Shown here piece after piece: positions 1 to 64,000 of a stretch of 64,000 nucleotides of DNA (position 1 is the stretch's first letter; the number at the start of each line of letters is the position of its first letter). The stretch lies in IMG/VR virus record IMGVR_UViG_3300044837_000085, positions 1 to 64,000 of that record; one strand, written 5' to 3'. The notes under the pieces are model-generated. The model was given only the letters and a program-made list of their open reading frames with translations. It had not been told where the DNA came from and ran no database searches. Origin of the DNA: a virus. The translations under genes were made by a program, and so were the position numbers.

Positions 1-448
1 GTAGAAGCTCCCCCAAGGTCAGTAAGACTGACCATACCCCCCATGCCTTTGATGTTGCTGGTTTTATTCGCCCATTTCGCAACAGCGAATAGCGTCTAAC
101 TGCGCGTTCAATGGCTTAGCTTTCCGCATTGCAATGCGCCGCAATAGCCTGGCCTTGCCACCGTCATTGCTCGAGCTCGAGCGCCGGGCGCTATCATCTC
201 CGAACAACGCTGCAGCTATTGCCGCTTCGCATTCGATATCGAACCTTGAACGGAACGGGATGATATCGGCCGACATGCTACCGTCCCAAAAGCAAACCCG
301 CCGAGCTGTTAGCTGGCGGGTTGCGGTCACACTTCTAAGTATGCCTGACAGATGTTGCTAACCGTCACGCTTAGTCAATAGGGCGTGGTCTAGGGATAGT
401 GGTTATTCACAGGGTACACACAAGCGCAAACCGCGAACTGCAAACCTA

Positions 449-763
449 TTTCCTTTCCATAATAGAAAGCCTAGATATGAGGGATGGATATGCTGGCACC
501 TAGAAAGCGCAGAGTTGGGCGCCCGTCGCTCAATGAGCCTAGGGCGCCACGTATGACCGCGCGCCAGTTTAACGCATGGCAAGCCACGCTAGGGCTAACA
601 GACAGCCAGGCAGCGCGACACCTGGGCACGTCACCTAGCACCATTGCCCGATACCGATCCGCCGGCGGTCCTGCTTTGCTAGGGCTGGCTTGCGCTGCAG
701 TTGCGGCCGGATTGTCTAGCTGGAACAATGCCAAATAGTTCCCTTTCTATAATGGAAAGGAAA
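449..763. promoter_or_regulatory. pair of palindromic operator-like sites flanking the HTH gene
   Basis: tttcctttccataatagaaag (449-469) and ctttctataatggaaaggaaa (743-763) are reverse complements with one mismatch; each contains ctttc-N7-gaaag. Confidence 0.5.
484..738 (+). CDS. small HTH DNA-binding protein
   Basis: LGLTDSQAARHLGTSPSTIARY helix-turn-helix pattern; flanked by 21-bp inverted repeats. Confidence 0.7.
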   Translation: MDMLAPRKRRVGRPSLNEPRAPRMTARQFNAWQATLGLTDSQAARHLGTSPSTIARYRSAGGPALLGLACAAVAAGLSSWNNAK

Positions 764-887
764 TTAGAGAGGTTCTAAACATTTTCTTTCTATTTTGGCA
801 AACTAACTATTGCATCCCGCATTTAAGGGAGTAGATTGCACCTATCGAAACCGCGCGAACGTGCGCAACGGAATAAGGGAACCGGCC

Positions 888-1019
888 ATGATTGAACTCG
901 CAATCACTCTCTTGATTATCGCTGCAGGCTTAGGCTTTTGGCTTGGCGATATCCGCGCGACTCGCAAATGGCAGAATGAAGCCATGGCGCGGAACGCTGT
1001 TCTCTCTATTCGCCACTAG
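888..1019 (+). CDS. small membrane protein
   Basis: ATG after aaggga RBS; hydrophobic N-terminus. Confidence 0.55.
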   Translation: MIELAITLLIIAAGLGFWLGDIRATRKWQNEAMARNAVLSIRH

Positions 1020-1065
1020 ATCAATCAACGCGCGATTGTGCGCAACGGAAACAGGAATGCCGAAC

Positions 1066-1548
1066 ATGAAACGAGCAAAGACACATTATGCGGAGCGCGG
1101 CGCATTCAGGATTGAGGGCGCAAGCAAGAGCGAAGCGAAAGCCAATCTTGATTCCGCACTAGACTGGATTTGCGAACAACCATCTTCCTTAGTCGAGACA
1201 CGTTTCGGCCTAGTGTTGTTCGTTTCCGCAACCCTTTATGGCTACGAAACGCGCGTGATAGATCCCGCAGAGTTGGACCATGGCAAGCGTTTCTATTCTT
1301 CGTGCCAATATGGGCGCGGAACGTTTGCCGATATGGTGCAACACGTTCGCAACCATGCGGCGCAATACGCTTGGAAAGCGGAAACGTCCGATGATTCCGC
1401 ATTCGTCGCAATGACCGGATTGAATGCCGATAAGGCAAATGATCTGGCGCGATGGATCAAGTTTCAGCGTTCTTACATCGAATTCAGATCGGCCGGGCAT
1501 ACGCCTAACGAGTGCCATCGTTTGGCTTGTGAAGCCTCTTACAACTAG
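1066..1548 (+). CDS. hypothetical phage early protein
   Basis: ORF with agga RBS and upstream hairpin motif. Confidence 0.65.
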   Translation: MKRAKTHYAERGAFRIEGASKSEAKANLDSALDWICEQPSSLVETRFGLVLFVSATLYGYETRVIDPAELDHGKRFYSSCQYGRGTFADMVQHVRNHAAQYAWKAETSDDSAFVAMTGLNADKANDLARWIKFQRSYIEFRSAGHTPNECHRLACEASYN

Positions 1549-1559
1549 GGATTCGGGCA

Positions 1560-1862
1560 ATGCGCACAATTTCCACACTTGAGCCGACTCGTTATGAAAT
1601 TACTGCGCGTCACGTTGACGGCCGCGCCTTCCTGATCTGCTATGCGGGCGGGAGTCCGTCGCGCCAGCGTCTATTGCGCGCGCTGCAGTCTAAGGGCGAT
1701 TGCATCATTTCCAAATGCGGCATTGGCGCGGACGATATCATGACGTTTGCCACGAAACCGCGCCCTAGCGCGACCATTGCCGGATGGACTCTCGCCTATA
1801 CCGGCAGAACGCAACGCGACGTTAGATCGTGCGGTTCGGAACTTGAGTTTATCGCAATCTAA
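1560..1862 (+). CDS. hypothetical phage early protein
   Basis: ORF with RBS, operon context. Confidence 0.6.
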   Translation: MRTISTLEPTRYEITARHVDGRAFLICYAGGSPSRQRLLRALQSKGDCIISKCGIGADDIMTFATKPRPSATIAGWTLAYTGRTQRDVRSCGSELEFIAI

Positions 1863-2008
1863 ACCGGCAATCATGCCAAACCAAAAGGACTAACGCCATG
1901 TCTGCCAAGTATCGTTCCCACAAGTATGACCGCAAGCGAATCCGTCGCACGATTGCGCGGTATGGGAAGTTTGCTTTCCTGAATTCCAACCAATAGGGAG
2001 TCGGGACA

Positions 2009-2278
2009 ATGCGTTACCGTTGCGACACCAAAGAGGTTCAAGCGGACGGTTCGATAGCCTGGTTTGCAAAATGGCTTGGCGGACCTAGTCTTGCCAAGAT
2101 CGAGAATTGCCAGCTCGCAAATCTTGCTGGCGATATGCGCCGCACCGTGACGATAACCGGCGAGCCGGACACTTACTTTTCACAACCGGCCGAATGTAGC
2201 ATCGCCGGTTGTAAGGTCCGGGGATATGTGACCGGGGACGATTCCGGGAACCTCGTTTTCCGCCAAGTCTATTATTGA
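2009..2278 (+). CDS. hypothetical phage early protein
   Basis: ORF with agggag RBS. Confidence 0.65.
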   Translation: MRYRCDTKEVQADGSIAWFAKWLGGPSLAKIENCQLANLAGDMRRTVTITGEPDTYFSQPAECSIAGCKVRGYVTGDDSGNLVFRQVYY

Positions 2279-2447
2279 GGGAGTCCGCGCCATGAACCGC
2301 TATTCCGCAAGGCTTAGAGTCTCCCGCATTAGGACGTTGCGCGTTTTGCGACGAATGAACCGAGTCGCGTTTATGGAGTCGCTCCGATGAAACGCAAAAC
2401 CGCAACTATCAAAGACCGCAATGAGCTATTCCATGCCTATCCGGTTA

Positions 2448-3494
2448 TCACCCATGATCGCTAACCCTAGGGTGTTCCCATTCGCCGCTGTAAAGTTCGT
2501 CATAGGTCGGGCTCTCATTTCCCGCGCCGATTCCGAGCAGCGAACGGAACGCGTTGAACGGGTAGAACCGACGATTAAACCGGAAGGTAAATTCGTTGAG
2601 GTAGGCTTGCAGGTGTTGCGGGCTGATCGCGCCGTGATGGGTGCCCTGCAGCCAAGCTTTGAGGTTGCTGAAAACAAGGTGGACGATGGGCAGGTATTCT
2701 TCTGCGACTTCCGGGTCGCCAGCTTCGACCACGGGAAGGTGATCAAATCCCCGCTTGGCGAGTGTCGCGTAGCTCGGCGCGGCATCGGTCACCACCATCG
2801 CGCCGGGCGCAACGGCGGCTTCGACGAAACCGACCAAAGACTTAGCCGTCCGGTCCGGGATGACTTCCATCCGCAGCCGTCCTGCGTAGCGCCCGCCCCG
2901 CCGCGTTGGCTTGTCGCCTTTCTTTGGTGGATGGGTGCGAACTTCGACGGCGGCGATCACAATCGACTTATCCTCGGCATGGGTGCCGCGCCCTTCACCA
3001 CGGATCGAGCCGCCGATGTAGGTTTCGTCAACCTCGACGTGATCGCGAACGCCGATAGCGCCGCCGATACGGTCCCGGCCTTGGCGGACCATTCCGGCGC
3101 GCAGCTTGTGCAAAATCTGGAAGGCGGTCTCATATCGCGAGAGGCCAAGCTGCCTCTGGAATTGCATAGCCGAAAAGCCCGGCGTCATACTGGAAACGAG
3201 ATAAGCGCCCCAAAACCACGTCGTCAGGGGCGTTCGGGTGCGTTCCATCACAGTCCCGGCCGTCAGAGCCGTGTCCTGCCTGCATGCCCTACAACGCAGA
3301 ACGCCGGGGCGGGCGGCGAACCGATACGGCTCGCCTTTGGCGTCGCACGATGCGCAGACGAATCCTTTTTGCCACCGCACGCGCTCCAGGTAGGCGGCGC
3401 AAGCGGCGTCGTCCGGGAACAGCTTTTGGAAGCTGGGCAGGGATTTGGGGAACGGCAGATGTTCCCATTTGAGTACGTCGGCATAGGGAGGCAT
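2448..3494 (-). CDS. IS1595-family (ISXO2-like) DDE transposase
   Basis: N-terminal Zn ribbon (CASC..CRAC), VEVDETYIGG, VVTD, HLQAYLNEFTFRFNRR. Confidence 0.95.
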   Translation of the reverse strand: MPPYADVLKWEHLPFPKSLPSFQKLFPDDAACAAYLERVRWQKGFVCASCDAKGEPYRFAARPGVLRCRACRQDTALTAGTVMERTRTPLTTWFWGAYLVSSMTPGFSAMQFQRQLGLSRYETAFQILHKLRAGMVRQGRDRIGGAIGVRDHVEVDETYIGGSIRGEGRGTHAEDKSIVIAAVEVRTHPPKKGDKPTRRGGRYAGRLRMEVIPDRTAKSLVGFVEAAVAPGAMVVTDAAPSYATLAKRGFDHLPVVEAGDPEVAEEYLPIVHLVFSNLKAWLQGTHHGAISPQHLQAYLNEFTFRFNRRFYPFNAFRSLLGIGAGNESPTYDELYSGEWEHPRVSDHG

Positions 3495-3497
3495 GGC

Positions 3498-3731
3498 TCA
3501 GTTCATCCCGAGTTTACGGAGACACGTCGCGCACTTGGCCTCGATAAACAGGTCCAAGCCCCAGCCGTAAGCCGGGCGAAGCCCACAAGCCGCCGCCCGA
3601 GGTCCGATGCCCAAAAACGTATCATCATTGTCAGCGTTAACGGCGTGCAATCTCCAGCCGCGCTGGCCCGCGTCGAAGCCCGTCGCCGGGCTCCGGGGGT
3701 TGGGGGCTGTCGTGAGCCATTGGATTTTCAC
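3498..3731 (-). CDS. IS passenger hypothetical protein
   Basis: ORF in operon upstream of transposase. Confidence 0.6.
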   Translation of the reverse strand: MKIQWLTTAPNPRSPATGFDAGQRGWRLHAVNADNDDTFLGIGPRAAACGLRPAYGWGLDLFIEAKCATCLRKLGMN

Positions 3732-3734
3732 GGC

Positions 3735-3950
3735 TCAGCCCTCCCTTCCGTAAAGTTCGTCAACCAGTTCCGCGCCCTTCCAAATCTGGACCTTGACGAT
3801 CCGGCTGGAGGCTTCGTTCGCCACGCGCTCTTCTTCGCTCATCATGTACTTAGCCCGCTGCTTTGCTTCCTTGATCGTGTCCGCGCTGGACTCGGCGTCA
3901 TATCCGGTCTCGGCGTTGCGGTTTGTGTAGCCTTCGAGGCGGTAGGTCAT
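3735..3950 (-). CDS. IS passenger hypothetical protein
   Basis: ORF with ggag RBS, downstream of TTGACA-N17-CATATA promoter-like site near 3985-4013. Confidence 0.65.
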   Translation of the reverse strand: MTYRLEGYTNRNAETGYDAESSADTIKEAKQRAKYMMSEEERVANEASSRIVKVQIWKGAELVDELYGREG

Positions 3951-4274
3951 CTGTCGTCTCCGTGGTTGGCGTTTCGATGGACCTTATATGCCACGTCTAA
4001 CTGTGGGTGTCAACCGGATAGGATGCAGAAAGATGAAAATATATTTAGGGGGTGTAGGCGACAACCGGATAGGCATGAGCTATTCGACCGATTAAAGAAT
4101 TGCGGAACCCTGATTATGCATCAGGGTCACAAGCTGGAAACGGCCGCGCGTGAATTTGAAGCGGAAGGATTGGCGACGATAGCCGAGACTTCGCATTTTC
4201 AGCGTGACGCTTTGAGAATTGAACGGGCTTGGAAGTAACCCGCGCTATTGTGCGCAATGCAAAGGAATAGAGCT

Positions 4275-4680
4275 ATGTGTCGATCACAGCAAACCGAAAT
4301 GTTTCGTTTCGAGACCGCTAACTTTATCGTTCGCGCTACTATTCAAGAGGACTCGGATTGCGATTTGTCTTTTGACGAAACCGGCGAAACGCGGGAAAAT
4401 ATCGAGTCCGGCGAGTGGCAATGTTTTGGAACCGTGGTCACGGTTTCGCATAAGGGAATTGAACTTGGCGAGGACTCGCTATGGGGTTCGATCTATGCAT
4501 GCCGAACCGCGCGACTTTTTCCGGGAACATATCGGCCTAGTTGCAAAGTCGCGCGCCGATGGCCGGAATTATGGCTGTTACTTTCCCGGTATGGTCAGAG
4601 AGGCAATCGCGCAAGCTCGCAAGGCGATTGCGACCATGCCAAAGGTTAGGGAGTTGAATATCAGGGAGTCCGGACAATGA
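4275..4680 (+). pseudogene. phage hypothetical protein, frameshifted near 4500
   Basis: ...EDSLWGSIYA in one frame continues as EPRDFFREHIG... in another. Confidence 0.55.
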
Positions 4681-5030
4681 CCGGCTTTTCCGTTACCTTT
4701 GAACGCTACTTTCCCCATGACGACTCGGAAGATATTTGCGAGCCGGACGAACGCGGATTCGTGATTGAAAACGTTTCGTTGAGAGATGCAATGCGCCTTG
4801 GGTTGGAATATCGGGAACCGTCATGGTCCGGACCTTGCGAGCCGGATTCCTATCCTTCGCGGAATGTCCGATGGTTAACGTTCTATGATTGGAACGTTTG
4901 TTCGCGGGACGATATGGAGCGCGGGATAAAGGAATATCGCGCGTTACATTTCCCGCGCCACCTTACCGAATCGTCCCGCTTGCGTATCTGCCGATTGTTT
5001 GGCGCATACGGCGCAACTCGAAAGGATTGA
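4677..5030 (+). CDS. hypothetical phage protein
   Basis: ORF with agggag RBS. Confidence 0.65.
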   Translation: MTGFSVTFERYFPHDDSEDICEPDERGFVIENVSLRDAMRLGLEYREPSWSGPCEPDSYPSRNVRWLTFYDWNVCSRDDMERGIKEYRALHFPRHLTESSRLRICRLFGAYGATRKD

Positions 5031-5032
5031 CC

Positions 5033-5395
5033 ATGCCCGAATTCATTCTTGACCACGGATCTGCCGAAACCGCGAAACAATTCGACGCGCTCGACTCCTT
5101 TACGCAAGGTTACATTGAGGCTTTGTTTTTCACTGACGAGGAGCAATTGTGCGAAGAGTCCGGCGGGGAAATGCCGAACGTGGCAATCGACCTGGAAACG
5201 ATGGAGTCGCGATTTGTCGGCGGGGACTCTCCGGGCTTTGGCGATTTAGCGGCCGAAACGCTGGCGCAGATCATAACCGATTGTCAGGCGTTCCAGTCTC
5301 GAAACGTCCAATTGCTGACAATGGCCTATTCCCGCGACTATGACGCGGCGCAAGCCGGGCGCGATTTTTGGTATACGCGCAACGGGCGGCGTTAG
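5033..5395 (+). CDS. hypothetical phage protein, probably 3'-truncated
   Basis: ends abruptly at AGRDFWYTRNG; aagga RBS. Confidence 0.55.
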   Translation: MPEFILDHGSAETAKQFDALDSFTQGYIEALFFTDEEQLCEESGGEMPNVAIDLETMESRFVGGDSPGFGDLAAETLAQIITDCQAFQSRNVQLLTMAYSRDYDAAQAGRDFWYTRNGRR

Positions 5396-5626
5396 TCACG
5401 AATGCGCCGGAGCTCTGCAGGCCGACAACGATCAAGCCGTATGCGGTTCCAGCACGTCGCGCGACTATCTCCGCGACCGTTGCACCCGAATAAGCGAGGA
5501 TTTGGCGCGCAAGCTGCACCCTGCCCTATTCCGCTATCTCAAAGCGGGTTAGGCGGGACCACGGGGCCAGATGAAATTGATCCTGCTACCATCGCAATTC
5601 TGCGAAACATGAAAGGAAAATTGAAT

Positions 5627-6577
5627 ATGGGTTACACTCATTATTTTCAGCAAAACCGCAACTTCACTAAGGCAGAATGGGAAATTGTTTCGGCCGATCT
5701 AAAGGCCATCGTTGACTACGCGCAACACGAATGCGGGATTCCGCTTGCCGGTGGTAGCGGCGAGGGCGGGACTACGCCCGAATTCGCCGGTAGCGTCATT
5801 TCGTTTAATGGCGTTGGCGATGACGCGCACGAAACTTTTATTATTCAGCGCGTTCGCGTTCTCGAAAGCTATCAAACGCCTGATCGCCTTGGTTGGTCGT
5901 TTTGTAAGACCGCGCGCAAGCCTTACGATGACGTTGTGACCGCTTGCCTTTGCTATCTTGGTTCGGTCACGCGCCGCGATTTGAACGGTGAACCTATCCT
6001 GGGGACGGAAGTCTTTAGCTCTAGTTCGGATGGTGACGGTTCCGACTTTCTTAACGGCCTAGACCTTGCGCGCAAGGCGCTACCGCGCGTAGCTAATCAA
6101 CTCGATATTCCCATGCAAGTCATGGAATCTGATCGATGGTGCGCGCCTTGGGTTAACGATACGGCCAAAGGTTACGAAGTGCACTTTTGCGTTGACGGTC
6201 GCGGCTATGTGCTGAAACCGAAAACCGGCGAATCCTATTGCTTCGAGTCGCATGTTGCTTTGGCTCAATTCCTGGAGGGAACGAAGCGCGTTGACTTCAA
6301 ACGAAGTCATATCGTTAGCTGGCATAGTTCATACCGGGAAGATTATCGGATTGAGCCGAATATCTGGAACGCAATGGGTTCATTCGACAAAGCGCGTCAC
6401 GCCCGGATTGCCAAAGCGCAAGCGAAGGTGTTGGCGAAACTGTTCCCCGTTGACCCCGCCTGCAGCCATCAACCGCCAGCCTATGTCCGGCCTGGCGAAA
6501 TGCCGGACAATGCGGGCCGCAAGTTTTGCTATAGTATAGCGGAACTTTTGGCTTCACTCGATACCAAGGCGGCTTAA
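5627..6577 (+). CDS. hypothetical phage protein
   Basis: MGYTHY...FCKTARKPYD phage-type motifs; gaaagga RBS. Confidence 0.75.
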   Translation: MGYTHYFQQNRNFTKAEWEIVSADLKAIVDYAQHECGIPLAGGSGEGGTTPEFAGSVISFNGVGDDAHETFIIQRVRVLESYQTPDRLGWSFCKTARKPYDDVVTACLCYLGSVTRRDLNGEPILGTEVFSSSSDGDGSDFLNGLDLARKALPRVANQLDIPMQVMESDRWCAPWVNDTAKGYEVHFCVDGRGYVLKPKTGESYCFESHVALAQFLEGTKRVDFKRSHIVSWHSSYREDYRIEPNIWNAMGSFDKARHARIAKAQAKVLAKLFPVDPACSHQPPAYVRPGEMPDNAGRKFCYSIAELLASLDTKAA

Positions 6578-6798
6578 CCCCTCATGGGGCCAGAAGACCC
6601 CCTCTAGGGGCCAGATAATTCCAACCATAGGAGAATGAAAATGGAATTCATGGCAAATGTTGATAATCAAATTGCAATTCTCGAGCATAGCGACGACTTG
6701 CGGGACTATGCGGCGAAAGCAGTGTTACGCGAATTGGCTGATTCGTGGCGTGATGCGATGCGCGATGGAACGCCGCCTAGTGAATGCTTGATTGATTT

Positions 6799-7332
6799 TA
6801 TGCTTATCCGGTTAACGCACACAAACGTTGAGGCATACTAGATGTTGAGCAAATCGCAAATCAAACACATGGTGGATCGTTTTCTCGGCTGGAAATTGCC
6901 GGAGAACTTCGCCCCCGATGCAGGGATCAGCTTCAAGCCAGCCTTCAACGAACACACGGCTCACCCGTCCAAGCATGAGCCGTCCGGGACTAACCTGTTC
7001 GACGCCACACAGGCGGACGCGATGGTCCGTTATATGGTCGAGGAAATTCCCTCAAATCCTGATTTCCGATGGCTGATCGAAGCCCCCGGAACGCGCTATC
7101 TCGCGGTCCAGCGGCTTCATATGTCCGACAATTTTGAATGGACCACCGACCACGACAGGGCGCTAGCCTTCCGTTCTAAAGAGCAGGCCGATGCCCTCAT
7201 GATGGCAGTCCGCCAAATGGACCGCACATACGCAGCCGGAGCGCTGTTCGCCTTTGAAATCACACTTGGTAATGCAGCCGCCGTCGAACATGGCTGGATG
7301 TAGTGGCTGTGTGTGACAACCGGATAAGCATA
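6799..7332 (+). mobile_element. non-autonomous IS1595-derived gene cassette 1
   Basis: TIR tatgcttatccggtt / aaccggataagcata; 8-bp TSD attgattt (6791-6798, 7333-7340); no transposase. Confidence 0.9.
6842..7303 (+). CDS. cassette cargo, phage-type hypothetical protein
   Basis: 153-aa ORF filling the cassette; gagg RBS in the left end. Confidence 0.8.
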   Translation: MLSKSQIKHMVDRFLGWKLPENFAPDAGISFKPAFNEHTAHPSKHEPSGTNLFDATQADAMVRYMVEEIPSNPDFRWLIEAPGTRYLAVQRLHMSDNFEWTTDHDRALAFRSKEQADALMMAVRQMDRTYAAGALFAFEITLGNAAAVEHGWM

Positions 7333-7446
7333 ATTGATTTGGATATAGTCATAGCCGCGCTCGTTAATTGCAAGGCGGCTTTATCCTAGACCCTCTTACG
7401 GCTGATTTGTACCCGCGCAATGGTGCGCAACTGAAAGGAAACGAAG

Positions 7447-7851
7447 ATGAAAAAAGAGAATCCTAATAAAGATATGGCGCGGCGTTTGGCCCAAAAGATT
7501 GCAGCAATGTCAGATGCAGAGCGCGCGGAATTCGCCGCGCGTTGTCCGGTTGTTCTGACAATCGATGGCCGGCCGATATCAGGTAAGAATGCCATGCTTG
7601 CGGCGATGCAATGCCAGACTGTGACTATTGTGGGCGGATTCCGGCAATGGCTTGCGGCCGGCCGCGCGGTGCGACAAGGTGAAAAGGGAATTTACATATT
7701 CGTTCCTAGTTCGCGAAAGTCCGAACCTGGGGCGGACGCTGGCGCGGAAGGCGCGGCCGATAGCGGCGAGTCCATCCGGTTCCTAATGGCTGCAGTCTTT
7801 GACGTTTCGCAAACGGACGCGGTAGAGATCGAAACAGCTAACGCGGCGTAA
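7447..7851 (+). CDS. ArdC-like N-terminal ssDNA-binding domain protein (anti-restriction)
   Basis: GGFRQWLAAGRAVRQGEKGIYI...VFDVSQTD matches the ArdC N-terminal signature. Confidence 0.8.
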   Translation: MKKENPNKDMARRLAQKIAAMSDAERAEFAARCPVVLTIDGRPISGKNAMLAAMQCQTVTIVGGFRQWLAAGRAVRQGEKGIYIFVPSSRKSEPGADAGAEGAADSGESIRFLMAAVFDVSQTDAVEIETANAA

Positions 7852-7940
7852 CCCCTGTTTACGGCTGATTTTGTTACCCCGGCTTACGACTGATTCCAAA
7901 CCGCGCATACTGCGCAACTGAAAGAGGAGATTCGCATACC

Positions 7941-9870
7941 ATGACAACATACACCGCGACCTATTCGCCCGATGATAACAAGCTGCGGCTTTATGCGAGT
8001 TCGCGACTTGACAAAGAAACCTATGACCGCGTGAAAGCGGCCGGTTTCAAATGGGCACCTAAGCAAGATCTGTTCGTTGCGCCGATGTGGACTCCGCAAC
8101 GGGAAGATTTGTTGATTGAACTCGCCGGCGAAATTGGCGACGAGGACACAAGCTTGTGTGACCGCGCAGAAGAACGCGCCGACCGTTTCGAGGTTTACGG
8201 GGAAAAGCGCCTGGCCGATGCAGAACGCGCCCGCAATGCCGTTGCGGCGATTGCGGACAATATCCCGTTTGGTCAACCGATTCTGGTTGGTCATCATTCC
8301 GAACGGCACGCGCGCCGCGATGCTGAAAAGATCGAAAACGGAATGAGGAAAGCCGTCAAGATGTGGCAGACGTCGAAATATTGGGAAAGCCGCGCGGCCG
8401 GCGCGTTGCGTCATGCCAAATATAAAGAACTCCCGGCCGTTCGCGCCAGGCGGATTAAGACCATTGAAGCGGAGAAGCGGAAAGTCGAGCGAAGCAAAGC
8501 TAATGCCTTAAAGCAGATCAAGGCGTGGCAGATCGTTGCCGGGATCAATGACCCTGACAAGCAGCGCGCGGCCGGATTGGCCGTCGCCAATTGCGCTGAC
8601 TATTGGTCGCTTTCATTCCCTCTAGCCAAGTATCCGCGCAACCCGCCAGCCTCGCAATATGAGGGGCCTATGGGACTTTGGTCCGCAATCGACGGGGGAG
8701 TCATCACGGCGGCACAAGCCGCAGAGATTGCTATCCCGGCTTATGAGAGATCGTTGCCACGTCAAGACCGCTGGTTAGAGCATTACGAAAACCGCCTGGT
8801 TTACGAACGGGCAATGCTCGACGAGGCCGGGGCGTCGCACCTCTTTTTTGGCACCAAAGCCGCGCCGCGAACTTGCGCCGCTTCTGAACTACCGCGCGGA
8901 AGGCGGTTCGATCACCACCGAAAACCAGTGGAACCGGGGAACGCTGATAACCTATCCGCAGATTGACATGACGAAAGCCGAATATGCGGCAATAAATGTT
9001 GACTACAAAGGCGCGCGATTGAGCCAGGATAAGACACACCGATTCCGAACCGCGATGCGCAAGCATAGCTTGGTTGCCGTATTCTTGACTGATAGCAAGG
9101 TTCACGAATTGCCAACCAAGCCCGAACCGGCCGTGCCGTCCGATGATGTGGCCGAAAGCCTGGCGGATCTCGACGCCGCCGATGATGCAGCCAAGGCGGC
9201 CGAGCTCACAGCCGAACCGGAAGCCGATCCCGTGGCCGTCGCGCTGGCGCTGGCCGATCAAATAGCCGCACCCGTGGTTACGGCTGATTTGCCAGACCCC
9301 TCGCCTACGGCTGATTTTGAGGCGATGGCGGCCACGCTACGGAATGGCGGCGTCAAGGTGGTATCTGCGCCGCAACTATTCCCGACGCCGCAGCCGCTTG
9401 CGGAATTGGCGGCCGAGATAGCCGACCTGCAGCCCGGCCATAGGCTCTTGGAACCGAGCGCCGGCACCGGCTCATTGCTCGACGTCGCGCGCCGTTCGGT
9501 TGACGGTAGCCTTGACGTTGTGGCGGTTGAGATCAGTTATGCACTTGCGGACGGCTTGGCCAGGCGCTTTCCTAGCGTGACCGTCATCAATGCGGACTTT
9601 CTCGACATGGCCGGTGCTGCTACCCCTAACGCCAAGTTTGACCGGATCTTGATGAACCCGCCTTTCGTCAACGGCGCGGACATCAAGCATATCGAGCACG
9701 CCCGCAAACTCCTAAAGCCAGGCGGCCGGCTTGTGGCGATCTGTGCAGATGGCCCGCGCCAGCGTGAACGATTGCAGCCGATCGCGTCCGAATGGCGCAG
9801 CCTGCCGGCCGGCACGTTCAAGGACTCCGGAACAATGGTCAATACCGCCTTGCTCGTCATTGACGGGTGA
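7941..9870 (+). CDS. DUF3560-domain / SAM-dependent methyltransferase fusion, frameshifted in T-run near 8844-8849
   Basis: GQPILVGHHSERHARR (DUF3560); LFPTP, LEPSAGTG, MNPPF methyltransferase motifs. Confidence 0.8.
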
Positions 9871-10322
9871 GGCTCTACCCCCTCACGGGGCCAGATAGTC
9901 CCCATGGGGCCAGAACGGCCATGGGGCCAGAAGAAGGATTCCGATCTGCGAATTTTCGCAAACAGAAAGGACAATGCGCCATGAGAATCTGGAGGATCTA
10001 TTGCCACCTCGCAGACGAGCGACCGCACAAACGATGGCCGGTCAAGGGCACTAGGGGAAAGACCTATGCCGAACTCCTGGCTATTGTGATGCAGATGAAC
10101 GTCAATCCGGATGGTGAACGGTTCTTTATCGGATAACCCCACGGGGCCAGACGGGTAATTTTGAGGAGGATACAAATTGAGTTTTTTCAGAAGGAAACCT
10201 GCGGCATTAGGTAGCAAACTCACCAAATCCAAATACGACAGAATTGTTGACCATTTCCAAACTCTTGGAAGGGTTGCGAAGCTATTCTCACAAGCCCTTG
10301 CCAAACACTTGGGAGTAGCCTA

Positions 10323-10814
10323 ATGATGATTCTCGGCAAGTGGAGATCGTCGGTGGAAAATGTTTTGAAGCATACGCTTCTGGTCGAATACAAGGAAATT
10401 GTAGCGAAAATTTCCGAGTCTCAGCAGGCCATAAAACATCTGGCACCTCGTCAAGATGCGCTGGCGAAGCTGCTCGAAGCATATGGGTGGCTGGCGGACA
10501 TAGAAAAGTTGGAGGCTGACGATGATCTCGCGACCGAAAGCGGCAAGTCCAAAGGCAAGAAAATCGAGGAACTGACCGTGCTCTTTTTTGCCGATAACAA
10601 CAATCAATGGACCCGCTTGTCGGATGTCTATGTGTATCTCACCGAGAAGGGCCTTTATGTCGGCGGCAAGAATCCGAACTCGCTCTTGAGCGCGCACCTG
10701 TCGAACAGTGAGCTTTTTGAGGGTGATAGGACGAAAGGTTGGCGAATAAAGCCGGAGCACTTCGTCGACAAGCGGCCCAAGGGCGGCATTCGGCCGCGCG
10801 AACTGGCTGAATAA
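10323..10814 (+). CDS. IS passenger: coiled-coil plus winged-helix protein
   Basis: helical N-terminus; GGKNPNSLLSAHLS..F....KGW wHTH-like C-terminus. Confidence 0.6.
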   Translation: MMILGKWRSSVENVLKHTLLVEYKEIVAKISESQQAIKHLAPRQDALAKLLEAYGWLADIEKLEADDDLATESGKSKGKKIEELTVLFFADNNNQWTRLSDVYVYLTEKGLYVGGKNPNSLLSAHLSNSELFEGDRTKGWRIKPEHFVDKRPKGGIRPRELAE

Positions 10815-10817
10815 GAC

Positions 10818-10847
10818 AAGGCCCGAACGATTTCTCGTTCGGGCCTT
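10818..10847 (+). terminator. strong hairpin after passenger gene
   Basis: aaggcccgaacga-tttc-tcgttcgggcctt, 13-bp perfect stem. Confidence 0.55.
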
Positions 10848-10856
10848 CGTAAACTC

Positions 10857-10927
10857 GGGGATGGCGTAGTGCGGGCTGTCGGTTGTCCACCCAGCGGCCC
10901 GAGGGTGCAAATCCCTCCGTCTCCACC
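10857..10927 (+). ncRNA. tRNA-like / tmRNA-TLD-like mini RNA
   Basis: acceptor stem GGGGATG/CGTCTCC plus ACC with G3:U70; T-arm GAGGG-TGCAAAT-CCCTC; no D-stem. Confidence 0.5.
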
Positions 10928-11059
10928 TTCCTCTCCTGTCGTCAAACGGGAGAGTCGGAAGGCCTCGTAAAGAGGCCGGGAACGGGGTCGCTGTCTTTTG
11001 ACGGGCGGCGACCCCAGTTCTTCCACTCTTTATATAGAGTACTGGCGAATCGGTCCAGC

Positions 11060-11296
11060 TTAAACCGCGTTAACAATCTTGGAACCACTGATTCCATTCG
11101 ATTTATCGTCGCCAAAGAATGAAATCCCGCCCTTTTCCAGAGCAGCTTGAATTGCCGCTAGGTTGTTCCTGGTCGGTTCGCGGCGGCCTGCCTCAAAGTC
11201 CCGAACGGTCGAAACGCCCACGTTCGCGGCTTTTGCAAGCGCGTCTTGAGGCCAATTTAGCCATGCTCGGGCGGCCCGACACTGTTCCGGAGTCAT
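11060..11296 (-). CDS. XRE-family HTH regulator
   Basis: MTPEQCRAARAWLNWPQDALAKAANVGVSTVRDFEAG. Confidence 0.9.
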   Translation of the reverse strand: MTPEQCRAARAWLNWPQDALAKAANVGVSTVRDFEAGRREPTRNNLAAIQAALEKGGISFFGDDKSNGISGSKIVNAV

Positions 11297-11404
11297 TCTC
11301 GCAAAATAGTGATGTAAAGGAATTAGGTCAAGGTCAACGATTTAAGTTGACGCCATTACTCTCAACGCTTATCAATGAGGTCAACGGAAAACGTTGGTCT
11401 CAGA

Positions 11405-12370
11405 ATGTCTCAGCACTTCCTCCTTTCGGCAAAGGCCCGTTCGCTAAGTTTAGCGAAGGTCGCCCGTTTGTCGGACGAGGAAGCCTATCAGACCTTCAAG
11501 CTGGTCCGTTGGGCCGCCACTGACGGCGCGCCATTCTGCCCTCGCTGCGGCTGTGTCGCGGTCTACACCTACGCGACCCGCAAGCTGTTCAAGTGCAAAG
11601 CCTGCAACCATCAATTCAGCGTCACGTCCGGGACGATCTTCGCCAGCCGCAAGCTTTCAATCCGCGATTACCTCTTGGCGATTGCGATCTTCGTGAACGG
11701 TGCGAAGGGTCACAGCGCCTTGCAATTGAGCCGTGACCTGGATTGCCAGTACAAGTCGGCGTTCGTCATGGCGCACAAAATCCGCGAAGCCCTCGCTTCG
11801 GAGTCGCGCGGCGCAACTGTCGCCGGTGAGGTCGAAATTGACGGTGCATATTTCGGTGGTCATGTGCGCCCGGCCAACAACAAGATCAATCGCCGCGACC
11901 GTCGCCTTGCTGAAAACCAAACCGGCAAACGCCGCGTGGTTGTCATCATGCGCGAGCGCGGCGGTCGCACGCTGCCTTTCGTGTTCAAGTCGGAAGATGC
12001 TTCCGTTGTGACGATTGCTCGCACCGTTGCTCCGGGCAGCATCGTTCATGCCGACGAAGCGACGCATTGGGACGCGCTACATGCGCGCTTCTTGACCAAG
12101 CGTATCAATCACTCTGAGGCGTACTCGACTGAGGAAGCCAACACCAATCAGGCGGAGTCGTTTTTCTCTCGCCTGCGCCGCGCTGAAATCGGCATCCACC
12201 ACCATATCGCCGGTCCGTATCTGTCGGCCTACGCGAGCGAAATGGCATGGCGGGAAAACAATCGCCGCGTCAGCAACGGCGAGCAATACCTAATGACGAC
12301 CAGCGCAGCGCTCACGCATCCGGTCTCACGGCAATGGAAGGGCTATTGGCAGCGATCATCCAATAGTTGA
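11405..12370 (+). CDS. IS1595-family transposase
   Basis: CPRCG..CKAC Zn ribbon, EVEIDGAYFGG, HADE, NQAESFFSRLRR. Confidence 0.95.
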   Translation: MSQHFLLSAKARSLSLAKVARLSDEEAYQTFKLVRWAATDGAPFCPRCGCVAVYTYATRKLFKCKACNHQFSVTSGTIFASRKLSIRDYLLAIAIFVNGAKGHSALQLSRDLDCQYKSAFVMAHKIREALASESRGATVAGEVEIDGAYFGGHVRPANNKINRRDRRLAENQTGKRRVVVIMRERGGRTLPFVFKSEDASVVTIARTVAPGSIVHADEATHWDALHARFLTKRINHSEAYSTEEANTNQAESFFSRLRRAEIGIHHHIAGPYLSAYASEMAWRENNRRVSNGEQYLMTTSAALTHPVSRQWKGYWQRSSNS

Positions 12371-12655
12371 GCCGGGGCAAATTTTCCCCAATATCTTGTG
12401 GATAGGGCAGCAAATGGCTGAAAATAGATTGGATGCGGCGGCACGAAATAGCTGATTCCCGTTAACCGTTCACCAAGTAAGTACATGAAATAACATGATA
12501 TTTTCGAGTCGCGGGGTCCATACACCCGAACCTAGATTCTGTCAACGATTAGTTTGTGTATAAGGTCCTTACCCTATAAAATGCTCCTACGAATCGTTTT
12601 GAGGAGGTCGCCCGCCGCCCACGGCGGGCGCAAACACGATTCGCGGGAGATTCCG

Positions 12656-12868
12656 ATGACTACTACCAACAAGAACCAGCGCAAATTTGGTCCGGTAGAG
12701 TGGTCCCCTTCAGTTTTGGAGAAGATTTACAACTGCCCTACCGAAAATAATGATTCGGTGGTCACCCTGGACACGGTGAAGGGCTGGGTCACCTACTTTG
12801 AGAGCCACGAACAGGGATTCCGCGATAGCCATAAGGGAATACTTGCGCAAATTGAGGGGACTCTGTAA
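12656..12868 (+). CDS. IS passenger hypothetical protein
   Basis: ORF with ggag RBS. Confidence 0.5.
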   Translation: MTTTNKNQRKFGPVEWSPSVLEKIYNCPTENNDSVVTLDTVKGWVTYFESHEQGFRDSHKGILAQIEGTL

Positions 12869-12894
12869 ATCGCGCGCGTAGAGGTACACCTCGA

Positions 12895-13476
12895 ATGGAT
12901 CGTATCGCAGTACGGACGGGCTTTTTTGTCAAAATTTACTCCGGTCTAAAGCGCATTCTGCCAGAGATTTATGGGCAGACAAATTTCGATTCCAAAGACG
13001 AGCATTACCTCATTCATCTATTTTTCTTGATGAATGATCGCTACAAAGAACTGCGCCTTCAGAGCGCCACCCACAGAACAAATGACACGAAAAAGGCCGC
13101 GTTGACCGTTGCGGCCATCATGGCGATGAGACCCATTACCGGCCCGCCCGATGCGTCAACCAGCCTGAAGCAATTCTACGCTAACCCCATCTTTGCATTG
13201 GCATGCGCCACAGCCATCATCAGGAAGCCTCTCTACGCCGGGGTAGAAGCAGAAAAAATCCACTTTTATACTTGGTTGGATACGCTCAGATGGCCGTCTA
13301 CTGAGCCATTTATCAGGGACGCGGAAGCGCAGGCAAATACCACCCCGGACCCGTTGGCGCTGACCCTAACGGAAATATCGCAAATCGATATGATCGTCTT
13401 GAATTTGGTCTCCTCTAGTCGCTGCATCGATCTAGAGCAACGACTGTTAGACTTAAATCCAGACGAGGAAGTCTAG
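12895..13476 (+). CDS. IS passenger hypothetical protein
   Basis: 193-aa ORF with gagg RBS. Confidence 0.65.
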   Translation: MDRIAVRTGFFVKIYSGLKRILPEIYGQTNFDSKDEHYLIHLFFLMNDRYKELRLQSATHRTNDTKKAALTVAAIMAMRPITGPPDASTSLKQFYANPIFALACATAIIRKPLYAGVEAEKIHFYTWLDTLRWPSTEPFIRDAEAQANTTPDPLALTLTEISQIDMIVLNLVSSSRCIDLEQRLLDLNPDEEV

Positions 13477-13916
13477 CTCTTCCCCCGATCTATCTCCCAC
13501 AGCATGTATTGCCCCGGTCCCTGATCGCAGCGGACAACCCCGTTTTCCCGCTGGCCTCGGAGCGCGACCCCGACCCGCTTTGTCATGAGCCGCAACAGCC
13601 GCATGTCGCTCTTATCCAAGGCCCGCTCGACAAGTAGCTGCAAGGCAATGTCGCGTGTGGTGAGCGGTTCTGCGGCTTGGCGCAGCACGCTCAGGATAAT
13701 GCGGGACATCTGGCCCCGGTTGCTCCAATCCTTCGGCGGGCGGAACGCCTTGGGCTTGATGGTTTCGACCTGAAAATCAGGGTCAAACTGGACAATGGTG
13801 GCGTCCAGGCTTTCAAGGTCCAGCACCATCTTTCGCAGGGATTCATGGGTGTTTTCGATATCGCCCGCCAGTTGGGCGCGGCGCTTTACCAGCCCGCTCA
13901 AAACAAACTCGTTCAT
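13473..13916 (-). CDS. IS-end accessory protein (coiled coil plus wHTH), paralog of 17815-18261
   Basis: shared LAG..., I.PK, RG..SR....LR..AEP.TTR.I...LL motifs. Confidence 0.75.
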   Translation of the reverse strand: MNEFVLSGLVKRRAQLAGDIENTHESLRKMVLDLESLDATIVQFDPDFQVETIKPKAFRPPKDWSNRGQMSRIILSVLRQAAEPLTTRDIALQLLVERALDKSDMRLLRLMTKRVGVALRGQRENGVVRCDQGPGQYMLWEIDRGKS

Positions 13917-14403
13917 GGCTATCTCCCCTGAAAACAGGCGGAGATAGTAGGATTGCAGGCAGCATTGCCGCCAGCCGTGCTAAGGTGAGTTTGCTACCTA
14001 ATGCCGGAAACCTGAGCAGCTATCTTCCGCCGAGTTGCTGGATCTGGTTCGCGACCCAATGTTGACGGAGCAACTGCGATTAGCAAAAGAGCGCGGAGAG
14101 CTCGGCGTGTTGTCTCGTCAGACACGCGACATAGACATTGAAGCCGCGACAATGGAAACGCTAGACACTGCTCTCGCTGAGTGCCGATGCTGGCATGCCA
14201 CTTATCCAGAAACGGATGACTGGGAACTGGTTTCGTGGCTTGAAGCTAGAATCCAGGATGAGATTATGACCAGGGCAATCAGTAAGATCGCAGGCGGTCA
14301 AAGAATACCCCACGGGGCCAGATAAGAATTATACACCCTTGGGGCCAGAACGAACTGATTTTGCCTTACCCCTGGATGCGGCTGATTTTGAGGAGGATTT
14401 TTA

Positions 14404-14730
14404 GTGGTGTCGAAATATTCAGGCTATCTAAAGCCTCATGAAAAGAGGATTCGAGGGCTCGCGCGCAAGGGTAAAAGTCCCATGGAAATTGGACGTATCC
14501 TTTACGACGAAGGCGTGCGTTCGCCGTTAGATACCAAGCATGACGGCGCAACTCGCGGCATCGACCATGCCAGGACATTCGGCGGGCTGGTGCGCCACAT
14601 GCTAAAGCAGGAGGATGAGAAGGCGCTGCGGGAACGCATTAAGCACGCGAAGAAAGAACTGCGAGATGCAGAGCGACTCCTTGGTTCTCTCATTGCGCGC
14701 CGGGAAAAGAAAGCCGCAAAGGCTCAATAA
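14404..14730 (+). CDS. hypothetical protein, possible HTH
   Basis: gaggagga RBS; LARKGKSPMEIGRIL. Confidence 0.6.
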   Translation: MVSKYSGYLKPHEKRIRGLARKGKSPMEIGRILYDEGVRSPLDTKHDGATRGIDHARTFGGLVRHMLKQEDEKALRERIKHAKKELRDAERLLGSLIARREKKAAKAQ

Positions 14731-14760
14731 CCCCCGGCTACGATTACTTTTCACCCCGAC

Positions 14761-15258
14761 TTGCGCCTTAATAGAGAGGAGGAGAAATTGTACGTTCACT
14801 ATTCGCCGCGCCGAGTTGACGTTGTTCAATCGCTCGAACAGGAATCAATTGCGCACTTCAAACCAAACGGCCTTTGGATTACCATCGAAGGAGAGGACGG
14901 TTGGAAAGATTGGTGCGAGAATAACGATTGGAGTAAGACATCGCTCAAGTTTGCCCATGACGTTTTGCTGAGCAACGACGCCAAGATACTGCGCATTTCG
15001 TCAGCGGCCGATATCTATGACCTGACGGATCGCTACACGCCAGCGAAGTCCAGAGATCATCCGTACTCGATGCGAATGATCGAATGGAAGCGGGTCGCCA
15101 AGGACTATCAAGGCATCCTAATCGTGCCCTATATTTGGTCCGAGCGTCTTAGCGAAACCAATCGCTGGTACTATGCCTGGGATTGCGCCTCTGGCTGCAT
15201 TTGGGATGCTGATGCTATCGAATCAATCCGCGTTCGCGCAATGGAATCCACGCCATGA
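14761..15258 (+). CDS. hypothetical phage protein
   Basis: KPNGLW...YQGI...WYYAWDCASGCIW. Confidence 0.7.
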   Translation: MRLNREEEKLYVHYSPRRVDVVQSLEQESIAHFKPNGLWITIEGEDGWKDWCENNDWSKTSLKFAHDVLLSNDAKILRISSAADIYDLTDRYTPAKSRDHPYSMRMIEWKRVAKDYQGILIVPYIWSERLSETNRWYYAWDCASGCIWDADAIESIRVRAMESTP

Positions 15259-15491
15259 TCGACACCGTAGCCAAGGCGATCATGCAATGGGCTATCCCGT
15301 TTAACGATTGGGATAGTCAGACAGAGGAAGTGCGCGAGCGGTGGCGAGGCGCGACTAGGGTTGTGATTGAAGCGATGCGCGAGCCGACAGACATAATGAC
15401 ACTCCAGCATGGCGGCAGAATCACAAATAATGAGGCTGCTTACGTCTGGCGAGACATGATCGACGCAGCACTCACCCCCGCTGACGGCTGA
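15255..15491 (+). CDS. hypothetical phage protein
   Basis: AMREPT...WRDMIDAAL phage-type motif. Confidence 0.65.
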   Translation: MIDTVAKAIMQWAIPFNDWDSQTEEVRERWRGATRVVIEAMREPTDIMTLQHGGRITNNEAAYVWRDMIDAALTPADG

Positions 15492-15537
15492 TTCCACGCT
15501 ACCCGTGGCTACGACTGATTTTGGAGAGGAGGATAAG

Positions 15538-16299
15538 ATGGACGAGGACGACTATAGAAATCCCAATCCGGATGACGCGACCGAGGTTGCTGCGATCGAG
15601 CTTTGCCGCATAGTTGGTCTTCTGCCCTGGGTTTGCGGTGATCAGCCCGGATTTCAAGGCGACTACAATATGAATTGGGCGCGTCATGAAATTGACCACG
15701 CGCTCGCCGTTCGATCTGCGATGTTGAAGGCGGGACTTCTTAATCCAAACGCATCGCCTGAGTTTGAATATCCAGACGGTCCTCGGGTTCGGATTGAAAT
15801 TGCGGCCGGATCCGGAGGCATCGAACCACAAGACTTTGCAATAATGATCCGACGAATGTACCTGCGATGGGCGGAGCGAAATGGAATCAAGGTAGAGCCC
15901 GGAAAAAGTCCCGGCGAGACGCTAGAATTTTCTGGAGAGCGAGCCGCGATGCTTCTCTCGGAAAATGGAGTTCACAGGATGGTGCGGATCAGTCCGCACG
16001 ACCGCGAGAACAGACGCCATACCAGCTTTGTCGCAGTCAAGGCCGCGCGATTGGTCAACCGTTGGGCGGTCCTGAGCGTCAATAGGCGCGAGTCGCATCT
16101 TTGGGGAAACCAGATTCGCTCCTACGTTTTTGATCCTTACAAAATGGTGAAGGACTTGCGAACCGGCGTTCAGCGCGAAGACGTTGATAATGTTCTCGAC
16201 GGAGACATTGACGATTTTCTCTTAGCAGCCAAGGCCGCTGGCTTTCCGCACAATCATGACGAAAACGGTCCAACTCCCGAAGCTGCGGTTATGGATTAA
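15538..16299 (+). CDS. peptide chain release factor 2-like protein lacking the GGQ domain
   Basis: AGSGG..QDFA..I.RMYLRWAE, ENGVHRMVRISPHD...RRHTSF, WGNQIRSYVFDPYKMVKDLRTG...VLDGDIDDF; no GGQ. Confidence 0.85.
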   Translation: MDEDDYRNPNPDDATEVAAIELCRIVGLLPWVCGDQPGFQGDYNMNWARHEIDHALAVRSAMLKAGLLNPNASPEFEYPDGPRVRIEIAAGSGGIEPQDFAIMIRRMYLRWAERNGIKVEPGKSPGETLEFSGERAAMLLSENGVHRMVRISPHDRENRRHTSFVAVKAARLVNRWAVLSVNRRESHLWGNQIRSYVFDPYKMVKDLRTGVQREDVDNVLDGDIDDFLLAAKAAGFPHNHDENGPTPEAAVMD

Positions 16300-16339
16300 A
16301 TATCACGGGCGCTTAATGCCCAACTGAAAGGACACAACC

Positions 16340-16690
16340 ATGTCACCCCCAAGATTCGTCCATAAGAAGATCACCGCAACCGACTTCAACAACGAACTCG
16401 CACGCCAGGGCATGAGCCCGCAGACCTTCACCCGGATCTGGTGCCAGAACCTCACCACCACGACACGATGGGCGAACGGGCAGAACGATATCCCGACATG
16501 GGTTCCGATCGCGTTGACGATGATGACGCTACCGAACGCCATGAGTACGGCAAGAACCGCAGCAGCAGCGATGATCGAGAAGGACACGCTTAACCCGCAC
16601 TTGGGGGACTTCCCTTATCTGCGGGCACGGCAGTTGCCGGAGGATGCGGACGACCCCATGGGGCCAGATGACGGTCGTGGGGCCAGATAA
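16340..16690 (+). CDS. HTH-like protein
   Basis: GMSPQTFTRI...TTTRWANGQNDIP. Confidence 0.6.
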   Translation: MSPPRFVHKKITATDFNNELARQGMSPQTFTRIWCQNLTTTTRWANGQNDIPTWVPIALTMMTLPNAMSTARTAAAAMIEKDTLNPHLGDFPYLRARQLPEDADDPMGPDDGRGAR

Positions 16691-16829
16691 TCAAGGCCCC
16701 AGCCTACGACTGATTTCCGGTCACTCCCGGCTACGGCTGATTTTGCGAGACGCCCATGGAATATCCGGTACTGGCCCCTTTCCATCCGAAATTTCGGAGG
16801 GTGGTCCCTTTTGATTTTTGGAGTGGTCC

Positions 16830-16951
16830 CTTTTGGTAGTTGTAGAATGTCCGCTTTGGTATTGGGGTCTGGCTTCATGTTGGAAAATGTACTGCATTAT
16901 GCAGTACAGTCAAGCGAATTCGCTTGCGCTGTGATGCATGATGCAGTACAT
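16830..16951 (-). mobile_element. orphan IS-like end with palindromic subterminal repeats and a truncated ORF start
   Basis: atgtactgcatcatgca...tgtactgcataatgcagtacat followed by MKPDPNTKADILQLPK; it truncates the neighbouring ORF; no partner end found. Confidence 0.4.
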
Positions 16952-17221
16952 TAACCGTGCGTTGGGGGTAGCATCCGTATCGACCACATCAGCATGGAAA
17001 TAAGAAACGTAAGACTTACCTCTGATGAATTTGTGCCCTGATGTTAATATGCAGGTGCCGTCGCCCCTCTGGTGCCAACTACAAATGGACACTAAAAGAT
17101 TTTTCTTATTGGGACATGGATCATTGAGGACGATATGCAGATGCCCCCGCTCCCTGTCATGTTTGGGACCAGTGCCCGGAATATGAAGAGTGGTTCGTTG
17201 GAGTGGGTAAAATAGTTTCAT
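16910..17221 (-). pseudogene. putative toxin partner of the Panacea antitoxin, 3' end replaced by IS end
   Basis: HLHIVLNDP....LLVSI.S PemK-like pattern; overlaps the antitoxin stop codon. Confidence 0.5.
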
Positions 17222-17756
17222 GAACCGAAAAGGGAAGAAACTCTCCTCCGATAAGAAATTTCTTGCTCAATGTGATCCGGATCGGACTCACCAACCGCTT
17301 CTGCCATTTCACGATATGTGATTGGTAGGCGACCGCTTTTGACTTCCTTGTATTCTGGGCAATTGTCGTGGGTCCATTTTCGAATTTGGTGAGATGTCAT
17401 TTCACCAAACCGCTTCCAAATATTTCCCAACACATCCATTTCAGCATCGCTTAGTTCATCCAGAGATTCCCTCTCAATGACGCGCCGCGCGGGCTGAACT
17501 TTTTTGTTATCCTTCAAACTTACGAGAGATGACCACCCATCTTTGTCAATGTTACCATTGATGCCATTGAGTACGCTGGAACAGACGGGGCCGTCCTTCA
17601 TGGAAAATAGTTCGTCATAGAGCATGGGTTGCCCATGCCTAGAAACGAACTCTCGTTCTGCTAGGTAAATCAACTTAATAAGTTTGAGCTTTTCGATACC
17701 TGGCTGCCGACCCGCGAAGTAGGCCACAGCCTGAGCAGCCTTTCGGCTCTGAAATC
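17218..17756 (-). pseudogene. Panacea/SocA (DUF4065) antitoxin-like gene, 5' end cut by IS
   Basis: KLKLIKLIYLAER....GPV...IRKWTH..PEY. Confidence 0.8.
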
Positions 17757-17814
17757 CGGTATTATGGCGCAAACGCCACAAGAATTTCAGGCATCGCCAC
17801 CATAGCTTGCGGCT

Positions 17815-18261
17815 ATGCCACACGCCAAGATACTAACCAAGCAAGCCCTCTATACCCTCAGCCAATTGCATAGCGAGTTGGCGGGGAAGCTGAGCGCCAA
17901 CCGGCGGGAGACCAAGCGGCTACGGCTTTCGATATTCCAGGTTGAGGCCGTCATGAAGCTGCTCAGCCCGGAAGTGAATTTGCGGCTGATCGCGCCCAAG
18001 CGGCGAAATGTCGGCAATCCGTGGTTCAAGCGCGGGACACTCTCTAGGGCCGTCATAGACACGCTACGGCGGTCGGCGGAGCCCATGACGACCCGCCAGA
18101 TTACGGACGCTCTATTGGTTGGGAAGCAGCCAACAGCCAACCGGCACCAAACCATGGTCCTGCAAGCGGCGGTTCTGGCGATCCTGCGAAGGCGGAATGG
18201 GACGGCGGTAGTCGGCGGCGATACCGTGCCGCAACGGTGGCGTTTGAAAGAGACCGCTTGA
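17815..18261 (+). CDS. IS-end accessory protein, paralog of 13473-13916
   Basis: shared motifs, same position relative to IS end. Confidence 0.75.
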   Translation: MPHAKILTKQALYTLSQLHSELAGKLSANRRETKRLRLSIFQVEAVMKLLSPEVNLRLIAPKRRNVGNPWFKRGTLSRAVIDTLRRSAEPMTTRQITDALLVGKQPTANRHQTMVLQAAVLAILRRRNGTAVVGGDTVPQRWRLKETA

Positions 18262-19320
18262 GAAGGTGGAATCAGTGATATCGTGCTGGAGGCGGTCTAT
18301 CTGGGGAGGAATGCCATGGGATGGTTTAGCGGGAAAACAGCGATAGGCGGCAGTCAGATTTCCAATTGGGTACTCGTTCTAGTGGCTGTCATGGTAATCT
18401 GGTTTATCTACGCATTCGCCGTGCGCTGAGTGAAGGGTCACTGGCGGCCAGCCCGGCGCGGTGGAGGTTGAAGGCGGCCTCATAAAAGCTTGAAGAACAC
18501 AAAGGTGAGGCCGCCCACTAACAGAGCCATCCAGATCAGCGACAGACGAAAATACAGGTCGGGGCGGTTCATCGGGCCAAGCCCTCGCCGACTAAGACGA
18601 CCAACTTAGCGCTCTTGCGGGAGCGCCAACCGGAACGCTAGCACCCGGTTCCGTGGCCGGAAAGCGAAATTGGGAAAAAGCGGCAATTGGCTGCTTCGGA
18701 ACCAAAGACCCGCAAAATCAGTTGGAATAGTCGGGTGCGCTCGCGGATCGAGCGCTACCGAGCTAAGCGGTCTCAGCCCTCCCCCTGGGTTGGGGCCGTT
18801 TCTTTTGGGTCTCAAGAACCATGAGGGCAACGGTGTGATACAGATCAAAGATAAATATCCCGCAAGGTGGCAACTGAATAGCGTTTAGGCGAAGAATCGG
18901 TCAAAAACCGCCCCATTCTGGGCAGGCCCAACCGCGTAAACCAAGACGAAGTAAAGCTCAAAAACGCCCCTAAATTGCGTGTTAGAGCCTTGATTTCCGC
19001 AAATTGGACGCGAATATTAAGGTTGCTACAACTGAACCAAGGGCAGACTGGCCCCTACTACCGTGGTGGGAAGTTCTGCATCTGCAAGCCTTCGGTTGGA
19101 GAATTACCATGGCCTCGACTATTTTGGATTATTTGGGTTACGTCTCGGTTGCGATGATGGTTGTTCTAGCGGTCGTTAACCTACTTGTAATTGCCGATCA
19201 AAAGTACCATCGTTCGGGGATAGTAGAACGCGGTGTCAAGCGCGCGCAGTTTTATATTGGTGTGTTACGTTTCGGGGGTGGTGGCGCTCGCGGCTTCGAT
19301 GGGCCTCACCATGAAGGGTA

Positions 19321-19599
19321 ATGGCGCTTGGTGTTTATGAGACTTATGGGGTTGGAGTTCTGGGTAGTGTAGCTATCGAGATTGCCGCAGCGTTGAAATT
19401 AGCTGTGAAGATGGATGGCATATGCCCTCCAATATACAAGCGTCCCTTCTTCGTCGGCCTACGAATAATTTTCGCTCTACTGGCGGCCGGCCCATTGTCG
19501 GTGATGATGGATGCGCCAAGCTATTGGGCAGCATTTTATTATGGTGTTACAGCCCCCGTTCTGTTTGATCGACTGGCGCGCGGGCTACAGCCAGATTAG
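19321..19599 (+). CDS. small membrane protein (IS passenger)
   Basis: hydrophobic segments. Confidence 0.55.
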   Translation: MALGVYETYGVGVLGSVAIEIAAALKLAVKMDGICPPIYKRPFFVGLRIIFALLAAGPLSVMMDAPSYWAAFYYGVTAPVLFDRLARGLQPD

Positions 19600-20265
19600 C
19601 CGCCAACGTGGCGCTGCCAGTAGCCGGTGAAATCCACCGACTTGCCGCGCTTCATCGCCAGCGCCGCTACGCGGCTCACCTGATCGCCATTCGAGACGCG
19701 GCGGTTATCCTCCCGCCATGAACTTTCCTGCGCATAGCGGAGCAGATACGCGCCAGCGATATGGTGGTGGATGCCGATTTCGGCGCGGCGCAGGCGGCTA
19801 AAATATTCTTCAGCTTGGTTCGTGCAGGCACCGTCAAGGCTGTAAGCCTCTTGATGGTTGATGCGCTTCATTTCAAACCGTTCATGAAGGCCATCCCAAG
19901 ACGCGGCTTCGTCGGCATGAACCGTTGTGCCCCTCGCGATGCGGGCGCGAATGAAGGCGGAGGCTTGGCTTTCGGTATTGAACACGGCGGGCACTGAGTT
20001 GCCGCCGCGCTCGCGGACCACAACCACGACCTTGCGCTTGCCGTTCTGGTTACGCTGCAAGCGGCGATCGCGGCGATAGTCCTTTTGGTTGGCGGGCTTC
20101 ACATAGCCGCCGAAATAGCCGCCATCAACCTCAGCGGTTTTGCCTTCACCGCCGACAACGCGGCCACGCATTTCCTCAGCCATTGCTTCGCGCAGCTTGT
20201 GCAGCAGAACGAAAGCACACTTATAGGAAACGTTCAGATCGCGAGAGAGCGCCAGCGCGGACTTG
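19596..20265 (-). pseudogene. IS1595 transposase, N-terminus missing
   Basis: KSALALSRDL..EVDGGYFGG..HADE..GYWQR, highly similar to 11405-12370; no Zn ribbon. Confidence 0.9.
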
Positions 20266-20686
20266 CAAGCGGCTGCGCGAAAATGACCCCATTCACCACC
20301 AAGAACTACTCGGTCGGCAACGCACTCGCGCGCAGCAACGAAAGGATGAGGCGGCAAAATATGTTTTCGATTATCTTTGTGACAATCCCTGCGTCGATTG
20401 CGGTGAGATCAATCCGCTCAAGCTGACGTTCGATCATGTTCGCGGGGTAAAGGTGTGCGATGTCAGCACGGCCCACACAACAAAGCGATGGCCGCTCGCG
20501 CTGGTGCGTGAGGAGATAAGCAAATGCGATGTTCGCTGCTGGAACTGCCATATGGAACGAACAGCCCGTTTGCGCGGATATCGGCGGGTCAAGCTTTGGG
20601 ATGAGCATTGCCGTAAGTTGGCACCGGGTGAAGGTAACGCTCCCTCGTCTTCGGTTTTGGAGACCGCTGCTCTGCTATTGAGCTAA
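20263..20686 (+). pseudogene. HNH endonuclease, 5' end missing
   Basis: PCVDCGE...TFDHVRG...EISKCDVRCWNCH. Confidence 0.7.
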
Positions 20687-20692
20687 CCCGAT
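20619..20692 (-). tRNA. tRNA-Trp(CCA)
   Basis: cloverleaf, anticodon loop CTCCAAA, encoded CCA; atypical T-loop AGCGTTA. Confidence 0.85.
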
Positions 20693-20696
20693 AAAA

Positions 20697-20773
20697 TGGT
20701 ACTGACGCAGTGATTCGAACACTTTCCACGAGATTCACAGTCCCGCTGCTCATTGCCATCGAGCATCGTCAGC
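20697..20773 (-). tRNA. tRNA-His(GTG)
   Basis: loop CTGTGAA, TTCGAAT T-loop, A73, no encoded G-1. Confidence 0.85.
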
Positions 20774-20774
20774 A

Positions 20775-20845
20775 TGGTCGCGAACGCGCGTGTCGATCGC
20801 GCCTGACAGCCGTATGAAAACCGTTTCCTCGCCGGAGGGATCGCG
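20775..20845 (-). tRNA. tRNA-Met/Ile2(CAT), atypical
   Basis: loop TTCATAC, short D-arm, encoded CCA. Confidence 0.7.
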
Positions 20846-20852
20846 TTGATTT

Positions 20853-20926
20853 TGGCAGCCGGTGACTGAATCGAACAGTCGTTCCAGGATTCAAAGTCCC
20901 GTCTCTTGCCACTAAAGGAACCGGCC
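20853..20926 (-). tRNA. tRNA-Gln(TTG)
   Basis: loop CTTTGAA, TTCGATT, encoded CCA. Confidence 0.85.
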
Positions 20927-20931
20927 ATAAT

Positions 20932-21006
20932 TGGTAGAGCCTGCGGGTGCCGACCCCGCTCCTGCGACTTGAAAGGCCGCGATCCTAGCCGATAGACGAA
21001 GGCTCC
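20932..21006 (-). tRNA. tRNA-Glu(TTC)
   Basis: loop CTTTCAA, encoded CCA. Confidence 0.85.
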
Positions 21007-21011
21007 ATGAA

Positions 21012-21086
21012 TGGCGCGGACTGCGTGAATCGAACACGCTTCACTAGGTTGGAAGCCTAGGGCAACAGCCAATATACCAAGCCCGC
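21012..21086 (-). tRNA. tRNA-Gly(TCC)
   Basis: loop CTTCCAA, TTCGATT, encoded CCA. Confidence 0.9.
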
Positions 21087-21796
21087 ATTGAATTGGCGGA
21101 GTAGGGCGAGAACGATTCGTGAAGCGGCAATGTCCGAGTATATGCCGGAGACGGCTCCTTGCGCCAATCGCGCGGTGTCGGCTGGGTCTGGAACATTTCA
21201 TCATGAGCGGCCTGCATAGCCCGAACGTTGGACTCCACATTAACCACCGTCTTCTTCTTTGAAGTTGATTCCCAACTCGACGAATCAATCCAGCCTCCTC
21301 TCCCGCCATTGTGCCAGTCTTGAAACTGGTGACTCTCATAAAAATCAGACGATGGAGTTTTGATATTTCCGTGATTGTAATCTCGCTGCGACGGTCTCCC
21401 GAAAGTCATCGCCACTTCGGCATCCTTCGGGCGAACCGGACACCAATGCCATCCATAGCCAAGTGGATTATCCTTGGCCGCGATGTCATCCATGTACGAC
21501 ACAACTTCCTGATGATTAAATGTCGGAATGTCGTGCTTCGAGAGAAACAACCGAAACTCCTCGACCATGATGTCTTGAGACGACAGGCCGATGGCTTCTG
21601 CGGTCTCGAGGTAGTCCGCGATTTGCGCCTCATGCATCACGGCATGGTCAACGCGCGGAGAAATCTTTTTTGGAGCACTCTCCAGACGCTGAGTTACCTG
21701 CGGTGCCTCAATGGTAGCGACCAAGCCACCGGCACTCTCCATGCCGGTCCACTTACCAGAATCAACTACTTGCGATTTTCGATCAAACAAACCCAT
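21044..21796 (-). CDS. hypothetical phage protein, 3' end runs into tRNA cluster
   Basis: 250-aa ORF with ggaga RBS. Confidence 0.6.
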   Translation of the reverse strand: MGLFDRKSQVVDSGKWTGMESAGGLVATIEAPQVTQRLESAPKKISPRVDHAVMHEAQIADYLETAEAIGLSSQDIMVEEFRLFLSKHDIPTFNHQEVVSYMDDIAAKDNPLGYGWHWCPVRPKDAEVAMTFGRPSQRDYNHGNIKTPSSDFYESHQFQDWHNGGRGGWIDSSSWESTSKKKTVVNVESNVRAMQAAHDEMFQTQPTPRDWRKEPSPAYTRTLPLHESFSPYSANSMRAWYIGCCPRLPT

Positions 21797-22013
21797 AGCT
21801 CATTCTCCCTTGGTTAGACTTCAAACACGCGCCATTCGACCCATGTCAAAACGGCGTTTACGCCAGCAAGAAACGAATTGATAGCAACGAGACCATAGGA
21901 ACCATTCGACCACGATAGAGAGCCGAGTAGCACAGCCACTAGAAAAGCGAGCGGAGCGCCAATGCGCAGACTCATCAGAAGTACAGTTTGAGCCTGACCT
22001 TCGACCTTAATCT

Positions 22014-22238
22014 TCATAGACTACCCTCCCTCAACTCTCCCGTTTCAACGAACCGATACAACAGCCGAATCAGGTCCGCCGCCATTTGCTGTGTGAGGTG
22101 CATCCTTTCATTATCGACGCCAAGCCAGATGCAATATTCAGTCGCGATAGAACTTTCCTGGATGCTACAGTCCTTTCCGTAGCGATCCTTGAATTCCCCT
22201 CGCATAAAGCCGCGCTCGGTTGGCGCTAGATCAATCAT
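22014..22238 (-). CDS. hypothetical phage protein
   Basis: FKDRYG..CSIQESS.ATE.CIWLG..RMHLT phage-type motif. Confidence 0.75.
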   Translation of the reverse strand: MIDLAPTERGFMRGEFKDRYGKDCSIQESSIATEYCIWLGVDNERMHLTQQMAADLIRLLYRFVETGELREGSL

Positions 22239-23198
22239 GCTGTCTTCACCTTATCCGCCTTTAGGCGGGGAGGTTTTATCATTCGCCGCTACACTTCTGT
22301 GTGACGACGACAACGATCCCCATCCACTGCGCAATCTTAAATGCAATAAATAGGAGCGTTCCGTTGGCCGCCTGTCTACCAGCCCAACCGGACCACGTTT
22401 CTCCTTCTGGTTTTAGCCAAGTGGATGCTGAATTGCTCACTTCAGTTCTCCCGTCTCAACGAACCGCCACTCTCATTCAAAACCGCAAATTCGATATCTC
22501 TCCATTTCGTTTCAGGTGGGCCATCTTGCTTCCACCGTTCATAAAGCGACCTGTAAAATGGCAACCGCTCTACTGGCTTTAGTTCACTCCAGCACTGTTC
22601 GCAAAGTGGAAACATTCCGCGACCATCTGCATATTCCGTTGAGTGGCCTTCAACGAAATGCCAATTCGTATGACATCTGCTACACGCGCTATATCCTGGC
22701 GCGAACCAATCGCTGATGCGACCGATGCGCAGTTTGAAAACCACCTTGAGCCAGTAAAGCGGTTTCCACTTGGCGCACGACGGGCATAGTTGGGTCTGAC
22801 ACCATGCGCTCCCGTCATCGCTCAGGACGAAAACAGGCGTTAGCCACTTCGCTTGGATAACATCCCGCTCTTCGTCGATACCGCACCCGTGACAGGCGCA
22901 GGTAATACGGATTCGCCATGACCGCGGTTCTTCGCCATCGTCGCGCTTCCCGAACGTTCCGTGCATTACACCCTCCCCTGCCGTCTACTCGCAACCGCTT
23001 TCACCAATCGCCTAACCCCAGCAGGATCGTTGACCGATACTTTGTTTATCACGACCGGCGTCGGTTCCTTGATCGGGATTATCGTCCATGGCGTACAGAA
23101 GTCGCCGTCTCCCTGATCTGTTCCGAAACTCGCCGCTTCCTCTGCGGTTTTGAATGGGCCATGCAGAAGTCCTAGATATGAAACTACGAACATTGTCG

Positions 23199-23873
23199 TC
23201 AGCCTCTCTTTTGAACACCTCGATAAATTTTATCCCTCGTCGCATGAACTACTTTAGACCCACCTCTATCTGGAGGTGGAGCGTCTGTTACTTTTGCTTT
23301 TTCGGTTCGGATATTTCGAATGGGTCGAATTTCTTCGCCCGTCTTCGCGTCCGTTTTTGTTTTCGAGTCGGGCCACCACATATCCGCAAGCGCATCGAGT
23401 CCGTTTCTGAATTTCCACCCCGCTTGGCGAACGTATGGCGTCCACTCGCCATCGAATCTTGGATCATACAATTCGCGAGCCGCAGATTCGATCGACATTC
23501 CCAAAACCGTCACGCGATGAACAATTGCAAAATCGCGCGGATACAAACGTCTCTTGGCTTCGCTCACGGTTTCCGCAGCGAGTAGAAATGTCAGGGCTGG
23601 TGTCGGAGATAATCCTGACGATCCCCTAGCTCTATCAAAGTCCATTGATCCACCGGACGAAGCATAAGTCATATCGTGCGCGCAGCGATATCGATCGCCG
23701 GCCGCGTATTGCAGTTGAGATATCTGCCGACGATTAAACATCGATGTTAAACTATCCGAAACTCGATCGACGATTTCAGTAGATCCATCGAGTCGAGGAT
23801 GACTTACTTCATCACGCTCAGTCCTTGGTCTCGCAGTAGGCTTGGTCTCGCGCTTACGTTTAGTATTTGCCAA
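23199..23873 (-). CDS. phage transcriptional regulator-like protein (DUF6456-like)
   Basis: ISQLQYAAGDRYR...GMSIESAAR...FRNGLDALAD; probable TTG start after aggga. Confidence 0.6.
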   Translation of the reverse strand: MANTKRKRETKPTARPRTERDEVSHPRLDGSTEIVDRVSDSLTSMFNRRQISQLQYAAGDRYRCAHDMTYASSGGSMDFDRARGSSGLSPTPALTFLLAAETVSEAKRRLYPRDFAIVHRVTVLGMSIESAARELYDPRFDGEWTPYVRQAGWKFRNGLDALADMWWPDSKTKTDAKTGEEIRPIRNIRTEKAKVTDAPPPDRGGSKVVHATRDKIYRGVQKRG

Positions 23874-23914
23874 AAGCGTATTCCCTGATTTCAAACTTCT
23901 TTGGTCGAATACGC

Positions 23915-24181
23915 TGACCGAACCTGCCGTGCCATGCCTCACCTAAACGCGCCGATACCCGGCCTAAGCTTAACTCTCCCCACCGCACCTGCCACAACCA
24001 CACCCATCCTGACCGCACCTGCCGTTACCTACCTCAACACATCGCACCGCATCGCGCCGTGCCCTACCGAACCCCACCTGCCTGACCAGACCATTCCGAA
24101 CCTTTCCTTGCCAAGACGGACCCCACCTCACCTTGCCAGACCGGGCCGGACCAAATCATCGCCCGCCTTACCTGCCTCACC
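23915..24181 (-). ncRNA. 5-nt periodic GGY-NN array, putative guide-RNA locus
   Basis: 49 units all starting with G, 35 starting GGY, variable NN; five GGCA punctuation units. Confidence 0.75.
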
Positions 24182-24190
24182 TAGAAGGAT

Positions 24191-24214
24191 GCGCGCCGCC
24201 CGTAGGCAGCGCGC
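24191..24214 (-). promoter_or_regulatory. 10-bp GC hairpin with cUACGg tetraloop between RAMP stop codon and array
   Basis: gcgcgctgcc-tacg-ggcggcgcgc. Confidence 0.7.
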
Positions 24215-24221
24215 GTTATCG

Positions 24222-25068
24222 TTATTGGTTTGCCGAAGCGCCGTTCTGCTTGCCCTTCGCCTTGATCGCCGGAAGTTTCTTCATCGCAGCGCTGACTTCA
24301 TCGGACGGAACAACCTTCTCGCGGTTCTTTACTTCCTGCTGGAACCAAGTCAGCAGCTCCTCGGTTTCCGCATCGTAAGTATCTGCGTCTGCGATGGCCT
24401 TGATCTGAGCCGCCCGTCCTTGCGTCTTTTTTTTTTTCACAATGCGGATGAACTCCTCGTCGCGGTCATCGGCTACGCGGAATTTGCCGTAACTCATTCC
24501 CTTTTGCGGACGACCGTCGCCTATGCCAACAATGATGCCGGCGGCGGCAAGGAGGTTGATGACCTGACGCTCCTTGATTAGGCTGGACACGAACGAAACC
24601 TCGATCGTGCAAGCCCACTCAGGGAAGATCGCACGAGTCCGGACGTCCGGCGTCCGCGCCATATCACTGGAGCGGACCATCGCCATGTGAAGCTTTGGAA
24701 CGCCGAACACATTGATCTGCGTCCACGCTTGTCAGGCGAAGCATCTGACTTTTCGACGCGTCAGGAATATCGAGCGCGGCGTTGGCAATCGCCTTTGAGA
24801 AGGTTTCGGACGGTAGATGAACGCGCGAAGGCGTACTGTCATCCCGATTCAGGTAGATCGTATCACGGAATTCAGAGATCGGGTCGTGCTTCAGGTTCGA
24901 TGCTTTTTCAGCCCGGTTGACCGGACCTTTCGGCATCAACAATTCCCGCCGCGCCTTTGCACTGAAGCGGTGCATCAGCAGCGGCGTCGTTCCAACGATA
25001 TTGCAACGCAGACGACCCATTGAGATTTCCTGTATCTCGATTGCCGCTGTCTCTTTCTGTTTAGCCAT
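24222..25068 (-). CDS. stand-alone RAMP / Cas7-like RNA-binding protein (about 282 aa), frameshifted near 24722
   Basis: IVGTTPLLMH first strand, HLPSETFSKAI, C-terminal G-rich loop AGIIVGIGDGRPQKGMSYGKFRV; two overlapping ORF halves. Confidence 0.7.
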
Positions 25069-25394
25069 TGTCATTGTCTCCATCAGCGCTCGGCGCTAGC
25101 AGGCCCCGAGCACAAGGGTTCGTTTTCACGAAACCGAGCGCCGATGAAGCGATCGATTGTCGTGCTCTGACCGCGCTGCTAGACGCGGGTTCAAATTGTT
25201 CAAAACTCATATTCACTCTCACAAAAGTTTCTGCGGCAACTTCGTCTTCATCCACTTCACCGCACAATCGATGCTGCAGAAGTCCACACCGAACGCAAAG
25301 GGTGCCTGCGGTATTTCAATCGATAAGCATATAGGCCCGTAGAGATCGCCTACCGGCTTCTCGCATTGATCGCAGCGAAATTTGGTCTCGCGGC

Positions 25395-25589
25395 TCATAC
25401 GGCTCGCTTCGCGATCTGATACCCAATAACGAACGCCGCAACCTTGACCCGGCTCCGTCCCGCTTCTTCATGTGCGAGCCGGATCAGCTTCTGAGTGACA
25501 CCGAGTTTCTTGGCGAGGTATTTTATCTCATGCTTCTCGCTGGAGAGAAGCTTGCGGTCCATTTTGTGTGTTCGCTTCTTCATTGTCAT
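25395..25589 (-). CDS. DUF3606-like small protein
   Basis: DR.....EKHEIKYLAKKLGVT...IR.A....GRSR.KV. Confidence 0.65.
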   Translation of the reverse strand: MTMKKRTHKMDRKLLSSEKHEIKYLAKKLGVTQKLIRLAHEEAGRSRVKVAAFVIGYQIAKRAV

Positions 25590-26365
25590 GATCCTTCCGT
25601 TTTAATTATCCAATAGTCCGATCCGTACTTCGATGATCCGAGATAGGCTTGCGGTATGAAGCAGTCACCCTTGCTCCCCCACGTCGCGCTCCACGAATTT
25701 CGTGCCGTGAAGTGATTGGCATGCTGGTTGTAGCCGCAAATATAAACGCAATGTCCGCCCAACATCGCTTCTCCGGTCTTCGGCATCGGCACGATTCCGG
25801 TAGATGCAACAGCATCGCTCTCGAAACTCTCGAATACCGCGAACCCGACGATCACCGGATATCCAGCAGCAAGCGCAGACTTGATGGCGTAGGTTGATAT
25901 CGCTACGCGCTCGTAGCTGATCGCGCGAAACTTCACCGCATCCGCATAAGCGCTCGCTGGCGGCTTGGTTTTGAATTTACCAATCGAGTACGGCCACAGC
26001 TTCTCATGTGCGACGCCAATTTTAGCGGCGCATTTGATCCCATCACGGATCGATGCGCCCGCATCTGATTGAACCGTGCCCTCCATGTTGCGTTCGTCGT
26101 AGTAAAGCTGGAGGCGCGACATGGGAAAATCTTTTTGGCCGGCGTTGATCAGCGCGTGACGAAGCGCGCCGGTTATGCCGTGGCTTGTGCAAGCGCCCAG
26201 GGCACCTTGGTCCATCACTGGCGGGCAATGCGCGCGTAAATCCACAACTGCCGGAATTCTCGCCACAGTCGGCACGTAGAGATGATCGCGCGGATCGCGT
26301 AAATCTCTGATGCAGCCGTACCAGGCGTTGCGATGTTCCGATTTGGTGGTCTTTGATGAAGTCAT
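25586..26365 (-). CDS. C1 (papain-like) cysteine peptidase
   Basis: VDLR, DQGALGACT, GGHCV, RNSW catalytic motifs. Confidence 0.9.
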   Translation of the reverse strand: MTSSKTTKSEHRNAWYGCIRDLRDPRDHLYVPTVARIPAVVDLRAHCPPVMDQGALGACTSHGITGALRHALINAGQKDFPMSRLQLYYDERNMEGTVQSDAGASIRDGIKCAAKIGVAHEKLWPYSIGKFKTKPPASAYADAVKFRAISYERVAISTYAIKSALAAGYPVIVGFAVFESFESDAVASTGIVPMPKTGEAMLGGHCVYICGYNQHANHFTARNSWSATWGSKGDCFIPQAYLGSSKYGSDYWIIKTEGS

Positions 26366-26842
26366 GACGATGTTTCCTCTGGTGAGATCAAAGCCCTCGC
26401 ATTTATTGTTGCTGTCGTATCGGAATATCCAGCAGCTTCCCACGTCCGGTAAAAGGCGCACATCTTGCCGCGTTCGAATTCATTCCTGACGCCACCGTGA
26501 AGGCATTCTGTTAATTCACGATCGATAAATGTCTTGAGGTCTTGGCGATATCGCTCGCGTCGATATCCGCGCTTGAACTCGCCGATGAAATCTCGGAACG
26601 CGCTCACGCTGCACTCTCCGGTTTGCATCCTTTTGCGTCGTAATTTTCCAACGCGAGTTTTACGAGTATTCGATCTCCGGACCTCGCCGCAGCAATGACG
26701 GACAACATCCGGTAGTAGTGATCGGCGTAGACGGTTTGAAGCGCGGGCTCGCCTACTCTCATTGACCACATCGGAGCTGGTGCCATCTCTACCGCTTTCG
26801 GTAGTTCAAATCGTTTATAGTTCTTTGGAATTTTGAAGGGCT

Positions 26843-27139
26843 TCACGCAGCATTCTCCGCACCTGATGGAGCGAATAGCGCGCAGAAGAAGTTAGGCCCG
26901 GTTATCAACTGAGCCACATACTCGCTACCGTCTTGGACGTAGGCCCGCGAGGCTCTGAGAGCGTCTTGCCTGACTTGCTGAAACTCTTCAGCGCGCTTGG
27001 GTGATGCCTCGTCAGTGATCTCCCAGCGCTCGCGGACAGCCTTACAGATATGGAAGCCAACAGCTTTGGCCTCCCAATCGTAACCATCATCGTCTACACC
27101 CCAATGGCGGCATTTATCGCAACGCGGTGCTTCACTCAT
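26843..27139 (-). CDS. hypothetical phage protein
   Basis: CDKCRHW...TGPNFFCALF. Confidence 0.6.
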   Translation of the reverse strand: MSEAPRCDKCRHWGVDDDGYDWEAKAVGFHICKAVRERWEITDEASPKRAEEFQQVRQDALRASRAYVQDGSEYVAQLITGPNFFCALFAPSGAENAA

Positions 27140-28104
27140 GCCGCAGCCTCATCGTCAGAGGATCCGACACGTTCGCCGAAATCATTGAAACCTTCAGCCC
27201 AGAGCGTCGCGAAGTACCAACCGCGGCGCCCGGTAACCCGGCCGTTTTCATCTTTGTGATCGCAAATCTGTGTGCCGTGCCCGGTTCGCTCAAACGAGAC
27301 AGTTTGGTGCGAATTCCATTCTTCGGTGCCCTCGTCTACCCAGACCTTTCCGTTCGACACGATCTGTAGATGGGGAATCAGTTCGTGAGCTGACATCACA
27401 GCGCTATCGCAATAGACCAGCGAGACCATGTCTTCTTTTCGATTAAGCAGCGGCGTACAGGCCGTGGAAATCGTATTTGGCGAAATGCCGGCGGCGAGCC
27501 AGACATCGATCTGATTGAGATCGGGGACCGACCACTTCTTCCCAGATCGGATCGCTGCCAACATCACGCGAAGTGCAAGTGCCTGTTTTTCATGGCCTTC
27601 GTCCAATTCAACCGCCTCTGCAGCCGCAGTGGCTTTGGAAGTGGAATTTGGTTCTTGCTTCTTTGTTTTATCCCTAGGCTTTTTGGGAGGGTTAACCCCA
27701 CCCTTATCATCATTAATCAATTCAGGATTACCACCAGTTGAACCCCAGTCCTTTGCCTGTTGCGCCTTAGCTCGATCTCGAACCATCTTCCTAGAATAGA
27801 TCACCTTGTCTTCGGTGCGGCTGTAAACTCCGGCAACTTCGAGCTCGCACATATATTTCATGACTTCAGGCAGACCGATGCCAGCAAGTTGAGCCAACTG
27901 CTTGTTACTGACGGCGATGCCGTTGTTGATCAGATGCCCGTATGGCTCAGCGTCGTGCATGATGCATAGCATCTCCATCCACAGGCCGCGGGCGCCGATT
28001 GTGCAAAGGCGCAGCTTCGTATTCCCTCGCCAGTTAGCCGGGAAAAACTTGAACCAAGGATGCTTGTCTTTAGGCTTCGCCACTATAGCTTGCTCTCTGC
28101 CCAT
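27136..28104 (-). CDS. phage replication initiator-like protein
   Basis: PWFKFFPANWRG...ARGLWMEMLCIMH...IYSRKMVRD...GGNP. Confidence 0.75.
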   Translation of the reverse strand: MGREQAIVAKPKDKHPWFKFFPANWRGNTKLRLCTIGARGLWMEMLCIMHDAEPYGHLINNGIAVSNKQLAQLAGIGLPEVMKYMCELEVAGVYSRTEDKVIYSRKMVRDRAKAQQAKDWGSTGGNPELINDDKGGVNPPKKPRDKTKKQEPNSTSKATAAAEAVELDEGHEKQALALRVMLAAIRSGKKWSVPDLNQIDVWLAAGISPNTISTACTPLLNRKEDMVSLVYCDSAVMSAHELIPHLQIVSNGKVWVDEGTEEWNSHQTVSFERTGHGTQICDHKDENGRVTGRRGWYFATLWAEGFNDFGERVGSSDDEAAA

Positions 28105-28634
28105 TCGATGACCTGTTTGGCGCAACCGAGTGGATCTCGCCAAAGTTCAGACCCGGTAAATCTGAAAATCTCATAACCGTTTTCTTGAGCCTCGCGGTCG
28201 CGAGCGCGATCCTTTGCTGCTTGCTCTTTTGTTCGTTCGTGGAAGTCGTGGCCGTCGCACTCGACAATAAGCTTCTTCCAGCCAACGACTCCGGCCCCTG
28301 GATTTCGAAGCCAACTGGCATGCGCGTGAACGATGAAATCGACACGCCAATCTGGAAGCTGCGCCTGCTTCTCGACTATGAGCCATTCACTGGCGTCTTT
28401 ACGAGTTTTGTAGCGTTCGATATTCTCGCTCTTAACGAACACCGCCTTGGTGTACCAAGTGTCCTTTACGTATTCGAGCCGTAAAACGACGGCCGTAAAT
28501 AGAAGCCTCTCGATTGGAGTGTCGCCGTAGTTAGCTAAACCTTCTCCCTTACTACCGCACCTGAATGCCACAGCGCCTGCAACATGGTCTAATATCTGTT
28601 GTTGAAGCAGTTCAAATCCAAAAACCTTTTCCAT
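28083..28634 (-). CDS. DUF559/Vsr-like endonuclease
   Basis: RVDF, IVECDGHDFHE, DRARDR, RFTGSE. Confidence 0.8.
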   Translation of the reverse strand: MEKVFGFELLQQQILDHVAGAVAFRCGSKGEGLANYGDTPIERLLFTAVVLRLEYVKDTWYTKAVFVKSENIERYKTRKDASEWLIVEKQAQLPDWRVDFIVHAHASWLRNPGAGVVGWKKLIVECDGHDFHERTKEQAAKDRARDREAQENGYEIFRFTGSELWRDPLGCAKQVIEWAESKL

Positions 28635-30535
28635 CACGAAACGACCCCCTCCATTGCGCCAACAGCCTCGCAAGTCGGAGTCCCCTCACCCTCAACCCGA
28701 TCCAACCCCCGCCAGAATTCCGTGCGGAACGTCTCCCGCAATCCGTCCCATTCGTGCCACGTCACCTTGACAAGCCCGCATCGCAAGCACTCGCGCTCCG
28801 TCTTTCTCGGCAGTGCGACTGCGTTTGGGACTCGTGTTGGCTCGCTCCATGTGTGGCGCGTCATGGCTTGCATCCCTCGATCAGCGCTGAGAACGACTTA
28901 ACCGGAACGGCCGAGCGGCCCATGTCCTTTACGAATACGCGGCAAGGATTGTTAATATCCCTTGAAACTTCGGCGTAGCTCGAACCGCCTTCGGTTTCGA
29001 AGCCGTGGTCGCTGCAGCCAGCGAGCATCAACACAGCAACCATTAACAGTGCGGTTGCGTTGGGGACGCGGGTTGGATCTGCCCATGAGTGGCGCCCGCG
29101 CTTATTCATCGGCCTGCCCCGGCAGCGTAATCTTTCGCTTTTGCTTTAGACCCTTCGCTCTACGGAGTAGCCCCATCTTGGTCCCGACAACGGCGAACCT
29201 TGGGAATTTCAAAGATCGTTTTCGTCCAACCCGGCTTCTGGTGTTCCCATGAGGGTCCGACTGCTCGGAAATCTCTTCGAGCGCTTCGATTTCATCGTTC
29301 ATACCGCATCCCCATCCGCATTGATCTGCGCGCCGTAGAGGCGGTTTGGTGCAACCAATGGTTTGAAGTAGTAGCCGGGATCATCGGTCAGAACGTCTGG
29401 CTCAAGCTGGCTAATCACACAGTCACCGATCGCATATATTTGGCGGCCATCCTCCATATCGAGGTGCGTTGGCTTTTCGAAATGATAGCGACCCGGCTTT
29501 GCATTCCGGACGACTGGAAAGCCGCTTGACATAGGGCGATAGTAAATAGTCTCACCCTCAGACGAGCCAAAGTAATCCGGGAGGATTGGCGTAAACCCCG
29601 CCATAGAGCGTATGGCGTTTGGCGTCATTGCGGTAGACGCCAACTCTTTCGCCACCGCAGGCGCAACCAACGGTGCCGCAGCTAATAGTCCGAAGAACTC
29701 CCGACGTGATGTCATGGCTGCGCCCTATAGCAATGGACGAATATTGGTTTTTCGTTAGCGCGCGATTCCATCGTCGCCGTGAACGTGATTGTCCACAGCC
29801 GTTCGAACGGAAGACCGTTTTTGATCGGCCATCTGATCGCGATATCCGCAACGTTGGTCCGGCGATCAACAGGCCCGCGGTATAACCCGTCGATGTTCTT
29901 GCAGGTTCCGTACCACTGGCCGGATTTACCCTTCTCGATTACAATCCTCATGACGGGACGCGCTCCAATTCATGGATCGGGCAATCCGAAGAGAGATGCA
30001 GTTGCTCCGGCCATCGACGTTGTTCCGGGCATGTGCAGCCAAGTCCAATCGCCTTCTCGCTCCATGGAAACGGGTCGAAGTCGCGAGCCTTCGCGTCTGG
30101 CGGAATATCGCAAACGAACACGCTCATGCCGCGGACTCCTTCGCCTTCTCGCGGGCAATCCGCCGGCCGCGCGCTATCAGTTCCCGAGCTTCGTCTTCAT
30201 CGCATTGCAACAGGCCCTTGACGGACGCGACGCGCTCCGCTTTCGGCAGCATCCTTGCCACTTCATTGGCGATTCCAGCTTTCACATCGCGCATTTTGTT
30301 GTCGGATACTTTTTTCATTTCGTTTCACCTGAAACGTGTTTCACATGAAATAGACGTCGATACTCTCGAGCCATGCGGGCTTGCTCCGCTCGCCAGCGCC
30401 GCTGATAGGCGGCATGGCATAGGTGACAGAGCCGCTGTCCTTGGCGATCATGCGTCGCGTTACACTCGGCACAGAGCGGCGTGCCGTCTGGAACGCCCAG
30501 CGACTGCCTCCTGCGAGTCTGGTAGGTAGCAGCCA

Positions 30536-31270
30536 TCACGACGTCTTGGCCTCCCAAGCAGCCATGCAAACGGGTGCAACGGTGCAAGCAAGTTCCCGCA
30601 TTGCGTCGGCATAGACCCGGATTTCATATTGGGCGTGACCGTCGCACCGAAGCGTCAGAAATTTGAGGAGGTTCAGCAAATCGACCGTTGCAAACATATG
30701 GCTATAGGTCGCTACCGGCAGCACCGAACGTGCCAGCTCTCGCGCAACCCCCATCGCCAGCATGTCCTTGTAAGTGTCGAAGGCCGCTGCGCAAGCTTCC
30801 TGAATCTTCCCGACCTGGGTCGAGGCCCACTGCTGGCTGACAACTTCGTCGGAACGGCCCTGCTTGTTGTCCGTGGACTGCTTGGCGATGACGTCCAGAG
30901 CGGGCACGTAGAACTCCTCCGGCAACTCCCGATAGCGGGCGCTTAGTTCGTTGAAACTCCATGTACGATGCCGGTGCCACTGCCGAAAAACGAAGATTGG
31001 GGCCTTGACTTCGAAAGTGAATGTCACGGCCTCGAACGGCGTTGTGTGGTGGTTTTTCCAGAGATAGCGAATCAATTTAGCGTCGCTGCCGGCATCCTCA
31101 CCAGCGCGCCATGCCGCGTCGTAGGAGACACGCGCGGCTCGCGCTACCGACAAATCGCTACCCATGCTATCGACGAGACGAACAAAGCCATGATCCAAGA
31201 CCTTCCGAAACGTTCGGTCTTCGTGCTGAGCGGCGGCGTGGCGCGCATCGGCGCCAGTCAAATAGTTCAT
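30536..31270 (-). CDS. thyX: FAD-dependent thymidylate synthase
   Basis: AARVSY, HTTPFE, RQWHRHRTWSFNELSARY, RELARSVLP, HAQYEIR. Confidence 0.95.
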   Translation of the reverse strand: MNYLTGADARHAAAQHEDRTFRKVLDHGFVRLVDSMGSDLSVARAARVSYDAAWRAGEDAGSDAKLIRYLWKNHHTTPFEAVTFTFEVKAPIFVFRQWHRHRTWSFNELSARYRELPEEFYVPALDVIAKQSTDNKQGRSDEVVSQQWASTQVGKIQEACAAAFDTYKDMLAMGVARELARSVLPVATYSHMFATVDLLNLLKFLTLRCDGHAQYEIRVYADAMRELACTVAPVCMAAWEAKTS

Positions 31271-31509
31271 TGCGGAATCCTTTTCACAAAATCGGCCAGA
31301 TAATTCGCGTACCATGCGGCCTTGGCGTAATCTTCCGCGCCGTTCTTTTTCATCGCCCTCGCGTTGTACTTGATGATGTTAAACTTGAGCGCACCGATGA
31401 ATTCCTCGCGCGTCAGCCAAGCCTCAAGAACTTTGATGACCTCGAACGGATTCCCGACGCCGCCGTAGTGCGCAGGATTATTGACAGCGTCATTGCTCAC
31501 GTCACTCAT
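31267..31509 (-). CDS. DUF3310 protein
   Basis: VNNPAHY...NIIKY..R..KKNG.ED..KA.WY. Confidence 0.85.
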   Translation of the reverse strand: MSDVSNDAVNNPAHYGGVGNPFEVIKVLEAWLTREEFIGALKFNIIKYNARAMKKNGAEDYAKAAWYANYLADFVKRIPQ

Positions 31510-31759
31510 TCGCCGCTCCGCATGATGTTTTCAGCCTTGACGCCAATCATGCCGCCTTGCTCGAGCATCTTTTTTACGATGATGCGGACGCAATCCAGCG
31601 TGTGGTCCTTGCCCTGAAAGCGCAGCGAGAATGCCAATAGCCCGCCGAATGTCGTCGCCATCGCACCCGTGACGCGGGCCAACGCCTCCGCATCACCTTT
31701 CAGCGCCAACGGATGGTGCTTTGCAATCAGGGCGGCTAACTCGGTTCCGAAGGATTCAT

Positions 31760-32068
31760 TCATGCCGAGCCTCCCATGAGGTCTACCAGCGCGCCGATCG
31801 GGCCGGACGGCTTCCCGTCGGCGTCCCGCGTGATGGCGTGGCTGATGGTCTCGATCGGGACACCGTGCTGCAAGGCGAGGCTGAGCAGCACGGCAGAGTC
31901 GCGCGCCAAAGTCTCCGCCTGGGTTCCGGACTTCGCGCAGTTCAGGAACACTTCCGCCACAGGTCCGGACGGCCTCGCGCGACCGAGGCCAACGACGTAC
32001 TTCTGGCCCCAATGCTCAAAGCGGAGCGTTTCGTGGGTCCGCCGATTTGGAAGCGTTGTGCGAGTCAT
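31760..32068 (-). CDS. TSCPD-like (class II RNR C-terminal-like) domain protein
   Basis: LPNRR...EVF...K.G...SLALQHGVP. Confidence 0.7.
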   Translation of the reverse strand: MTRTTLPNRRTHETLRFEHWGQKYVVGLGRARPSGPVAEVFLNCAKSGTQAETLARDSAVLLSLALQHGVPIETISHAITRDADGKPSGPIGALVDLMGGSA

Positions 32069-34776
32069 TCCGCCGCCTCCGAGTCGATAGGAGCGAATAG
32101 GCTTCCTGGCTCGAACGGTGCTTTGTCTTTCCCGAGTTGCTTGACCATGTGACGGGAGCCCTCTTCCCGGCCCATAAACGCAGCCTCGATGCGCGCTTTG
32201 GCGAGCGTGGCGTATTCCGGGTTCAGTTCTATTATCGTGCTGTTGCGCCCCAGCGTGGCCGCTACAAGGGCCGTAGTGCCGGAGCCGCCGAACGGATCTA
32301 ATACCTTGGCCGGCTCCGGTTCATGTTCTGGGCAATCGCATGAGGGCGTCCACCCAGTAGTGACGGATCGTGCGGGGCTAACCATAGTACCGCTTGTGCC
32401 AGTCCGCGTGCCGCGCTCTTCATTGCGCGCCGTCTTCCGAATAACCATCGCTGTTTTTTCGGTCTCACGGGACCAAGGTGAGCCGCAGTGTGGGCAGTTG
32501 CCCGCTTCCGATGTGCCTGCCTTTATCAGCGGCTCGATCAACGCGACTGGGAAAGTATTGCCGGTAATGAAAGGCTTGCCAGCACGGCGCGCTACCCAGA
32601 ATGTTGATTCAACAGAAGGGCACCAAACTGTACCGGAATATCGTTCCCTACCGATCGGCGTATGCACGCCATCTGCACTGCGCAAAGTGAGCCAGCGACC
32701 ATCAGTAAGATATAAAACGAAACAGCCTTCTTTTTTCGGCGCAATATGGCCGCGCCAACCGAGGCGCATACCCATACCTTGGATGATGTCCAGAAAACCT
32801 CGATCTTTCTGAACTACACAGCATCGACCGTCAGATCGGCGATGGCCGTCGCCGTCGATAACAGCGTCAACAAACGCTCGAATCTCTGAAATCGGCCATG
32901 ATAGCCAAGACCACGATGCATCCTTGCGGGGGCTTGCCATGTAGAGAGACTCCGCCACGTCCCCTCTCACTGAAAAGACGATCTCAATACTTGGGCGACC
33001 GCGCCATTCACGCGAGCGTTTGCTTTCTTTGAAGTCCGCTCCTAATTCACGGAGCAATGAGCGGATCGCTTCAACCTTCTTGGGATTTGCGCTTAATGAT
33101 TGGTATATCCTGATCCATTGGCCGCGTTTTTTCTCGCCCTCCGTAAGATACCATCCAAGCAGCGCCGCAAAAGTCTCGCCGTATCCGGGAGATTCAGACA
33201 CAACCAAATTTGCAGAGACGGGAACCTGCATACCAGGTTTTAGTTTTCCGGCTTCAACGACGCCCTCGCCGCTAACTCTGCGACGGACTAGGCAGCGATG
33301 GTTCTCGGTTAGCCGCTGAGAACTGTCGCGCTTTTCGATAGCCACAAGTTCGCCGTCAAACGGGTAGCGATGGAATGTAGCGCGTTGCCAGAACGCAATA
33401 CCCTTATCCCTGTCGTAGGCCGCAATTTCGTCGCCGTCACTTAGCTCTGCGTGCAATCGCCAGCCCCGCGGCGTGAGCGCCTCAGTAGCATCATCAACAC
33501 AAGCAAAATGGGCCTCGCTGAAGCCTTGAGGATTGGCATCGATCGCCAGCGGCGTCCCGTCGCCGTCCGATATCAAGCCGAAAGGAATTTCGATCGACGA
33601 AAAGAAAAGGTCGGTGTTGCGGAAGTTGCGTTCATTGAGAACTTCCGTGGTGCTTTCGTGCCACGAATCTTTCGCTTTGATATTCGTCTCATCGCCTACC
33701 GATTTTGGCGTAACGCCGGGCTTGCGGACAACCGCCTTCATATTCCCGTTTGTCTTCGCCCCACCGTTGGCGCGCGCTGACCCGGTTTGCGAGGCCACGT
33801 TCTGCGCAACCCGCGAATTAGTTGATGCAGAAGCGGCCTTGCGCACCGCGTCCGCGTCATACCAATAACGTTCCGATTTCGTCAGCAGCGCCACTTGCTC
33901 CAGAGAGTTCGCCGGACGATCCGTGACTGATTCCGGCATGCCGTTCCGCTTGATCCACGGCAGCTTTGAGCGAATCCACCAACCGTCGTCCTGAAGCGCG
34001 ATAAATAGCCGCTCCGGGACCATGCACAAATCCTTCGCTTTGAGGTATCCGCCACCGCGCCAGCGCAGCCCATCGTCACGCAAGCCCCAACCACCAACGT
34101 CAACGTCATCCCTGTCTTCGCCTGCGGTTATGCGCTTGCCGTTAGCGACGATCCTGCCGGTATTTCCCGCCTGCCCACCTGATCCTTTATTGCCGCTCCT
34201 GCCGCGACGATCTCCAGATTCGTGATCCGGCACAAATATTGGTCCGACTGTCGAGAACGGTTTATCCCGGAAGGTGCGATCATCATCGCCCTTCAGTTTT
34301 GTGTCCGCCGCACTTCGGCCGTTCGGTGCCGTGGCGTAGCAGTCGCCGTAATTGATCCAACAGACGCCAGTCGGCTTAAGGACGCGGCGCACCTCACGAA
34401 AGACATCGACCATGACGGAGATATGCTCGGCAAGAGTCGACTCCATACCGATCTGTTCGTCGACATAGACGGCCTCACACTTTGAACAATGGCCACCAGT
34501 AAACTTCGTCATGTTGGCGTATGTGTCGCCGTTCTTGCCTGGGTTTCCCGGACCCTTGACAGAATTCGCCCATGGTGTGCGATCGGTGCCAACTCGATCG
34601 TGTTGGCAATCAACGTCTCCACCTTCCCACTTTCCAGTTCCGTAATTCCGAAGTCCCCAGTAGGGCGGCGAGGTGCAGACACAATCAAAATGATCGTCCG
34701 GCAACGTCTTGAGCATTGCTCGCACGTCCCCGAGAAGCATCGTAACCTTGCCGTTGAGAAAAGTTTCAGCGGTCAT
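32065..34776 (-). CDS. N4/N6 DNA methyltransferase with intein
   Basis: TSPPYWGLR, HFA|TFP split by intein, VLDPFGGSGTT, IELNPEY. Confidence 0.9.
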   Translation of the reverse strand: MTAETFLNGKVTMLLGDVRAMLKTLPDDHFDCVCTSPPYWGLRNYGTGKWEGGDVDCQHDRVGTDRTPWANSVKGPGNPGKNGDTYANMTKFTGGHCSKCEAVYVDEQIGMESTLAEHISVMVDVFREVRRVLKPTGVCWINYGDCYATAPNGRSAADTKLKGDDDRTFRDKPFSTVGPIFVPDHESGDRRGRSGNKGSGGQAGNTGRIVANGKRITAGEDRDDVDVGGWGLRDDGLRWRGGGYLKAKDLCMVPERLFIALQDDGWWIRSKLPWIKRNGMPESVTDRPANSLEQVALLTKSERYWYDADAVRKAASASTNSRVAQNVASQTGSARANGGAKTNGNMKAVVRKPGVTPKSVGDETNIKAKDSWHESTTEVLNERNFRNTDLFFSSIEIPFGLISDGDGTPLAIDANPQGFSEAHFACVDDATEALTPRGWRLHAELSDGDEIAAYDRDKGIAFWQRATFHRYPFDGELVAIEKRDSSQRLTENHRCLVRRRVSGEGVVEAGKLKPGMQVPVSANLVVSESPGYGETFAALLGWYLTEGEKKRGQWIRIYQSLSANPKKVEAIRSLLRELGADFKESKRSREWRGRPSIEIVFSVRGDVAESLYMASPRKDASWSWLSWPISEIRAFVDAVIDGDGHRRSDGRCCVVQKDRGFLDIIQGMGMRLGWRGHIAPKKEGCFVLYLTDGRWLTLRSADGVHTPIGRERYSGTVWCPSVESTFWVARRAGKPFITGNTFPVALIEPLIKAGTSEAGNCPHCGSPWSRETEKTAMVIRKTARNEERGTRTGTSGTMVSPARSVTTGWTPSCDCPEHEPEPAKVLDPFGGSGTTALVAATLGRNSTIIELNPEYATLAKARIEAAFMGREEGSRHMVKQLGKDKAPFEPGSLFAPIDSEAAE
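32557..33501 (-). mobile_element. 315-aa intein with LAGLIDADG homing endonuclease
   Basis: starts CVDDATEALT, block B TENHRC, LLGWYLTEG and AVIDGDG, ends FITGN followed by Thr. Confidence 0.9.
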
Positions 34777-34978
34777 TCCGAAGCGGCCTCGCGCCAATAA
34801 ACCCATTTGAACGTAGACCCCTGAACCGTCTGCGCCCTCCGCTTGATCTTCCCTTCCTCGCTTAGTTTGTAGAGATTCTGACCGACTGTTTCTTCAGCCC
34901 AGCAGTCTAGTGTTCGCCATATCTCGCGAGTCGAGAGCGCGTTTGATTCTCCGAATGGCACATGAGGTGTGACGTCGA

Positions 34979-36079
34979 TCATGCCGCCACCGCCTTTCGC
35001 GTCTTCGATCCGCACGGCATGAGAACGTTGACCGCGCTCGGCTCCGATCGATCGACAATCCGCAGCGGCTCGCGCTCGCTCTTGATGTAGAGGTCGAGTT
35101 TTTCACCGCGCATCGACTTCAGGGCTTCGCTGAACTGCGCTGCGCGAAGGCAAACGAACTTACCCTCCGCAGATTCGCATTCGATTGTTTCGGCGCCGTC
35201 CGCAACGCCGGTTGCCGAGATTGATATCTCGTCAGCGCCAACTGAAATATCGATCAGGTCCGAGCCGCTGAAATCCCCTACCGCCCGAAGTCGCGTCAGG
35301 CATTCCAGCATCGCGTCCTTATCGACCGTGATGCATCCTTCGACAGCAGCGGGGATTGTGCGACGATAGGTCTCCGGAAATGTCGAGTCGATGATCTTCG
35401 AACTGTAGACGCGCCCTTCGGAACTGATCGAAATGATGCGGCTCGAGATCGTGAGTTCGCCGCCACCGATCTTGATAATTTCGTCCGCCGCAGTGCGTGG
35501 GATGATCGCGCCCACGAATCCCTTCGCTTCCAAGCCGGTCGAGAACCGCATCAGGAAGTTGCCGTTGGTCGCCACGGAGCAGACCTTGCCTTCGTCGCTG
35601 TGCAAGTAAAATCCCTGAAAACACAGCCGAGACTCCTTGACGTCGATCGTCGGGCGAGGTCGGACAAGCAGTTGTTCAAGGTCCGCGGAGGATACGGACA
35701 GCTTGAACCCATCCTCAGCGGTCAGTGCGTTCGGCATGTCGGCGGCTGGTAAAATCGGTAGCTTGTACCTGGATCGCCCCGACTTGATGATCGCGTCCTG
35801 ACCAATAACCTCGATCGCGACGCTCGCCGCCTTGGGCAGACCGGCAACCAGCCGAGCGAACGGCGCGCCTGGGATTGCACAGGCACCGGGCGCGGCGACT
35901 TCAGCTTCGATCGTCGCTTCGCTGGAAGAATCCAGATCGTGTCCGAGCAGAACAAGTTTGTCGTCTACTGCCTCGCACCGCACATGCTGCAAGATCGGAA
36001 TAACGGTATGCGGCTTGGTGCGGTCACAGGGGCCGCGAAGTGCGGTCGAGAGATCGCCCGCATTTACGGTGCATTTCAT
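34979..36079 (-). CDS. dnaN: DNA polymerase III beta clamp homolog
   Basis: IPILQHV, DLD, VATNG, IIPR, SKIIDSTFP, VLMP. Confidence 0.9.
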   Translation of the reverse strand: MKCTVNAGDLSTALRGPCDRTKPHTVIPILQHVRCEAVDDKLVLLGHDLDSSSEATIEAEVAAPGACAIPGAPFARLVAGLPKAASVAIEVIGQDAIIKSGRSRYKLPILPAADMPNALTAEDGFKLSVSSADLEQLLVRPRPTIDVKESRLCFQGFYLHSDEGKVCSVATNGNFLMRFSTGLEAKGFVGAIIPRTAADEIIKIGGGELTISSRIISISSEGRVYSSKIIDSTFPETYRRTIPAAVEGCITVDKDAMLECLTRLRAVGDFSGSDLIDISVGADEISISATGVADGAETIECESAEGKFVCLRAAQFSEALKSMRGEKLDLYIKSEREPLRIVDRSEPSAVNVLMPCGSKTRKAVAA

Positions 36080-36395
36080 GGCTTCCGCCCCACCGCATCA
36101 TGAAGTCTGACGATGGCTCGATTTGCTCTTTCGGACTGCGGGACGTCGAATTTCAGCGGGGCGACACGCTCGCATTCATCCAGGAATGCATGGATCGCTT
36201 CCTCTGCATGATCTTCGACGTCGTCTCCGGTATCTTCGAGTTCGATAATCTCGCCCTGAAGTTCCTCGATCCGCGCTTCCTTCTTGTCCAGATGGCTATC
36301 CGCGTCGACCAGCAGCTTTTGCAGCCGTGAAATCTCTTCATGACAGCGCGTCACGGTCTTCGGATATTCAACGTCGCTTTCGTCAAGCAAATAGC

Positions 36396-36641
36396 TCATG
36401 CCGATACCTCCACAAGTCGATATCCCTTGCCGCGGACGTTGTTCACGTCGAAACCGTAGGGCCGAAGCTTCTTTCTCAGATTGCAGACCCAGACTTTGCG
36501 AGAGCCTTTATTGTGGTTCCTGCAGTGGGGAAGAATCTTTGGATAGGATTCGCGCAGATCGGTGAGTAGCCGCGCCTCAGCCGGCCGCAGACCGTAGACG
36601 CGGGCCGCGATGATCTCGCCTTCGTTGAGGAACGTCACCAT
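36396..36641 (-). CDS. OmpR/CtrA-type winged-helix DNA-binding domain only
   Basis: KVWVCNLRKKL...VNNVRGKGY resembles CtrA DVFICKLRKKL...IETVWGRGY. Confidence 0.7.
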   Translation of the reverse strand: MVTFLNEGEIIAARVYGLRPAEARLLTDLRESYPKILPHCRNHNKGSRKVWVCNLRKKLRPYGFDVNNVRGKGYRLVEVSA

Positions 36642-37183
36642 CACGCAACGTTCCTTTGCGCTCTGCGATATTCCTGCGTTCGTAACTGAACGATCTGCGC
36701 TCGTTCTAGCTGTGTGCGCTTGATGGGATTGCGGACGATCTCCCAACAATGCGGGCAGTAGCTTTCGCCCTTTCGCGTTTCGTTACCGCATGCGAGATAG
36801 CCCGGTCCTGGCGGTTCGTCCGCGATATATCGACACTGGTTGGGCGACTCGTTCTTGAAGTCGCGAAGATCGGCAAACGGAATACGCAGATCGCCAACGT
36901 ATGGCGCTGGTTTGATGGGTGGAAAATCTGCCATCTTCTTTTCCTCATTGGGCGCCCGGTGGCGGTGGTTACGGTCGTAAAGTCTCTGGCGCTCGTTTCG
37001 TCTGCGCTGCAATTCCTCTTGGGGTAAGCGCGGCTTTGTCGCCCGGCTCGGGAGGTTAAGACGGCTGCATTTTCCTATTGCCGCATTCCTCGTGATCCCC
37101 ATTGCTGCTGCTATTTCGGACATGGACATGCCGGTCGCATGAAGGCGTTTTAGTTCTGCGGTTTTGTAGTCATTCCAAATCAT
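36641..37183 (-). CDS. gcrA: GcrA-family cell-cycle regulator
   Basis: W.....ELKRLHATGMSMSEIA..MG.TRNAAIGK..RL; CRYI...CG.....SYCPHC. Confidence 0.85.
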   Translation of the reverse strand: MIWNDYKTAELKRLHATGMSMSEIAAAMGITRNAAIGKCSRLNLPSRATKPRLPQEELQRRRNERQRLYDRNHRHRAPNEEKKMADFPPIKPAPYVGDLRIPFADLRDFKNESPNQCRYIADEPPGPGYLACGNETRKGESYCPHCWEIVRNPIKRTQLERAQIVQLRTQEYRRAQRNVA

Positions 37184-37725
37184 GCCACCCTCGCGAATTC
37201 GCCAAAGTGCTCATGAGCCGCGCGGACATATGCGGAGTGCGCCTCTTCCGCAGTATGGAAGTAGCCCAGGAAAATGAGACGCTTGTTGCCGTTCTCGTTG
37301 ATCTTTATTTGACTTCGCCACTTCATGCCTTTGCGACAGGCGTGATAGAACGCGCCCTTCAATCCGGCGCGATTGTTCGATTGAGCTCCCCTGTTCTGCT
37401 TTTGCTCGGAAGATGTCGCTATCCGGAGGTTGTCGATGGCATTATTGGAAGGATCGTTATCCTTGTGATCTATTTCGGCGCCGCCGATCTGGATTCCATG
37501 AATATAAATCCAAGCTAGCCGATGCGCGGCAAACTGCCCAAGTCCTTTAACGCCAATGTAAATATAACCAAGCCGCCTCTTGGTCCCTGCGATATCTCCA
37601 GCCTTTCTCTTGCCGCCGCGCGTATCATTCTTCCAGCGGAATATTCCTGTCGCGTGATCGTAGCTAAACAGTTCGTGCAACAGCGCTTGGTTGGGAAGCT
37701 TACGCAATCGACCCTCCAAGCTCAC
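37180..37725 (-). CDS. HNH endonuclease with AP2 domain
   Basis: [33 protein letters not shown]. Confidence 0.9.
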
Positions 37726-38953
37726 GGGTTATCGCTTCGACATCGGCATTAAGCTGAGCGTCAATTCTGCGCAGTTCGCTTATCTTTTTAGCGCCGTGAT
37801 AAACCGAACTGTGATCTCTTCCGCCGAACCTGCGGCCAATCTCCGGCAGAGACTTGAGGGTCAGCACCTTCGAAAGATAATAACCAACTTGGCGCGGCCT
37901 CACGACGGCTGCGGTACGTCGCGCCGACAGAATGTCGGAACGAGTCACGCCATAATGCCGGGCGCAAGCTACCTGTATTTCGTCGATCCTGATCTTGCGG
38001 GGTTCCGTTGGAAGTATCAGATCGCGTATTTCGCGCTCCGCCATATCCAATGTGATGACGCATTCATTGAGTTTGCTTTGAGCCAAAAGCCGATTGACTG
38101 CGGCCTCGATGTCGCGCCCGCATTTGACAACCGCGCCTACAATGAATTCCCGAACCGTATCCGGGATATCAAACGTCGGATGATAGAGCCGCGCAGCCTC
38201 GATCCGATGCTGCAGAATGTCTATCCGTTGCTCCTCAGCCGGCCTTCCGATCTCAACGACAAGGCCAGCGACGAGGCGCGATCTGGTCCTTTCATCCAGT
38301 ATCTCAAGATCGCTCGGCAAACGGTCGGCGGCTAGGACAACTTGTCTGCCACCATCGAGCGCGGCGTTTACCGTATGACAGAACTCGGCATGGGTCGGTT
38401 TGCCCTGCAGGAACTGGAGGTCGTCGATGATAAGCACGTCAAGACAGCGAAGCGAATGTTTGAACTCCACCGCCGCTTGCCGCTTGATCGAGTCAAAGAA
38501 GCTGTAGACGAATTTTTCAGCCGTGAGATAAAGCACCTTGCGGTCTTCGCAATTTCCCGCCAGCGCGATTGCTTGGAGTAGATGTGTTTTGCCGAGCCCT
38601 ACGCCAGCATGAATGTAGAGCGGATTGAACATGACCGGATCGCCACGGCGTCCGTCAGCGATCTGACGGGCTGCGGCATGGGCAAGATTGTTGCTGCGAC
38701 CAATTGAAAATCCGGCGAAGGTGAGCCGCGGATCAAGCGATGACCCTCCCAGGTCATGATGCGCCTTGGCGTCGGCCATCGGATCTTTCGCACGGACGAT
38801 CGCGGCCTTCGGCACAGGGATATCCAGCATGACGGTTGCTTTCCGCGGTGAATTGAAAAGACGGTCTCGGCGGTCCTTGCGCGCAGCGATGCGTTCCGTG
38901 AGCGGGACGTCGAGATAGGGGTCGTGCTGAACGAGCATCGCAATTGCTTCCAT
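37700..38953 (-). CDS. dnaA: DnaA homolog (AAA+ domain III and DNA-binding domain IV)
   Basis: [47 protein letters not shown]. Confidence 0.92.
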
Positions 38954-39111
38954 TTGAAAATCTCTCCCTACTCACAATGTCCGAAACCGGACAAACCAAA
39001 TTCCGGAGCAAAAGCCAGCGTTCATCGGGCCGGTTCCCGATTTTTCTTCCAGCCTCAGAAATCCCGCTGAGGCCCGCACTGTTAGGATTGTGATGCTACT
39101 GGAACTAAAAC

Positions 39112-39516
39112 TTAGCCAACCGTGGTCTTGTTCTGCGCTTCCGCCGTTTCATGTTCGGCAATCCGTCGCTTAACTTCCGTCATCGCCGCAGCGCTTATCA
39201 GTTTGAACTGAAGTGGAGCGAGCATCGTCCTTGCGCAGTCGATAAAGGTTTCCTCGAAGCCGCGAATGGCCTGACGCCGCAGGTGAGCGCGCTGGCGCAG
39301 TTCGCTAATCTCGGTCTGCATGGCAAGTTTTCGCAGACCGAGTTCTTTCTTCTCGCTACGCCCCGCGTTTTTAATTCTATCCTCAAGGATCGAAAGTCCC
39401 TCCTTCAACTGTCGCAGTTGCTCTTCTGAAGACAGTTGCTCGGTTCCATTCACCCAATCTCTTGGGGTTCCCTGGTGCAGAACTTTTTGGCGTCTGTCGG
39501 ATGCAACCTTGTACAT
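39112..39516 (-). CDS. hypothetical coiled-coil protein
   Basis: ORF in operon. Confidence 0.55.
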   Translation of the reverse strand: MYKVASDRRQKVLHQGTPRDWVNGTEQLSSEEQLRQLKEGLSILEDRIKNAGRSEKKELGLRKLAMQTEISELRQRAHLRRQAIRGFEETFIDCARTMLAPLQFKLISAAAMTEVKRRIAEHETAEAQNKTTVG

Positions 39517-39528
39517 TTAGTGCAGACC

Positions 39529-39951
39529 CTATTTCGCTGTAACGTGATCGACGTTATCCAGACAGTCCTTCAACGGTCGCGCGGCTTGCTGGATCTTCCG
39601 TCGCTCGTTCGGTGTGAAGACGCCATCCATCGCCGCCTCGAGAACGGTGAATGCAAAGTGCCCGGCCGCCCTAGAGAATTCCGCGATGATGTGGAAGACG
39701 CTCGCTACCGGCGCCGGATTGACCTTGCGAGCAATCAAATCGAACCCGCTTTCGCGCGCCAGTTCCTTGAGGAAGAAATTGCCCGATGCCCGATCAAGAT
39801 CAACCCAATGGTCAATCGGGATGTATCGCGTGTTGTCTGGGTTGCACCAATAGCTCAACTCGGTTTCGGAAACGCCAAGCATCTTCGAGACGTCGTGGCG
39901 GCTTCCCGTGCGCTCAATCGCATGGGCTGTGAGTTCTTTGAGGTCGGACAT
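39529..39951 (-). CDS. CII-like regulator
   Basis: HTH-like N-terminus, DG.FTPNER C-terminus; lies downstream of cro. Confidence 0.6.
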   Translation of the reverse strand: MSDLKELTAHAIERTGSRHDVSKMLGVSETELSYWCNPDNTRYIPIDHWVDLDRASGNFFLKELARESGFDLIARKVNPAPVASVFHIIAEFSRAAGHFAFTVLEAAMDGVFTPNERRKIQQAARPLKDCLDNVDHVTAK

Positions 39952-40270
39952 TTTACAAAACCTCCCCGGTTAAAACATTCCATTTATGTTCGCTATCGCA
40001 ATAAACGTGCAGAAAATTCAGCGCGGGCACATCATCCAGGCATTAAAGGAGGTGCCTTATGTTGGATTTTTGCCTGCTCTCGATTATCGGAATTAGCCTG
40101 ATCGCCGCCGCGCTTGCGGGACATGGCATTCTGTGTGAGATCAAGCGCCGTGACATTGCTGTCCATGTCGCGCTGCATCCGGATACGCGCAGCACGAATT
40201 TCGATGAGGATGACGCCGATCATGCATGATGCGATGAAAAGCAGCGCCGCTCCTATGTTGGGCTGCCACG

Positions 40271-41401
40271 TCATGCTGAAACGCCTGCCAGTTTGAGCAA
40301 TGAGCCGATGATGCTGCGCGTTCGTTCTGGATGGAAAACTTCATCGAGATCGAGATCGCGCGGGTGACTGTCGAGACAGATCGGCAACGGGTAGACCGGC
40401 GGATCATCGAAATCGCCGACATCATCCGGCTCTTTGATTTCCTCGAAGAGCGATTGGAAATTTGGCGCTGCATGGCGCTCAACTTTTGGAAGCGGTGGCG
40501 AGATTTTGTCCTTGCACCGACGCGCTGCGTAAACGGAAAAGAGTTCGGGTATGTATTGCGTCTCGGAATCAGGAATTGATGCGCCATGCGAGGCTCCCGG
40601 TGGCGCCCGGTATGTGACGGCCCTCGCTGCTAGATCATCGGCGTTGCAGTCCTTTCCGATGACCTCGACCTTCTTAGGTGCGCTCTTACCCGAGCCCGCG
40701 TCCACTTCAGATGCTCGGCTGTTTTCGCTTCCGGTCTCGCAAAGTGGCTTGGAGATCGGACCTAGTGCTGCGGTCGGTATTGAATTAGCTGCCCCGAAAA
40801 TATCGCGTTCGGGGCCACACGCGGCAGGAGCTGTACTGCTTGCCGATCCCGCGTTCAGGGATGTGTTTTCAAGTGCGGTCGGCGCTTCATCTAAATCTAA
40901 AGCCGATGTTATAAATGAAGGAGTTATAGGGTCATGGCAGCCTCCTGCGTTGGCCCGGTCGATCGACATCCCTGATGCAATCGATGGGCTGGGCCTTGCG
41001 GGCACATCATGGCCTTCGCAAGGGATTCCTGAATTAGAAAAAGCGGCGGGCGCTGGAATTTGCAGGTCAGCGCCCGCCGAATTCGGTGCATCAACCTGGG
41101 CAGGTAGTGACGCGACCGAGTCTGAATTGGAAAAATCGGCTGGTGCAGAAGGGGGAGCAACGGCACCAGCCGCCGACGCGTCACAAGGGGCGGCCGAGGA
41201 CGCGGCGGATAGGGATTCGCCCGCTGCATATACCGATGTCTCCAACGGCACGGCCTCTCCCGAAGGCAGAGGTTCGAAAGGGACAGCGGGCGAAACAGGA
41301 ATAACAACGGTCGCCGCCACGGGGGTTAGGGCATGGGAGACGACGACCGTATCCGCGCTGGTGGCGGAATTGAATTCGAATGGATTAGGAAGCTTCGTCA
41401 T
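40271..41401 (-). CDS. low-complexity Ala/Ser/Pro-rich hypothetical protein
   Basis: 376-aa ORF overlapping neighbours by 4 nt. Confidence 0.45.
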   Translation of the reverse strand: MTKLPNPFEFNSATSADTVVVSHALTPVAATVVIPVSPAVPFEPLPSGEAVPLETSVYAAGESLSAASSAAPCDASAAGAVAPPSAPADFSNSDSVASLPAQVDAPNSAGADLQIPAPAAFSNSGIPCEGHDVPARPSPSIASGMSIDRANAGGCHDPITPSFITSALDLDEAPTALENTSLNAGSASSTAPAACGPERDIFGAANSIPTAALGPISKPLCETGSENSRASEVDAGSGKSAPKKVEVIGKDCNADDLAARAVTYRAPPGASHGASIPDSETQYIPELFSVYAARRCKDKISPPLPKVERHAAPNFQSLFEEIKEPDDVGDFDDPPVYPLPICLDSHPRDLDLDEVFHPERTRSIIGSLLKLAGVSA

Positions 41402-42584
41402 GCTTCCACCTTTTGAGAAGCGGAGCGGAGGATTTCATGAGCGAATTCGATAGAAGTCTCGCGCTCTGTGACAGGACGAAAACGATCGAGGCGGAAACTA
41501 GGCTCCGAATCCTCTGCGTTAAGCCAAGATGCAACGGGGTTACGAAGTTCCTCAAGCAGCACACCAACAGTGTTTACTGCAGTGATGAATGGCAGATCGC
41601 GAATAGTGTAAATATTTCCGCGCACCGGATACATGCGGAAGAGGACGAAGCGTTCATCCATGGAATCATCAACGCAAACCACTTTTTGCCCAACATGAAA
41701 TGTCATGCGCGCGTCCCCGGAGTGAATAAGGCGTAAGCCACGAGACACGCAGCCAGTAAGCCGAATGCGATTGGAGCGATATCGAGGATGAGTTGGAAGT
41801 AGGTCATGAAGCACCCCGTTGAAATGGTGCGACGTTAGTTGTGTTGCGTGGAAGGTTTTCAGCGATGTCGAAGTCGAAGCCATACGGCCCGGCTTCCGGA
41901 ATTGAGTTTCCGATGATGGCGGAGCATGTGACGCGGTCACGCGCCCTTCCCTGTCTAATCGACCTGGGCTGTTGGATGCTTGGGCCATCACCGGAACTGG
42001 AATTAAGCGCTCCGGCCACCGTTGGGGCTGAGTTGGTGACCGGAGCTATCGCATCCAACCGGACATCGGATGCAATCTGTAAAAGAATTGCTGAGATCAG
42101 CGCAGCTTCGCATTCGTCGCACAGCAGGAAGCCTAGCTCGACCTCAACCGCTGCGGGATGTGCGCATTCAGCGCATTGGAGGGTGCTGTTGCGATTCATG
42201 CGGCGTGACCAAATCTTGTTCCAAAACGGAACCGATTGTGGCGAGATGCCGAAAAAATATTTTTCAAATCCCAGTTGTGTAACGTGCCGTACACAGTCCA
42301 GAATACATCTCTTGCGTGCGGCAGGGGGTGACAATGGGTTCGCCAAAAATGGTCGATATTCCGGGCATTCCGGAATACTTCATGACGGAAGTTGGAAGGA
42401 CGGAAGGTGCGGGCGGCGACTGCGTCAGGATTTACAACTGTGTCGAGCGTGGCGGATTTTTGATCCCGCAATGCACAGTGATAATTCCGGCGAGAAGCCT
42501 GATCGTTGCGTCGCGCGTCGTTTCCGAGGCGGCGCAGAAGGTGTTCGCAATCGAGCATGCGGAAAAACGGCAACCGATCCGCCA

Positions 42585-42827
42585 TCACTGAGCCTCCCCG
42601 AATATTTTTTCGTGGGTCTCGATGAGGTCGGGGCGAAGGTCTTTTGCTGGGATGCCTGTTCGTTCGGCGATCCCCGGCAGAAGATGGGGCTCGATCTTCC
42701 GGATGCCCTTTTCCCATCGAGCAACGGTGGTTTTGGAGACGCGAAGCTTGCGCGCCAGGTCCGCCTTGGTGAGCGGCGGCGTCTGGCTTTGCCTGTAGAT
42801 TCGGAGGGGATGCACGGCGGCGTTCAT
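42585..42827 (-). CDS. Cro-like XRE repressor
   Basis: LTKADLARKLRVSKTTVARWEKG...DLRPDL. Confidence 0.85.
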   Translation of the reverse strand: MNAAVHPLRIYRQSQTPPLTKADLARKLRVSKTTVARWEKGIRKIEPHLLPGIAERTGIPAKDLRPDLIETHEKIFGEAQ

Positions 42828-42836
42828 GCGCCATTG

Positions 42837-42930
42837 GTAACCGCTCCGGTCACGATCCGTCAAGAGGGAAAGTGACCATTCCGGACACTTTTTTTGTGGG
42901 TGGATCGGCTACAGTAACCGGCATGGTTAC
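42837..42930. promoter_or_regulatory. three 17-bp operators and the leftward promoter
   Basis: gtaaccgctccggtcac 42837, gtgaccattccggacac 42872, gtaaccggcatggttac 42914; TTGACG on minus strand at 42858-42863. Confidence 0.8.
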
Positions 42931-43246
42931 CCGTTCTAAGCCTCAGATCGTCTATCCTCGCCTATGGCGGAAGTTCATGGGCGTTAAGCCAGGACTGCTT
43001 GCCGCGGCCCTAAAGATAGATGAAAAGTCCTATTTCAGGCTTGAGCGAGAGACGTGGCGGATCGAGCTGCCGGAACTCGCGATTCTCGCCAAGGTCATTG
43101 GCATAAGGATAGAGCAGCTATTCTGGCCGCCGCCGAAGCCTGGGGAAAAGCCGGTTGTTAGCTTGGACGAACTAGCCAAGGAGGCCACCCCGGAGAAGCG
43201 GGCCGCGATAGTGGGTGCCGTCAGGGGCATTTTGGGTAGTAGCTAG
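42923..43246 (+). CDS. CI-like XRE repressor without peptidase domain
   Basis: divergent from cro; LAAALKIDEKSYFRLER HTH. Confidence 0.75.
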   Translation: MVTRSKPQIVYPRLWRKFMGVKPGLLAAALKIDEKSYFRLERETWRIELPELAILAKVIGIRIEQLFWPPPKPGEKPVVSLDELAKEATPEKRAAIVGAVRGILGSS

Positions 43247-43270
43247 GGCCAGTGTCCAATTCGAATCGCG

Positions 43271-43299
43271 AAAAGCCCGCCTTTTGGCGGGTTTTTATT
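43271..43299 (+). terminator. rho-independent terminator
   Basis: aaaagcccgcc-tttt-ggcgggtttttatt. Confidence 0.85.
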
Positions 43300-43313
43300 G
43301 CGTCCAAAAATAA

Positions 43314-43368
43314 GTAGCCGCTCCGGTCACTTTTGCTATTGACGAATGGTGACCAACGCGGTTACCTT
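43314..43368 (+). promoter_or_regulatory. rightward promoter with two operators
   Basis: gtagccgctccggtcac 43314, TTGACG 43339, gtgaccaacgcggttac 43349. Confidence 0.8.
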
Positions 43369-44144
43369 CTCCCCACGCTCGGCAAATCCCCGCTGAGTGG
43401 TCTGGGAGTGGCAGATGGCCGATGGGAATTTTTCGATCAGTGACAGGACGCTAGCGAACTTCTCTAAAATCCTGCGCGACCGCTCGCTTTGGCCAACATG
43501 GTTTGTTGAATGGGATTATGGCGATTGCGGCAAATGCGCGATGGGCTTGGCCTGCGCCGTTTGGGGAGGACCGTATCCATGCGCGCTTGCCATGGCCCAA
43601 ATGTTTTCGTTTCCGTTGCGCGATGCAAAGACAATCTTTCTTGGCGCACATCACATTCTCGGCGTTCGGTTTTCGAGCATCACGCCTGAGAATATCGCCG
43701 ACCTGATCGACCGTCGTCTCCAGCCCGTCGTCTTGCACAAAACGGATATCAGCGCGCTGAAGGCTCTCTTGCTCCCCGGCGCTAAGATTCCAGAGGGCGC
43801 ACAGTAGTCATGTCCGACGCCGCCACCATCACCCACGCGATGTGCGAATTGGATGAGCGGATTTCGCGCGGCGAAGGAAGCTTGCTCTATGCAATCTCGC
43901 GACCGGGTCCGGGCGGTTCGAAGCACTCGCACATGCTGCGCGTCATGTCGATTTCATATCCGGACGCGGATTATCCATGGATTGAAGTTTCGGAGCCGGG
44001 AGGCTGCGGCTGCGTAGCGCGGATTTCGCTGGCCCAACTGGCGCACGTCCTGATCAACACGTCGATGCCGGAGCTTCTTGGCTTGGCTGCGCGCGAAGTC
44101 TGTCCGCATGGACACCCTCATCACGGCGAGAGGGACGAGCAAGC

Positions 44145-44861
44145 ATGACCGACGCCGCCACCATATCCCTAGACGTTACCCCAGCAATGGCGGAACTGCT
44201 GCGCGCGGGTGCGGCGGATGCGCGTGGGTTGTGCTGCAGTCCGGGTCGGGTGGAAAAGAATTTCGCGACACTGCATGAATGCGAGAAACTTGGATTTATC
44301 CGGTTTCTCGATATCGAGCGTCCATGGATTACGGATAAGGGCCGGGCCGCAATAGGCGAGCCCTCGGGCGCCGAAGCTAGCCTGGCTCGTCTGCGAGCGT
44401 TTTCGCGAGAGCGTCGCAGGCTCGAGCCAGAGAAGCGGGCCGATCCGCGAACGGACTTCGACTACCGCGCCTATAAATCAATGAACTGGGTTTGCACGCT
44501 CGCCATCCGCCAGCCCGATCCGCGCGAGAAGCCGCAGACGATTCGCGTCGGGAAGTCGCTGCACAGCGAAGCGCAATATCTCGGCGGCAAAAATTCAATC
44601 GTCCAGCCGGAGAGCGAAGGACGGTTCGTGCTCACGCTTGTGCCGAACTGGATGACGCGACCGATCACGAAGCTGGGGCGCTTGGCGCCTGCAATCTTCT
44701 CAAGCTATCCACTCGCGCTCGATCCCGACGATCCGGATTTCACGGAGGAGGAACGCGCGCTTTGGGATCGACTGCGGAACGTTTGTTTTTCAGTCAACTC
44801 CCGCATCCGGAATGCGGGTCGGCGTCCGCATGAGAAGCGTCGTTTCGGGGAGTATGCGTAA
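44145..44861 (+). CDS. hypothetical protein
   Basis: 238-aa ORF, translationally coupled. Confidence 0.6.
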   Translation: MTDAATISLDVTPAMAELLRAGAADARGLCCSPGRVEKNFATLHECEKLGFIRFLDIERPWITDKGRAAIGEPSGAEASLARLRAFSRERRRLEPEKRADPRTDFDYRAYKSMNWVCTLAIRQPDPREKPQTIRVGKSLHSEAQYLGGKNSIVQPESEGRFVLTLVPNWMTRPITKLGRLAPAIFSSYPLALDPDDPDFTEEERALWDRLRNVCFSVNSRIRNAGRRPHEKRRFGEYA

Positions 44862-45158
44862 TGAACAAGCATCTCGCGAACGTCGTTGCATTCCGCAAGC
44901 CGCTTGAAGCACTGCGGCGAGACGAGATCGTCCTGCGCGATTGTGGCATCAACGGTCAGTTCGTTCGGTTGAGGGACTGATGATGCATCCGGGATGGAAA
45001 GTATTCATGCAGGGTTGGGGTTGCGGCATGTTCATTGTCGCCACCATGGCGTGGTTAGCGCGCGGCGACATTCTAGGCGCGTCCGTCTGCGGAACGATTT
45101 TCATTCTGACGTTTGTATGCGGCGGGCTGAATGCGGATCGATTGAAACGGGTGGCAAC

Positions 45159-45623
45159 ATGACACTCCGTCAACGCGATCCGAGAATTAGGGACGATCTT
45201 CATTTGAAGTTTGTCCGCGGGAAACCCTGCTGTGTCTGCGGGTCAATGCGCGAAGTTGAAGCAGCTCACTTACGCATGCGACGTCCGGGCAAGGAATCGG
45301 GATTGGGCGAGAAGCCGCATGATTTTTTTGTGACTCCATTGTGTGCGTACCACCACCGCACAGGCATTCTAGCGCAACACAAAATTTCGGAAGAGCACTT
45401 CTGGTTCGAAATTCACGGCCTCAACCCGTTCCAGATCGCATCCCGTCTCTGGATCGAATCCGGTGGCGCAGCGCGAGCGCTTGAACCGAAGCCCGCGAAA
45501 CGTCCCCGCAAGATCGCTGCACGCAAGCCGCAAGAACAGCGCGCTAAGATCCGGTCACGCGCCACGTTCCCGCAAGGACGCAAGCTTCAATCTCGCGGTT
45601 TCGAGCGGGGGAGGCCCGCATGA
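45159..45623 (+). CDS. DUF968-like HNH-type nuclease
   Basis: HLKFVR.KPCCVCG...EAAHLR...KPHD....PLC..HH. Confidence 0.75.
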   Translation: MTLRQRDPRIRDDLHLKFVRGKPCCVCGSMREVEAAHLRMRRPGKESGLGEKPHDFFVTPLCAYHHRTGILAQHKISEEHFWFEIHGLNPFQIASRLWIESGGAARALEPKPAKRPRKIAARKPQEQRAKIRSRATFPQGRKLQSRGFERGRPA

Positions 45624-45976
45624 CCTCCCTCGCCTATCCCGTCACACAGCCCGTTGAATTCTGGACGTACAGCAACGATGCGCGCGAGACCTGGCCACAA
45701 TGGGTGCAGCGCCGAACGATCACGATCGACGGCGAGTTGGTGCATGAGCACTGGTCCGGCCGGCAGGTGTTGTATCGCGGTGAGACTTTGGTTCGCGAAC
45801 TCGACGGCGCGCAGAATTTTTATACGCCCAGTGAGTTTGAAGGAGCGTTTGAAGTGAGACCAGCATGATCGACCTCCTGCAAGACATCTTCTGCATCCTG
45901 GCTGTGCCGACGATTCTATTGGGTATTGCTGTAGCGCGCGAGTATGGGCTCGCACGGTGTTGAAGGAAGAGGGCTG

Positions 45977-46303
45977 ATGGCTAACTGGCAAAGAACGCTT
46001 CGCCTCAACCCCGAGTGGGAGCAGGCGCAAGAGCATGAAATTTCAACGCAGGAATTGGCTGGAGCGGTGGCTACAAAGCTGAAACTGCTCAAGCCATTTA
46101 AGGCCGAATGGGATGACATCAATACCGAGCGCGACGACATCGCTGATGAATTTCTCAATCTCGCTGAGGACGAGGCCGCCACGCAGCAGAACTTCAATTA
46201 TGTGATGCAGTCGCTCTATGACTGGGGCGACCAGCGTCTCGACGGTGATTGGAACGGCAAGAAAGTTTGCTGGATCGATACCATGTCAAAGGTGCCCGCA
46301 TGA
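45977..46303 (+). CDS. hypothetical phage protein
   Basis: ...LYDWGD...KVCWI. Confidence 0.6.
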   Translation: MANWQRTLRLNPEWEQAQEHEISTQELAGAVATKLKLLKPFKAEWDDINTERDDIADEFLNLAEDEAATQQNFNYVMQSLYDWGDQRLDGDWNGKKVCWIDTMSKVPA

Positions 46304-46378
46304 CCCCGTGACCGGGCCACTCACGGCAAGTTGACGAATTTCCCGCGCCTCGGGGACTCAGGGGCAGGAGAAGAGAAG

Positions 46379-46687
46379 ATGATTAACCACCCTAACCGCA
46401 GCAAGCAAAATGGAGAACGCGCCGTTATCGTCACGACCGCGCACCGAGGCGTGTTCTTCGGCTACGCCGAAGATACGGACGGCGACGTTATCAAGCTGCG
46501 CGGAGCCAGGAATTGCGTCTACTGGTCAACCGGCGTCCGTGGTTTCATGGGTCTTGCCGCCACTGGACCGGACAAACAATCGAAAGTTGGTCCCGCCGCT
46601 GACATCGAAGTGCGCCAAATCACTAGCGTGATCGAGTGCACTCCGGGTGCCGTTAAGGCTTGGGAGGCTGCGCCATGGAGCCGGTAA
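46379..46687 (+). CDS. DUF6948-like phage protein
   Basis: VIVTTAHRGVFFG...AR....W...G...LA..GP; precedes Gly-repeat gene. Confidence 0.65.
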   Translation: MINHPNRSKQNGERAVIVTTAHRGVFFGYAEDTDGDVIKLRGARNCVYWSTGVRGFMGLAATGPDKQSKVGPAADIEVRQITSVIECTPGAVKAWEAAPWSR

Positions 46688-47346
46688 TTCTTAGAGGCGA
46701 ACCGGCGAAGCTGGCGAGCCTTTACGGCTCCGGCTCCGGCTCCGGCTACGGCTCCGGCGACGGCGACGGCTCCGGCTCCGGCTCCGGCTCCGGCTACGGC
46801 TACGGCTACGGCTCCGGCTCCGGCTCCGGCTACGGCTACGGCTACGGCTACGGCTCCGGCGACGGCGACGGCTACGGCTCCGGCTCCGGCGACGGCTCCG
46901 GCTCCGGCTCCGGCTACGGCTACGGCTCCGGCTCCGGCTCCGGCTACGGCTCCGGCTACGGCTACGGCTCCGGCTCCGGCTACGGCTCCGGCTCCAAAGA
47001 CTATTGGCAAGCCACTATTCTTAACTTCGCGGCTAAATGGCCAGAAGCCCAGCGCGCAAGGCTAACCGACGCGAAGTTAAGCGGAGCAACGATCGCCTTT
47101 TGGCGATCGAGCGACAAGGGTCTCCCGTCAAACGGCGGCGGGAAGATCGAGCCCGCTGCGCCCGGCGTGATCCATACCGCACCAGGGCCACTGCAAACCT
47201 GCCACAGCGGTACGCTGCACGCGACGCTGATCCCACCGAAATGGGAGGGGGCGCGCTGGTGGATCGTCGCGCTTCATGGCGAAGTCGTCGGTGATGAAGA
47301 AAAGTATGGCTGCCTGAAGCGTGAAATCTTGGGCGAGGCGACATGA
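46675..47346 (+). CDS. Gly-Ser/Tyr/Asp repeat protein
   Basis: (G-[SYD])n tract followed by a globular domain. Confidence 0.7.
   Translation: MEPVILRGEPAKLASLYGSGSGSGYGSGDGDGSGSGSGSGYGYGYGSGSGSGYGYGYGYGSGDGDGYGSGSGDGSGSGSGYGYGSGSGSGYGSGYGYGSGSGYGSGSKDYWQATILNFAAKWPEAQRARLTDAKLSGATIAFWRSSDKGLPSNGGGKIEPAAPGVIHTAPGPLQTCHSGTLHATLIPPKWEGARWWIVALHGEVVGDEEKYGCLKREILGEAT
46726..46995 (+). repeat. coding hexamer tandem repeat GGC(TCC/TAC/GAC)
   Basis: about 45 in-frame units. Confidence 0.95.
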
Positions 47347-48375
47347 CCCCGACACCGAGCACCCCAGCCATTATTCGGGAGGTAGAAATGACATCGGATA
47401 CCTATGCCGGTTTGGTCGTATCGACGGTCGCTATCGCGGCTCTTGCTGCGGCTTGGTGGTTCGCATGACCGCTGCACCTAACAGCATTCAGCCTAACATT
47501 GTGGAACGCATTCGTTCGCGCATCCATGATGCGCCTATGCCGATTGAGCATCTTCTGGACGAGGCCGCCGACCGCATCGAGGCGCTTAGGTTCATCAAGC
47601 CATGACCGGCTCCGTCCCGTTTTATCTGTTCTGCGCGGGTGCGGTCCTGCTGTTCGTCGCCGTTTGGCTGGACGGAAAGTACGACTGGATATTCAAGACA
47701 TGGCCATGGTGGTTGCCCATTACGTTCGCGGCAATCGTTCTGGTGCAGATGGAAACATTCCGATGATCGACATTCTCCAGAACTGGTTCTGCATCCTGGC
47801 AGTCCCGACCGCGCTTTTCTGGTACGTCCGCGCAAATGAATTGAGGCAGAGCCGATGACGATAGTTTGCAGCCGTTGCAACGGCCCACACATGCGATCAG
47901 AGTGTCCGACGACAGGGCTACGGCCATTCTCCACTGACACCACCAAAGTCCTCGATGAGGCTCGGCTCCCGGCGCAGGAGGTGTTTGAGGCGTTCGCTTC
48001 AATCTCGCGTGCTGTGTACCGCATTCGCGAATGGGCAAAGGGCGAAGGTCCGTACTCTGAGTTCATCAAAGAGGCGGCTATTATCGAGCGCCGCCTAGAA
48101 CAAATCGTCCTCGCCCTTCCCTTGCACGGTGTTGCCCAATCTGCACCGGAGCCTCAAACGCTCGCCGGCATGATCCATGCGATTTACGATGGTATGGACG
48201 CTGAAGATTGTTCTTTCATTGATTTTGAATGGGCGAGACAGCGCGGCTACATCTTGCCCGACAACGGCGCTGGTAAGCTTGCCCAAGCGGAAACAGAGCA
48301 CGTTAAGGCGATTATCCGGTACTTGACTGGTGCCCGTGCGCCATGGCATAGGATTCTCCGACAGGGCGGCGCTGC

Positions 48376-49062
48376 TTATTTAGGGTCCCAAGGAACTTGC
48401 CGTTCGGTTGGCCATCCGGGGAACGGCTTTCTGACTAGCGGCTGTTCTTGCCATCCAACGATCACCGCTGGACTTGGGATGTCCGGCGATGGCTCCATCG
48501 GTAAGTATCTGCCGATGCTCAAGCCGGTGCTCTCCGCTAGGGCTGTCATCATCTTACTGGCTAATTCCTCTTTTGGTTCGTACACGAGAACTCCAAAAAA
48601 GGCCCCTGGAATGAATGTGTACAGTGGCTTCCACTCGGACTTAACGCCCGCCTTATGCAGCGCAATTGTAAGCACTACGCCAAAACGTTGCGCTTCTCGA
48701 TCAGGGATTGAATACACGTTTAGCTCTGTGACCATGCCTTTAATTTTGGCCACGAACTTTTCAATTTGCTCTGCGTTGATATCTCTAGGCTCAGTTTCCT
48801 TTAGAAGAGCAAGACGGGCGCCCCTTTCGATTTCTAGTTTTTTATTTGCTTCAAGTGTATCCGCCTCAGAGATCGCCGCTCTTTGGTGGAGATCAGCAAT
48901 GCTTTCTTCAAAATCGTGGTCGCGGACGCGAGTTCCGAGCCACAATAACCCGACGCCACACATTGTGATGACCGCCCCCGCGACGGAGGCGCGCCATCCC
49001 CATGCGTAAAACTGATTCGCGCGATCAATTGAAATATCAAAAAAATCGGCAATCCATCCCAT
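48376..49062 (-). CDS. IS passenger membrane-anchored protein
   Basis: single TM segment then coiled coil. Confidence 0.65.
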   Translation of the reverse strand: MGWIADFFDISIDRANQFYAWGWRASVAGAVITMCGVGLLWLGTRVRDHDFEESIADLHQRAAISEADTLEANKKLEIERGARLALLKETEPRDINAEQIEKFVAKIKGMVTELNVYSIPDREAQRFGVVLTIALHKAGVKSEWKPLYTFIPGAFFGVLVYEPKEELASKMMTALAESTGLSIGRYLPMEPSPDIPSPAVIVGWQEQPLVRKPFPGWPTERQVPWDPK

Positions 49063-49127
49063 GGGGTCCGCTCGCCTTAATAGCTTTTGCCCTTTTGTGG
49101 GGGTGGTTGATGTTATGGCTTAGTTTC

Positions 49128-50039
49128 TCAGCACCCCTCAATCGCCGTTCCGAAAATGTCATCGTTGAAGCGATTATTATACCTGAATTGGAACTCTGCA
49201 ACGTAAAGTGGCAAATACTTGGCGCTGACTTTGTGAAACGAACCAACGATACCGCGCTTGAAGATCGACCAGAAGCCCTCAATCGTTTGAGTATGCACCG
49301 CGCCGACAACGTACTGCCCCTTGGCATGATCGACGGTCGCGTGAGGAAATTTCACGCCAAGGTGCTTGTAGCCCGCCCAACTATCGGTGCAGAGCAAACT
49401 AACCTTATCCGAGACGGCTTCGTTCACGAACGCTTCCAACGTGGTGGCGCGGACGTTCTCGATCACGCGGGCGATGATGCTACCCTTGCGGCGCACTGCA
49501 CCAGCAACAATCTCTTTCCCAACACCTCCGGTCCCGAGACCCTTTCCGCGCTTGTCCTTGTGCTTGTTCTTGGCGAGACCGCCGATCAGGGTTTCGTCAA
49601 CTTCGACAATGCCGCCCAGCTTGGTTTCGGGTTCGATCAGAGCCGCGCGGATTTTGTGACACATGGAATGCGCGGTTTCGTAAGAGCCGAACCCCATGTG
49701 GCGTTGAACTTGGAGCGCGCTGATACCCTTTTTGCTGGTGAGCATGAGATGCACCACCTTGAACCACTGGCGAAGCGGCTTGTTGGTGTTCTCGAAAATG
49801 GTGCCCGCGATATGCGAGAAGCGATAACCGCCGCCCTTGACCGTCTCACACTCGTAGCACTGCCATTTAAGGCTCATCGTTTTGACGGGGAAAACGTTGA
49901 CGTTGCCGCAACGGGGGCAGTTAACCCCATCGGGCCAGCGGCGCTTAACCAGATACTCACCGCAAGCCTGTTCATCGGGGAACATGGCTTCAAACTGGCC
50001 TTCGGTAAGCTGGTGAACTGGCTTAGGTCTGCGGGCCAT
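49128..50039 (-). CDS. IS1595-family transposase
   Basis: CPRCG..CYEC, VEVDETLIGG, CTD, TQTIEGFWS, EFQFRYNNR. Confidence 0.95.
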   Translation of the reverse strand: MARRPKPVHQLTEGQFEAMFPDEQACGEYLVKRRWPDGVNCPRCGNVNVFPVKTMSLKWQCYECETVKGGGYRFSHIAGTIFENTNKPLRQWFKVVHLMLTSKKGISALQVQRHMGFGSYETAHSMCHKIRAALIEPETKLGGIVEVDETLIGGLAKNKHKDKRGKGLGTGGVGKEIVAGAVRRKGSIIARVIENVRATTLEAFVNEAVSDKVSLLCTDSWAGYKHLGVKFPHATVDHAKGQYVVGAVHTQTIEGFWSIFKRGIVGSFHKVSAKYLPLYVAEFQFRYNNRFNDDIFGTAIEGC

Positions 50040-51042
50040 TTGGCTCCCCCTGTCTATAGAGGCCAATATGGCATGTAATTCTAGACCAGTCAAGTCCCGG
50101 ATAATCGCCCACGTTAAAACCCTTCAAAGGCTTGTCACGGAATACAAAGCCCGTGCGATCGAAGTAGCGCGCGTGGGTGCCCAATCTGCACCAGAGCCCG
50201 GTGACTTGGCCACTCGCGGCGCAATCGCTCAGACATTCCTGGATGAGTGCTACGACGGTTGCGACAGCCACGACTTGGCCGACATCATGCTCAAGCACTG
50301 GGACGTGCGTTGGAAGGCATCCCAGATCTCATCGACTCTGCGCTCATCCCCCTCGGAGAAAGAATAATGCCGAATAGCAAGATCAGAGCGCAGCAACGCG
50401 TGAATTCGAGAAAGCTTGACGAGGAAGGAATGCTGTTAGTCCGGCAACGAAATTTTCCGAAGCCGACCAATTCGGTCAGCCTGCGCTATCGCAGCGAAAG
50501 AGAAATTGACCGGCGCAAACGCCAGATCGCGCGAGGGCAGCTTACGGAAAGCAACGGACTGGCGGTTTCCTCCACACCTCTTGGAGGCGGCAAGTGAGCT
50601 ACGTCACGGTCGGTCAAATCCTAGATGCTCACGCTCAGTTCGGCCAGCTTGATCTTGAAATGGTCAAAAGGGCGATGGGGCCAAATTTTCCCGAGAGCTG
50701 GAACATCATTCCGAATGGTCAGGGAATTTTCAAGGCCGCATCCCTACACACTCCGGCAGATCGCCAGAGTGAGGCGTCATGACCATATTTAAATCTGAGG
50801 GCTTGTCGTCGGCTGCGATCGAGATGATCGGCCAGCTCTACGTCAGCGGCCCCACATGGGACGGCAATGTCTGTTCAAAGCAGGGGCGTGGTGAGCTTTG
50901 CCGCGCCGGGCTGGCATGGCACGAACACGGCTATGCCTCGCTGACCCCGGAGGGCGTTCGGACAGCCGTTGAATGGCCTATTGCAGACCTCCGGCGCCGT
51001 CACGACGACCGCTGGCTCAAGAAGCGAAGGGAGTCCTGACCT

Positions 51043-51336
51043 ATGGAACACGCAATAACCGTCGAATTCATCAGCCATAAGCGCAAAGCACAGTGCGCGC
51101 CAAACCCGGCCTATCCGAACGGCATTGACCTGGACCTGACGGACGGCGCGAAGGTCGCTTGTTTGGCTGACTTACCCTATCCAGCCGAATGCTGCGGCGT
51201 TCTGATCGTGCGCTGTCAGAAGTGCGGATCAGGGCACGCTATCACAACCGCCGGCCGCACCGATGACCCGAAGTCGGTCAAGCTTCCGTGCCACGGGGCA
51301 TCCTCTGTGTCTTCGCAGGAGCAAAAGACCCCATGA
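51043..51336 (+). CDS. hypothetical Cys-rich phage protein
   Basis: PNPAYPNGIDLD...LPYPA.CCG...TTAGR.DDP. Confidence 0.6.
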   Translation: MEHAITVEFISHKRKAQCAPNPAYPNGIDLDLTDGAKVACLADLPYPAECCGVLIVRCQKCGSGHAITTAGRTDDPKSVKLPCHGASSVSSQEQKTP

Positions 51337-51952
51337 GTATCGATGGCGAAGATAATGATTTCATTTTCAGGCAAGTTAGCCGCTCAGTCACGCTTGATCT
51401 TATTCAGCGGCTGGAGCGCGTTCGATTAGCTCTTCGTGAGGACAGATGGATGGCGGCGGCGGAAGTGATATCGGATGCAATTTCCGAAATTTCCGCGTTA
51501 AGAGCAGCAACATCTTCGCAGACGCGGGGAACCCCATGAGGCGCGCTCAATCATCACGCGATGTTGAGATTCCCGCGGAAATGATCGGGCTCGCCGAGCG
51601 ACGTACAGAATTTCTTTTCCGGCATATGCAATACGGCCCGAACCCGATGAAGATGATTCTTGCCAGCGCTTACATACAGGGCATGAACGATATGTTCGAC
51701 GCGCTAGAAAACGCCGGACTTATCGGTCCCACGGTCTCGCGCCCGCACGGAGGAACCCATGACTAAAGCGAAGAAGACGGAGCCAAATGCAGCGAAGCTT
51801 TCGGTCGGGCATCATTCCGGAGAACATATTTGGGGATACGAGGTTTTTGGCGATGGAAGGATTCAGTTATCGCCAGGATTTGCCGATCGATTTTGCAGGA
51901 TTGTGGATCGCGAAGGCGGCCTACAGGCCATGCAGGAAAACGTCAATCGTTT

Positions 51953-52344
51953 CATGCTTATCCGGTTAACGCACACAAACTCTGAGGCATACTAAATGTT
52001 GAGATGGTGTTGGCATCGATGGGAGAAACGACCGAGCGAGTTAGGTTGCTACGGTATGGGGCTTGAAACATTCGAGATGCAGCAGTGCGCAAAATGCCAT
52101 CATTGGCGAGATCGTTTGAAAGGCTTAAAGCCCGATGGCCGAAGCCGTTATTCATGGGAGTGGACAGATCGTCCAGCCGTCAATTGGCGAACTCTGCCCA
52201 AGTCTGAACTTGCCGAATTATCATGCATCATCGATTGCCGGGATGGCGCGGTCATGAGCGAACGAGACGAGGCGATTCAGAAAGCGCGGAAAGAGTGTCA
52301 TGACCACAACATCTAGGGCTGTGTGCCCAAACCGGATAAGCATG
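51953..52344 (+). mobile_element. non-autonomous IS1595-derived gene cassette 2
   Basis: TIR catgcttatccggtt / aaccggataagcatg; 8-bp TSD aatcgttt (51945-51952, 52345-52352). Confidence 0.9.
51996..52316 (+). CDS. cassette cargo, Cys/His-rich hypothetical protein
   Basis: 106-aa ORF filling the cassette. Confidence 0.75.
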   Translation: MLRWCWHRWEKRPSELGCYGMGLETFEMQQCAKCHHWRDRLKGLKPDGRSRYSWEWTDRPAVNWRTLPKSELAELSCIIDCRDGAVMSERDEAIQKARKECHDHNI

Positions 52345-52779
52345 AATCGTTTTGTTGCCGATGAATTGACGCGCACTCACAAAGAGCGCCGCGACTGGTG
52401 GAGCGAATTATCTAAGGATACTGGGATCGACCCAGCGAAAAACTATGTGTTCGACATAAGGACTAGATCAATAGTTGAGCAAAAAAAGCCCGATCCTCCG
52501 TCTCCACAGGAAGGCGGGGAAGCCCATGAGTGACATGCATTATGACGATCATCTTGACGGCGAATGCTGGCAGTGCGGCGGCGAAGGCCGCGTGGCCGGA
52601 ACCTGCATCGATGGCTGCTGTCTGGAACAGGATGATCCGGACTGCCCGTATTGCTCGCGTCGCTGTGACGTTTGCAATCCGCCAACGCCAGAACAGGTCA
52701 AGCGCGGCAATGAGCTGCGACAAATCCTAGCGGATGCGCTCAATGCTGTGTCCTCACCACTGAACCCGGAGAAATAAGG

Positions 52780-53292
52780 ATGATGGCAAAAACCAAAGCG
52801 CTTCCATGGACTATTCTCGGCCGAGAAATAGGAACGGCGACTGGCTGGGACCAAGCAGATACATTCATCATGCAACTGTACGATTTCATGCCTGCGGCTG
52901 GTGTTGACCTTCCATCAGGAACCATCTCCATAAATTTCGAGACCGGCATGGTTGAGAGCTGGGACGATAATGGGCAGATCATCAAGGCCAGGGATATCGT
53001 TACGGCCGTCTGCGCGCTTTCGTGTTTTTCACAGAAGCCGCCAGTGAGTAGGGAAATGGAGAAATACGTCGAGATTCGCCCCGTAGTAATGGAAGGCTCG
53101 CCGGATGCCCACAATGTCTTCTTAAAGGTGACAAACCAGAGCTTTTGCGTCACGCCATACGGCTGCGAGACAAAAGAAGATGCTGAGTGGAGCCGCGACA
53201 TGCTCTGCGTGGCGCTCGAAAAAATCGTGGCTGACGCGGGGGCCGGCGATAATGTGTCCGAACCACCTACCCCGGAGAGCGGCAATGGGTGA
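52780..53292 (+). CDS. hypothetical phage protein
   Basis: ORF with RBS. Confidence 0.55.
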   Translation: MMAKTKALPWTILGREIGTATGWDQADTFIMQLYDFMPAAGVDLPSGTISINFETGMVESWDDNGQIIKARDIVTAVCALSCFSQKPPVSREMEKYVEIRPVVMEGSPDAHNVFLKVTNQSFCVTPYGCETKEDAEWSRDMLCVALEKIVADAGAGDNVSEPPTPESGNG

Positions 53293-53408
53293 GAGTTTTT
53301 TCACAATTTGGGAGCGCGTCATCAAAATTCGCTTTTGTCCCCGGTGCCGCCTTCAGTCAGCGGAAGCCTTGGCGATTGATTGTGTCTGTGACTTTGCTGA
53401 AAAAGAAC

Positions 53409-53486
53409 GCGCTCGTAGCTCAGCCGGATTAGAGCAGCCGCCTTCTAAGCGGCAGGTCGCAGGTTCGACTCCCGCCGAGCGCACCA
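53409..53486 (+). tRNA. tRNA-Arg(TCT)
   Basis: canonical cloverleaf, loop CTTCTAA, TTCGACT, encoded CCA. Confidence 0.95.
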
Positions 53487-53609
53487 CGAAATCAGCCCCA
53501 GCGGATGGAGCGTCTCATCTTCGCGTTGAGCGTGATCCGTCAGAAATGCCGGATTCCCCTGGGGCTGATACCCACTCTCGCGCAGTTGTGGGAAATGCGG
53601 GGAAGCCCC

Positions 53610-53843
53610 ATGAGTGAGTCCAATCTTCTACCCTGCCCGTTCTGTGGCGGCGAGGCCCGACTAATCACCGGCCAGCACAACTTCGTTGATGCGCAAGTTA
53701 GTTGCTTGGACTGCGGTACATCAGGCCCGGACTTCGATCATGATCCGGCAATAGGCGCTTTCGATCATGATCCAAGCACGTCGGCGGCTAAGCATTGGAA
53801 CACTCGCATCAATGGTGAGCGAACTACACCGGGGAAGCCATGA
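53610..53843 (+). CDS. Lar-family restriction alleviation protein
   Basis: LLPCPFCGGEA...C.DCG...A..HWNTR. Confidence 0.8.
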   Translation: MSESNLLPCPFCGGEARLITGQHNFVDAQVSCLDCGTSGPDFDHDPAIGAFDHDPSTSAAKHWNTRINGERTTPGKP

Positions 53844-53880
53844 GCCCTGATCGCCGCATGACGCTAAAGCAGGCCGCCGA

Positions 53881-54444
53881 ATGAGCCGCGCCGTCACTTT
53901 CACGCAGGCCCAGGTGCGCCGCGCCGTCAAGGCTGCGGAGAGCGCCGGGCTGCGCGTGCAGTCGATCACCATCGAACCCGATGGGACGGTGAATGCAGAC
54001 GGTCCACTCCTGCACCGGCCTGATCGATTCTTTGAATTAGACAGGGCGGCCGCCTATTGCCGTAGTCGGCCAGATCAATTCAAGGCCATGATCAAGGTGG
54101 GTATATTTCCGCAGCACGGGCCAAAAAAGCTATGGGACCGTAAGCTGCTCGATACTTCACTTAAATCCGCAACGCCTGAGGTCAGGCCGGGCGGTGGCCG
54201 AGTTTACTTTCTAGCCGTTGATAAGTTCATCAAGATCGGGTTTTCCGCTGGTGGCACCCTGGGACGGGTTGCTCAGATGCAAACCGGGTCGCCATTTGAA
54301 ATTGTTTTAATCGCGGATGTGCCCGGTACCGAACAAGCCGAGCAAGCCCTGCACGATAAATTCAAATTCCTGCATGAGCGCGGCGAATGGTTCAGGCGAG
54401 ACGCCGGACTGTTGGCTTACATCGACTGGTTGCAAGGCAAATGA
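53881..54444 (+). CDS. excisionase-like HTH fused to T5orf172/GIY-YIG domain
   Basis: AAAYC...WDRK.LD; VYFL....IKIGFS...QTGSP...E..LH..F....GEWF. Confidence 0.7.
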   Translation: MSRAVTFTQAQVRRAVKAAESAGLRVQSITIEPDGTVNADGPLLHRPDRFFELDRAAAYCRSRPDQFKAMIKVGIFPQHGPKKLWDRKLLDTSLKSATPEVRPGGGRVYFLAVDKFIKIGFSAGGTLGRVAQMQTGSPFEIVLIADVPGTEQAEQALHDKFKFLHERGEWFRRDAGLLAYIDWLQGK

Positions 54445-54659
54445 CCCGCACCATCCCCTTCACCGCAGCGTCGCTTGCCAGAGCCATCAAAGGCGTTGAG
54501 CTGGCGGGCCGGTTTGTCGTCGGCGTCAAGCCTGACGGCACCCTGATCGTGGGGGATAAGCCCGTCGAAACCACTTCCTTAGTTCCGGCAGTTGAGCAAC
54601 CCTCACCCCGAAAATTCGGGGAGAAACTAGGTGGTCAAGGTGCATCTGGCAGGGCTTAA
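54441..54659 (+). CDS. small protein preceding integrase (xis-like)
   Basis: FT.ASLARAIK..E.AG motif, also at the N-terminus of 53881 ORF. Confidence 0.55.
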   Translation: MTRTIPFTAASLARAIKGVELAGRFVVGVKPDGTLIVGDKPVETTSLVPAVEQPSPRKFGEKLGGQGASGRA

Positions 54660-55773
54660 AATCGTCCGCTCCAAGGGCAAATATTACGTCTATGTCCGGG
54701 CGACTGGAAAGGCGTTGCTGCGCGGGTTCGATGGCGACGAGGCGGCCCTACGCAAGCGCCTAGCGCTACCTGACATGATCGGCGCCTACAATGCCCCACG
54801 CAAGCGCGAGACGTATCCGGAGAAGACGCTAGGCTGGCTAGTGGCATGGTTCACCGATTCCGAGAAGTGCGACGAGTTCAAGAACTTGAGCGCGAGCAGC
54901 CAGGATCAGTACGGCGATGGCCTTCGATATCTTGAACCCGAATTTGACTTCCCCCTTGCCGACCTGACCGCAGCCGGCGTCTATGCAGTCCGCGACCGTT
55001 GCATCAAGGATAAGTGGCCGGTCTTTGCTGATAAGATGGTGACGGCGCTCTCGACCATGTTCAATCTCGCGGTGCAGCGTGGCTGGATGCCGACCAATCC
55101 AGCGCTGGGCATCAGGCGGGCCTACAAGTCAGACCCGAACGCCAACCGGGAATGGCGCCCTGAGGAATGGCAAACCGTAAAAGAGCGCGCGCCCCTCGCG
55201 TTGCTAATCCCGTACATGCTGGCACGGCACGTCGGATATCGCAGTCAAAGCGTCGTCGCCGTGGCGTGGCCGAACTACCAGCCAGACCCCCGGTTCGGCA
55301 TGTGCTTCCGGATGCGCCACAAGAAGAACGCCGAGGAGCATTGGCTGCCGGCGTCGCCAGAGATTCAGATGTTCCTCGCGTCGCTCAAGGTCCGCACGCC
55401 GGATGGGCCGATCGCGCTGAAGCGCAACGGTAAGCCTTGGGACAGCGAGGAGCAGCTACAGAAGCGCTCCAGCAACTTTCTGACCGGGCTGGCGCGCAAG
55501 GGACTGGTTGGGCCGGGGCTGACCGAGCACGGCCTGCGGGCAACGTTCGCGGCCGAGATCAAGCGCCTGACCGGCGCCAATGACGACCAGGTGGCTGCCG
55601 CCCTCGGGGACCGCGACGTTCGCATGGGCGCGCATTACACGCGCCACGTTAAGCAGGAGAACAAAATCCTTTTCCTGTGGGCACAGCGAACGAGAACAGA
55701 ACGAGATTTGGAAAACCGGAGCACTCAGGTTTTCCAGCAAGGCGAAAATGATGGTAATATCAGCGGCTTATAG
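54631..55773 (+). CDS. int: tyrosine recombinase (phage integrase)
   Basis: G.R, K, HGLR, ALGD...HY catalytic pattern. Confidence 0.9.
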   Translation: MVKVHLAGLKIVRSKGKYYVYVRATGKALLRGFDGDEAALRKRLALPDMIGAYNAPRKRETYPEKTLGWLVAWFTDSEKCDEFKNLSASSQDQYGDGLRYLEPEFDFPLADLTAAGVYAVRDRCIKDKWPVFADKMVTALSTMFNLAVQRGWMPTNPALGIRRAYKSDPNANREWRPEEWQTVKERAPLALLIPYMLARHVGYRSQSVVAVAWPNYQPDPRFGMCFRMRHKKNAEEHWLPASPEIQMFLASLKVRTPDGPIALKRNGKPWDSEEQLQKRSSNFLTGLARKGLVGPGLTEHGLRATFAAEIKRLTGANDDQVAAALGDRDVRMGAHYTRHVKQENKILFLWAQRTRTERDLENRSTQVFQQGENDGNISGL

Positions 55774-55890
55774 CAATGAAGAGGACGCTGAGAATGTTAT
55801 CCTATCCCTGTTTTTACTGATATTTTTTGGAAAACCGCCATGGCGCGACCCACTAGAAGTCCCGTGAACAAAGACAGATTTGGAAAACCG
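55700..55890. other. putative attP with arm-type repeats
   Basis: tttggaaaaccg at 55707, 55826, 55879; inverted ggttttcca at 55728; AT-rich. Confidence 0.65.
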
Positions 55891-56930
55891 AAACATGCAG
55901 AGAACAATGGACGAGATCAAGGCGCTGACGCCGGAACAGAAGAATTGAAATCGGTCGAAAGGCCGCTCAGGGCGGCAGGAGGATGACGATGAAGATGACG
56001 AGAGGCGACTTGAGGAACGCGACCAAATGGAGCTCCCAGCTCGACCCCAAGCCGAGCGCGACGCGGAGAACCTGCTGCCCTTCAACGTAGTCGGGATTGT
56101 CATAGACACCGGCGAAGGTGGCCTGAAACCTCACCGTATTGAGCGGGGCGGCGGTACGGGCACCGGCACGATATCTCATATTAGTTGGGCTGACGATTTG
56201 CAGCGGGAGTTCACGAATGCACTGCACCGGGTATTCCAGCAACGTGTTTTGGATGCCGAAAAGGAATTAGCCTCCCTCGGCATTGAGACGGCTGCCTAGT
56301 CCGGCAAGGAAGGCACAACATGGCGAAGCGTAAGGAACATCTGCCGGTACGCCGGGTGGCTGGCAAGGCCCGGAAGCCTAAGCCGGTTATGGCCTGGGGC
56401 GGGTTCGTTGACGGCAAGCTGTGCGAATGGCTGAGCGGGTTCTACGACGTGGAGCACCTATCGGTCTTCCGGACGCGGCGGGACGCTAGGCGATGCTGTG
56501 AGGACGTTCGGCGGGTTGAAATCCGGATAGTCCGGTAGTTTGGCAAGGAGATCGCCAGTGCCCCTTGAATTGATCCCGGTTTTCGCGGTGGAGACAATCT
56601 TGATTTGGCTGTTTCTCCGCTGGGTTTTTAGCCACTAGGCAAGGGGATCGAGGAACTGAGGCATGACGAGACCCGGAACATTCAAGGATCACGTTCGCCA
56701 AGCCTTCACTGAGGCTGTGGAGAACGGCCGCGAGGTCGAGCGGCTGCTAAAGCTGATCCAATGGTGCAGGCCGCGCCTTACCAGAGATTGCTACCGCGAG
56801 TATGTCGATAAATGTTTGGCTGATCCGTCGCTGCTTGACCCTGATCCGGACATGCAGGGCAAGATGACGAACGGTAGCTAAAGCGGTGATCAGTAGGCAC
56901 CACCACACCGCGGCAACATTGGAGAGACCT

Positions 56931-57377
56931 ATGGCTGATGCAAAACCAAAGACTTCGACCTTCACGATCCACCACGACCGCTGCAAGCCCAACGATTGGT
57001 CGCTGGCGCAATGGAAGCTGCTGCAAGATTTCATCCGGGAGCCGCTAATGCAAAGAGCGGCGGCGCTTTCCCGGCTTGGCATTCAGTTGGTGCTGTCGGA
57101 GCACCACGAACCGCTTGGCGGGTCTCTTGAGAGCTTCGGATGGACGGATGATCGAGGGATGCCCCACCCCGACAGCATTAGCGACGACCTGAACGACATT
57201 GCCGAGGACGATATAACCCCCGTTGTCGAGGTCTATCGAGGGCCGACCAAGTACGCAGTCCGATTCGGCGTCGATGACGGCCATGGCGAGTTCGGCGGGT
57301 ATGAGTTCGAGATCAAGGAGACCGAGGCGGAAGCCGAGGAGTTCCTAAAATCGCTACATGAGCCGGAAACGGTCTGA
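56931..57377 (+). CDS. hypothetical acidic protein
   Basis: ggag RBS, ORF. Confidence 0.55.
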   Translation: MADAKPKTSTFTIHHDRCKPNDWSLAQWKLLQDFIREPLMQRAAALSRLGIQLVLSEHHEPLGGSLESFGWTDDRGMPHPDSISDDLNDIAEDDITPVVEVYRGPTKYAVRFGVDDGHGEFGGYEFEIKETEAEAEEFLKSLHEPETV

Positions 57378-57800
57378 TGCTTTCGAATGGTCACCATGGA
57401 GGTGAGGCGTGAAGGGTACATTTGAAGGGCTAGACATAATCGCCAAGCTTCGAATTTCTGCGCAAGATGGCCGGGAGATCATCGAGCCATGGCAGATGGA
57501 CCCGAACCTTTATGATGAAGCGGCCGATGAAATCGAGCGATTGAGGAAGATGGCCATCGATATGCAGGAAATCAAACTGATCGCCAGCGATTGGCGCTAT
57601 TCGTCAGAGGCGGTCGGGATCGCATTCCGCAATAGGCTGAGACTATCAACAGACACCGAGAGCGTGACGTGAGAGACAGCGGCGGCACCTATAGCCGTCG
57701 CGGGGAGTCGCCGCATACAAATGCCACTCAGCCCGGCGGCTCCCCAAATTCTCACTCAGCGATCCTGACCGACAACGAATGGTCACCATGGAGGTGAAAC

Positions 57801-58142
57801 GTGAAACTTGATCGGCACATCAACATCGATAAGCGCGGCAAGTATGCGCTCCTGAAACTGCGGCGGCTGGACGACTGGCTGCAAAGCGGCGCTTTCGCGG
57901 AGGTGCCACAATCAATCCAGGATGCCCTCAAGACCCTGGAGGGCGCGGGTATGGTCGATTATGGGACCTCCGGCACGGAATCCGAGTTCTTCGTGATGAG
58001 GCTCAAGGACAAGTACGCCGCCAGTGGCCTCTACGGTTACGCCAATGCGGCGTATATCGACGATCCGGAGTATGCCGAGGAAGTTGAGGGTCTGGCGCGG
58101 CGCGCTGGACCGGCAAGCCCGTTCTGCAAAAAGCCGGACTGA
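57801..58142 (+). CDS. hypothetical phage protein
   Basis: EFFVMRLKDKYA...CKKPD; ggaggtg RBS. Confidence 0.65.
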   Translation: MKLDRHINIDKRGKYALLKLRRLDDWLQSGAFAEVPQSIQDALKTLEGAGMVDYGTSGTESEFFVMRLKDKYAASGLYGYANAAYIDDPEYAEEVEGLARRAGPASPFCKKPD

Positions 58143-59244
58143 TTGTGCTGACAGATCATCGATGGACTGAGGCATGAAGAAAATTGAAAGCTACTCGGAC
58201 GTTATCAGGGGCACGGTTACCTATGAGATCGGCGGTGGTCGATATATTACTCTCGACACGCGCACCGTTCAGGAATTTGGGCTCGCTAAGGTGATGGAAT
58301 CCTACGGCGTGGAAATACCGACAGAGCGGGTTCCGGTAATGCGATATGGGCGTCGCGTCGGCACCGTACCGGGGGACTTCGATCTGTCGTTTGCGCGCAG
58401 CCGATCGCCATTCTATGACGTGAGGCCGGGCGACCTTACCCGCCAAGGTGATGTTTGGGTCGCAGCTCGAAACATGGGCGCGAGCGATCTGGATTGCCTA
58501 ATCGGCTTCAGACGCGATGACAGCATTGAGCATGAGAAGCGCCAGGAAGAGATTCGGGATGAGACGCTGACCGCGCTTGGCGTCCCACTACCCCGATGAT
58601 GAGCAGTCACGGAGGATGGCATGGCATTCAACGGCGAGGGCACTTGCTCAGAATGTTACGAGGGTGGATATAAGGACGCCTTTGAAACGGTCATTGAGCA
58701 CTTCAAGAAGTCACAGGCGTTCTATAGCGGGCACGGAGATGTAATTGCCGCCGAGGTAGAGGCTCTGTTGAAGACCGAACTACCCTACTCCTAAGCGACA
58801 ACCGAGGAAGCCCCATGGATAGAGAGACCGCAATCGAATTGCTCAAGATGGAGCAGAGGAACGGCGACACTGAAGCGGCTCATTCAAACGCCGATGGTGT
58901 TCTGTGTGAACTCCTGAAGGCTCTCGGCTATGGGGATGTTGTGGACGAGTATATCCAAGTCGAGAAGTGGTTCGCCTGACGCCACACCCTCGCGCTGCTG
59001 GCCAATGAGAGGGACACCCGATGGAGTCGAACCATCCGTCGAACTCGGCAGAACGGCGATCAACCCGAACCGCAATGAGCCGCCCGCCCATGGCAAGCCA
59101 TTTTCCGGCGGAAGTGTCTGAGACGATGCCTATCACAAACAAAAAGGCCGCGCCATCCCGAAGGACAGCGCGGCCAGTTTCAACAGAGTGCCAGAGGGAG
59201 GAAATCTGGCAAGCTACCGCCGGAAGGGAATCCAGGCGGATTGG

Positions 59245-59616
59245 TTAGAGGGCTGCGGGCTTATTGACGTAGCCGTTCGCCTGACGCTGTACCCCGGCTG
59301 AGTTTGTGTATTGCAGGACCACGGTGTTCTGCCCGCTCCGCATTGCGGTACGCGGCCATGTGAACATGCAATAGTACTTTGGACAGGTGATGAGGAGTTT
59401 GCCATTCCCGTAGATCGAGATCGACTTCACTCCGGCCGGATCGACAATGTTCGCCAACATGAACACGTCGTGGTTAGCATCCATGTTCATTGGCATCGAT
59501 AGGATAACAGGATTTGGTCCGCCCACGTTGTTGCCGATTGTATTATAAACCAGCGCATTATCGGCAAGCGCGGGACCAGCGAGCAGCAGCATAAAAACGG
59601 CGGCGAGTTTCTTCAT
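59245..59616 (-). CDS. secreted Ig-like domain protein
   Basis: signal peptide MKKLAAVFMLLLAGPALA; beta-rich. Confidence 0.6.
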   Translation of the reverse strand: MKKLAAVFMLLLAGPALADNALVYNTIGNNVGGPNPVILSMPMNMDANHDVFMLANIVDPAGVKSISIYGNGKLLITCPKYYCMFTWPRTAMRSGQNTVVLQYTNSAGVQRQANGYVNKPAAL

Positions 59617-60562
59617 GCTTGTTTCCTTCTAGCAGGGTGACCGTGCTTGGCTATCTGTTCGCGCATCCGATCTGACGCCTTGGCGCGCTCCCCTGGTCTC
59701 TGGTAGCGCCGCCACGCGGCCTCACTCCTGTTCTGGCGCTCGGTCTCCGATGCATAGCGGCGCTTTGCCGCCGCACTCAACTTGGCTCGGTGCTCAGGAG
59801 ACCAGCGCACGGCCCTCTTGGGCTGAGGTTTCTTGACACACCCAGTGATCCGGTGGAGGCAGCCGCAGTGCGTGGCGGCCCCGGAGATTAAATTGGAGAC
59901 GTAGATCACGCGTTCGTTGCCGCATATGCATAGACAACGCCATACCTTCCCTTTGTGCCGGCCGACGACTTCCAGACAGCCAAACATCGCTCCGGTCAAG
60001 TTGCGTCGCGGCGGCTTCCCATCAGACCAGATATGCCCCATGGCAAGCACTACGTCAGCATCCCAGATTCTCGCCGCGCGAAATACTCATGCGAAACCCG
60101 GAGCCAGTACCGCGCCCTTTCAAGCGGGACGTGGTTTTCTCTGTGATGGTGCAGCCCCGATAGCCGCGCCGTATCCATGATGGAACCCGGCGGATGCCTG
60201 GGAAAGGCCGCAATCAACGTTCCCCAACTCGGCCGCCGGTTTATCGCGTAAATCGCATGGAGCCTGCGTATTTCGTGATTGGTCCATGTGGCGTATTTCA
60301 TTTGCAGGGATCAGGCTTCCCGGCGCTGTAAGCCTCACTCATAGCCTGATATCGTCCCCCGCCCTTGCATAGTTGTTTCCATTTCTTTAGCTGCTGGCGG
60401 TCGAGATAGGCTTTGCTGAACGTCCCAAAGACCGGCTGTCCGTCGAACATATCAGCCCTCGCCTGCACGCAGGTTGCGACAAGCAGACAGGCCGCGAATA
60501 TCAGAACGGTCCAGCGCATGACGGCCTCGATTGTGATATGATGATTTGAGCAGGCGGCACAA

Positions 60563-61063
60563 ATGGTCTACTTTCGCAGCATAGTTAGAAGCCGAGGAAA
60601 GAAGCGCCCGAAAGTGACAGACGCTGAACAGCAATTATTTGAGACTGCCGCAACCGAACCAGCCGCCAAGCCGTCCCGGCAGCGCTGCACATATTGCGAT
60701 CGCGAGATGATCCGGCGTCGCGTCGCGTTCGGCAAAGTACATATTGGCCTCGCTAAGACGAAGGATCACGTTTTCCCCTATTCGCGCGGGGGCCGTAAAA
60801 CTGTTCCGGCGTGCTATGCGTGCAACCACGCTAAAAGCGACATGCCCCCGGAGATTTGGGAACTGTTCATGGCGGACAACCCGTCATGGTGGCTGCTGGA
60901 GAAGAAGGATTTGAGGAAGGCGCGAAAGAAGGCCATCCTAGCGACCGCTGAATTTAAGCGCGTGGCAATGACGGTCCCGCCGCCAGCAGTAGACGATCAC
61001 AGCGCCCTGAGAGAGCATTGGATTTTTATAGTGCGCTGCATGCGGCAGTCCCCAACCCCATAA
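60563..61063 (+). CDS. HNH endonuclease
   Basis: CTYC...TKDHVFPYSRGG...VPAC..CNHAK. Confidence 0.85.
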   Translation: MVYFRSIVRSRGKKRPKVTDAEQQLFETAATEPAAKPSRQRCTYCDREMIRRRVAFGKVHIGLAKTKDHVFPYSRGGRKTVPACYACNHAKSDMPPEIWELFMADNPSWWLLEKKDLRKARKKAILATAEFKRVAMTVPPPAVDDHSALREHWIFIVRCMRQSPTP

Positions 61064-61102
61064 ACCGGCGGCCGGGCGGGGTGATGCTCCCGCCCGGTAG
61101 TG

Positions 61103-61468
61103 TTACGGAGACGGCGTAAGGTTCGGTGTCGCCGGATTAGCCGTCACGGCAGAATCCACAGCATCCGCGGTGCTCGTCAGCGCAGTAACGACATCGTTGA
61201 TGGCACTCTGCGTTGCGGGATCTTGCGTCGGGATTGCCGCTAGCTGCGCGGCAAGCGCGGTGTTCTGGTCCTTTAGGGCCTGTAGCGCTGCAAGTGCGGC
61301 AGTATCGCTGGCCTGCAACCGCGCAGCAACAGCTTGTAGTGCAGATACGTCGATCATGATGGTCTCCTGGTTCTTGAGTATGAGGTCCGTTGAATGCTGG
61401 ATAACCTCAAGCCGGTTTAGGACCACAGTATCCGGCAGGAAGTGGTGATAGACATCTATCTTGATCAT
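61103..61468 (-). CDS. hypothetical coiled-coil phage protein
   Basis: IDVYHHF start, Ala-rich helix. Confidence 0.6.
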   Translation of the reverse strand: MIKIDVYHHFLPDTVVLNRLEVIQHSTDLILKNQETIMIDVSALQAVAARLQASDTAALAALQALKDQNTALAAQLAAIPTQDPATQSAINDVVTALTSTADAVDSAVTANPATPNLTPSP

Positions 61469-61855
61469 GGTGTCACGCTAGCCCGAATAATCTAACGAGC
61501 GCTCGCGTGATCTGGACAATGAGGAAGTTGCCGAAGCCCCAACCCATCGCCGCGCCGAATAGTGCGATAAAGAATGCGCAGCACGTCTGCCATGTGCATG
61601 TGATTGGCATGGTAGCCTCCTGTTATTGCCACTCATCTTCGGTAAACTTCAATCCTCGGCTCTCGAAAGTTTCAGCCAACATCTTCGCCGTTGCTTGTGC
61701 TGCGGCCAGCCTAGTCTCGGCGGTCGCCACCTCGCTCTTGGCGTTTGCTGCCGCGCCTGTGAAGTTCATGACATCGGCGCGGTATTTGGACACAAGCGCG
61801 TTGAGGTCCATAATTTGGCTTTGTATCGCATCCCATTGATCCTGCGGCGTCGTCA

Positions 61856-62020
61856 TTAAAGTCGTCCGAGCAAAAGCAAGATCAGAACAACCACGAGCAC
61901 CAAACCAATCCCGCCTCCAAGATATGGACCGCCGCCATAAAATGGCCCGCCGCCAATTCCTGAGAATCCGCCGACCAGTAAAATGATGAGAATGATCACG
62001 ACTATCGTTCCAATTGACAT
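61856..62020 (-). CDS. DUF3309-like small membrane protein (not in ORF track)
   Basis: MSIGTIVVIILIILLVGGFSG...GGGIGLVLVVVLILLLLGRL. Confidence 0.75.
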   Translation of the reverse strand: MSIGTIVVIILIILLVGGFSGIGGGPFYGGGPYLGGGIGLVLVVVLILLLLGRL

Positions 62021-62248
62021 AACGGTCATCCTTTATGTTTCGTGATGCTCTACGGCGACATCGCCGTGATTGGTGGTTGGATTTCCTCAAACGTCACGCG
62101 GTAAAACTTGCCGCGCTTCAACCTGCCGCGACGCGGGTCCAGATTGTTGGTTACAGTTTCGATTTCAAGCTTCAGGAGGCTGACTTCATAGCCACTATCC
62201 ATCAGCACTGCGGCCATGCACTCGGCCTCGAACACAATGGGAGGCACT

Positions 62249-62683
62249 TCAATGCTGCCTCAAGAGCGCTACAGCCAAACTTCCAAACGCTGTCAGTATA
62301 GAGAGGGCTGATCCAATGATAACCGCGAGCAACCAAACGCCTGATGATTTTCCGCCTGTCTCCCAGCGGAATTGCTCCAGCTTGGCTGTTCGGTCTGAAA
62401 GATCGTTCTTGACCTCTTTGAGCTGCGTGGCGAGAAGCGTAGAGGCCGCATCCTGATTGGCGCGGAGAACCTTTGCCAGTTCGAGATCGAACGTTTGTTT
62501 TTGTGCTGCCAGTTCATTGATGCGCCGGGTTTCGGCTTCTCTCAGCTCGTCCTGCCTCCGATCGCTTCTTTCCCTTAAATCGTCCTGTCGCCGGATGGCC
62601 GCTTCAACGAGGTCAAGTACGTTCTTGGTCGGGTCAATGACCGTCTTGTATTGATCTGGCATTCTCGCCCCCGAAAGGGGCAA
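62249..62683 (-). CDS. coiled-coil protein with C-terminal TM (lysis region)
   Basis: IDPTKNVLDLVEAAIRRQDDLR. Confidence 0.6.
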   Translation of the reverse strand: MPLSGARMPDQYKTVIDPTKNVLDLVEAAIRRQDDLRERSDRRQDELREAETRRINELAAQKQTFDLELAKVLRANQDAASTLLATQLKEVKNDLSDRTAKLEQFRWETGGKSSGVWLLAVIIGSALSILTAFGSLAVALLRQH

Positions 62684-62894
62684 AGGCCCCGCTAGTGAAT
62701 GTCACCTTTGTCAATTTCAAAGCCATTGGCGAGCACGACATCGTTTAGACGCATCGAAGACCTGACTAAATCCTGCGTTGCGTTTGCGAGTTTGAGCCTG
62801 GCTTCATGGAGCTTTGTTTCCTGCTCCGTGAAGTCCCTATCATTCTGCCCGTAGTCGTCATAAAGCCTACGAAGCTGACTCAGTATCGCGTTCA

Positions 62895-63176
62895 TCACTT
62901 TGACCTTACTTCTGCGGCCAAACTCTCAAGCGCGCGGGCTGCATTGTTTGCAGCGATGGCGCTGCCGTGGATCGCTTCGCCTATCCTGTCCGCCGCATCT
63001 ATTCTCTCGTCATAGCTTTCGCGAAGCTGGTTCTCCAACATCTGAATGCGGGCATCCTTTTTCTCTTCGCGCTTCTCGGATTTGTAGAGAAAAACCCAAA
63101 GGATCACGGCTATGAGGCCGGGCGGCCCCCATGCCTTAATAAATTCTTGCAGAATGTCCACTTGGCATTTCCTCAT
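62895..63176 (-). CDS. holin-like membrane protein
   Basis: one N-terminal TM followed by charged tail. Confidence 0.45.
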   Translation of the reverse strand: MRKCQVDILQEFIKAWGPPGLIAVILWVFLYKSEKREEKKDARIQMLENQLRESYDERIDAADRIGEAIHGSAIAANNAARALESLAAEVRSK

Positions 63177-63298
63177 TCCTAGCTCGTTAACTTCTGTCCG
63201 CTAGGAATCATCCCAGCCGTCGATCGGGATTGCGCCCGGTTGGCGGTCAGGGTCGTCGCTGCGCCTCGAACGCAACGGCGGCCCGCCTCTTAATTCCT

Positions 63299-63901
63299 TT
63301 ATTGCCCGTTACGCAGTCGTGACATCTTGTCCTTGGCGTCCTGCATGTCACGTTCGTTCTGCTTGATGAATGTCTCCAACTGAAGAACGCGGGTCTGCAG
63401 CATTGTGTCGTTTTGATCTTTGGATAGTGCCAGCTTGACCGTGGCGAGTTGCCCCTGCAATGACTGCAACTGCGTGAATGCAAGCTTGGAAGCCATTTCT
63501 GCCGATTCCATCGCGGATGCGTTCTGGCTCTTGGAGATGGTGCCAAGCGTCTTGGTTAGCTCCCCGAGGCTTCCGGTGATTTCTGTTTTGATGTCGTTCT
63601 GATTCTTGACCACTTCCCTTTTGGTGTCGTCGATCTTGACTCCGACCTCCTTCTTCACGCCACTTATCGACTCCTCCAGTGTTCGATCTGTGACCAGGGT
63701 CTTGCCGCCCATACCAACCCAGCCCTGCCACGCGAAGCCGAGTACGGTGACTACCGCGATGATGATCAACGCTCCCTTGTAGTACGGACCCATCTTCTTG
63801 TTGAAGCTGTTGACGAGAACAGGATTGTTTTCGCGCAACTCCCGCTTGGTGACGGGATGAGGTCGAGTTCGACGCCGCACCGTCTTCTTTGGTGCACTCA
63901 C
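63299..63901 (-). CDS. membrane-anchored coiled-coil protein (late/lysis region)
   Basis: single TM and long helix. Confidence 0.55.
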   Translation of the reverse strand: MSAPKKTVRRRTRPHPVTKRELRENNPVLVNSFNKKMGPYYKGALIIIAVVTVLGFAWQGWVGMGGKTLVTDRTLEESISGVKKEVGVKIDDTKREVVKNQNDIKTEITGSLGELTKTLGTISKSQNASAMESAEMASKLAFTQLQSLQGQLATVKLALSKDQNDTMLQTRVLQLETFIKQNERDMQDAKDKMSRLRNGQ

Positions 63902-64000
63902 CTGATAATCTGCACTGGCAATGTCTTTGGCTGGACTGCAAGCGTGGCGGCCATCCGCTGGCTTCCCCTGAGCATCATGCGATCACCGAACCAGAATCCA

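Follow-up and report, generated by a model that had tools for sequence, protein, structure and literature searches.

Two short elements in the genome of an environmental phage, both lacking a transposase gene, are very probably mobile insertion cassettes (MICs), that is, non-autonomous elements derived from a clade of IS1595-family insertion sequences (ISs) that resides in phages. The window – the whole stretch of DNA analysed – comprises the first 64 kb of a single viral record of 104.6 kb with 55% G+C. According to the mechanism we propose, each cassette keeps just the two ends that the transposase requires, an inverted repeat of about 38 bp beginning with CATGCTTATCCGGTT plus a few flanking bases, with one to three small accessory genes where the transposase gene once lay. 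The cassettes would be moved in trans by a complete IS of their clade, most likely through the transposase at 2448-3494, and insertion would fall in AT-rich 8-bp targets, which would be duplicated. Read-through from the phage operon around it would transcribe the cargo, which has neither promoter nor terminator of its own. The left end shuts the three incoming reading frames and offers a Shine-Dalgarno-like (SD-like) GAGG and an ATG; the right end shuts two frames (TGA, TAG) and leaves a third that runs from an ATG out into the flanking DNA without a stop. By association, the family may act as a shuttle of single accessory genes among phage genomes.

Two cassettes and an insertion sequence in one phage genome

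The IS and the two cassettes of the window (Table 1) all possess inverted termini of the CATGCYTATCCGGTT type, and each is flanked by a perfect 8-bp target site duplication (TSD). The 14-base terminal motif ATGCYTATCCGGTT is present in six copies in the window, which form three inverted pairs; shuffled sequence contains a mean of 0.58 copies, none of 100 shuffles reached six, and a search of the whole 104.6-kb genome found no copy beyond the six. The inverted ends of the cassettes are of the CATGCTTATCCGGTT type, as in the window IS, with which they have 14 of 15 terminal bases in common and, further in, about 21 of 27. The initial annotation had described elements without a transposase, with IS1595-type ends and 8-bp duplications, and all of this was confirmed: the two cassettes agree at 47 of their first 51 bases, ATTGATTT and AATCGTTT are each found on both sides of their cassette, and the terminal core differs from that of the IS at one position in 15, where one or two mismatches had been claimed. 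The inverted repeat proved longer than first described, extending to about 38 bp and taking in the CTAGATGTTG / CAACATCTAG pair. The right ends are similar, but less alike than had been claimed, for the conserved right block of cassette 1 is about 16 bp short; the tips of cassette 1 are T...A, those of cassette 2 C...G.

Table 1. Positions in the window of the insertion sequence, the two cassettes and the phage genes that they interrupt
Feature	Position	Strand	Description
Autonomous IS1595-family IS	2432..4077	-	1646 bp; duplication AGCTATTC; from Pfam domains, ends and duplication
Transposase of the IS	2448-3494	-	348 aa; Pfam DDE_Tnp_IS1595 and Zn_ribbon_IS1595
Passenger ORF of the IS	3498-3731		small ORF upstream of transposase
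Passenger ORF of the IS	3735-3950		small ORF upstream of transposase
Phage ORF interrupted by cassette 1	6635..6841	+	interrupted near 3' end; now stops at cassette TAG; restored ORF runs 18 codons past 7340
Left TSD copy, cassette 1	6791..6798	.	8 bp, ATTGATTT; sequence read and script
Cassette 1	6799..7332	+	534 bp, probable transposase-less IS1595-type mobile insertion cassette; from inverted ends and duplication; L_long left end, right end about 16 bp short
Conserved left end, cassette 1	6799..6841	+	putative transposase-binding inverted repeat; stops in three inward frames (TAA, TGA, TAG)
Cargo 1, P0001	6842..7303	+	153 aa; large uncharacterised two-domain phage protein family
Right TSD copy, cassette 1	7333..7340	.	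ATTGATTT; script
N-terminal half of conserved phage gene split by cassette 2	51759..51995	+	closes with 14-codon tail read from cassette left end
Left TSD copy, cassette 2	51945..51952	.	8 bp, AATCGTTT; sequence read and script
Cassette 2	51953..52344	+	392 bp, probable transposase-less IS1595-type mobile insertion cassette; L_long and R_std ends
Cargo 2, P0002	51996..52316	+	106 aa; small Cys/His-rich N-terminal domain, then two helices
Conserved right end, cassette 2	52300..52344	+	relic of transposase 3' end plus right inverted repeat
C-terminal half of the gene split by cassette 2	52300..52533	+	in frame with outward ATG codons of cassette right end
Right TSD copy, cassette 2	52345..52352	.	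AATCGTTT; script

The family to which these ends belong is indicated by the window transposase, which matches PF12762 (1.1e-35), an ISXO2-like DDE catalytic domain, and PF12760 (3.7e-11), a zinc ribbon at the N terminus, and by the IS itself, which has terminal inverted repeats and an 8-bp TSD. The IS may belong to the ISSod11 group, whose ISfinder consensus, nnnGcnTATC, is compatible with the ends CATGCYTATCC. Each trait of MICs that sequence can address is present in the cassettes. They are bordered by inverted repeats of a known IS family; they contain single ORFs of 153 and 106 aa, neither similar to the transposases compared, in place of an internal transposase; their passenger genes, which have homologues outside cassettes, are unrelated to transposition; and the TSD has the length typical of the parent family, both in the window copies and in 66 of the 105 family members listed. 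Two other classes fit poorly. MITEs are short, non-coding and approximately uniform in size, whereas the window elements are almost entirely coding and the sizes of their relatives form a continuum from 102 to about 1200 bp. Integron gene cassettes have attC and an integrase and lack a TSD; here there are terminal inverted repeats and 8-bp duplications, and no neighbouring integrase was observed.

The genes into which the cassettes have inserted provide a further view of the insertions. The gene that cassette 2 has split possesses intact homologues of 113-129 aa, which are continuous across the break, and the residues N-R-F, encoded by the TSD AATCGTTT, are present both at the end of the N-terminal fragment and at the start of the C-terminal fragment. 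For this cassette an empty site, the counterpart sought in the initial annotation, can thus be recognised at the protein level. Translation of the C-terminal fragment may restart at the outward ATG codons of the right end. The ORF interrupted by cassette 1, to which this relation of frames also applies, returned only a match to itself. At the DNA level, the flanks of the three window elements had no close relatives among the loci collected, and scans of IMG/VR with neighbouring genes gave a 62-aa domain match or nothing; tblastn of the split-gene halves against GenBank phages and a profile scan of viral contigs for an intact allele gave no match, and no close relative of the window phage emerged from these scans. 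At both window copies the duplication begins on the first base of a codon in a host ORF that runs in the same direction as the cassette. A general design in which genes are split in frame, stopped and restarted was considered and rejected: the 42 oriented members whose 8-bp duplications are perfect or match at 7/8 yielded 15 clear cases, of which 4 show this geometry against 2.5 expected, and many insertions lie at gene boundaries.

A cassette family and its parent clade

Scans with the two ends show that the window cassettes belong to a much larger family. Exact matches to the left-end pattern were found at 11 viral and 12 genome loci and at more than 120 metagenome loci, and a scan with the right end gave 38 viral loci; among the matches listed, 171 loci were examined for paired inverted termini. 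These resolve to at least 105 distinct elements with the same ends, which range continuously from 102 to 2124 bp, and only the largest of those listed contain a transposase. Perfect 8-bp TSDs flank 66 of the 105 listed elements, with five more at 7/8. The cassettes that could be oriented, 69 in number, fall into at least 51 distinct families by the cargo of their first ORF; the initial annotation's supposition that cassettes with other cargos exist is borne out. The smallest members of the family (102-213 bp; L044, L017 and L016) are MITE-like.

The duplicated targets are rich in A+T (66%, compared with 42% for the flanks) and conform to a weak palindromic pattern, R-W-W-Y-R-W-W-Y. That loaded cassettes move as units follows from the finding of homologous cargo at separate sites with differing TSDs: at least nine such sites for an N6/N4 methyltransferase, four for the cargo-1 family and three for an ASCH gene. 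The idea that insertion is anchored to promoters, 11 bp from a TTGACA box, was discarded, given that TTGACA appears once in 129 flanks and at no fixed offset. Solo left ends at three loci (L004, L013, L019) were considered as the borders of large elements; with no right end within 4-6 kb they are read as truncated or rearranged copies.

Hosts assigned through matches in metagenome-assembled genomes are mainly Hyphomicrobiales (Rhodoplanes, Pseudolabrys, Xanthobacteraceae, Hyphomicrobium). No cassette end was found among 50,697 GenBank phage records and 72,556 plasmids. The family is invisible in cultured collections, which is probably why the literature yielded no description of it.

Close relatives of the window transposase define a clade of 74 viral loci in IMG/VR, with identities of 50-90% except for one distant match at 28%. 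Both termini were located at 63 of the 74, giving elements of 1150-2636 bp, mostly with a perfect 8-bp TSD. Since the minimal IS measures 1150 bp, and 57 of 59 distinct ISs exceed this, as does the window IS, most members of the clade have room for passenger DNA. Among their passengers are homologues of cassette cargo, namely genes for methyltransferases of the C5 and N6/N4 types, a PAPS-reductase-like gene and phrog_12600. Between the window IS and cassette 2 the resemblance is slight, with just an 18-column motif matched between the passenger ORF 3498-3731 and cargo 2 (hhalign probability 36%).

One feature of the clade concerns the origin of the right end. In the minimal ISs (L237-L239) the TAG of the transposase gene lies inside the motif that forms the right end of the cassettes, and in other clade members (for example L198) the transposase stops within the homologous stretch but a few codons before this point. 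The right end of a cassette accordingly consists of the last few transposase codons together with the right repeat, which marks the cassettes as transposase-deletion derivatives.

The notion that cassettes are mobilised in trans by a transposase of this clade is plausible and, by association, well supported, given the similarity of the ends and the presence of an IS and a cassette together on at least four viral contigs (L012/L192, L158/L194, L164/L202 and L153) in addition to the window genome. The ends of the L158 IS have 24 of 26 initial bases in common with those of the cassettes. For the window cassettes the transposase encoded in the same window is the likely source, yet the lower agreement of its IS beyond the terminal bases means that a different clade member may be the real partner.

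A critical issue is whether the window elements can still move. They could be dead relics, once-mobile derivatives that became fixed in the phage lineage and whose cargo is now retained as ordinary phage genes: the shortened right block and altered tips of cassette 1 point this way, as does the lack of a second copy of either cassette in the 104.6-kb genome. We nonetheless consider this improbable. Both cassettes possess intact terminal repeats of 14-15 bp between perfect duplications, a transposase of the matching clade is encoded by an intact ORF in the same genome, and elsewhere in the family other tip variants are flanked by perfect duplications. Mobile cassettes of an IS1595 clade are our preferred reading.

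Ends, joints and cargo

The ends fall into few classes, with 44 cassettes combining the long left end with the standard right end. Conservation drops sharply just after CTAGATGTTGA on the left and sets in sharply at CATGACCACAACATCTAG on the right. In both window left ends a GAGG lies 8 nt upstream of the ATG, and 40 of 56 L_long left ends close all three inward frames. Variants retain the stops – TAA or TGA at GGTTRAC, TAG or TAA before the ATG – and this retention offers anecdotal hints of selection. At the right end, a TGA 41 nt and a TAG 28 nt from the tip close two frames, and the third is open and reads outward from an ATG that is in phase with the repeat's terminal ATG. As features conserved from a single ancestral pair of ends, frame closing and restart do not count as independent evidence for selection.

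That the ends supply the start and stop of the cargo, as proposed in the initial annotation, holds as a tendency of the family. The frame is open from the conserved ATG in 45 of the 69 oriented cassettes; counted by cargo family, this holds for 31 of 51 (p = 7e-5 against an expected one third), and a standard right end supplies the stop codon of the cargo in 26 of 44 cases. No promoter-like or terminator-like site was found in either window cassette. Cargo is co-oriented with the flanking genes at 50 of 69 callable flanks (p = 2e-4), with strands called by a crude longest-ORF rule.

Cargo 2 illustrates the dependence on the ends, which encode its start codon, its last codons and its TAG stop. 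The protein (model pLDDT 72.2) matches no Pfam or PHROG family; 12 representative homologues define a common domain of about 45 residues in which C5, H7, W9, C31 and C34 are invariant. With Cys5 and His7 upstream of the sole internal Met, translation must start at the ATG or TTG of the left end.

Cargo 1 belongs to a large family of phage proteins. Over its N-terminal 66 residues it shares 76% identity with a protein of Rhizobium phage RHph_I1_23, beside whose gene no such inverted repeat was seen, and it is 57% identical over 75 residues to a protein of Caulobacter phage CcrColossus. A large protein collection contains 1126 homologues, some with the full-length two-domain architecture and others with the N-terminal domain alone. 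There was no Pfam or PHROG match, and the AlphaFold model (pLDDT 72.6) found no PDB match at E <= 0.001.

Two cassettes elsewhere contain relatives of cargo 1, and these are instructive as to how cargo and ends come to fit. The relative in L003 retains a native SD and ATG, 19 nt inside the left end, as well as a native TGA ahead of the right block; in L128 the same signals are retained, with the SD and ATG 9 nt inside the left end. In window cassette 1 the native start and stop of the cargo are gone, along with 16 bp of the right block. Cargo 1 has thus lost its start and stop by trimming and is predicted to use the ATG and TAG of the cassette. Along the series from L003 through L128 to the window the trimming is stepwise, and small deletions therefore account for the exactness with which cargo 1 now fills its cassette. 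The initial annotation was right that the cargo of cassette 1 runs precisely from end to end, but the fit came about by trimming at both junctions; the precise swapping of cargo that it proposed is not supported.

Cargo has nevertheless probably been replaced in some manner, for the occurrence of one uniform pair of ends on dozens of unrelated cargos argues that the ends arose once and that what lies between them was replaced later. Replacement could be the work of a dedicated and precise exchange, akin to that of integrons, acting at the subterminal CTAGATGTTG / CAACATCTAG motifs or at microhomologies at gene boundaries. The 44 cassettes with unrelated cargo, a single uniform extended end pair and sharp boundaries are in keeping with such a system, and joints between ends and cargo do seem to favour ORF boundaries: the cargo's own ATG immediately follows ATGTTGA in 14 of 50 cases (p = 1.5e-6), and the stop is the TGA of an ATGA overlap in 15 of 44. 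Yet no recombinase gene is associated with the cassettes; the joints vary, with cargo starting 0-40 nt inside the left end and stopping 14-228 nt from the tip; the cargo-1 series has been trimmed by steps and has no fixed joint; and selection for compactness and expression could yield boundaries equally sharp. The joints of the family provided no evidence of a dedicated mechanism of precise swapping, and we hold dedicated exchange to be as unlikely as the relic reading.

That the ORFs are decayed transposases or spurious reading frames in ordinary MITEs, an objection foreseen in the initial annotation and suggested by their small size and by the lack of Pfam or PHROG families for cargos 1 and 2, can practically be set aside: cargo 1 has its 1126 homologues, among them proteins of cultured Rhizobium and Caulobacter phages, cargo 2 belongs to a conserved Cys/His domain family, homologues of both exist outside cassettes, neither resembles the three full-length transposases compared from the genome, and other cassettes contain clear enzymes. 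P0001 and P0002 have no similarity to one another, as the initial annotation had it.

If the cassettes are indeed mobile derivatives of the IS1595 clade, what they transport becomes a central question. A Pfam or PHROG family could be assigned to about 20 of 79 cargo ORFs, and most of those annotated are DNA methyltransferases: nine N6_N4_Mtase, three C5 methylase and one Dam ORF. Single ORFs encode Mom, the CBASS inhibitor Acb3 (3.9e-71), NADAR, DUF1643, ASCH and an HTH protein, and three further ORFs are PAPS-reductase-like (phrog_424). Orphan methyltransferases and Mom shield phage DNA against restriction, Acb3 is annotated as an inhibitor of CBASS, and NADAR enzymes undo ADP-ribosylation of DNA. 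Wherever the annotation is clear, as for the orphan methyltransferases, Mom, Acb3 and NADAR, the cargo modifies DNA or is a known or likely counter-defence protein. The spectrum is suggestive of a leaning toward DNA modification and counter-defence, as read from about 20 of 79 ORFs with no control set. By association, P0001 and P0002 are candidate counter-defence or host-takeover proteins.

Relation to known systems and significance

The published record yielded no description of IS1595 cassettes in phages, only general papers on MICs, transporter ISs, MPMEs and restriction-modification (RM) units. MPMEs are sub-kilobase elements without a transposase that have short inverted repeats and one small ORF and lie scattered in phage genomes; they are of fixed size, with a single conserved ORF, and we know of no parent IS for them. 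In size, in the lack of a transposase, in their short inverted repeats and small ORFs and in their residence in phage genomes the cassettes are much like MPMEs, from which they differ in their highly variable cargo and in having an identifiable parent IS clade. The elements in question, MPME1 and MPME2, are described as ultra-small mobile elements of mycobacteriophages (PMC3029335, PMC4351075).

The closest precedent in structure is provided by MICs such as IS231-MIC231 of Bacillus cereus (De Palmenaer et al. 2004, via PMC3129680 and PMC3281130). As these are portrayed in the later papers, they resemble the window cassettes in having IS-type inverted ends around passenger genes and no transposase, in a TSD of parental length, and in their presumed mobilisation in trans by the cognate transposase. 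The window cassettes depart from that portrayal in that their parent is an IS1595 element and not IS4/IS231, that they reside in phages and that their loads are very small and of a single gene; as a family they depart from it further in that the ends appear to serve as translation adaptors – with stops, an SD-like site, an ATG and a relic transposase stop – and in that dozens of cargo families occupy one uniform end pair. The 'transporter IS' of the IS1595 family, with its passenger genes (Siguier, Gagnevin and Chandler 2009, via PMC2853133 and PMC3129680), matches the window system, so far as the citing papers set it out, in the family of its transposase, its 8-bp TSD and the kind of passenger genes; the cassettes differ from it in lacking a transposase, of which they retain the last few codons. 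Finally, RM units lying between inverted repeats with target duplication have been proposed as possibly non-autonomous transposons (Furuta, Abe and Kobayashi 2010, PMC2853133). Like the cassettes, they place DNA-modification genes between inverted repeats that are accompanied by short target duplications, but they are bacterial and chromosomal, of various types and with no defined IS parent, whereas the cassettes contain orphan methyltransferases or other single genes between defined IS1595 ends and are found in phages.

Set against these systems, the cassettes agree with MICs, and the IS with the IS1595 family, in all that can be judged from sequence. What seems new relative to described MICs is residence in phages, loads of single genes, very diverse cargo and ends that would double as translation adaptors. 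The family is large and, apparently, has not been described before.

A more ambitious reading joins these strands. The cassettes and their transporter-IS parents could together form a dedicated plug-and-play counter-defence shuttle in environmental phages of Alphaproteobacteria, with ends that, as translation adaptors, would allow any ORF to be dropped into a polycistronic operon and expressed at once, with cargo replaced at ORF boundaries by way of the TGATG and ATGA overlaps typical of phage operons, and with the two-domain P0001 and Cys/His mini-domain P0002 families as new anti-defence proteins. We offer this tentatively, as possible but on balance doubtful; were it true, the 60 or so unannotated cargo ORFs would amount to a catalogue of anti-defence candidates.

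Transposable elements are considered rare and harmful in the genomes of lytic phages. In the present case an entire IS1595 clade and the derivatives of it that lack a transposase – 74 transposase contigs and more than 100 distinct cassettes – appear to be phage-resident and to carry single accessory genes. If the bias toward counter-defence is real, the cassettes would explain the horizontal spread of such genes between unrelated phages, and their conserved ends would provide a cheap sequence tag with which to collect new anti-defence candidates from metagenomes.

IS1595-type transposase genes in the phage genome

Beyond the gene at 2448-3494, three genes match PF12762 (1.5e-37 to 3e-47; see table), and a single phage with four IS1595-type transposase genes is unusual. 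Pairwise identity is only 25-33% among the full-length transposases (2448-3494, 11375-12370 and 49128-50093; the comparison comprised these three genes). In the flanks of the three further genes neither CATGCYTATCCGG-type ends – the terminal motif of the family – nor clear inverted repeats were seen.

IS1595-type transposase genes beyond 2448-3494, and cassette cargo matches at loci elsewhere
Feature	Location	Strand	Type	Match or note
IS1595-type transposase gene	11375-12370	+	transposase	PF12762; full-length
IS1595-type transposase gene	19707-20135	-	transposase	PF12762
IS1595-type transposase gene	49128-50093	-	transposase	PF12762; full-length
Acb3 CBASS inhibitor, full-length	L094:955-1839		cassette cargo	3.9e-71
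NADAR domain protein	L085:250-720		cassette cargo	1e-26
Mom-family protein	among A5 members		cassette cargo	2.5e-12

The insertion sequence at 2432-4077

This IS breaks a host ORF that starts at 2387, 15 codons past its start (segments 2387-2431 and 4086 onward). A second left terminus lies inside the element at 3995-4030, some 52 bp inward of the outer copy, and resembles the cassette ends, with GACACCCACAG after the core. On the plus strand an open frame of 605 codons (2421-4238) runs antisense across the entire IS and, on leaving it, is in register with the host gene that the IS breaks; it is probably an artefact of base composition, as arises for antisense frames where DNA is rich in G+C.

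The 77-aa passenger ORF at 3498-3731 (-) and cargo 2 (P0002, the ORF of cassette 2) have in common the motif Y-G-x-G-L-[DE]-x-F ... C-x-x-C. In hhalign the two align over only 18 columns at a probability of 36%, which may reflect either distant homology between IS passenger and cassette cargo, or chance.

Variants, nesting and cargo of the family

Gene-less versions of 102-213 bp with the same termini, true MITEs, occur at L016, L017, L019 (a Hydrogenophilales MAG) and L044, with multiple copies within one bacterial MAG. In many loci (for example L014, L013, L126, L158 and L162) the 10-base subterminal motif takes one of two mutually reverse-complement forms, CTAGATGTAG and CTACATCTAG, at either end, as though the loop of a small quasi-palindrome had been inverted.

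At L164:8412-10676 (a contig shared with L202), a full IS belonging to the clade holds a truncated cassette left end, placed between the IS left end and the transposase gene and followed by the opening part of a methyltransferase-like ORF. The arrangement gives evidence of cassettes nesting and recombining with transporter ISs – full ISs with passengers. Finally, the matches to Acb3, NADAR and Mom-family proteins in cassettes elsewhere indicate that known or likely counter-defence genes are carried on these ends.

Follow-up and report, generated by a model that had tools for sequence, protein, structure and literature searches.

What use would a phage have for a release factor that keeps the parts that read the stop codon and has lost the part that releases the peptide? 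The locus that raises this question lies in a window of 64,000 nucleotides, the first 64 kb of an IMG/VR record of 104,614 bp that is estimated to be 100% complete. The remainder of the record encodes a large terminase, a portal, a capsid-protease fusion and a tape measure protein, and on the strength of these genes we regard its bearer as a genuine tailed phage. In release factor 2 (RF2), stop-codon reading is joined to catalysis by domain 3, whose GGQ domain cuts the peptide from the tRNA. Viruses attack initiation, elongation and tRNAs; in the literature we found no phage protein shown to act at the step of stop-codon recognition, and full-text searches found no description of an RF2 without domain 3. 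The phage protein described here, which we call mini-RF2, has precisely this architecture.

The mini-RF2 open reading frame is real and intact, and it is preceded by a strong ribosome-binding site. The first-pass annotation, made from the sequence alone, had placed the gene at 15538-16299, and these limits are borne out by GGAGAGGAGG before the ATG at one end and the TAA stop at the other. An in-frame GTG at 15505 offers an alternative start upstream, with no ribosome-binding site like GGAGAGGAGG; because that element precedes the ATG alone, we take the start to be ATG 15538 rather than GTG 15505. The features of the gene and its product, in residue numbers of the 253-aa protein, are as follows.

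15523..15532, + strand: Shine-Dalgarno-like GGAGAGGAGG, 5 nt ahead of the ATG at 15538, read directly from the sequence
15538..16299, + strand: mini-RF2 coding sequence, 253 aa plus TAA stop (open reading frame listing; Pfam, NCBIfam and phmmer matches)
15538..15786, + strand: N-terminal extension, residues 1-83, acidic (pI 4.3), predicted helical with low confidence, lineage-specific
15787..16050, + strand: RF2 domain 2, residues 84-171, with helix alpha5 and the codon-recognition sheet (phmmer, pLDDT >90, VIA-align)
15808..15825, + strand: alpha5 tip, G91-E96 (GSGGIE), counterpart of RF2 GAGGTE
15991..15999, + strand: SPH tripeptide where RF2 has SPF (translation)
16012..16029, + strand: RRHTSF strand, equivalent to E. 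coli RF2 212-217
16051..16098, + strand: linker of ~16 residues in place of domain 3 (GGQ) and helix alpha7 (alignment gap; low pLDDT)
16099..16242, + strand: switch-loop remnant HLWGNQ and RF2 domain 4, residues 188-235 (RF2 ~311-355)
16243..16296, + strand: C-terminal tail, AAG-F/L-P ... AAVMD, conserved in the nearest subfamily only (P0003, P0122, P0123, P0124)
16297-16299, + strand: TAA stop of the mini-RF2 reading frame

Comparison with PDB sequences by phmmer resolves the protein into RF2 domain 2 and domain 4, joined by a linker of ~16 residues: residues 84-169 align with RF2 ~123-217 and residues 186-230 with RF2 ~311-355 (E 1e-29), and the gap in this alignment indicates that ~95 residues of domain 3, including GGQ and helix alpha7, have been swapped for ~16. 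The family models tell the same story. Pfam PCRF matches at 1e-20 over the second half of the domain; Pfam RF-1 (PF00472) matches over the last 25 model positions only (92-116), at 13 bits against a cut-off of 35 bits; and the NCBIfam prfB model TIGR00020 matches in two stretches at 152.4 bits, below its curated whole-protein cut-off of 370. By both the missing core of the Pfam RF-1 match and the phmmer gap, RF2 domain 3 with its GGQ is absent from the protein. No model specific for mini-RF2 was found in Pfam, NCBIfam or PHROG. The SPH tripeptide sits inside SPHDRENRRHTSF at 15991-16029, with the Ser and Pro of SPF kept and the Phe replaced by His. The linker sequence is not conserved among family members, and its end, HLWGNQ, retains the switch-loop Trp equivalent to E. 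coli W319.

The predicted structure agrees. An AlphaFold model built on 142 aligned sequences, where a single-sequence model reached a pLDDT of just 37, gives the domain 2/4 part a pLDDT >90, and VIA-align superposes this part on E. coli RF2 (1GQE) with a Z of 22.2 and an rmsd of 2.4 A over 156 residues at 45% identity, model residues 88-247 (264-aa numbering) matching 122-365 of the 1GQE chain with domain 3 skipped. RF2 also ranks first in Foldseek (E 1e-13); the strong fold matches listed are all bacterial RF1 or RF2, and aeRF1-type chains are not among the matches listed. The N-terminal extension, by comparison, is modelled at a pLDDT of 46-79 and is missing from most family members. We considered whether it might be a decayed RF2 domain 1, and this idea is unsupported: hhalign of residues 1-86 against an RF2 alignment returns a probability of 0.3%, the extension shows no similarity to the N-terminus of P0128, the one relative compared that is of similar length, and an Atlas search with it gave no usable match. 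It has no Pfam or NCBIfam match either. The main propositions of the first-pass annotation, that the protein is made of domains 2 and 4 of RF2 and has no GGQ domain, that SPF has become SPH and that the N-terminus is unrelated to RF2 domain 1, therefore stand, and the comparison of a predicted structure with RF2 that it had proposed bears out the fold of the two retained domains.

That annotation had also proposed a search for phage homologues with the same deletion, and such homologues exist. The exact protein is a singleton cluster known from one contig. Its closest homologue, P0003, at 51% identity, shares with it the deletion, the SPH and the C-terminal tail. When 1.84 billion representatives were searched with a profile, the best 150 included 19 further short single-stretch proteins of 119-270 aa, each with domain 2 joined to domain 4, and a scan of IMG/VR found 54 loci, mostly encoding full RF2 with GGQ, eight of which, from six distinct phages, encode forms without domain 3 (112-197 aa). 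The resulting collection comprises 26 mini-RF2s, this phage's included; IMG/VR virus records carry seven distinct members of it, and four of these records have an estimated completeness of 100%. The junction in this protein is the same as in P0003, P0122-P0124, P0128 and 20 others, and relatives at 37-55% identity share both the architecture and the functional residues. Re-sampling showed two mini clusters on 21 and 16 contigs and two others with 12 and 7 variant members, with microdiversity and every reading frame intact. Because the closest homologues lack GGQ too, the deletion is neither a one-off event nor a misassembly; the retention of GGQ in all close homologues, which the first-pass annotation had named as its refutation, is not what the homologues show.

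Among GenBank phages and PLSDB plasmids no mini was recognised: the matches were ordinary prfB genes, none of the records covered 80% or more of the query, and the two GenBank phage matches examined closely, H1 and H2, are both full RF2. All 80 loci listed in a metagenome scan encode full RF2, and full RF2s dominated the output of a word-indexed search with the family alignment. The ESM Atlas contains PCRF-only clusters of 57-149 members, which we note as a lead only. We also considered a split RF2 whose GGQ partner is encoded elsewhere, and this arrangement is ruled out: neither PF00472 nor a GGQ domain occurs elsewhere in the complete 104,614-bp genome, and none occurs elsewhere in five of the six other mini-RF2 virus records, of which three have a rated completeness of 100%, a fourth of 92%, and the fifth is a provirus rated at 53%; two of the five have terminal repeats.

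Did this architecture arise once? A tree of the 26 minis and full RF2s was built on the 137 shared columns of domains 2 and 4. In this tree 14 minis, this phage's included, group together with P0128 as sister (SH-aLRT 89-90, which on 137 columns is not decisive), and the other 12 scatter among the full RF2s of different lineages. Forcing all 26 to be monophyletic costs 180 units of log likelihood (delta lnL) and is rejected by the AU test (p 0.002). The clearest case is P0125: over domain 2 and domain 4 it matches a full bacterial RF2 of 366 aa, P0045, at 81% and 89% identity, and relative to that protein it lacks residues ~230-311 and domain 1. P0125 stands for a 90% cluster, and a variant that differs by two residues is encoded on a virus contig, L006. 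Given the rejection of a single clade and the closeness of P0125 to a full bacterial RF2, domain 3 was lost more than once, and the domain boundaries are the same in the independent lineages. Judged from the tree and from P0125, then, phages have trimmed captured prfB to the same two-domain body on more than one occasion, and this recurrent origin of one trimmed architecture argues for a useful role. For the phage in question, the RF2-like part is closest to alphaproteobacterial RF2s and the genome carries a GcrA gene, on which grounds we consider the host to be probably an alphaproteobacterium.

The decoding elements of the 26 minis were compared with those of 116 true RF2s. The four fixed positions of the alpha5 tip, G-x-G-G-x-E, are kept in 25, 21, 22 and 23 of the 26, with Asp at the Glu position in three more; E-x-G-x-H-R-L-V-R is kept in 23-26 of 26 and Q-I-R-S-Y in 19-25 of 26. 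Of the tripeptide, the Ser is present in 25 minis and the Pro in all 26. The RRHTSF strand is preserved in 23-26 of 26 (R 26/26, H 24/26, T 25/26, S 24/26, F 26/26). The third residue of the tripeptide is relaxed, with F in 14 minis, H in 6, Y in 3, and also W, I and S, against F in 107 and Y in 8 of the 116 RF2s. His is confined to the minis: six of the 26 have SPH, and not one of the 116 full RF2s does. Since P0147, which has SPH, falls outside the core clade, the change from Phe to His may have arisen more than once. The switch-loop Trp equivalent to W319 is found in 15 of 26. This phage's own protein has the alpha5 GxxE, the Ser-Pro, RRHTSF, the switch-loop Trp and QIRSY. On these counts, the elements that would contact the stop codon are conserved in the minis about as they are in true RF2. 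They comprise the determinants of codon recognition in domain 2 with the adjoining strand and loop, and their conservation lends indirect support to the first-pass suggestion that the protein could sit in stop-codon A sites without release. We also considered whether the minis are domains 2 and 4 made more basic and prone to stick to RNA; this was rejected, as their net charge does not differ from that of RF2 (p 0.97).

The structure of RF2 bound with the rescue factor ArfA helps in the interpretation of this pattern. In E. coli RF2 numbering the SPF motif is 205-207 and the switch loop 315-323, with W319; ArfA pairs with residues 213-217, SPF is bound neither to ArfA nor to the ribosome in the complex, and SPF mutations leave ArfA-mediated release intact (PMC5378476). 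SPF-type residues are thus dispensable for ArfA-dependent action of RF2, and their retention in the minis points to codon reading.

[quoted passage not shown] During infection it would enter the ribosomal A site at UGA or UAA, where the SPH variant may shift the preference for the third base, and, being unable to release the peptide, would compete with the host factor. Binding would probably be reversible, because helix alpha7 and domain 3 are missing, and what would probably follow is a delay in RF2-dependent termination, accompanied by increased readthrough, frameshifting or pausing, and not a permanent block. Candidate benefits to the phage are host shut-off, the tuning of its own gene expression and the covering of the A site. 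Among the fold matches is 6OST, which we take to be a time-resolved structure of compact, pre-accommodated RF2 on the ribosome and which would fit a decoding body that engages before domain 3 docks. As a broader and still more tentative proposal, phages may repeatedly have turned stolen host prfB genes into dead readers of UGA and UAA that compete with RF2, a new class of viral termination inhibitors in which SPH retunes codon choice and which would give stop-codon-specific control of host and phage synthesis early in infection.

There are counterpoints to A-site binding. Just 15 of the 26 minis have the switch-loop Trp, and helix alpha7 is gone; since the open, stably bound state of RF2 relies on the switch loop and helix alpha7, and should not form in the absence of that helix, affinity may be low. 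A strong blocker of RF2 would also harm the phage itself, because ~79% of its own genes end in TGA or TAA (rough open reading frame calls). Stop-codon binding in the A site leaves the N- and C-terminal extensions of the phage protein unaccounted for, and the recurrent, recent capture of host prfB would also fit mimicry directed at a host-specific partner, as opposed to the universally conserved decoding centre.

That last point leads to the idea of a decoy or sponge, in which mini-RF2 would mimic the domain 2/4 surface of RF2, soak up an RF2-binding factor and act away from the A site; its target could be a rescue adaptor of the ArfA, BrfA or ArfT type, a regulator, or a host toxin or defence protein directed at RF2. 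In the phage protein RRHTSF, the edge strand, is kept, and so is the Trp of the switch loop that ArfA contacts; new minis have repeatedly arisen from host-like RF2 (the 81-89% identity of P0125 to a bacterial RF2 fits host-specific mimicry), and the conserved C-terminal tail of the nearest subfamily could be a binding motif. ArfA, however, is a beta/gamma-proteobacterial factor and the host here is probably an alphaproteobacterium, no conserved neighbour gene is common to the seven phage loci, and the decoy is weakened by the conservation of the codon-reading elements: the tip of alpha5, the first two residues of the tripeptide, Ser-Pro, and the His-Thr of the strand are conserved as in real RF2, and a pure ArfA-type decoy would not need SPF-type residues because SPF is unbound in the ArfA-RF2 complex (PMC5378476). 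We regard a decoy as unlikely. A related thought, that mini-RF2 binds the A site as a competitor would but is favoured because it protects, covering stop codons or the decoding centre against RelE-type mRNA nucleases or decoding-centre ribotoxins, or parking ribosomes in the manner of a hibernation factor, draws on the observation that RF1 protects A-site stop codons from RelE cleavage, weak RF1 mutants being hypersensitive to RelE (PMC2680264), and on Balon, a hibernation factor related to release factors that lacks GGQ and sits in the A site (PMC10901736). The mini-RF2 gene also adjoins a toxin-antitoxin-like pair with a Panacea antitoxin. At the other loci, however, no toxin-antitoxin or defence genes are linked to mini-RF2; Balon has no codon-reading motif, whereas the minis retain theirs; and a non-releasing protein would itself stall translation, all of which makes a shield distinctly unlikely.

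Reuse of the RF2 body off the ribosome, as an RNA binder that stabilises or regulates certain transcripts, has a precedent in chloroplast PrfB3, which binds the petB 3' UTR (PMC5897788), and the domain 2/4 part of the phage protein is indeed basic (pI 9.1-9.5). Basic charge is no family trait, however, given the absence of a difference between minis and RF2, and PrfB3 has lost both SPF and GGQ, whereas the minis keep the codon-reading elements at the level of RF2, so that we consider this use of the fold improbable. Finally, the singleton status of the exact protein, known from one contig, might suggest a dead remnant of a captured host prfB or an assembly artefact. This we hold to be very improbable in view of the intact reading frame and strong ribosome-binding site, the relatives at 37-55% identity with the same architecture and functional residues, the independent and repeated sampling of several clusters, and the identical domain boundaries in independent lineages.

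How does a trimmed RF2 of this kind compare with known proteins? With RF2 itself (PrfB; TIGR00020; PF03462 and PF00472; 1GQE) it shares the fold of domains 2 and 4 at a Z of 22.2, and it differs in lacking domain 3, GGQ, helix alpha7 and domain 1 and in having SPH for SPF; from its domain content we would predict that it cannot catalyse peptide release. PrfH (RF-H), which is paired with RtcB and rescues damaged ribosomes, is likewise a shortened class I relative without domain 1, and it acts on ribosomes in special states. It reportedly keeps a working GGQ domain (PMC9304027), which the phage protein does not have, and although PrfH-ribosome structures are among the fold matches, they match the phage protein much more weakly (Z 8-10, against 22 for RF2). 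ArfB (YaeJ) is a mirror image: it is a release factor reduced to a single module, a stand-alone GGQ domain with a C-terminal tail (PMC3061065, PMC3950681), and so has the catalytic domain only and works independently of the codon, whereas the phage protein has the codon-reading body only. The best functional analogy is Balon, an aeRF1/Pelota-type hibernation factor that lacks GGQ and occupies the A site without releasing peptide (PMC10901736). This likeness is probably one of function and not of family; Balon has an aeRF1 fold unrelated to RF1/RF2, has lost NIKS, acts independently of mRNA, works with EF-Tu and is cellular, not viral. PrfB3 of plant chloroplasts derives from RF2, has given up translation termination and binds the 3' UTR of petB (PMC5897788); it has lost the SPF and GGQ motifs, whereas the phage protein deletes the whole GGQ domain and retains the codon-reading elements. 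Mini-RF2 is an RF2 derivative of a new, recurrent architecture, and its role is probably new.

If A-site binding proves to be true, mini-RF2 would be a natural, genetically encoded and codon-specific competitor of RF2, and it would reveal a new way in which phages take over translation or tune it. It would also provide a tool with which to raise readthrough of UGA and UAA or to trap termination complexes for structural work, and it would serve as a natural test of how far a release factor can be reduced and still read stop codons. If it is a decoy instead, it would point to a new RF2-binding factor that is important in infection.

The surroundings of the gene add context. Mini-RF2 lies within a block of small genes on the + strand whose functions are unassigned; the neighbouring reading frames are without Pfam match, and its neighbours are almost all of unassigned function. 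Doublets of GGGGCCAGA at 14314/14341 and 16660/16679 (+) flank a five-gene block, 14404-16690, that contains mini-RF2, and may be the boundaries of a transcription unit. The first-pass placement of the gene in an early region is tentative, being drawn from gene layout only. A conserved partner gene was considered and dropped, since blastp found no neighbour gene common to the seven phage mini-RF2 loci, and across loci we saw no common theme among the neighbours. At one locus, in provirus L014 (6242-8318), mini-RF2 directly follows a large serine recombinase gene, and at another, on phage contig L006 (4026-4693), it is followed 56 nt later by a tRNA-Thr(UGU).

Downstream of the block is a SocA/Panacea-domain antitoxin gene, 17218-17823 (-) (PF13274, 1e-18), which overlaps by 4 bp a downstream reading frame of 103 aa and unassigned family, 16910-17221 (-). 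On sequence features the pair, 16910-17823 (-), looks like a PanA-type toxin-antitoxin; it is convergent with the mini-RF2 block and forms a separate operon. Two IS1595-family transposase genes (DDE_Tnp_IS1595), 11375-12370 (+) and 19596-20357 (-), lie in the accessory region of the phage.

The stop codons of the phage were also considered. By crude gene calls, TGA is the stop codon of 9 among the 34 genes of the first 22 kb, whereas in the rest of the genome it ends 71 of 126 (Fisher p 0.003), and in the block around mini-RF2 genes mostly end in TAA, which is only a hint that genes expressed alongside mini-RF2 avoid UGA. An alternative genetic code or suppressor tRNA was rejected: code 11 gives intact structural genes, and the phage's five tRNAs, a cluster of His, Gln, Glu and Gly at 20697-21086 (-) and a separate tRNA-Arg(UCU) at 53409-53486 (+), include no suppressor.

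A module at 32065-38953 (-) encodes DnaA, an HNH endonuclease, GcrA (PF07750, 8e-20), a small winged-helix protein, DnaN and a 913-aa N6/N4 DNA methylase with a LAGLIDADG-like insert. Such a module suggests that the host is an alphaproteobacterium and that the phage interferes with its cell cycle. At 25586-26461 (-) the phage encodes a cysteine protease domain of the papain family (Peptidase_C1, 1e-13). Lastly, beyond the window, at 94743-98247 (-) of the genome (L005 10746-14247), two adjacent reading frames match a single portal family of 859 positions (phrog_2271), the one of 514 aa and the other of 646 aa, each corresponding to either its front or its back portion. They lie in different frames with 19 nt between them, which could reflect a split or fused portal/minor-head arrangement, or a frameshift.

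What the first reader, a model, noticed from the sequence alone, without database searches (positions are those of the whole stretch)
23915..25146. Candidate non-CRISPR RNA-guided system: solo RAMP/Cas7-like gene followed by a GGY-NN pentamer array
Seen: a minus-strand gene of about 282 aa (25068-24222) has RAMP-like hallmarks (IVGTTPLLMH, HLPSETFSKAI, terminal G-rich loop GIGDGRPQKGMSYGKFRV). Eight nt after its stop is a 10-bp cUACGg hairpin, then a 267-nt non-coding array with 5-nt period. No cas1/cas2/cas3, no adjacent nuclease and no classical repeat-spacer array are present. Established: RAMP/Cas7 proteins polymerise along guide RNAs with a fixed nucleotide footprint per subunit. Inference: each subunit binds the constant GGY and displays the variable NN, so the NN dinucleotides jointly encode a gapped target, giving programmable binding or repression, for example against rival phages. 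From memory, this matches a recently reported phage system called VIPR; I could not verify that here.
Basis: partly seen in the sequence, partly recalled or inferred. Interest (0 to 1): 0.97.

Follow-up and report, generated by a model that had tools for sequence, protein, structure and literature searches.

The report
Phage VIPR locus with broken vipr

Summary
Observation confirmed and interpretation supported. The minus-strand locus 25180-23872 is a VIPR system (Vipr RAMP protein plus GGY/NN vrRNA array), a class published in three 2026 bioRxiv preprints. This scan has already noted VIPR-like loci in at least 297 other genomes.

- **Array:** the 54-unit GGY-NN chain (24181-23917) is the only one in the 104.6-kb phage genome. 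It scores 16.5, against at most 4.0 in shuffles.
- **Protein:** its family profile aligns over the whole SUSP1-type Vipr family (hhalign 99.1%, E 7e-19). The model of the closest intact homolog matches Csm3/Cmr4/Cas7.
- **Relatives:** 102 of 138 homolog loci carry same-strand pentamer arrays, against 1 on the opposite strand.

Features of this copy:
- vipr is split by a clean 5-nt deletion. It is recent or an assembly artefact, since dN/dS is 0.04-0.06 on both halves.
- The ~160-aa accessory gene found in most relatives is absent.
- The array shows the family's 'GGC-A-GG' junction grammar, giving blocks of 19, 12, 6 and 13 units.
- One block matches the phage's own neighbouring gene at 20 of 24 positions under the 1-nt-skip code, in codon register.
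- A covarying structured leader that pairs with the vipr Shine-Dalgarno sequence lies upstream.

No other natural target was found. Verdict: new member of a known kind, modest interest.

The parts
25072..25180 (-). Conserved structured 5' leader directly upstream of vipr. It has a 17-bp long-range helix whose 3' strand contains the Shine-Dalgarno GGAG, plus an internal hairpin.
   Evidence: RNAalifold on 5 loci. Covariance model R1 finds it immediately upstream of the vipr start in 5 further loci: L123, L125, L103, L122 and L059. 93% of cells pair, against at most 42% when partners are slid. 15 pairs show double changes, against 1-5 when slid, and 0 of 500 shuffles reach the observed score. 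No Rfam family matches.
24724..25068 (-). vipr, N-terminal part (codons 1-115, frame A; that frame runs on into 20 junk codons and a stop at 24664). It holds RRM strand 1 with the GTTPLLMH motif and the helical insert.
   Evidence: 90% identity to P0004 residues 1-119. dN/dS against L129 is 0.043.
24722..24723 (-). Frameshift site. Five bases (TGTCG in L129, TGTCT in L130) are missing between these two bases, and the homolog residues Val-Ser are lost.
   Evidence: DNA alignment with L129 and L130 and protein alignment A1.
24222..24722 (-). vipr, C-terminal part (frame B, open to the TAA stop at 24224-24222). It holds the thumb hairpin, helix 2, the G-loop GIGDGRPQKG and a C-terminal helical extension.
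   Evidence: 90% identity to P0004 residues 116-281, no stops. dN/dS is 0.061. hhalign to SUSP1 Vipr covers this region.
24427..24437 (-). A11 homopolymer. It is a 9-nt in-frame insertion (three extra Lys) relative to all aligned homologs.
24191..24214 (-). GC-rich hairpin (10 bp, UACG loop) 7 nt after the vipr stop. The equivalent hairpin follows the stop in the closest relative L129, where the accessory gene comes next.
23917..24181 (-). vrRNA array of 54 GGY-NN units. Single-A 'GGC-A-GGT' junctions at 24176, 24082, 24023, 23993 and 23928 cut it into blocks: B1 24172-24079 (19 units), B2 24078-24020 (12), B3 24019-23990 (6) and B4 23989-23925 (13), plus short end pieces.
   Evidence: The same junction grammar is seen family-wide. 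The array start motif GGTGAGGCAGG is shared with L129.
23872..23914 (-). Weak terminator-like stem-loop (8-bp stem GCGUAUUC/GAAUACGC, long loop, then UUUU) at the 3' end of the array.
   Evidence: z -1.7 only. The consensus terminator scan did not call it. This part is inferred.
23668..23702 (-). Best 1-nt-skip match of guide block B4, at 20 of 24 NN positions. It lies inside the adjacent gene 23873..23199 (224 aa, DUF6456-like), with NN on codon positions 1-2 and the skipped base on the wobble position (peptide AGDRYRCAHDMT).
   Evidence: (0 of 500 shuffled guides reach 20).

Best explanation
The locus is a VIPR system of a clade other than SUSP1's type II, carried by a 104.6-kb phage whose host is probably Bradyrhizobium-like. 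Shown here: a Vipr-family RAMP gene, a same-strand GGY-NN array immediately downstream, and the family-wide association of the two. Inferred from the published mechanism: the array is transcribed with or just after vipr and is cut at or near the 'GGC-A-GG' junctions into about four vrRNAs of 6-19 repeats. Vipr protomers polymerise one per pentamer, burying GGY and presenting NN. The filament then binds double-stranded DNA whose sequence reads NN-x-NN-x and represses transcription there. In this assembly the vipr reading frame is broken by a 5-nt deletion upstream of the thumb and G-loop, so no full-length Vipr can be made from it. Both halves show strong purifying selection, so the lesion is very recent, a minority variant or an assembly error. 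The accessory gene present in the closest relative is absent. One guide (B4) spells the conserved motif AGD[K/N]YRSAY[D/E][I/M]T of the family of the neighbouring gene. The phage's own copy matches at 20 of 24 positions. A 78%-identical homolog from another contig fits 11 of 12 residues. This suggests B4 is aimed at the alleles of related rival phages.
For: Literature: the VIPR definition and mechanism. Fold: the AF2 model of P0004, the closest intact homolog (90% identical to each half of the window gene by tblastn), has pLDDT 86.8 and pTM 0.81. The Foldseek rows shown are all Cas7-type subunits of type III and type VII CRISPR effector complexes (Csm, Cmr), best E 2e-6. VIA gives Z 9.7, 9.3 and 8.9 to Cmr4, Csm3 and type VII Cas7. 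Homology: the A2 profile's only significant PDB sequence hit is 36pp 'SUSP1 Vipr protein', E 9.6e-6. hhalign A2 against the SUSP1-type family A10 gives 99.1%, E 7e-19 over 169 columns, covering SUSP1 residues 1-188. Aligned pairs are H17 with the H of LLMH, R138 with R147, and D177/R179 with D186/R188. Array: unique in the genome, 16.5 against at most 4.0 in shuffles. Association: 62 of 80 IMG/VR loci and 40 of 58 genome or metagenome homolog loci have same-strand chains, against 0 and 1 on the opposite strand. The unit logo is G .94, G .87, Y .93, N, N. 'GGC-A-GGC' makes up 371 of 664 four-nt steps, and the median block is 49 nt. Frameshift. Selection: dN/dS 0.043 and 0.061 with dS about 1.2. 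Accessory gene: 36 of 38 intervening ORFs form one family. It is present in L129 and was not detected in the genome by tblastn (best E 0.26). B4. In 301 guides from relatives, matches of at least 80% to the own locus are at control level, 2 against 1-3.
Against: No expression, processing or binding data exist for this clade. The guide boundaries are inferred from junction grammar and a figure legend on 'staggered arrays'. As assembled, the protein is truncated before its RNA-binding elements. 16 of 54 units are not strict GGY. The G-loop Trp that stacks on G2 in SUSP1 Vipr is Gly here, although Gly occurs in 56 of the 120 best family hits. No conserved 3' tail was identified. Apart from B4, no guide has a match above the null in the own genome or in 138 homolog loci. 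Guide patterns also found nothing in IMG/VR or in 301 genomes. The B4 match is a single hit found after testing several guides and skip rules. DNA for the better-fitting homolog P0248 could not be fetched.
Confidence: 0.85

Rival explanations
1. The VIPR system is fully functional. On this reading the 5-nt gap is an assembly or consensus error or a minority variant, and the phage makes full-length Vipr that uses the array as published.
For: dN/dS is 0.04-0.06 on both halves. The frame downstream of the break stays open for 169 codons with 90% identity to P0004. Intact homolog loci without an accessory gene also exist, for example L010, L017, L048, L054, L060 and L063.
Against: The gap is a clean 5-nt loss outside any homopolymer, which is not a typical sequencing-error signature. 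This copy has a second unusual change, a 9-nt A-run insertion, and it lacks the accessory gene of its closest relative.
Confidence: 0.4
2. The array now acts as 'solo' vrRNAs. With vipr dead and no accessory gene, the transcripts are loaded by Vipr proteins of co-infecting or resident related phages and redirect them, as reported for VIPR-null SUSP1-like phages and satellites.
For: The October 2026 preprint documents vipr-vap1 deletions with retained solo vrRNAs. Here the array is kept while vipr is broken. Vipr homologs occur in Bradyrhizobium and other alphaproteobacterial genome contigs, possibly prophages, so trans-acting Vipr is plausible in the likely host.
Against: The frameshift is too recent for selection to have shaped a solo lifestyle. 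No guide matches rival vipr, accessory genes or arrays above the null in 138 loci.
Confidence: 0.12
3. Self-targeting caused the loss. Guide B4 matches the phage's own neighbouring gene, and repression of that gene selected for inactivation of vipr, by analogy with degenerate CRISPR loci that carry self-targeting spacers.
For: B4 matches 20 of 24 positions in codon register, 220 nt from the array, and 0 of 500 shuffles reach that. Self-locus matches are at control level in 301 guides of intact relatives.
Against: This is a single match with four mismatches, and the mismatch tolerance of this clade is unknown. The analogy is untested, and the match is equally explained by targeting of rival alleles.
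Confidence: 0.1
4. The locus is not a guide system. On this reading the G-rich pentamer tract is a chance or structural repeat, or coding sequence, next to an unrelated RRM protein.
For: TRF does not call the tract. A plus-strand ORF (23901-24581) overlaps it.
Against: A 5-nt period is incompatible with coding. The tract is unique in the genome and far above shuffles. The same tract with the same strand bias accompanies homologs in 102 of 138 loci. The protein is homologous to a solved Vipr.
Confidence: 0.02

Closest known systems
VIPR type II of Escherichia phage SUSP1 (Vipr ALH47069.1, vap1 ALH47068.1; PDB 36pp; bioRxiv 10.64898/2026.04.26.720920 and .720927)
   Same: Both have a lone RAMP protein with RRM, thumb and G-loop, and profile homology covers the whole SUSP1 protein. 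Both have same-strand GGY-NN pentamer RNAs next to the gene, a phage carrier, and no cas1 or CRISPR array. The relatives' gene order of vipr, a ~150-160-aa gene and then the array mirrors SUSP1.
   Different: The protein is ~281 aa against 195 aa, with a ~15-aa N-terminal and ~80-aa C-terminal helical extension. The G-loop reads GDGR instead of GDWR. The accessory family of this clade is unrelated to vap1 (hhalign 0.15%) and is absent from the window. Arrays are continuous and punctuated by GGC-A junctions rather than discrete ~100-nt vrRNAs with a pseudoknot tail. The VIPR type (I, III-VII) could not be assigned because the classification figures and tables are not held.
'Staggered' vrRNA arrays of VIPR (fig. 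S18 legend of 10.64898/2026.04.26.720920)
   Same: The array is continuous and successive guides abut. The register slips by one base at each junction (a 4-nt unit), and block sizes are typical of vrRNAs, with a family median of 49 nt.
   Different: Only the legend could be read. Whether the published staggered arrays use the GGC-A junction or belong to this clade is unknown. The window's blocks are irregular (19, 12, 6 and 13 units) and richer in GGT and degenerate units than most relatives.
VIPR-null phages with solo vrRNAs (bioRxiv 10.64898/2026.10.15.759431)
   Same: Guide RNAs are retained without a working vipr or accessory gene. One guide fits a relative's allele better than the phage's own.
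   Different: There, vipr-vap1 is removed by an old, inherited 1,114-bp deletion in Enterobacteriaceae phages. Here vipr is still present, under purifying selection until very recently, and broken by only 5 nt.
Cas7-type backbone subunits of class 1 CRISPR effectors (Csm3, Cmr4, type VII Cas7)
   Same: These are the best structural matches (Foldseek E 2e-6; VIA Z 8.9-9.7), with the same RRM, thumb and G-loop architecture.
   Different: There is no CRISPR array, no cas1 and no other cas genes. The repeat footprint is 5 nt with 2 read bases rather than 6 nt with 5 read bases. Sequence identity is only 8-16%.

Membership tests
VIPR (Vipr + vrRNA) | Protein with RAMP fold: RRM core, thumb hairpin and glycine-rich loop | tested here: met
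   The AF2 model of the 90%-identical intact homolog P0004 has pLDDT 86.8. The Foldseek rows shown are all Cas7-type subunits of type III/VII CRISPR effector complexes, E down to 2e-6. VIA Z reaches 9.7. The secondary structure shows beta1-alpha-beta-hairpin-alpha2-G-loop-beta4.
VIPR (Vipr + vrRNA) | Sequence homology to an experimentally characterised Vipr | tested here: met
   The only significant PDB sequence hit is SUSP1 Vipr 36pp, E 9.6e-6. hhalign to SUSP1 Vipr gives 95.9% and to the SUSP1-type family 99.1%, E 7e-19 over 169 columns.
VIPR (Vipr + vrRNA) | GG-reading residues reported for SUSP1 Vipr (H17, R138, D177, W178, R179) | tested here: inconclusive
   H, R, D and R align with identical residues. 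W178 is Gly in the window and in P0004. In the 120 best family hits this position is G in 56 and W in 47, so Gly is a common natural state whose effect is unknown.
VIPR (Vipr + vrRNA) | Adjacent tandem YNNGG / GGY-NN repeats (at least 4 units) on the gene's strand | tested here: met
   54 units, 38 of them strict GGY, start 41 nt after the stop. The array is unique in the genome and scores 16.5 against at most 4.0 in shuffles.
VIPR (Vipr + vrRNA) | Protein-array association conserved across homologs, with constant GGY and variable NN | tested here: met
   102 of 138 loci have same-strand arrays, against 1 on the opposite strand. The logo is G .94, G .87, Y .93, with near-uniform NN.
VIPR (Vipr + vrRNA) | Intact vipr open reading frame | tested here: not met
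   A 5-nt deletion between 24723 and 24722 shifts the frame. Frame A stops at 24664. This concerns the function of this copy, not family membership.
VIPR (Vipr + vrRNA) | Accessory vap gene in the operon (typical, not universal) | tested here: not met
   The clade's ~160-aa accessory family (A3) was not detected in the genome by tblastn (best E 0.26). It is present in the closest relative L129. Some intact relatives also lack it.
VIPR (Vipr + vrRNA) | Conserved structured 3' tail capping each vrRNA | tested here: inconclusive
   No tail was recognised. Blocks end in a GGC-A junction, and only a weak stem-loop follows the array. The paper reports other architectures, staggered and ribozyme-spaced. 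No hammerhead or other Rfam match was found.
VIPR (Vipr + vrRNA) | Natural targets readable by the 1-nt-skip rule | tested here: inconclusive
   One guide (B4) matches 20 of 24 positions in codon register in the neighbouring gene, seen only under skip 1. Other guides have no match above the null.
VIPR (Vipr + vrRNA) | vrRNA transcribed, processed and bound by Vipr; double-stranded DNA binding and repression | not testable with these tools
   This needs small-RNA sequencing, pull-down and reporter assays.
Class 1 CRISPR-Cas | CRISPR repeat-spacer array and adaptation or other cas genes | tested here: not met
   No CRISPR-like tandem repeat is in the window, no Cas1 is in the 104.6-kb genome, and PADLOC gave no hits.

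The most novel reading that the evidence does not exclude
The conserved leader is a new cis-regulatory RNA. Through it, Vipr or the vrRNA load would autoregulate vipr translation by opening or closing a helix that buries the Shine-Dalgarno sequence. The window's array, left without its protein, would persist as trans-acting solo vrRNAs. On this reading they are loaded by Vipr of related Bradyrhizobium-type phages and aimed at a conserved motif of a DUF6456-like gene in those rivals.
Probability: 0.12. Interest if true: 0.55.

Novelty: new member of a known kind. Interest (0 to 1): 0.3.

Why it matters
VIPR is a very recent discovery: RNA-guided DNA recognition with a gapped code, proposed to predate CRISPR. 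Experiments so far centre on the type II systems of SUSP1 and a Pseudomonas fulva prophage, plus small-RNA sequencing of type III and V loci. This locus adds nothing categorical, but it documents four things about a large, uncharacterised clade of ~281-aa Viprs (620 proteins, 571 IMG/VR stretches):
- **Array grammar:** GGC-A junctions about every 49 nt, which gives a testable prediction for processing sites.
- **Accessory family:** a confidently folded protein with no match in Pfam or PADLOC and none in the PDB at Foldseek E <= 0.001.
- **Leader RNA:** a covarying 5' leader that pairs with the vipr ribosome-binding site, suggesting translational control.
- **A fresh lesion:** vipr is broken while the array is intact, and one guide reads a conserved motif of the neighbouring gene's family. 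This bears on how VIPR loci decay or turn into 'solo vrRNA' loci.

Tried and rejected
**Family and RNA libraries**
- Pfam gave no family above its curated cut-off for either half, for P0004 or for the accessory protein, and PADLOC gave none. PHROGs gave only an unknown-function family.
- Rfam at E <= 1 over 23000-26000 returned nothing, so no hammerhead spacers and no known leader.
- tblastn against INPHARED phages found only two distant Gordonia phage hits.

**Unavailable or uninformative steps**
The 21-kb contig carrying P0004 and P0260, and the contig of P0248, could therefore not be fetched.
- VIPR type assignment failed. The text and the one held supplement carry only legends, not trees or tables.
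- The accessory family's model (pLDDT 94) has no Foldseek PDB hit at E <= 0.001, only weak winged-helix-like rows.

**Target hunting under the 1-nt-skip rule**
- B1 and B2 scored at the null level in the own genome.
- No guide exceeded the null in 138 homolog loci, so there is no sign of targeting rival vipr, accessory genes or arrays.
- Exact IMG/VR scans with four guide patterns found 0 hits.
- The B1 core with up to 3 mismatches found 0 hits in 301 genomes of the Bradyrhizobium family.
- P0248 was not found in 121 sampled Bradyrhizobium genomes.
- IMG/VR homologs of the neighbouring gene match B4 no better than the phage's own copy.

**Readings rejected**
- The secondary period-5 peak near 3026 lies in an uninterrupted coding-like stretch on the minus strand and is not an array.
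- The plus-strand ORF 23901-24581 over the array is a by-product of the repeat.
- The accessory family is not homologous to SUSP1 vap1.
- The G-loop Trp-to-Gly change is not a sign of decay, because Gly is common in the family.
Full report
**Context.** The window is the first 64 kb of a 104,614-bp linear IMG/VR virus record that CheckV rates complete. It carries phage-like genes and a tRNA cluster. Its DnaA is 62-64% identical to the DnaA of Bradyrhizobium-like genomes. The gene next to the array has 65-66% identical homologs on a Bradyrhizobium elkanii chromosome and plasmid. The host is therefore probably Bradyrhizobium-like. This is an inference.

**Observation.**
- On the minus strand, 25068..24222 is 847 nt and reads as two ORFs in frames one base apart.
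- Seven nt after the TAA stop lies a 10-bp hairpin with a UACG loop (dG -23.9 kcal/mol, z -4.0).
- From 24181 to 23917 runs a chain of 54 pentamer units. 38 are strict GGY, five steps are 4 nt and one is 6 nt.
- A purpose-built chain finder gives this tract 16.5. It is the only chain scoring at least 5 on either strand of the whole genome, and 20 block-shuffled genomes reach at most 4.0.
- Period-5 power of minus-strand G is highest here.
- The genome has no Cas1, and the window has no CRISPR-like repeat.

**What it is.** VIPR systems were reported in April-October 2026. They consist of a Vipr protein (an early-branching RAMP) plus vrRNAs of 9-16 YNNGG repeats. One protomer binds each repeat, GGY is sequestered and NN is presented. 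[quoted passage not shown] I tested membership in three independent ways.
1. **Fold.** The closest intact homolog P0004 is 281 aa, and each half of the window gene is 90% identical to it by tblastn. Folded with a 40-sequence alignment it gives pLDDT 86.8 and pTM 0.81. The Foldseek rows shown are all Cas7-type subunits of type III and type VII CRISPR effector complexes (Csm, Cmr), E down to 2e-6. The Foldseek-independent search gives Z 9.7 (Cmr4), 9.3 (Csm3) and 8.9 (type VII Cas7).
2. **Sequence.**
   - The family profile's only significant hit among all PDB sequences is 36pp, 'SUSP1 Vipr protein', E 9.6e-6.
   - Against a 27-member SUSP1-type Vipr alignment (sequences), hhalign gives 99.1%, E 7e-19 over 169 columns. 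This covers residues 1-188 of the 195-aa SUSP1 protein.
   - The residues that the structure paper says read the two guanines (H17, R138, D177, R179) align with identical residues.
   - W178 is Gly here, but Gly is the commoner state in this clade, 56 against 47 of the 120 best hits.
3. **Association.**
   - Same-strand GGY chains occur in 62 of 80 IMG/VR homolog loci and 40 of 58 genome or metagenome loci. The opposite strand has 0 and 1.
   - Across those arrays the unit logo is G .94, G .87, C/T .93, then two near-uniform positions.

**Anatomy of the clade and of this copy.**
- In most relatives the gene order is vipr, then a translationally coupled ~155-166-aa ORF, then the array. This mirrors the SUSP1 order of vipr, vap1 and vrRNAs.
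- 36 of the 38 such ORFs form one family. It has no Pfam or PADLOC match, a confident model (pLDDT 94.4) without a significant PDB neighbour, and no detectable relation to SUSP1 vap1.
- The window's genome gave no tblastn match to this accessory family (best E 0.26).
- The closest intact relative, metagenome contig L129, is 80% identical in DNA through vipr. It has the same post-stop hairpin followed by this accessory gene. Its array then opens with the same GGTGAGGCAGG motif as the window's.
- Some intact relatives also lack the accessory gene, so its absence is not by itself decay.
- Family arrays have a clear grammar. 4-nt steps are overwhelmingly 'GGC-A-GGC' (371 of 664), and successive junctions lie a median 49 nt apart, about ten units.
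- The window has five such junctions (GGC-A-GGT), giving blocks of 19, 12, 6 and 13 units. That the blocks are individual guides is inferred.

**The break.**
- Against L129 and L130 the window lacks exactly five bases between 24723 and 24722, in the stretch ...AGCGTGG|ACGCAG.... This removes Val-Ser and shifts the frame.
- Frame A ends 20 codons later. The thumb, helix 2 and G-loop lie downstream, so no RNA-binding Vipr can be made from this sequence.
- The copy also has a unique in-frame 9-nt expansion that creates an A11 run.
- dN/dS against L129 is 0.043 for the N-terminal half and 0.061 for the C-terminal half, at dS about 1.2. The lesion is therefore very recent, a minority variant or an assembly error. 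I put real against artefact at roughly even odds.

**Targets.**
- Using the published rule, blocks B1 and B2 have no match above shuffled-guide nulls in the phage genome, and no block exceeds the null in 138 homolog loci.
- Guide patterns gave no hit in IMG/VR, and the B1 core gave none in 301 genomes of the Bradyrhizobium family.
- Block B4 is the exception. It matches 23702-23668 at 20 of 24 positions, only under skip 1 (skip 0, 2 and 3 give 17). None of 500 shuffled guides reaches 20.
- The site lies in the adjacent co-oriented gene 23873..23199 (224 aa, DUF6456-like). NN falls on codon positions 1-2 and the skipped base on the wobble position, the register reported for natural VIPR targets.
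- Decoded, B4 spells A-G-[DE]-[KN]-Y-R-S-A-Y-[DE]-[IM]-T. The family motif is AGDRYRxA[HWFY][DE]MT. The phage's own copy fits 9 of 12 residues, while a 78%-identical homolog, P0248, fits 11 of 12. The decoding idea came from earlier notes of this scan.
- In 301 clean guides from relatives, matches of at least 80% to their own flanks are at control level, 2 against 1-3. The B4 match is therefore unusual.
- I read it as a guide aimed at rival alleles of this gene, with partial self-avoidance. Self-regulation, or self-targeting that favoured loss of vipr, remain possible. It is one hit found after several tests, so it is suggestive only.

**Leader.**
- Upstream of vipr, 25180-25072 is more conserved in DNA than the protein is. 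Bradyrhizobium loci whose Vipr is only 38% identical still align there.
- RNAalifold predicts a 17-bp helix whose 3' strand contains the GGAG Shine-Dalgarno sequence, plus an inner hairpin.
- A covariance model finds the element immediately upstream of the vipr start in five further loci.
- 93% of cells pair, against at most 42% in slid controls. 15 pairs carry compensatory changes, against 1-5. The alignment was fitted to the model, which flatters these numbers.
- Rfam has no match. A translational control element for vipr is the likely role. This is inferred.

**Verdict.** It is a new member of a published class that this scan has met many times. The copy itself is freshly broken or mis-assembled. 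The array grammar, the accessory family, the leader RNA and the B4 match are modest additions.

Noticed in passing
window 25072-25180 (minus); also L108:3893-4000 and 6173-6283, L109, L100, L123, L125, L103, L122, L059: A ~109-nt covarying structured RNA lies directly upstream of vipr in an alphaproteobacterial subclade. Its long helix pairs with the Shine-Dalgarno sequence. It has no Rfam match. L108 holds a second copy 1.4 kb downstream of vipr.
   Followed up: yes
L003-L143, e.g. L041:3756-4232, L129:~965-1480: A ~160-aa accessory protein family is coupled to vipr in most relatives. Its model is confident (pLDDT 94) but has no Pfam, PADLOC or significant PDB match, only weak winged-helix-like rows. 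It is unrelated to SUSP1 vap1.
   Followed up: partly
window 23199-23873 (minus): A DUF6456-like 224-aa gene (phrog_21451, unknown function) with 47 homologs, including ones on a Bradyrhizobium elkanii chromosome and plasmid. Its homolog P0260 has the same longest-contig length (21,276 nt) as the closest Vipr P0004, which hints at a shared contig.
   Followed up: partly
window 24427-24437 (minus): An A11 homopolymer inside vipr, created by a 9-nt insertion unique to this copy. It is a potential slippage-prone tract.
   Followed up: partly
window 20697-21086 (minus) and 53409-53486 (plus): A phage tRNA cluster (His-GTG, Gln-TTG, Glu-TTC, Gly-TCC) lies 2.1 kb downstream of the VIPR locus. A separate tRNA-Arg-TCT lies further on.
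   Followed up: no
window 46723-46995: A hexamer tandem repeat CGGCTC x45 (90% matches). It is probably a Gly/Ser/Tyr-rich low-complexity coding repeat.
   Followed up: no
window 25586-26461 (minus): A papain-family (Peptidase_C1, E 1e-13) cysteine protease gene lies two genes upstream of vipr, which is unusual cargo for a phage.
   Followed up: no
window 28083-28673 (minus): A DUF559 / REase_MTES_1575-like endonuclease-fold gene.
   Followed up: no
window 37700-38953 (minus): A phage-encoded DnaA, 62-64% identical to the DnaA of Bradyrhizobium-like genomes. It was used here only as a host indicator.
   Followed up: partly

What the first reader, a model, noticed from the sequence alone, without database searches (positions are those of the whole stretch)
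23915..24181. Internal grammar of the array: GGCA-delimited blocks that look like separate guides
The minus strand parses as GGTga GGCA | 18 units | GGCA | 11 units | GGCA | 5 units | GGCA | 12 units | GGCA | GGTtc GGTca. All 49 units begin with G, 35 begin GGY and two carry one extra base. The 4-nt GGCA (acctgcc on + at 23922, 23987, 24017, 24076, 24170) resets the register. NN strings: block1 aa gg at tt cc cc ct aa ga gg cc tt aa aa tc at ct ca; block2 gg tc ag ac gc gc gc gt ga ag ac; block3 gc ca tg gt tg; block4 gc gg ga aa ta cg at gc ta ga at ac. Non-repeating NN on a fixed scaffold is not what slippage-derived microsatellites produce. I infer that GGCA marks processing or boundary sites and NN carries target information.
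Basis: partly seen in the sequence, partly recalled or inferred. Interest (0 to 1): 0.9.

Follow-up and report, generated by a model that had tools for sequence, protein, structure and literature searches.

The report
VIPR guide-RNA array in soil phage
The 5-base-periodic GGY-NN array is the guide-RNA (vrRNA) array of a phage VIPR system, an RNA-guided gene-silencing system first described in 2026 preprints. It is a real and well-read but no longer new kind of element.

Summary

It is a vrRNA array of a VIPR system (Viral Interference Programmable Repeat; bioRxiv 10.64898/2026.04.26.720920). The gene just upstream belongs to the Vipr family: a profile matches the solved SUSP1 Vipr at E 2e-35, and the modelled fold matches Csm3/Cmr4.

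A scan of viral contigs with the DNA pattern alone found at least 120 such loci. 75 of them carry a Vipr gene beside the array, on the same strand in 100 of 102 arrays. GGY is conserved and NN is at maximal entropy. GGCA makes up 44% of all register-shifting 4-base units, and blocks are mostly 9-10 units long. This fits the published "staggered" array type.

Block 4, read by the published 1-nt-skip rule, matches one in-frame site in DUF6456/GafA-like genes of related phages at 21/24. The phage's own copy, next to the array, matches 19/24. None of 800 shuffled guides reached 21.

No targets were found for blocks 1-3, and RNA ends are untested. In this record vipr is split by a 5-base deletion that near-identical soil contigs lack.

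The parts
24664..25083 (-). vipr, N-terminal part (RRM beta-1 with the conserved PLLMH histidine, and the helical bundle); this ORF ends early because of the frameshift
   Evidence: PHROG 4652 N-half. blastp/HMM to Vipr homologs in 75 loci. The profile of these homologs hits PDB 36pp 'SUSP1 Vipr protein' at E 2e-35.
24222..24731 (-). vipr, C-terminal part in the +1 frame (thumb RTR, G-loop GIGDGRP, C-terminal helical extension); stop codon at 24222-24224
   Evidence: PHROG 4652 C-half. Residue alignment to SUSP1 Vipr 136-184 gives R138->R, D177->D, W178->G, R179->R. Three-frame translation of the break.
24722..24723 (.). Site of a 5-nt deletion that splits vipr in this record
   Evidence: Soil-metagenome contigs carry 5 extra letters behind 24722 (X1: 1 contig; X2: 2 contigs, one with a single other mismatch over 85 nt). 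By my reading of the frames, this joins the two ORFs into one.
24190..24213 (-). GC-rich 10-bp hairpin between the vipr stop codon and the array
   Evidence: Read from the sequence; it is the only strong stem in the fold of 23905-24225. Its function was not tested.
24173..24181 (-). Lead unit GGTGA plus the first GGCA punctuation
24083..24172 (-). vrRNA block 1, 18 units
   Evidence: No target found.
24079..24082 (-). GGCA punctuation 2
24024..24078 (-). vrRNA block 2, 11 units
   Evidence: No target found.
24020..24023 (-). GGCA punctuation 3
23994..24019 (-). vrRNA block 3, 5 units plus one extra T; too short for a meaningful target search
23990..23993 (-). GGCA punctuation 4
23929..23989 (-). 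vrRNA block 4, 12 units (one 6-nt unit); candidate guide against DUF6456/GafA-like genes of related phages
   Evidence: 1-nt-skip match of 21/24 to L129, 20/24 to L002 and L136, 19/24 to L003 and to the phage's own gene, at the homologous in-frame site in every case. 0 of 800 shuffled guides reach 21, and only skip 1 stands above the null.
23925..23928 (-). GGCA punctuation 5
23915..23924 (-). Two trailing units, GGTTC GGTCA
23199..23873 (-). DUF6456 / GafA-like gene downstream of the array. It is not part of the VIPR module in relatives, but it carries the near-cognate site for block 4 at 23668-23702 (19/24).
   Evidence: Homologs L002-L007 lack an array. 22 of 32 family members match PF20057. 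GafA homologs are annotated as DUF6456 (PMC9638019). Site alignment.

Best explanation
The array is the vrRNA (guide RNA) array of a phage VIPR system.

Shown here:
- A Vipr-family RAMP gene lies immediately upstream on the same strand.
- The gene-plus-array module recurs in many uncultured phages.
- GGY is the conserved scaffold and NN is hypervariable.
- A 4-nt GGCA unit is the usual register reset and separates blocks of typical guide length.

Taken from the 2026 VIPR preprints: one Vipr protomer binds each 5-nt unit. It sequesters GGY and presents the two N bases. The filament then pairs with double-stranded DNA that reads NN-x-NN-x (the 1-nt skip rule), forms an R-loop triplex and silences transcription of competing mobile elements.

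Inferred for this locus:
- The transcript runs on from vipr, or starts at an unrecognised promoter.
- It yields four guides of 18, 11, 5 and 12 units whose ends lie at the GGCA|GGT junctions. This is the published 'staggered' architecture, in which adjacent guides overlap by 1 nt (GGCA[G]GT).
- Block 4 is aimed at the conserved AGDRYRxAxxMT codons of the DUF6456/GafA-like regulator of sibling phages. NN falls on codon positions 1-2 and the skipped base on the wobble position. The phage's own allele is spared by five mismatches.

In this record vipr is broken by a 5-nt deletion. The array may therefore be inactive here, or may depend on a Vipr supplied in trans, unless the deletion is an assembly error.
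For: Protein:
- The two ORFs match the two halves of PHROG 4652.
- A profile of 40 homologs hits PDB 36pp 'SUSP1 Vipr protein' at E 2.1e-35 over residues 2-192.
- The window's C-half aligns to SUSP1 136-184 and keeps R138, D177 and R179. The N-half keeps the H17 histidine.
- An AF2 model of the closest full-length homolog (pLDDT 86) matches Csm3/Cmr4/Cas7 backbone RAMPs at E about 1e-5.

Module:
- A scan with (GGYNN)6GGY found at least 120 viral loci; 75 of them have a Vipr gene.
- 100 of 102 arrays within 600 nt of a Vipr gene lie on the gene's strand, 68 downstream and 32 upstream.

Grammar, from 4742 units:
- G .86, G .85, Y .89; entropy at N4 and N5 is 1.94 and 1.99 bits.
- Of 284 4-nt units, 124 are GGCA (155 are NGCA). 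The next unit is GGC or GGT.
- Block-length mode is 9-10 units.

NN variability: L056 and L116 (Vipr C-terminus 94% identical) share the scaffold and tail but have unrelated NN strings.

Target: block 4 reaches 21/24 with skip 1 only; 0 of 800 shuffles reach this; the match is in frame with the skipped base on wobble positions.

RNA: the array is not more structured than shuffles (z +1.36), as expected for a protein-bound single strand.

Literature.
Against: - vipr is split in this record.
- 14 of 49 units lack GGY.
- Block 1 (18 units) is longer and block 3 (5 units) shorter than the published range of 9-16.
- No conserved 3' tail or pseudoknot follows the blocks, unlike the experimentally studied type II systems.
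- The preprint states experimental confirmation only for the ribozyme-interspersed and single-vrRNA architectures, not for staggered arrays.
- The G-loop tryptophan that stacks on G2 in SUSP1 Vipr is glycine here.
- No targets were found for blocks 1-3.
- The best block-4 target is 21/24, not perfect, and its homologous hits count as one event.
Confidence: 0.9

Rival explanations
1. The locus is a decaying or Vipr-less remnant. The array is a true vrRNA array by descent, but this phage no longer makes a working Vipr. The RNAs are then either inert or are loaded onto the Vipr of a co-infecting relative, like the published 'solo vrRNAs' of VIPR-null phages.
For: A 5-nt deletion splits vipr. 14 of 49 units are degenerate and two have extra bases. 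VIPR-null phages with solo vrRNAs are described in 10.64898/2026.10.15.759431.
Against: Both halves of vipr are otherwise open and keep the key residues. Near-identical contigs have the intact form, so the break is very recent or an assembly error. Internal degeneracy of units is called frequent in working vrRNAs.
Confidence: 0.2
2. The GGCA units are not boundaries. They are 1-nt deletions in one long repeat tract, and the real guide ends lie elsewhere or the tract acts as one RNA.
For: No RNA ends have been mapped. Block sizes of 18 and 5 are atypical. Block 1 contains two in-register GGCAA units that resemble the punctuation.
Against: GGCA accounts for 44% of all 4-nt units across 100 arrays, against roughly 15% expected from unit composition. 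It is followed by GGY, and the spacing peaks at 9-10 units. Related clades have their own fixed punctuation (GGCGGTC in L030 and L061; a 12-nt mark in L070 and L102; 40-nt tails in L056 and L116). The block-4 target match begins at the first unit after one GGCA, ends at the last unit before the next, and does not extend beyond either. The preprint describes staggered arrays with 1-nt overlap.
Confidence: 0.1
3. The array is a structural nucleic-acid element unrelated to guiding, for example a run of two-tetrad G-quadruplexes or a sponge for an RNA-binding protein.
For: GG every 5 nt could in principle form G2 quadruplexes (inference only).
Against: It does not explain the pyrimidine at position 3, the maximal entropy of NN, the strict linkage and co-orientation with a RAMP gene, or the above-chance codon-phased match of block 4.
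Confidence: 0.02
4. The array is a slippage-derived microsatellite or a cryptic coding repeat.
For: None beyond the periodicity.
Against: The units are not copies of each other; TRF finds only a 20-nt stretch of period 10 inside the array. A period of 5 is not a multiple of 3, and no ORF spans the array.
Confidence: 0.01

Closest known systems
VIPR systems (Vipr protein plus vrRNA), bioRxiv 10.64898/2026.04.26.720920, 10.64898/2026.04.26.720927 and 10.64898/2026.10.15.759431; the 'staggered array' variant (fig. S18)
   Same: - A RAMP-like Vipr gene flanked by an intergenic array of GGY-NN pentamers on the same strand.
- Conserved GGY and hypervariable NN.
- Phage-borne.
- Adjacent guides offset by one base.
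- A candidate target in a coding sequence of a competing phage, with the skipped base on the wobble position and a lower self-match.
   Different: - The protein is distant from the studied SUSP1 type II protein: a single-sequence search gives only E 0.03, while the profile gives 2e-35.
- No 3' tail or pseudoknot.
- GGCA|GGY punctuation, which is not named in the preprint text.
- No obvious vap gene.
- vipr is frameshifted in this record.
- The host is probably a soil alphaproteobacterium.
- I could not assign one of the seven published types.
Class 1 CRISPR-Cas backbone (Cas7/Csm3/Cmr4 filaments on crRNA)
   Same: RAMP fold with G-loop and thumb. One protomer binds per fixed number of guide nucleotides, with periodic base flipping.
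   Different: - No CRISPR repeats or spacers, no cas1/cas2, no other cas genes.
- The period is 5 with three bases sequestered, not 6 with one flipped.
- The guide is noncontiguous.
TRAP (trp RNA-binding attenuation protein) binding to (G/U)AG repeats with 2-3 nt spacers
   Same: A 5-nt-periodic triplet motif read by an oligomeric protein. This was my first lead, from memory.
   Different: An unrelated fold, a different motif (GAG, not GGY) and a different function. I dropped the lead once the Vipr match was found.

Membership tests
VIPR system | Vipr protein: a minimal RAMP (RRM core, G-loop, thumb) homologous to the described Viprs | tested here: met
   The profile of 40 homologs, built from the family to which the window's two ORFs belong, hits PDB 36pp SUSP1 Vipr at E 2.1e-35 over residues 2-192. 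The fold search returns Csm3/Cmr4 RAMPs at E about 1e-5. Caveat: the window copy is split by a 5-nt deletion.
VIPR system | Residues that read GGY in SUSP1 Vipr (H17, R138, D177, W178, R179) | tested here: inconclusive
   H, R, D and R are kept; W178 is G in the window copy (GIGDGRP). The family consensus at this motif is GDxRP, so this position varies across the family.
VIPR system | vrRNA of tandem YNNGG / GGYNN units (at least 4; 9-16 typical) next to vipr, with conserved GGY and variable NN | tested here: met
   49 units, 35 of them GGY. Across the family: G .86, G .85, Y .89, NN entropy 1.94 and 1.99 bits. NN strings are unrelated between close relatives.
VIPR system | vrRNAs are expressed, processed and bound by Vipr | not testable with these tools
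   No RNA run holds the stretch. This needs sRNA-seq or a pull-down.
VIPR system | Targets follow the 1-nt skip rule (at least 80% NN match, mostly in coding sequence, skipped base on wobble, no self-target at or above 80%) | tested here: inconclusive
   Block 4: 21/24 (87.5%) on L129 and 20/24 on L002 and L136, in frame, with skip 1 only, and 0 of 800 shuffles reaching it. The self site is 19/24 (79%). Blocks 1-3: nothing above chance.
VIPR system | Accessory vap gene beside vipr | tested here: inconclusive
   No neighbour could be assigned. The downstream DUF6456 gene occurs without VIPR in relatives. The upstream small ORFs (DUF3606, a 59-aa Cys-rich ORF) were not characterised. The closest homolog, L049, has a 151-aa ORF between vipr and its arrays.
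VIPR 'staggered array' architecture | Adjacent vrRNAs overlap by 1 nt, so the end of one marks the start of the next, with no tail or ribozyme between them | tested here: met
   Five GGCA|GGT junctions each shorten the period to 4. The same punctuation dominates in the family. Definition from the fig. S18 legend. Processing itself was not tested.
CRISPR-Cas | Repeat-spacer array and a cas operon | tested here: not met
   No direct repeats of CRISPR type. Neighbouring genes are not cas genes.

The most novel reading that the evidence does not exclude
In tail-less 'staggered' VIPR arrays, the sequence GGCA|GGY is itself the signal that ends one Vipr filament and starts the next, and so defines the guide ends. 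This phage uses one such guide (block 4) to silence the GafA-like late-gene activator of sibling phages during co-infection. Its own allele, sitting directly downstream of the array, escapes through five mismatches. That would be kin-directed superinfection exclusion by a noncontiguous RNA guide in soil alphaproteobacterial phages.
Probability: 0.35. Interest if true: 0.55.

Novelty: new member of a known kind. Interest (0 to 1): 0.4.

Why it matters
That logic was published only in 2026, which makes this a good validation of the scan.

The locus itself adds some detail to a very young field:
- An environmental (soil, probably Bradyrhizobium/Afipia-type host) member of the tail-less staggered array type, which the preprint describes but does not verify experimentally.
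- A quantitative consensus for the punctuation (GGCA|GGY, blocks of 9-10 units) from 100 arrays.
- A concrete, testable guide-target pair (block 4 against DUF6456/GafA-like regulators), with graded self and non-self matches of 19, 20 and 21 out of 24.
- A naturally split vipr next to an intact array.

It does not reveal a new kind of system.

Tried and rejected
**Searches that gave nothing for the array itself**
- Rfam has no family on the array.
- blastn of the region against GenBank phages found no match.
- Relatives found through the downstream gene (L002-L007) have no array, so the array is not tied to that gene.
- A relative search with the Vipr C-half in viral contigs found none by pattern.

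**Leads I dropped once the Vipr match appeared**
TRAP-like ring binder, CsrA sponge, Chi or primase site cluster, telomere-like repeat, terminase pac site.

**Target searches with no result**
- Self-targets: none above shuffles for blocks 1-3.
- Exact 1-nt-skip patterns of block 2, block 4, and block 1 units 1-10 and 9-18 gave 0 hits in IMG/VR.
- Block 2 and block 1 units 9-18 gave 0 hits in genome contigs.
- Block 1 units 1-10 gave 12 exact hits, all in one conserved Bacteroidota motif, KG[IM]LPPL[KN]EG. The match does not continue into units 11-18 (22-25 of 36). About one chance event is expected at this database size, so I judged it chance.
- Block 2 with up to 3 mismatches in 401 genomes of the Afipia family gave 31 matches in 30 of the 401 genomes, fewer than the reversed-pattern control, so there is no enrichment.
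- 144 guides parsed from the other loci, scanned against the pooled 1.2 Mb, showed no skip rule above shuffled guides. The pool is not the relevant target space, so this test has no power.

**Other attempts**
- Expression: no RNA holder is listed for the stretch.
- The laid contigs of four soil runs cover vipr in part. On the array they give only two short pieces from other arrays.
- No sigma-70-like promoter was found.
- The hairpin over the start of the downstream gene is not above shuffles.

Full report
**1.

Read on the minus strand, window 24181-23915 is a run of 49 five-base units. All 49 begin with G, 39 begin with GG and 35 with GGY. Two units carry an extra base. Five 4-base GGCA units interrupt the run and each shifts the register by one.

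The periodicity is far beyond chance:
- GG-GG autocorrelation peaks at every multiple of 5.
- (GGYNN)x7 with up to 2 mismatches gives 10 hits against 0.03 expected.
- No other place in the 104.6-kb virus record comes near it.

The array is intergenic. It follows the stop codon of a minus-strand gene and a GC-rich hairpin, and it precedes another minus-strand gene. No ORF spans it. Rfam has nothing there, and the RNA is not more structured than shuffles (z +1.36).

**2. What it belongs to**

The two overlapping ORFs upstream (24664-25083 and 24222-24710) match the N- and C-halves of one PHROG of unknown function.

A scan of viral contigs with nothing but the DNA pattern (GGYNN)6GGY returned at least 120 loci, many with arrays of 200-970 nt. 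An HMM iterated from the closest full-length homolog finds the same protein family in 75 of them. Of 102 arrays within 600 nt of such a gene, 100 lie on its strand, 68 downstream and 32 upstream. So gene plus array is a conserved module.

A profile of 40 of these proteins hits one solved structure, 'SUSP1 Vipr protein' (PDB 36pp), at E 2.1e-35 over nearly its whole length. An AlphaFold model of the closest homolog (pLDDT 86) matches the Csm3/Cmr4/Cas7 backbone subunits of class 1 CRISPR effectors.

**3. What is already published**

The match leads to three 2026 preprints on VIPR (Viral Interference Programmable Repeat) systems.

In brief:
- Vipr is a minimal RAMP encoded mostly by phages.
- Its vrRNAs are 9-16 YNNGG repeats with conserved GGY and hypervariable NN.
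- The NN bases alone pair with double-stranded DNA that reads NN-x-NN-x (the '1-nt skip rule'), without a PAM.
- Binding silences transcription of competing phages and satellites.

Cryo-EM shows one protomer per repeat. G1 and G2 are held by H17, D177, R138 and W178, and Y3 sits in a pocket of the next protomer.

Seven types are described, including 'staggered arrays' whose vrRNAs overlap by 1 nt, so that the end of one marks the start of the next. Unlike the ribozyme-interspersed and single-vrRNA types, this architecture is not stated to have been confirmed by RNA sequencing.

The window's protein keeps H17, R138, D177 and R179. W178 is glycine, at a position that varies in the family (GDxRP).

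**4. The GGCA grammar**

I parsed 100 Vipr-linked arrays (4742 five-base units). Position frequencies are G .86, G .85 and Y .89. Positions 4 and 5 have near-maximal entropy, 1.94 and 1.99 bits.

Of the 284 four-base units that reset the register, 124 are GGCA and 155 are NGCA. The next unit starts with GGC or GGT. The number of units between resets peaks at 9-10, with most between 7 and 12.

The window's closest relatives show the same layout. L049 uses GGCA|GGC. L030 and L061 use GGCGGTC every 8-13 units. Other clades use a 12-nt mark (L070, L102) or a conserved tail of about 40 nt (L056, L116).

GGCA followed by GGY is exactly a 1-nt overlap of two registers, GGCA[G]GY, so I equate it with the published staggered type. 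That GGCA is where the RNA is cut remains an inference.

**5. NN is variable, not conserved**

L056 and L116 have Vipr C-termini 94% identical and share the scaffold and tail, but their NN strings are unrelated. L070 and L102 are 99.4% identical over 2.3 kb, and their arrays differ in a single unit, at position 1 and at both N positions.

**6. Targets**

Blocks 1-3 have no match above shuffled controls in the phage's own genome or in the pooled loci. Their exact patterns are absent from IMG/VR and, apart from one likely chance motif, from the genome collection.

Block 4 (NN string GC GG GA AA TA CG AT GC TA GA AT AC) behaves differently. With a gap of 1, its best hits all fall on the same in-frame site of one gene family:
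- 21/24 in a metagenomic homolog (L129);
- 20/24 in L002 and L136;
- 19/24 in L003;
- 19/24 in the phage's own copy at 23668-23702, the gene directly downstream of the array.

The NN bases fall on codon positions 1-2 and the skipped base on the wobble position. The site is the family's most conserved motif, AGDRYRxAxxMT.

None of 800 shuffled guides reaches 21 in the same 1.22-Mb set; the maximum is 20, reached 5 times. Gaps of 0, 2 and 3 give only chance scores. The match spans the block from the first unit after one GGCA to the last unit before the next, and it does not extend past either.

The family carries DUF6456 (22 of 32 members). This is the annotation of GafA, the activator of gene-transfer-agent genes in alphaproteobacteria (PMC9638019).

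Homologs occur in Bradyrhizobium and Afipia, which agrees with earlier notes of this scan that the host is an alphaproteobacterium.

A lower score on self than on relatives parallels what the third preprint reports for other vrRNAs.

Caveats: the hits are homologous and count as one event, no perfect target was found, and part of the search set was collected after the first hit. The shuffled guides did face the same set.

**7. State of the system in this record**

The two vipr ORFs are in different frames. Contigs from two runs of one soil-metagenome study carry five extra bases behind 24722; one of them differs from the window by a single other base. By my reading of the frames, these five bases join the ORFs into one Vipr.

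The record therefore has a 5-nt deletion, which may be real or an assembly error. If it is real, the array is either inert or depends on the Vipr of a co-infecting relative, as described for VIPR-null phages with solo vrRNAs.

**8. Verdict**

The element is a new environmental member of a kind of system published in 2026. It is not a new kind.

Points that go slightly beyond the preprint text are the GGCA|GGY consensus and spacing, the candidate block-4/GafA-like target pair, and the split vipr.

Untested here: RNA ends, Vipr binding, repression, and targets of blocks 1-3.

Noticed in passing
window 24083-24172 (block 1, units 1-10); loci L151-L162: The 1-nt-skip pattern of the first ten units of block 1 has 12 exact, in-frame matches in genome contigs. 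All lie in one conserved Bacteroidota protein motif, KG[IM]LPPL[KN]EG. The match stops after unit 10 (22-25 of 36). Probably one chance event multiplied by conservation, but not explained.
   Followed up: partly
L049 3280-7072: In the closest full-length relative, the VIPR module (vipr, a 151-aa ORF, two arrays) sits between what look by size and order like the large terminase and the head-tail joining and portal genes (not run against any family library). In the window it sits in the replication and nucleotide-metabolism region. The module seems to move between genome contexts.
   Followed up: no
L030 8150-8560, L061 6000-6410, L070 28-337, L056 2111-2454, L116 184-492: The punctuation between guides differs by Vipr clade: GGCGGTC (L030, L061), a 12-nt GGTACATGGC-type mark (L070, L102), or a conserved tail of about 40 nt beginning GGCAAACACAC (L056, L116).
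   Followed up: partly
window 24553 region; L049 about 4776: An 8-unit guide from locus L092 matches vipr itself in this window and in L049 at 14/16. This is at chance level for so short a guide, but the preprints report vrRNAs that target rival vipr genes.
   Followed up: no
genomes G007, G243, G114, G151, G183, G067 (Afipia-family sample): Block 2 matches one conserved chromosomal site at 20/22 in six genomes. About half a chance event is expected at this search size, so it is not significant.
   Followed up: no
window 23875-23915: A 9-bp inverted repeat (AGCGTATTC ... GAATACGCT) followed by TTTT spans the end of the array and the ribosome-binding site and TTG start of the DUF6456 gene. Its fold energy is not above shuffles (z -0.31).
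   Followed up: yes
window 46723-46995: A long tandem repeat with period 6 (CGGCTC, 45 copies) and a 42-nt super-period, found by TRF. Probably a coding Gly/Ser/Tyr-rich repeat.
   Followed up: no
window 25586-26461 and 25395-25589: A papain-family (Peptidase_C1) gene and a DUF3606 gene lie just upstream of vipr on the same strand. Whether either is a VIPR accessory (vap) gene is unknown.
   Followed up: no
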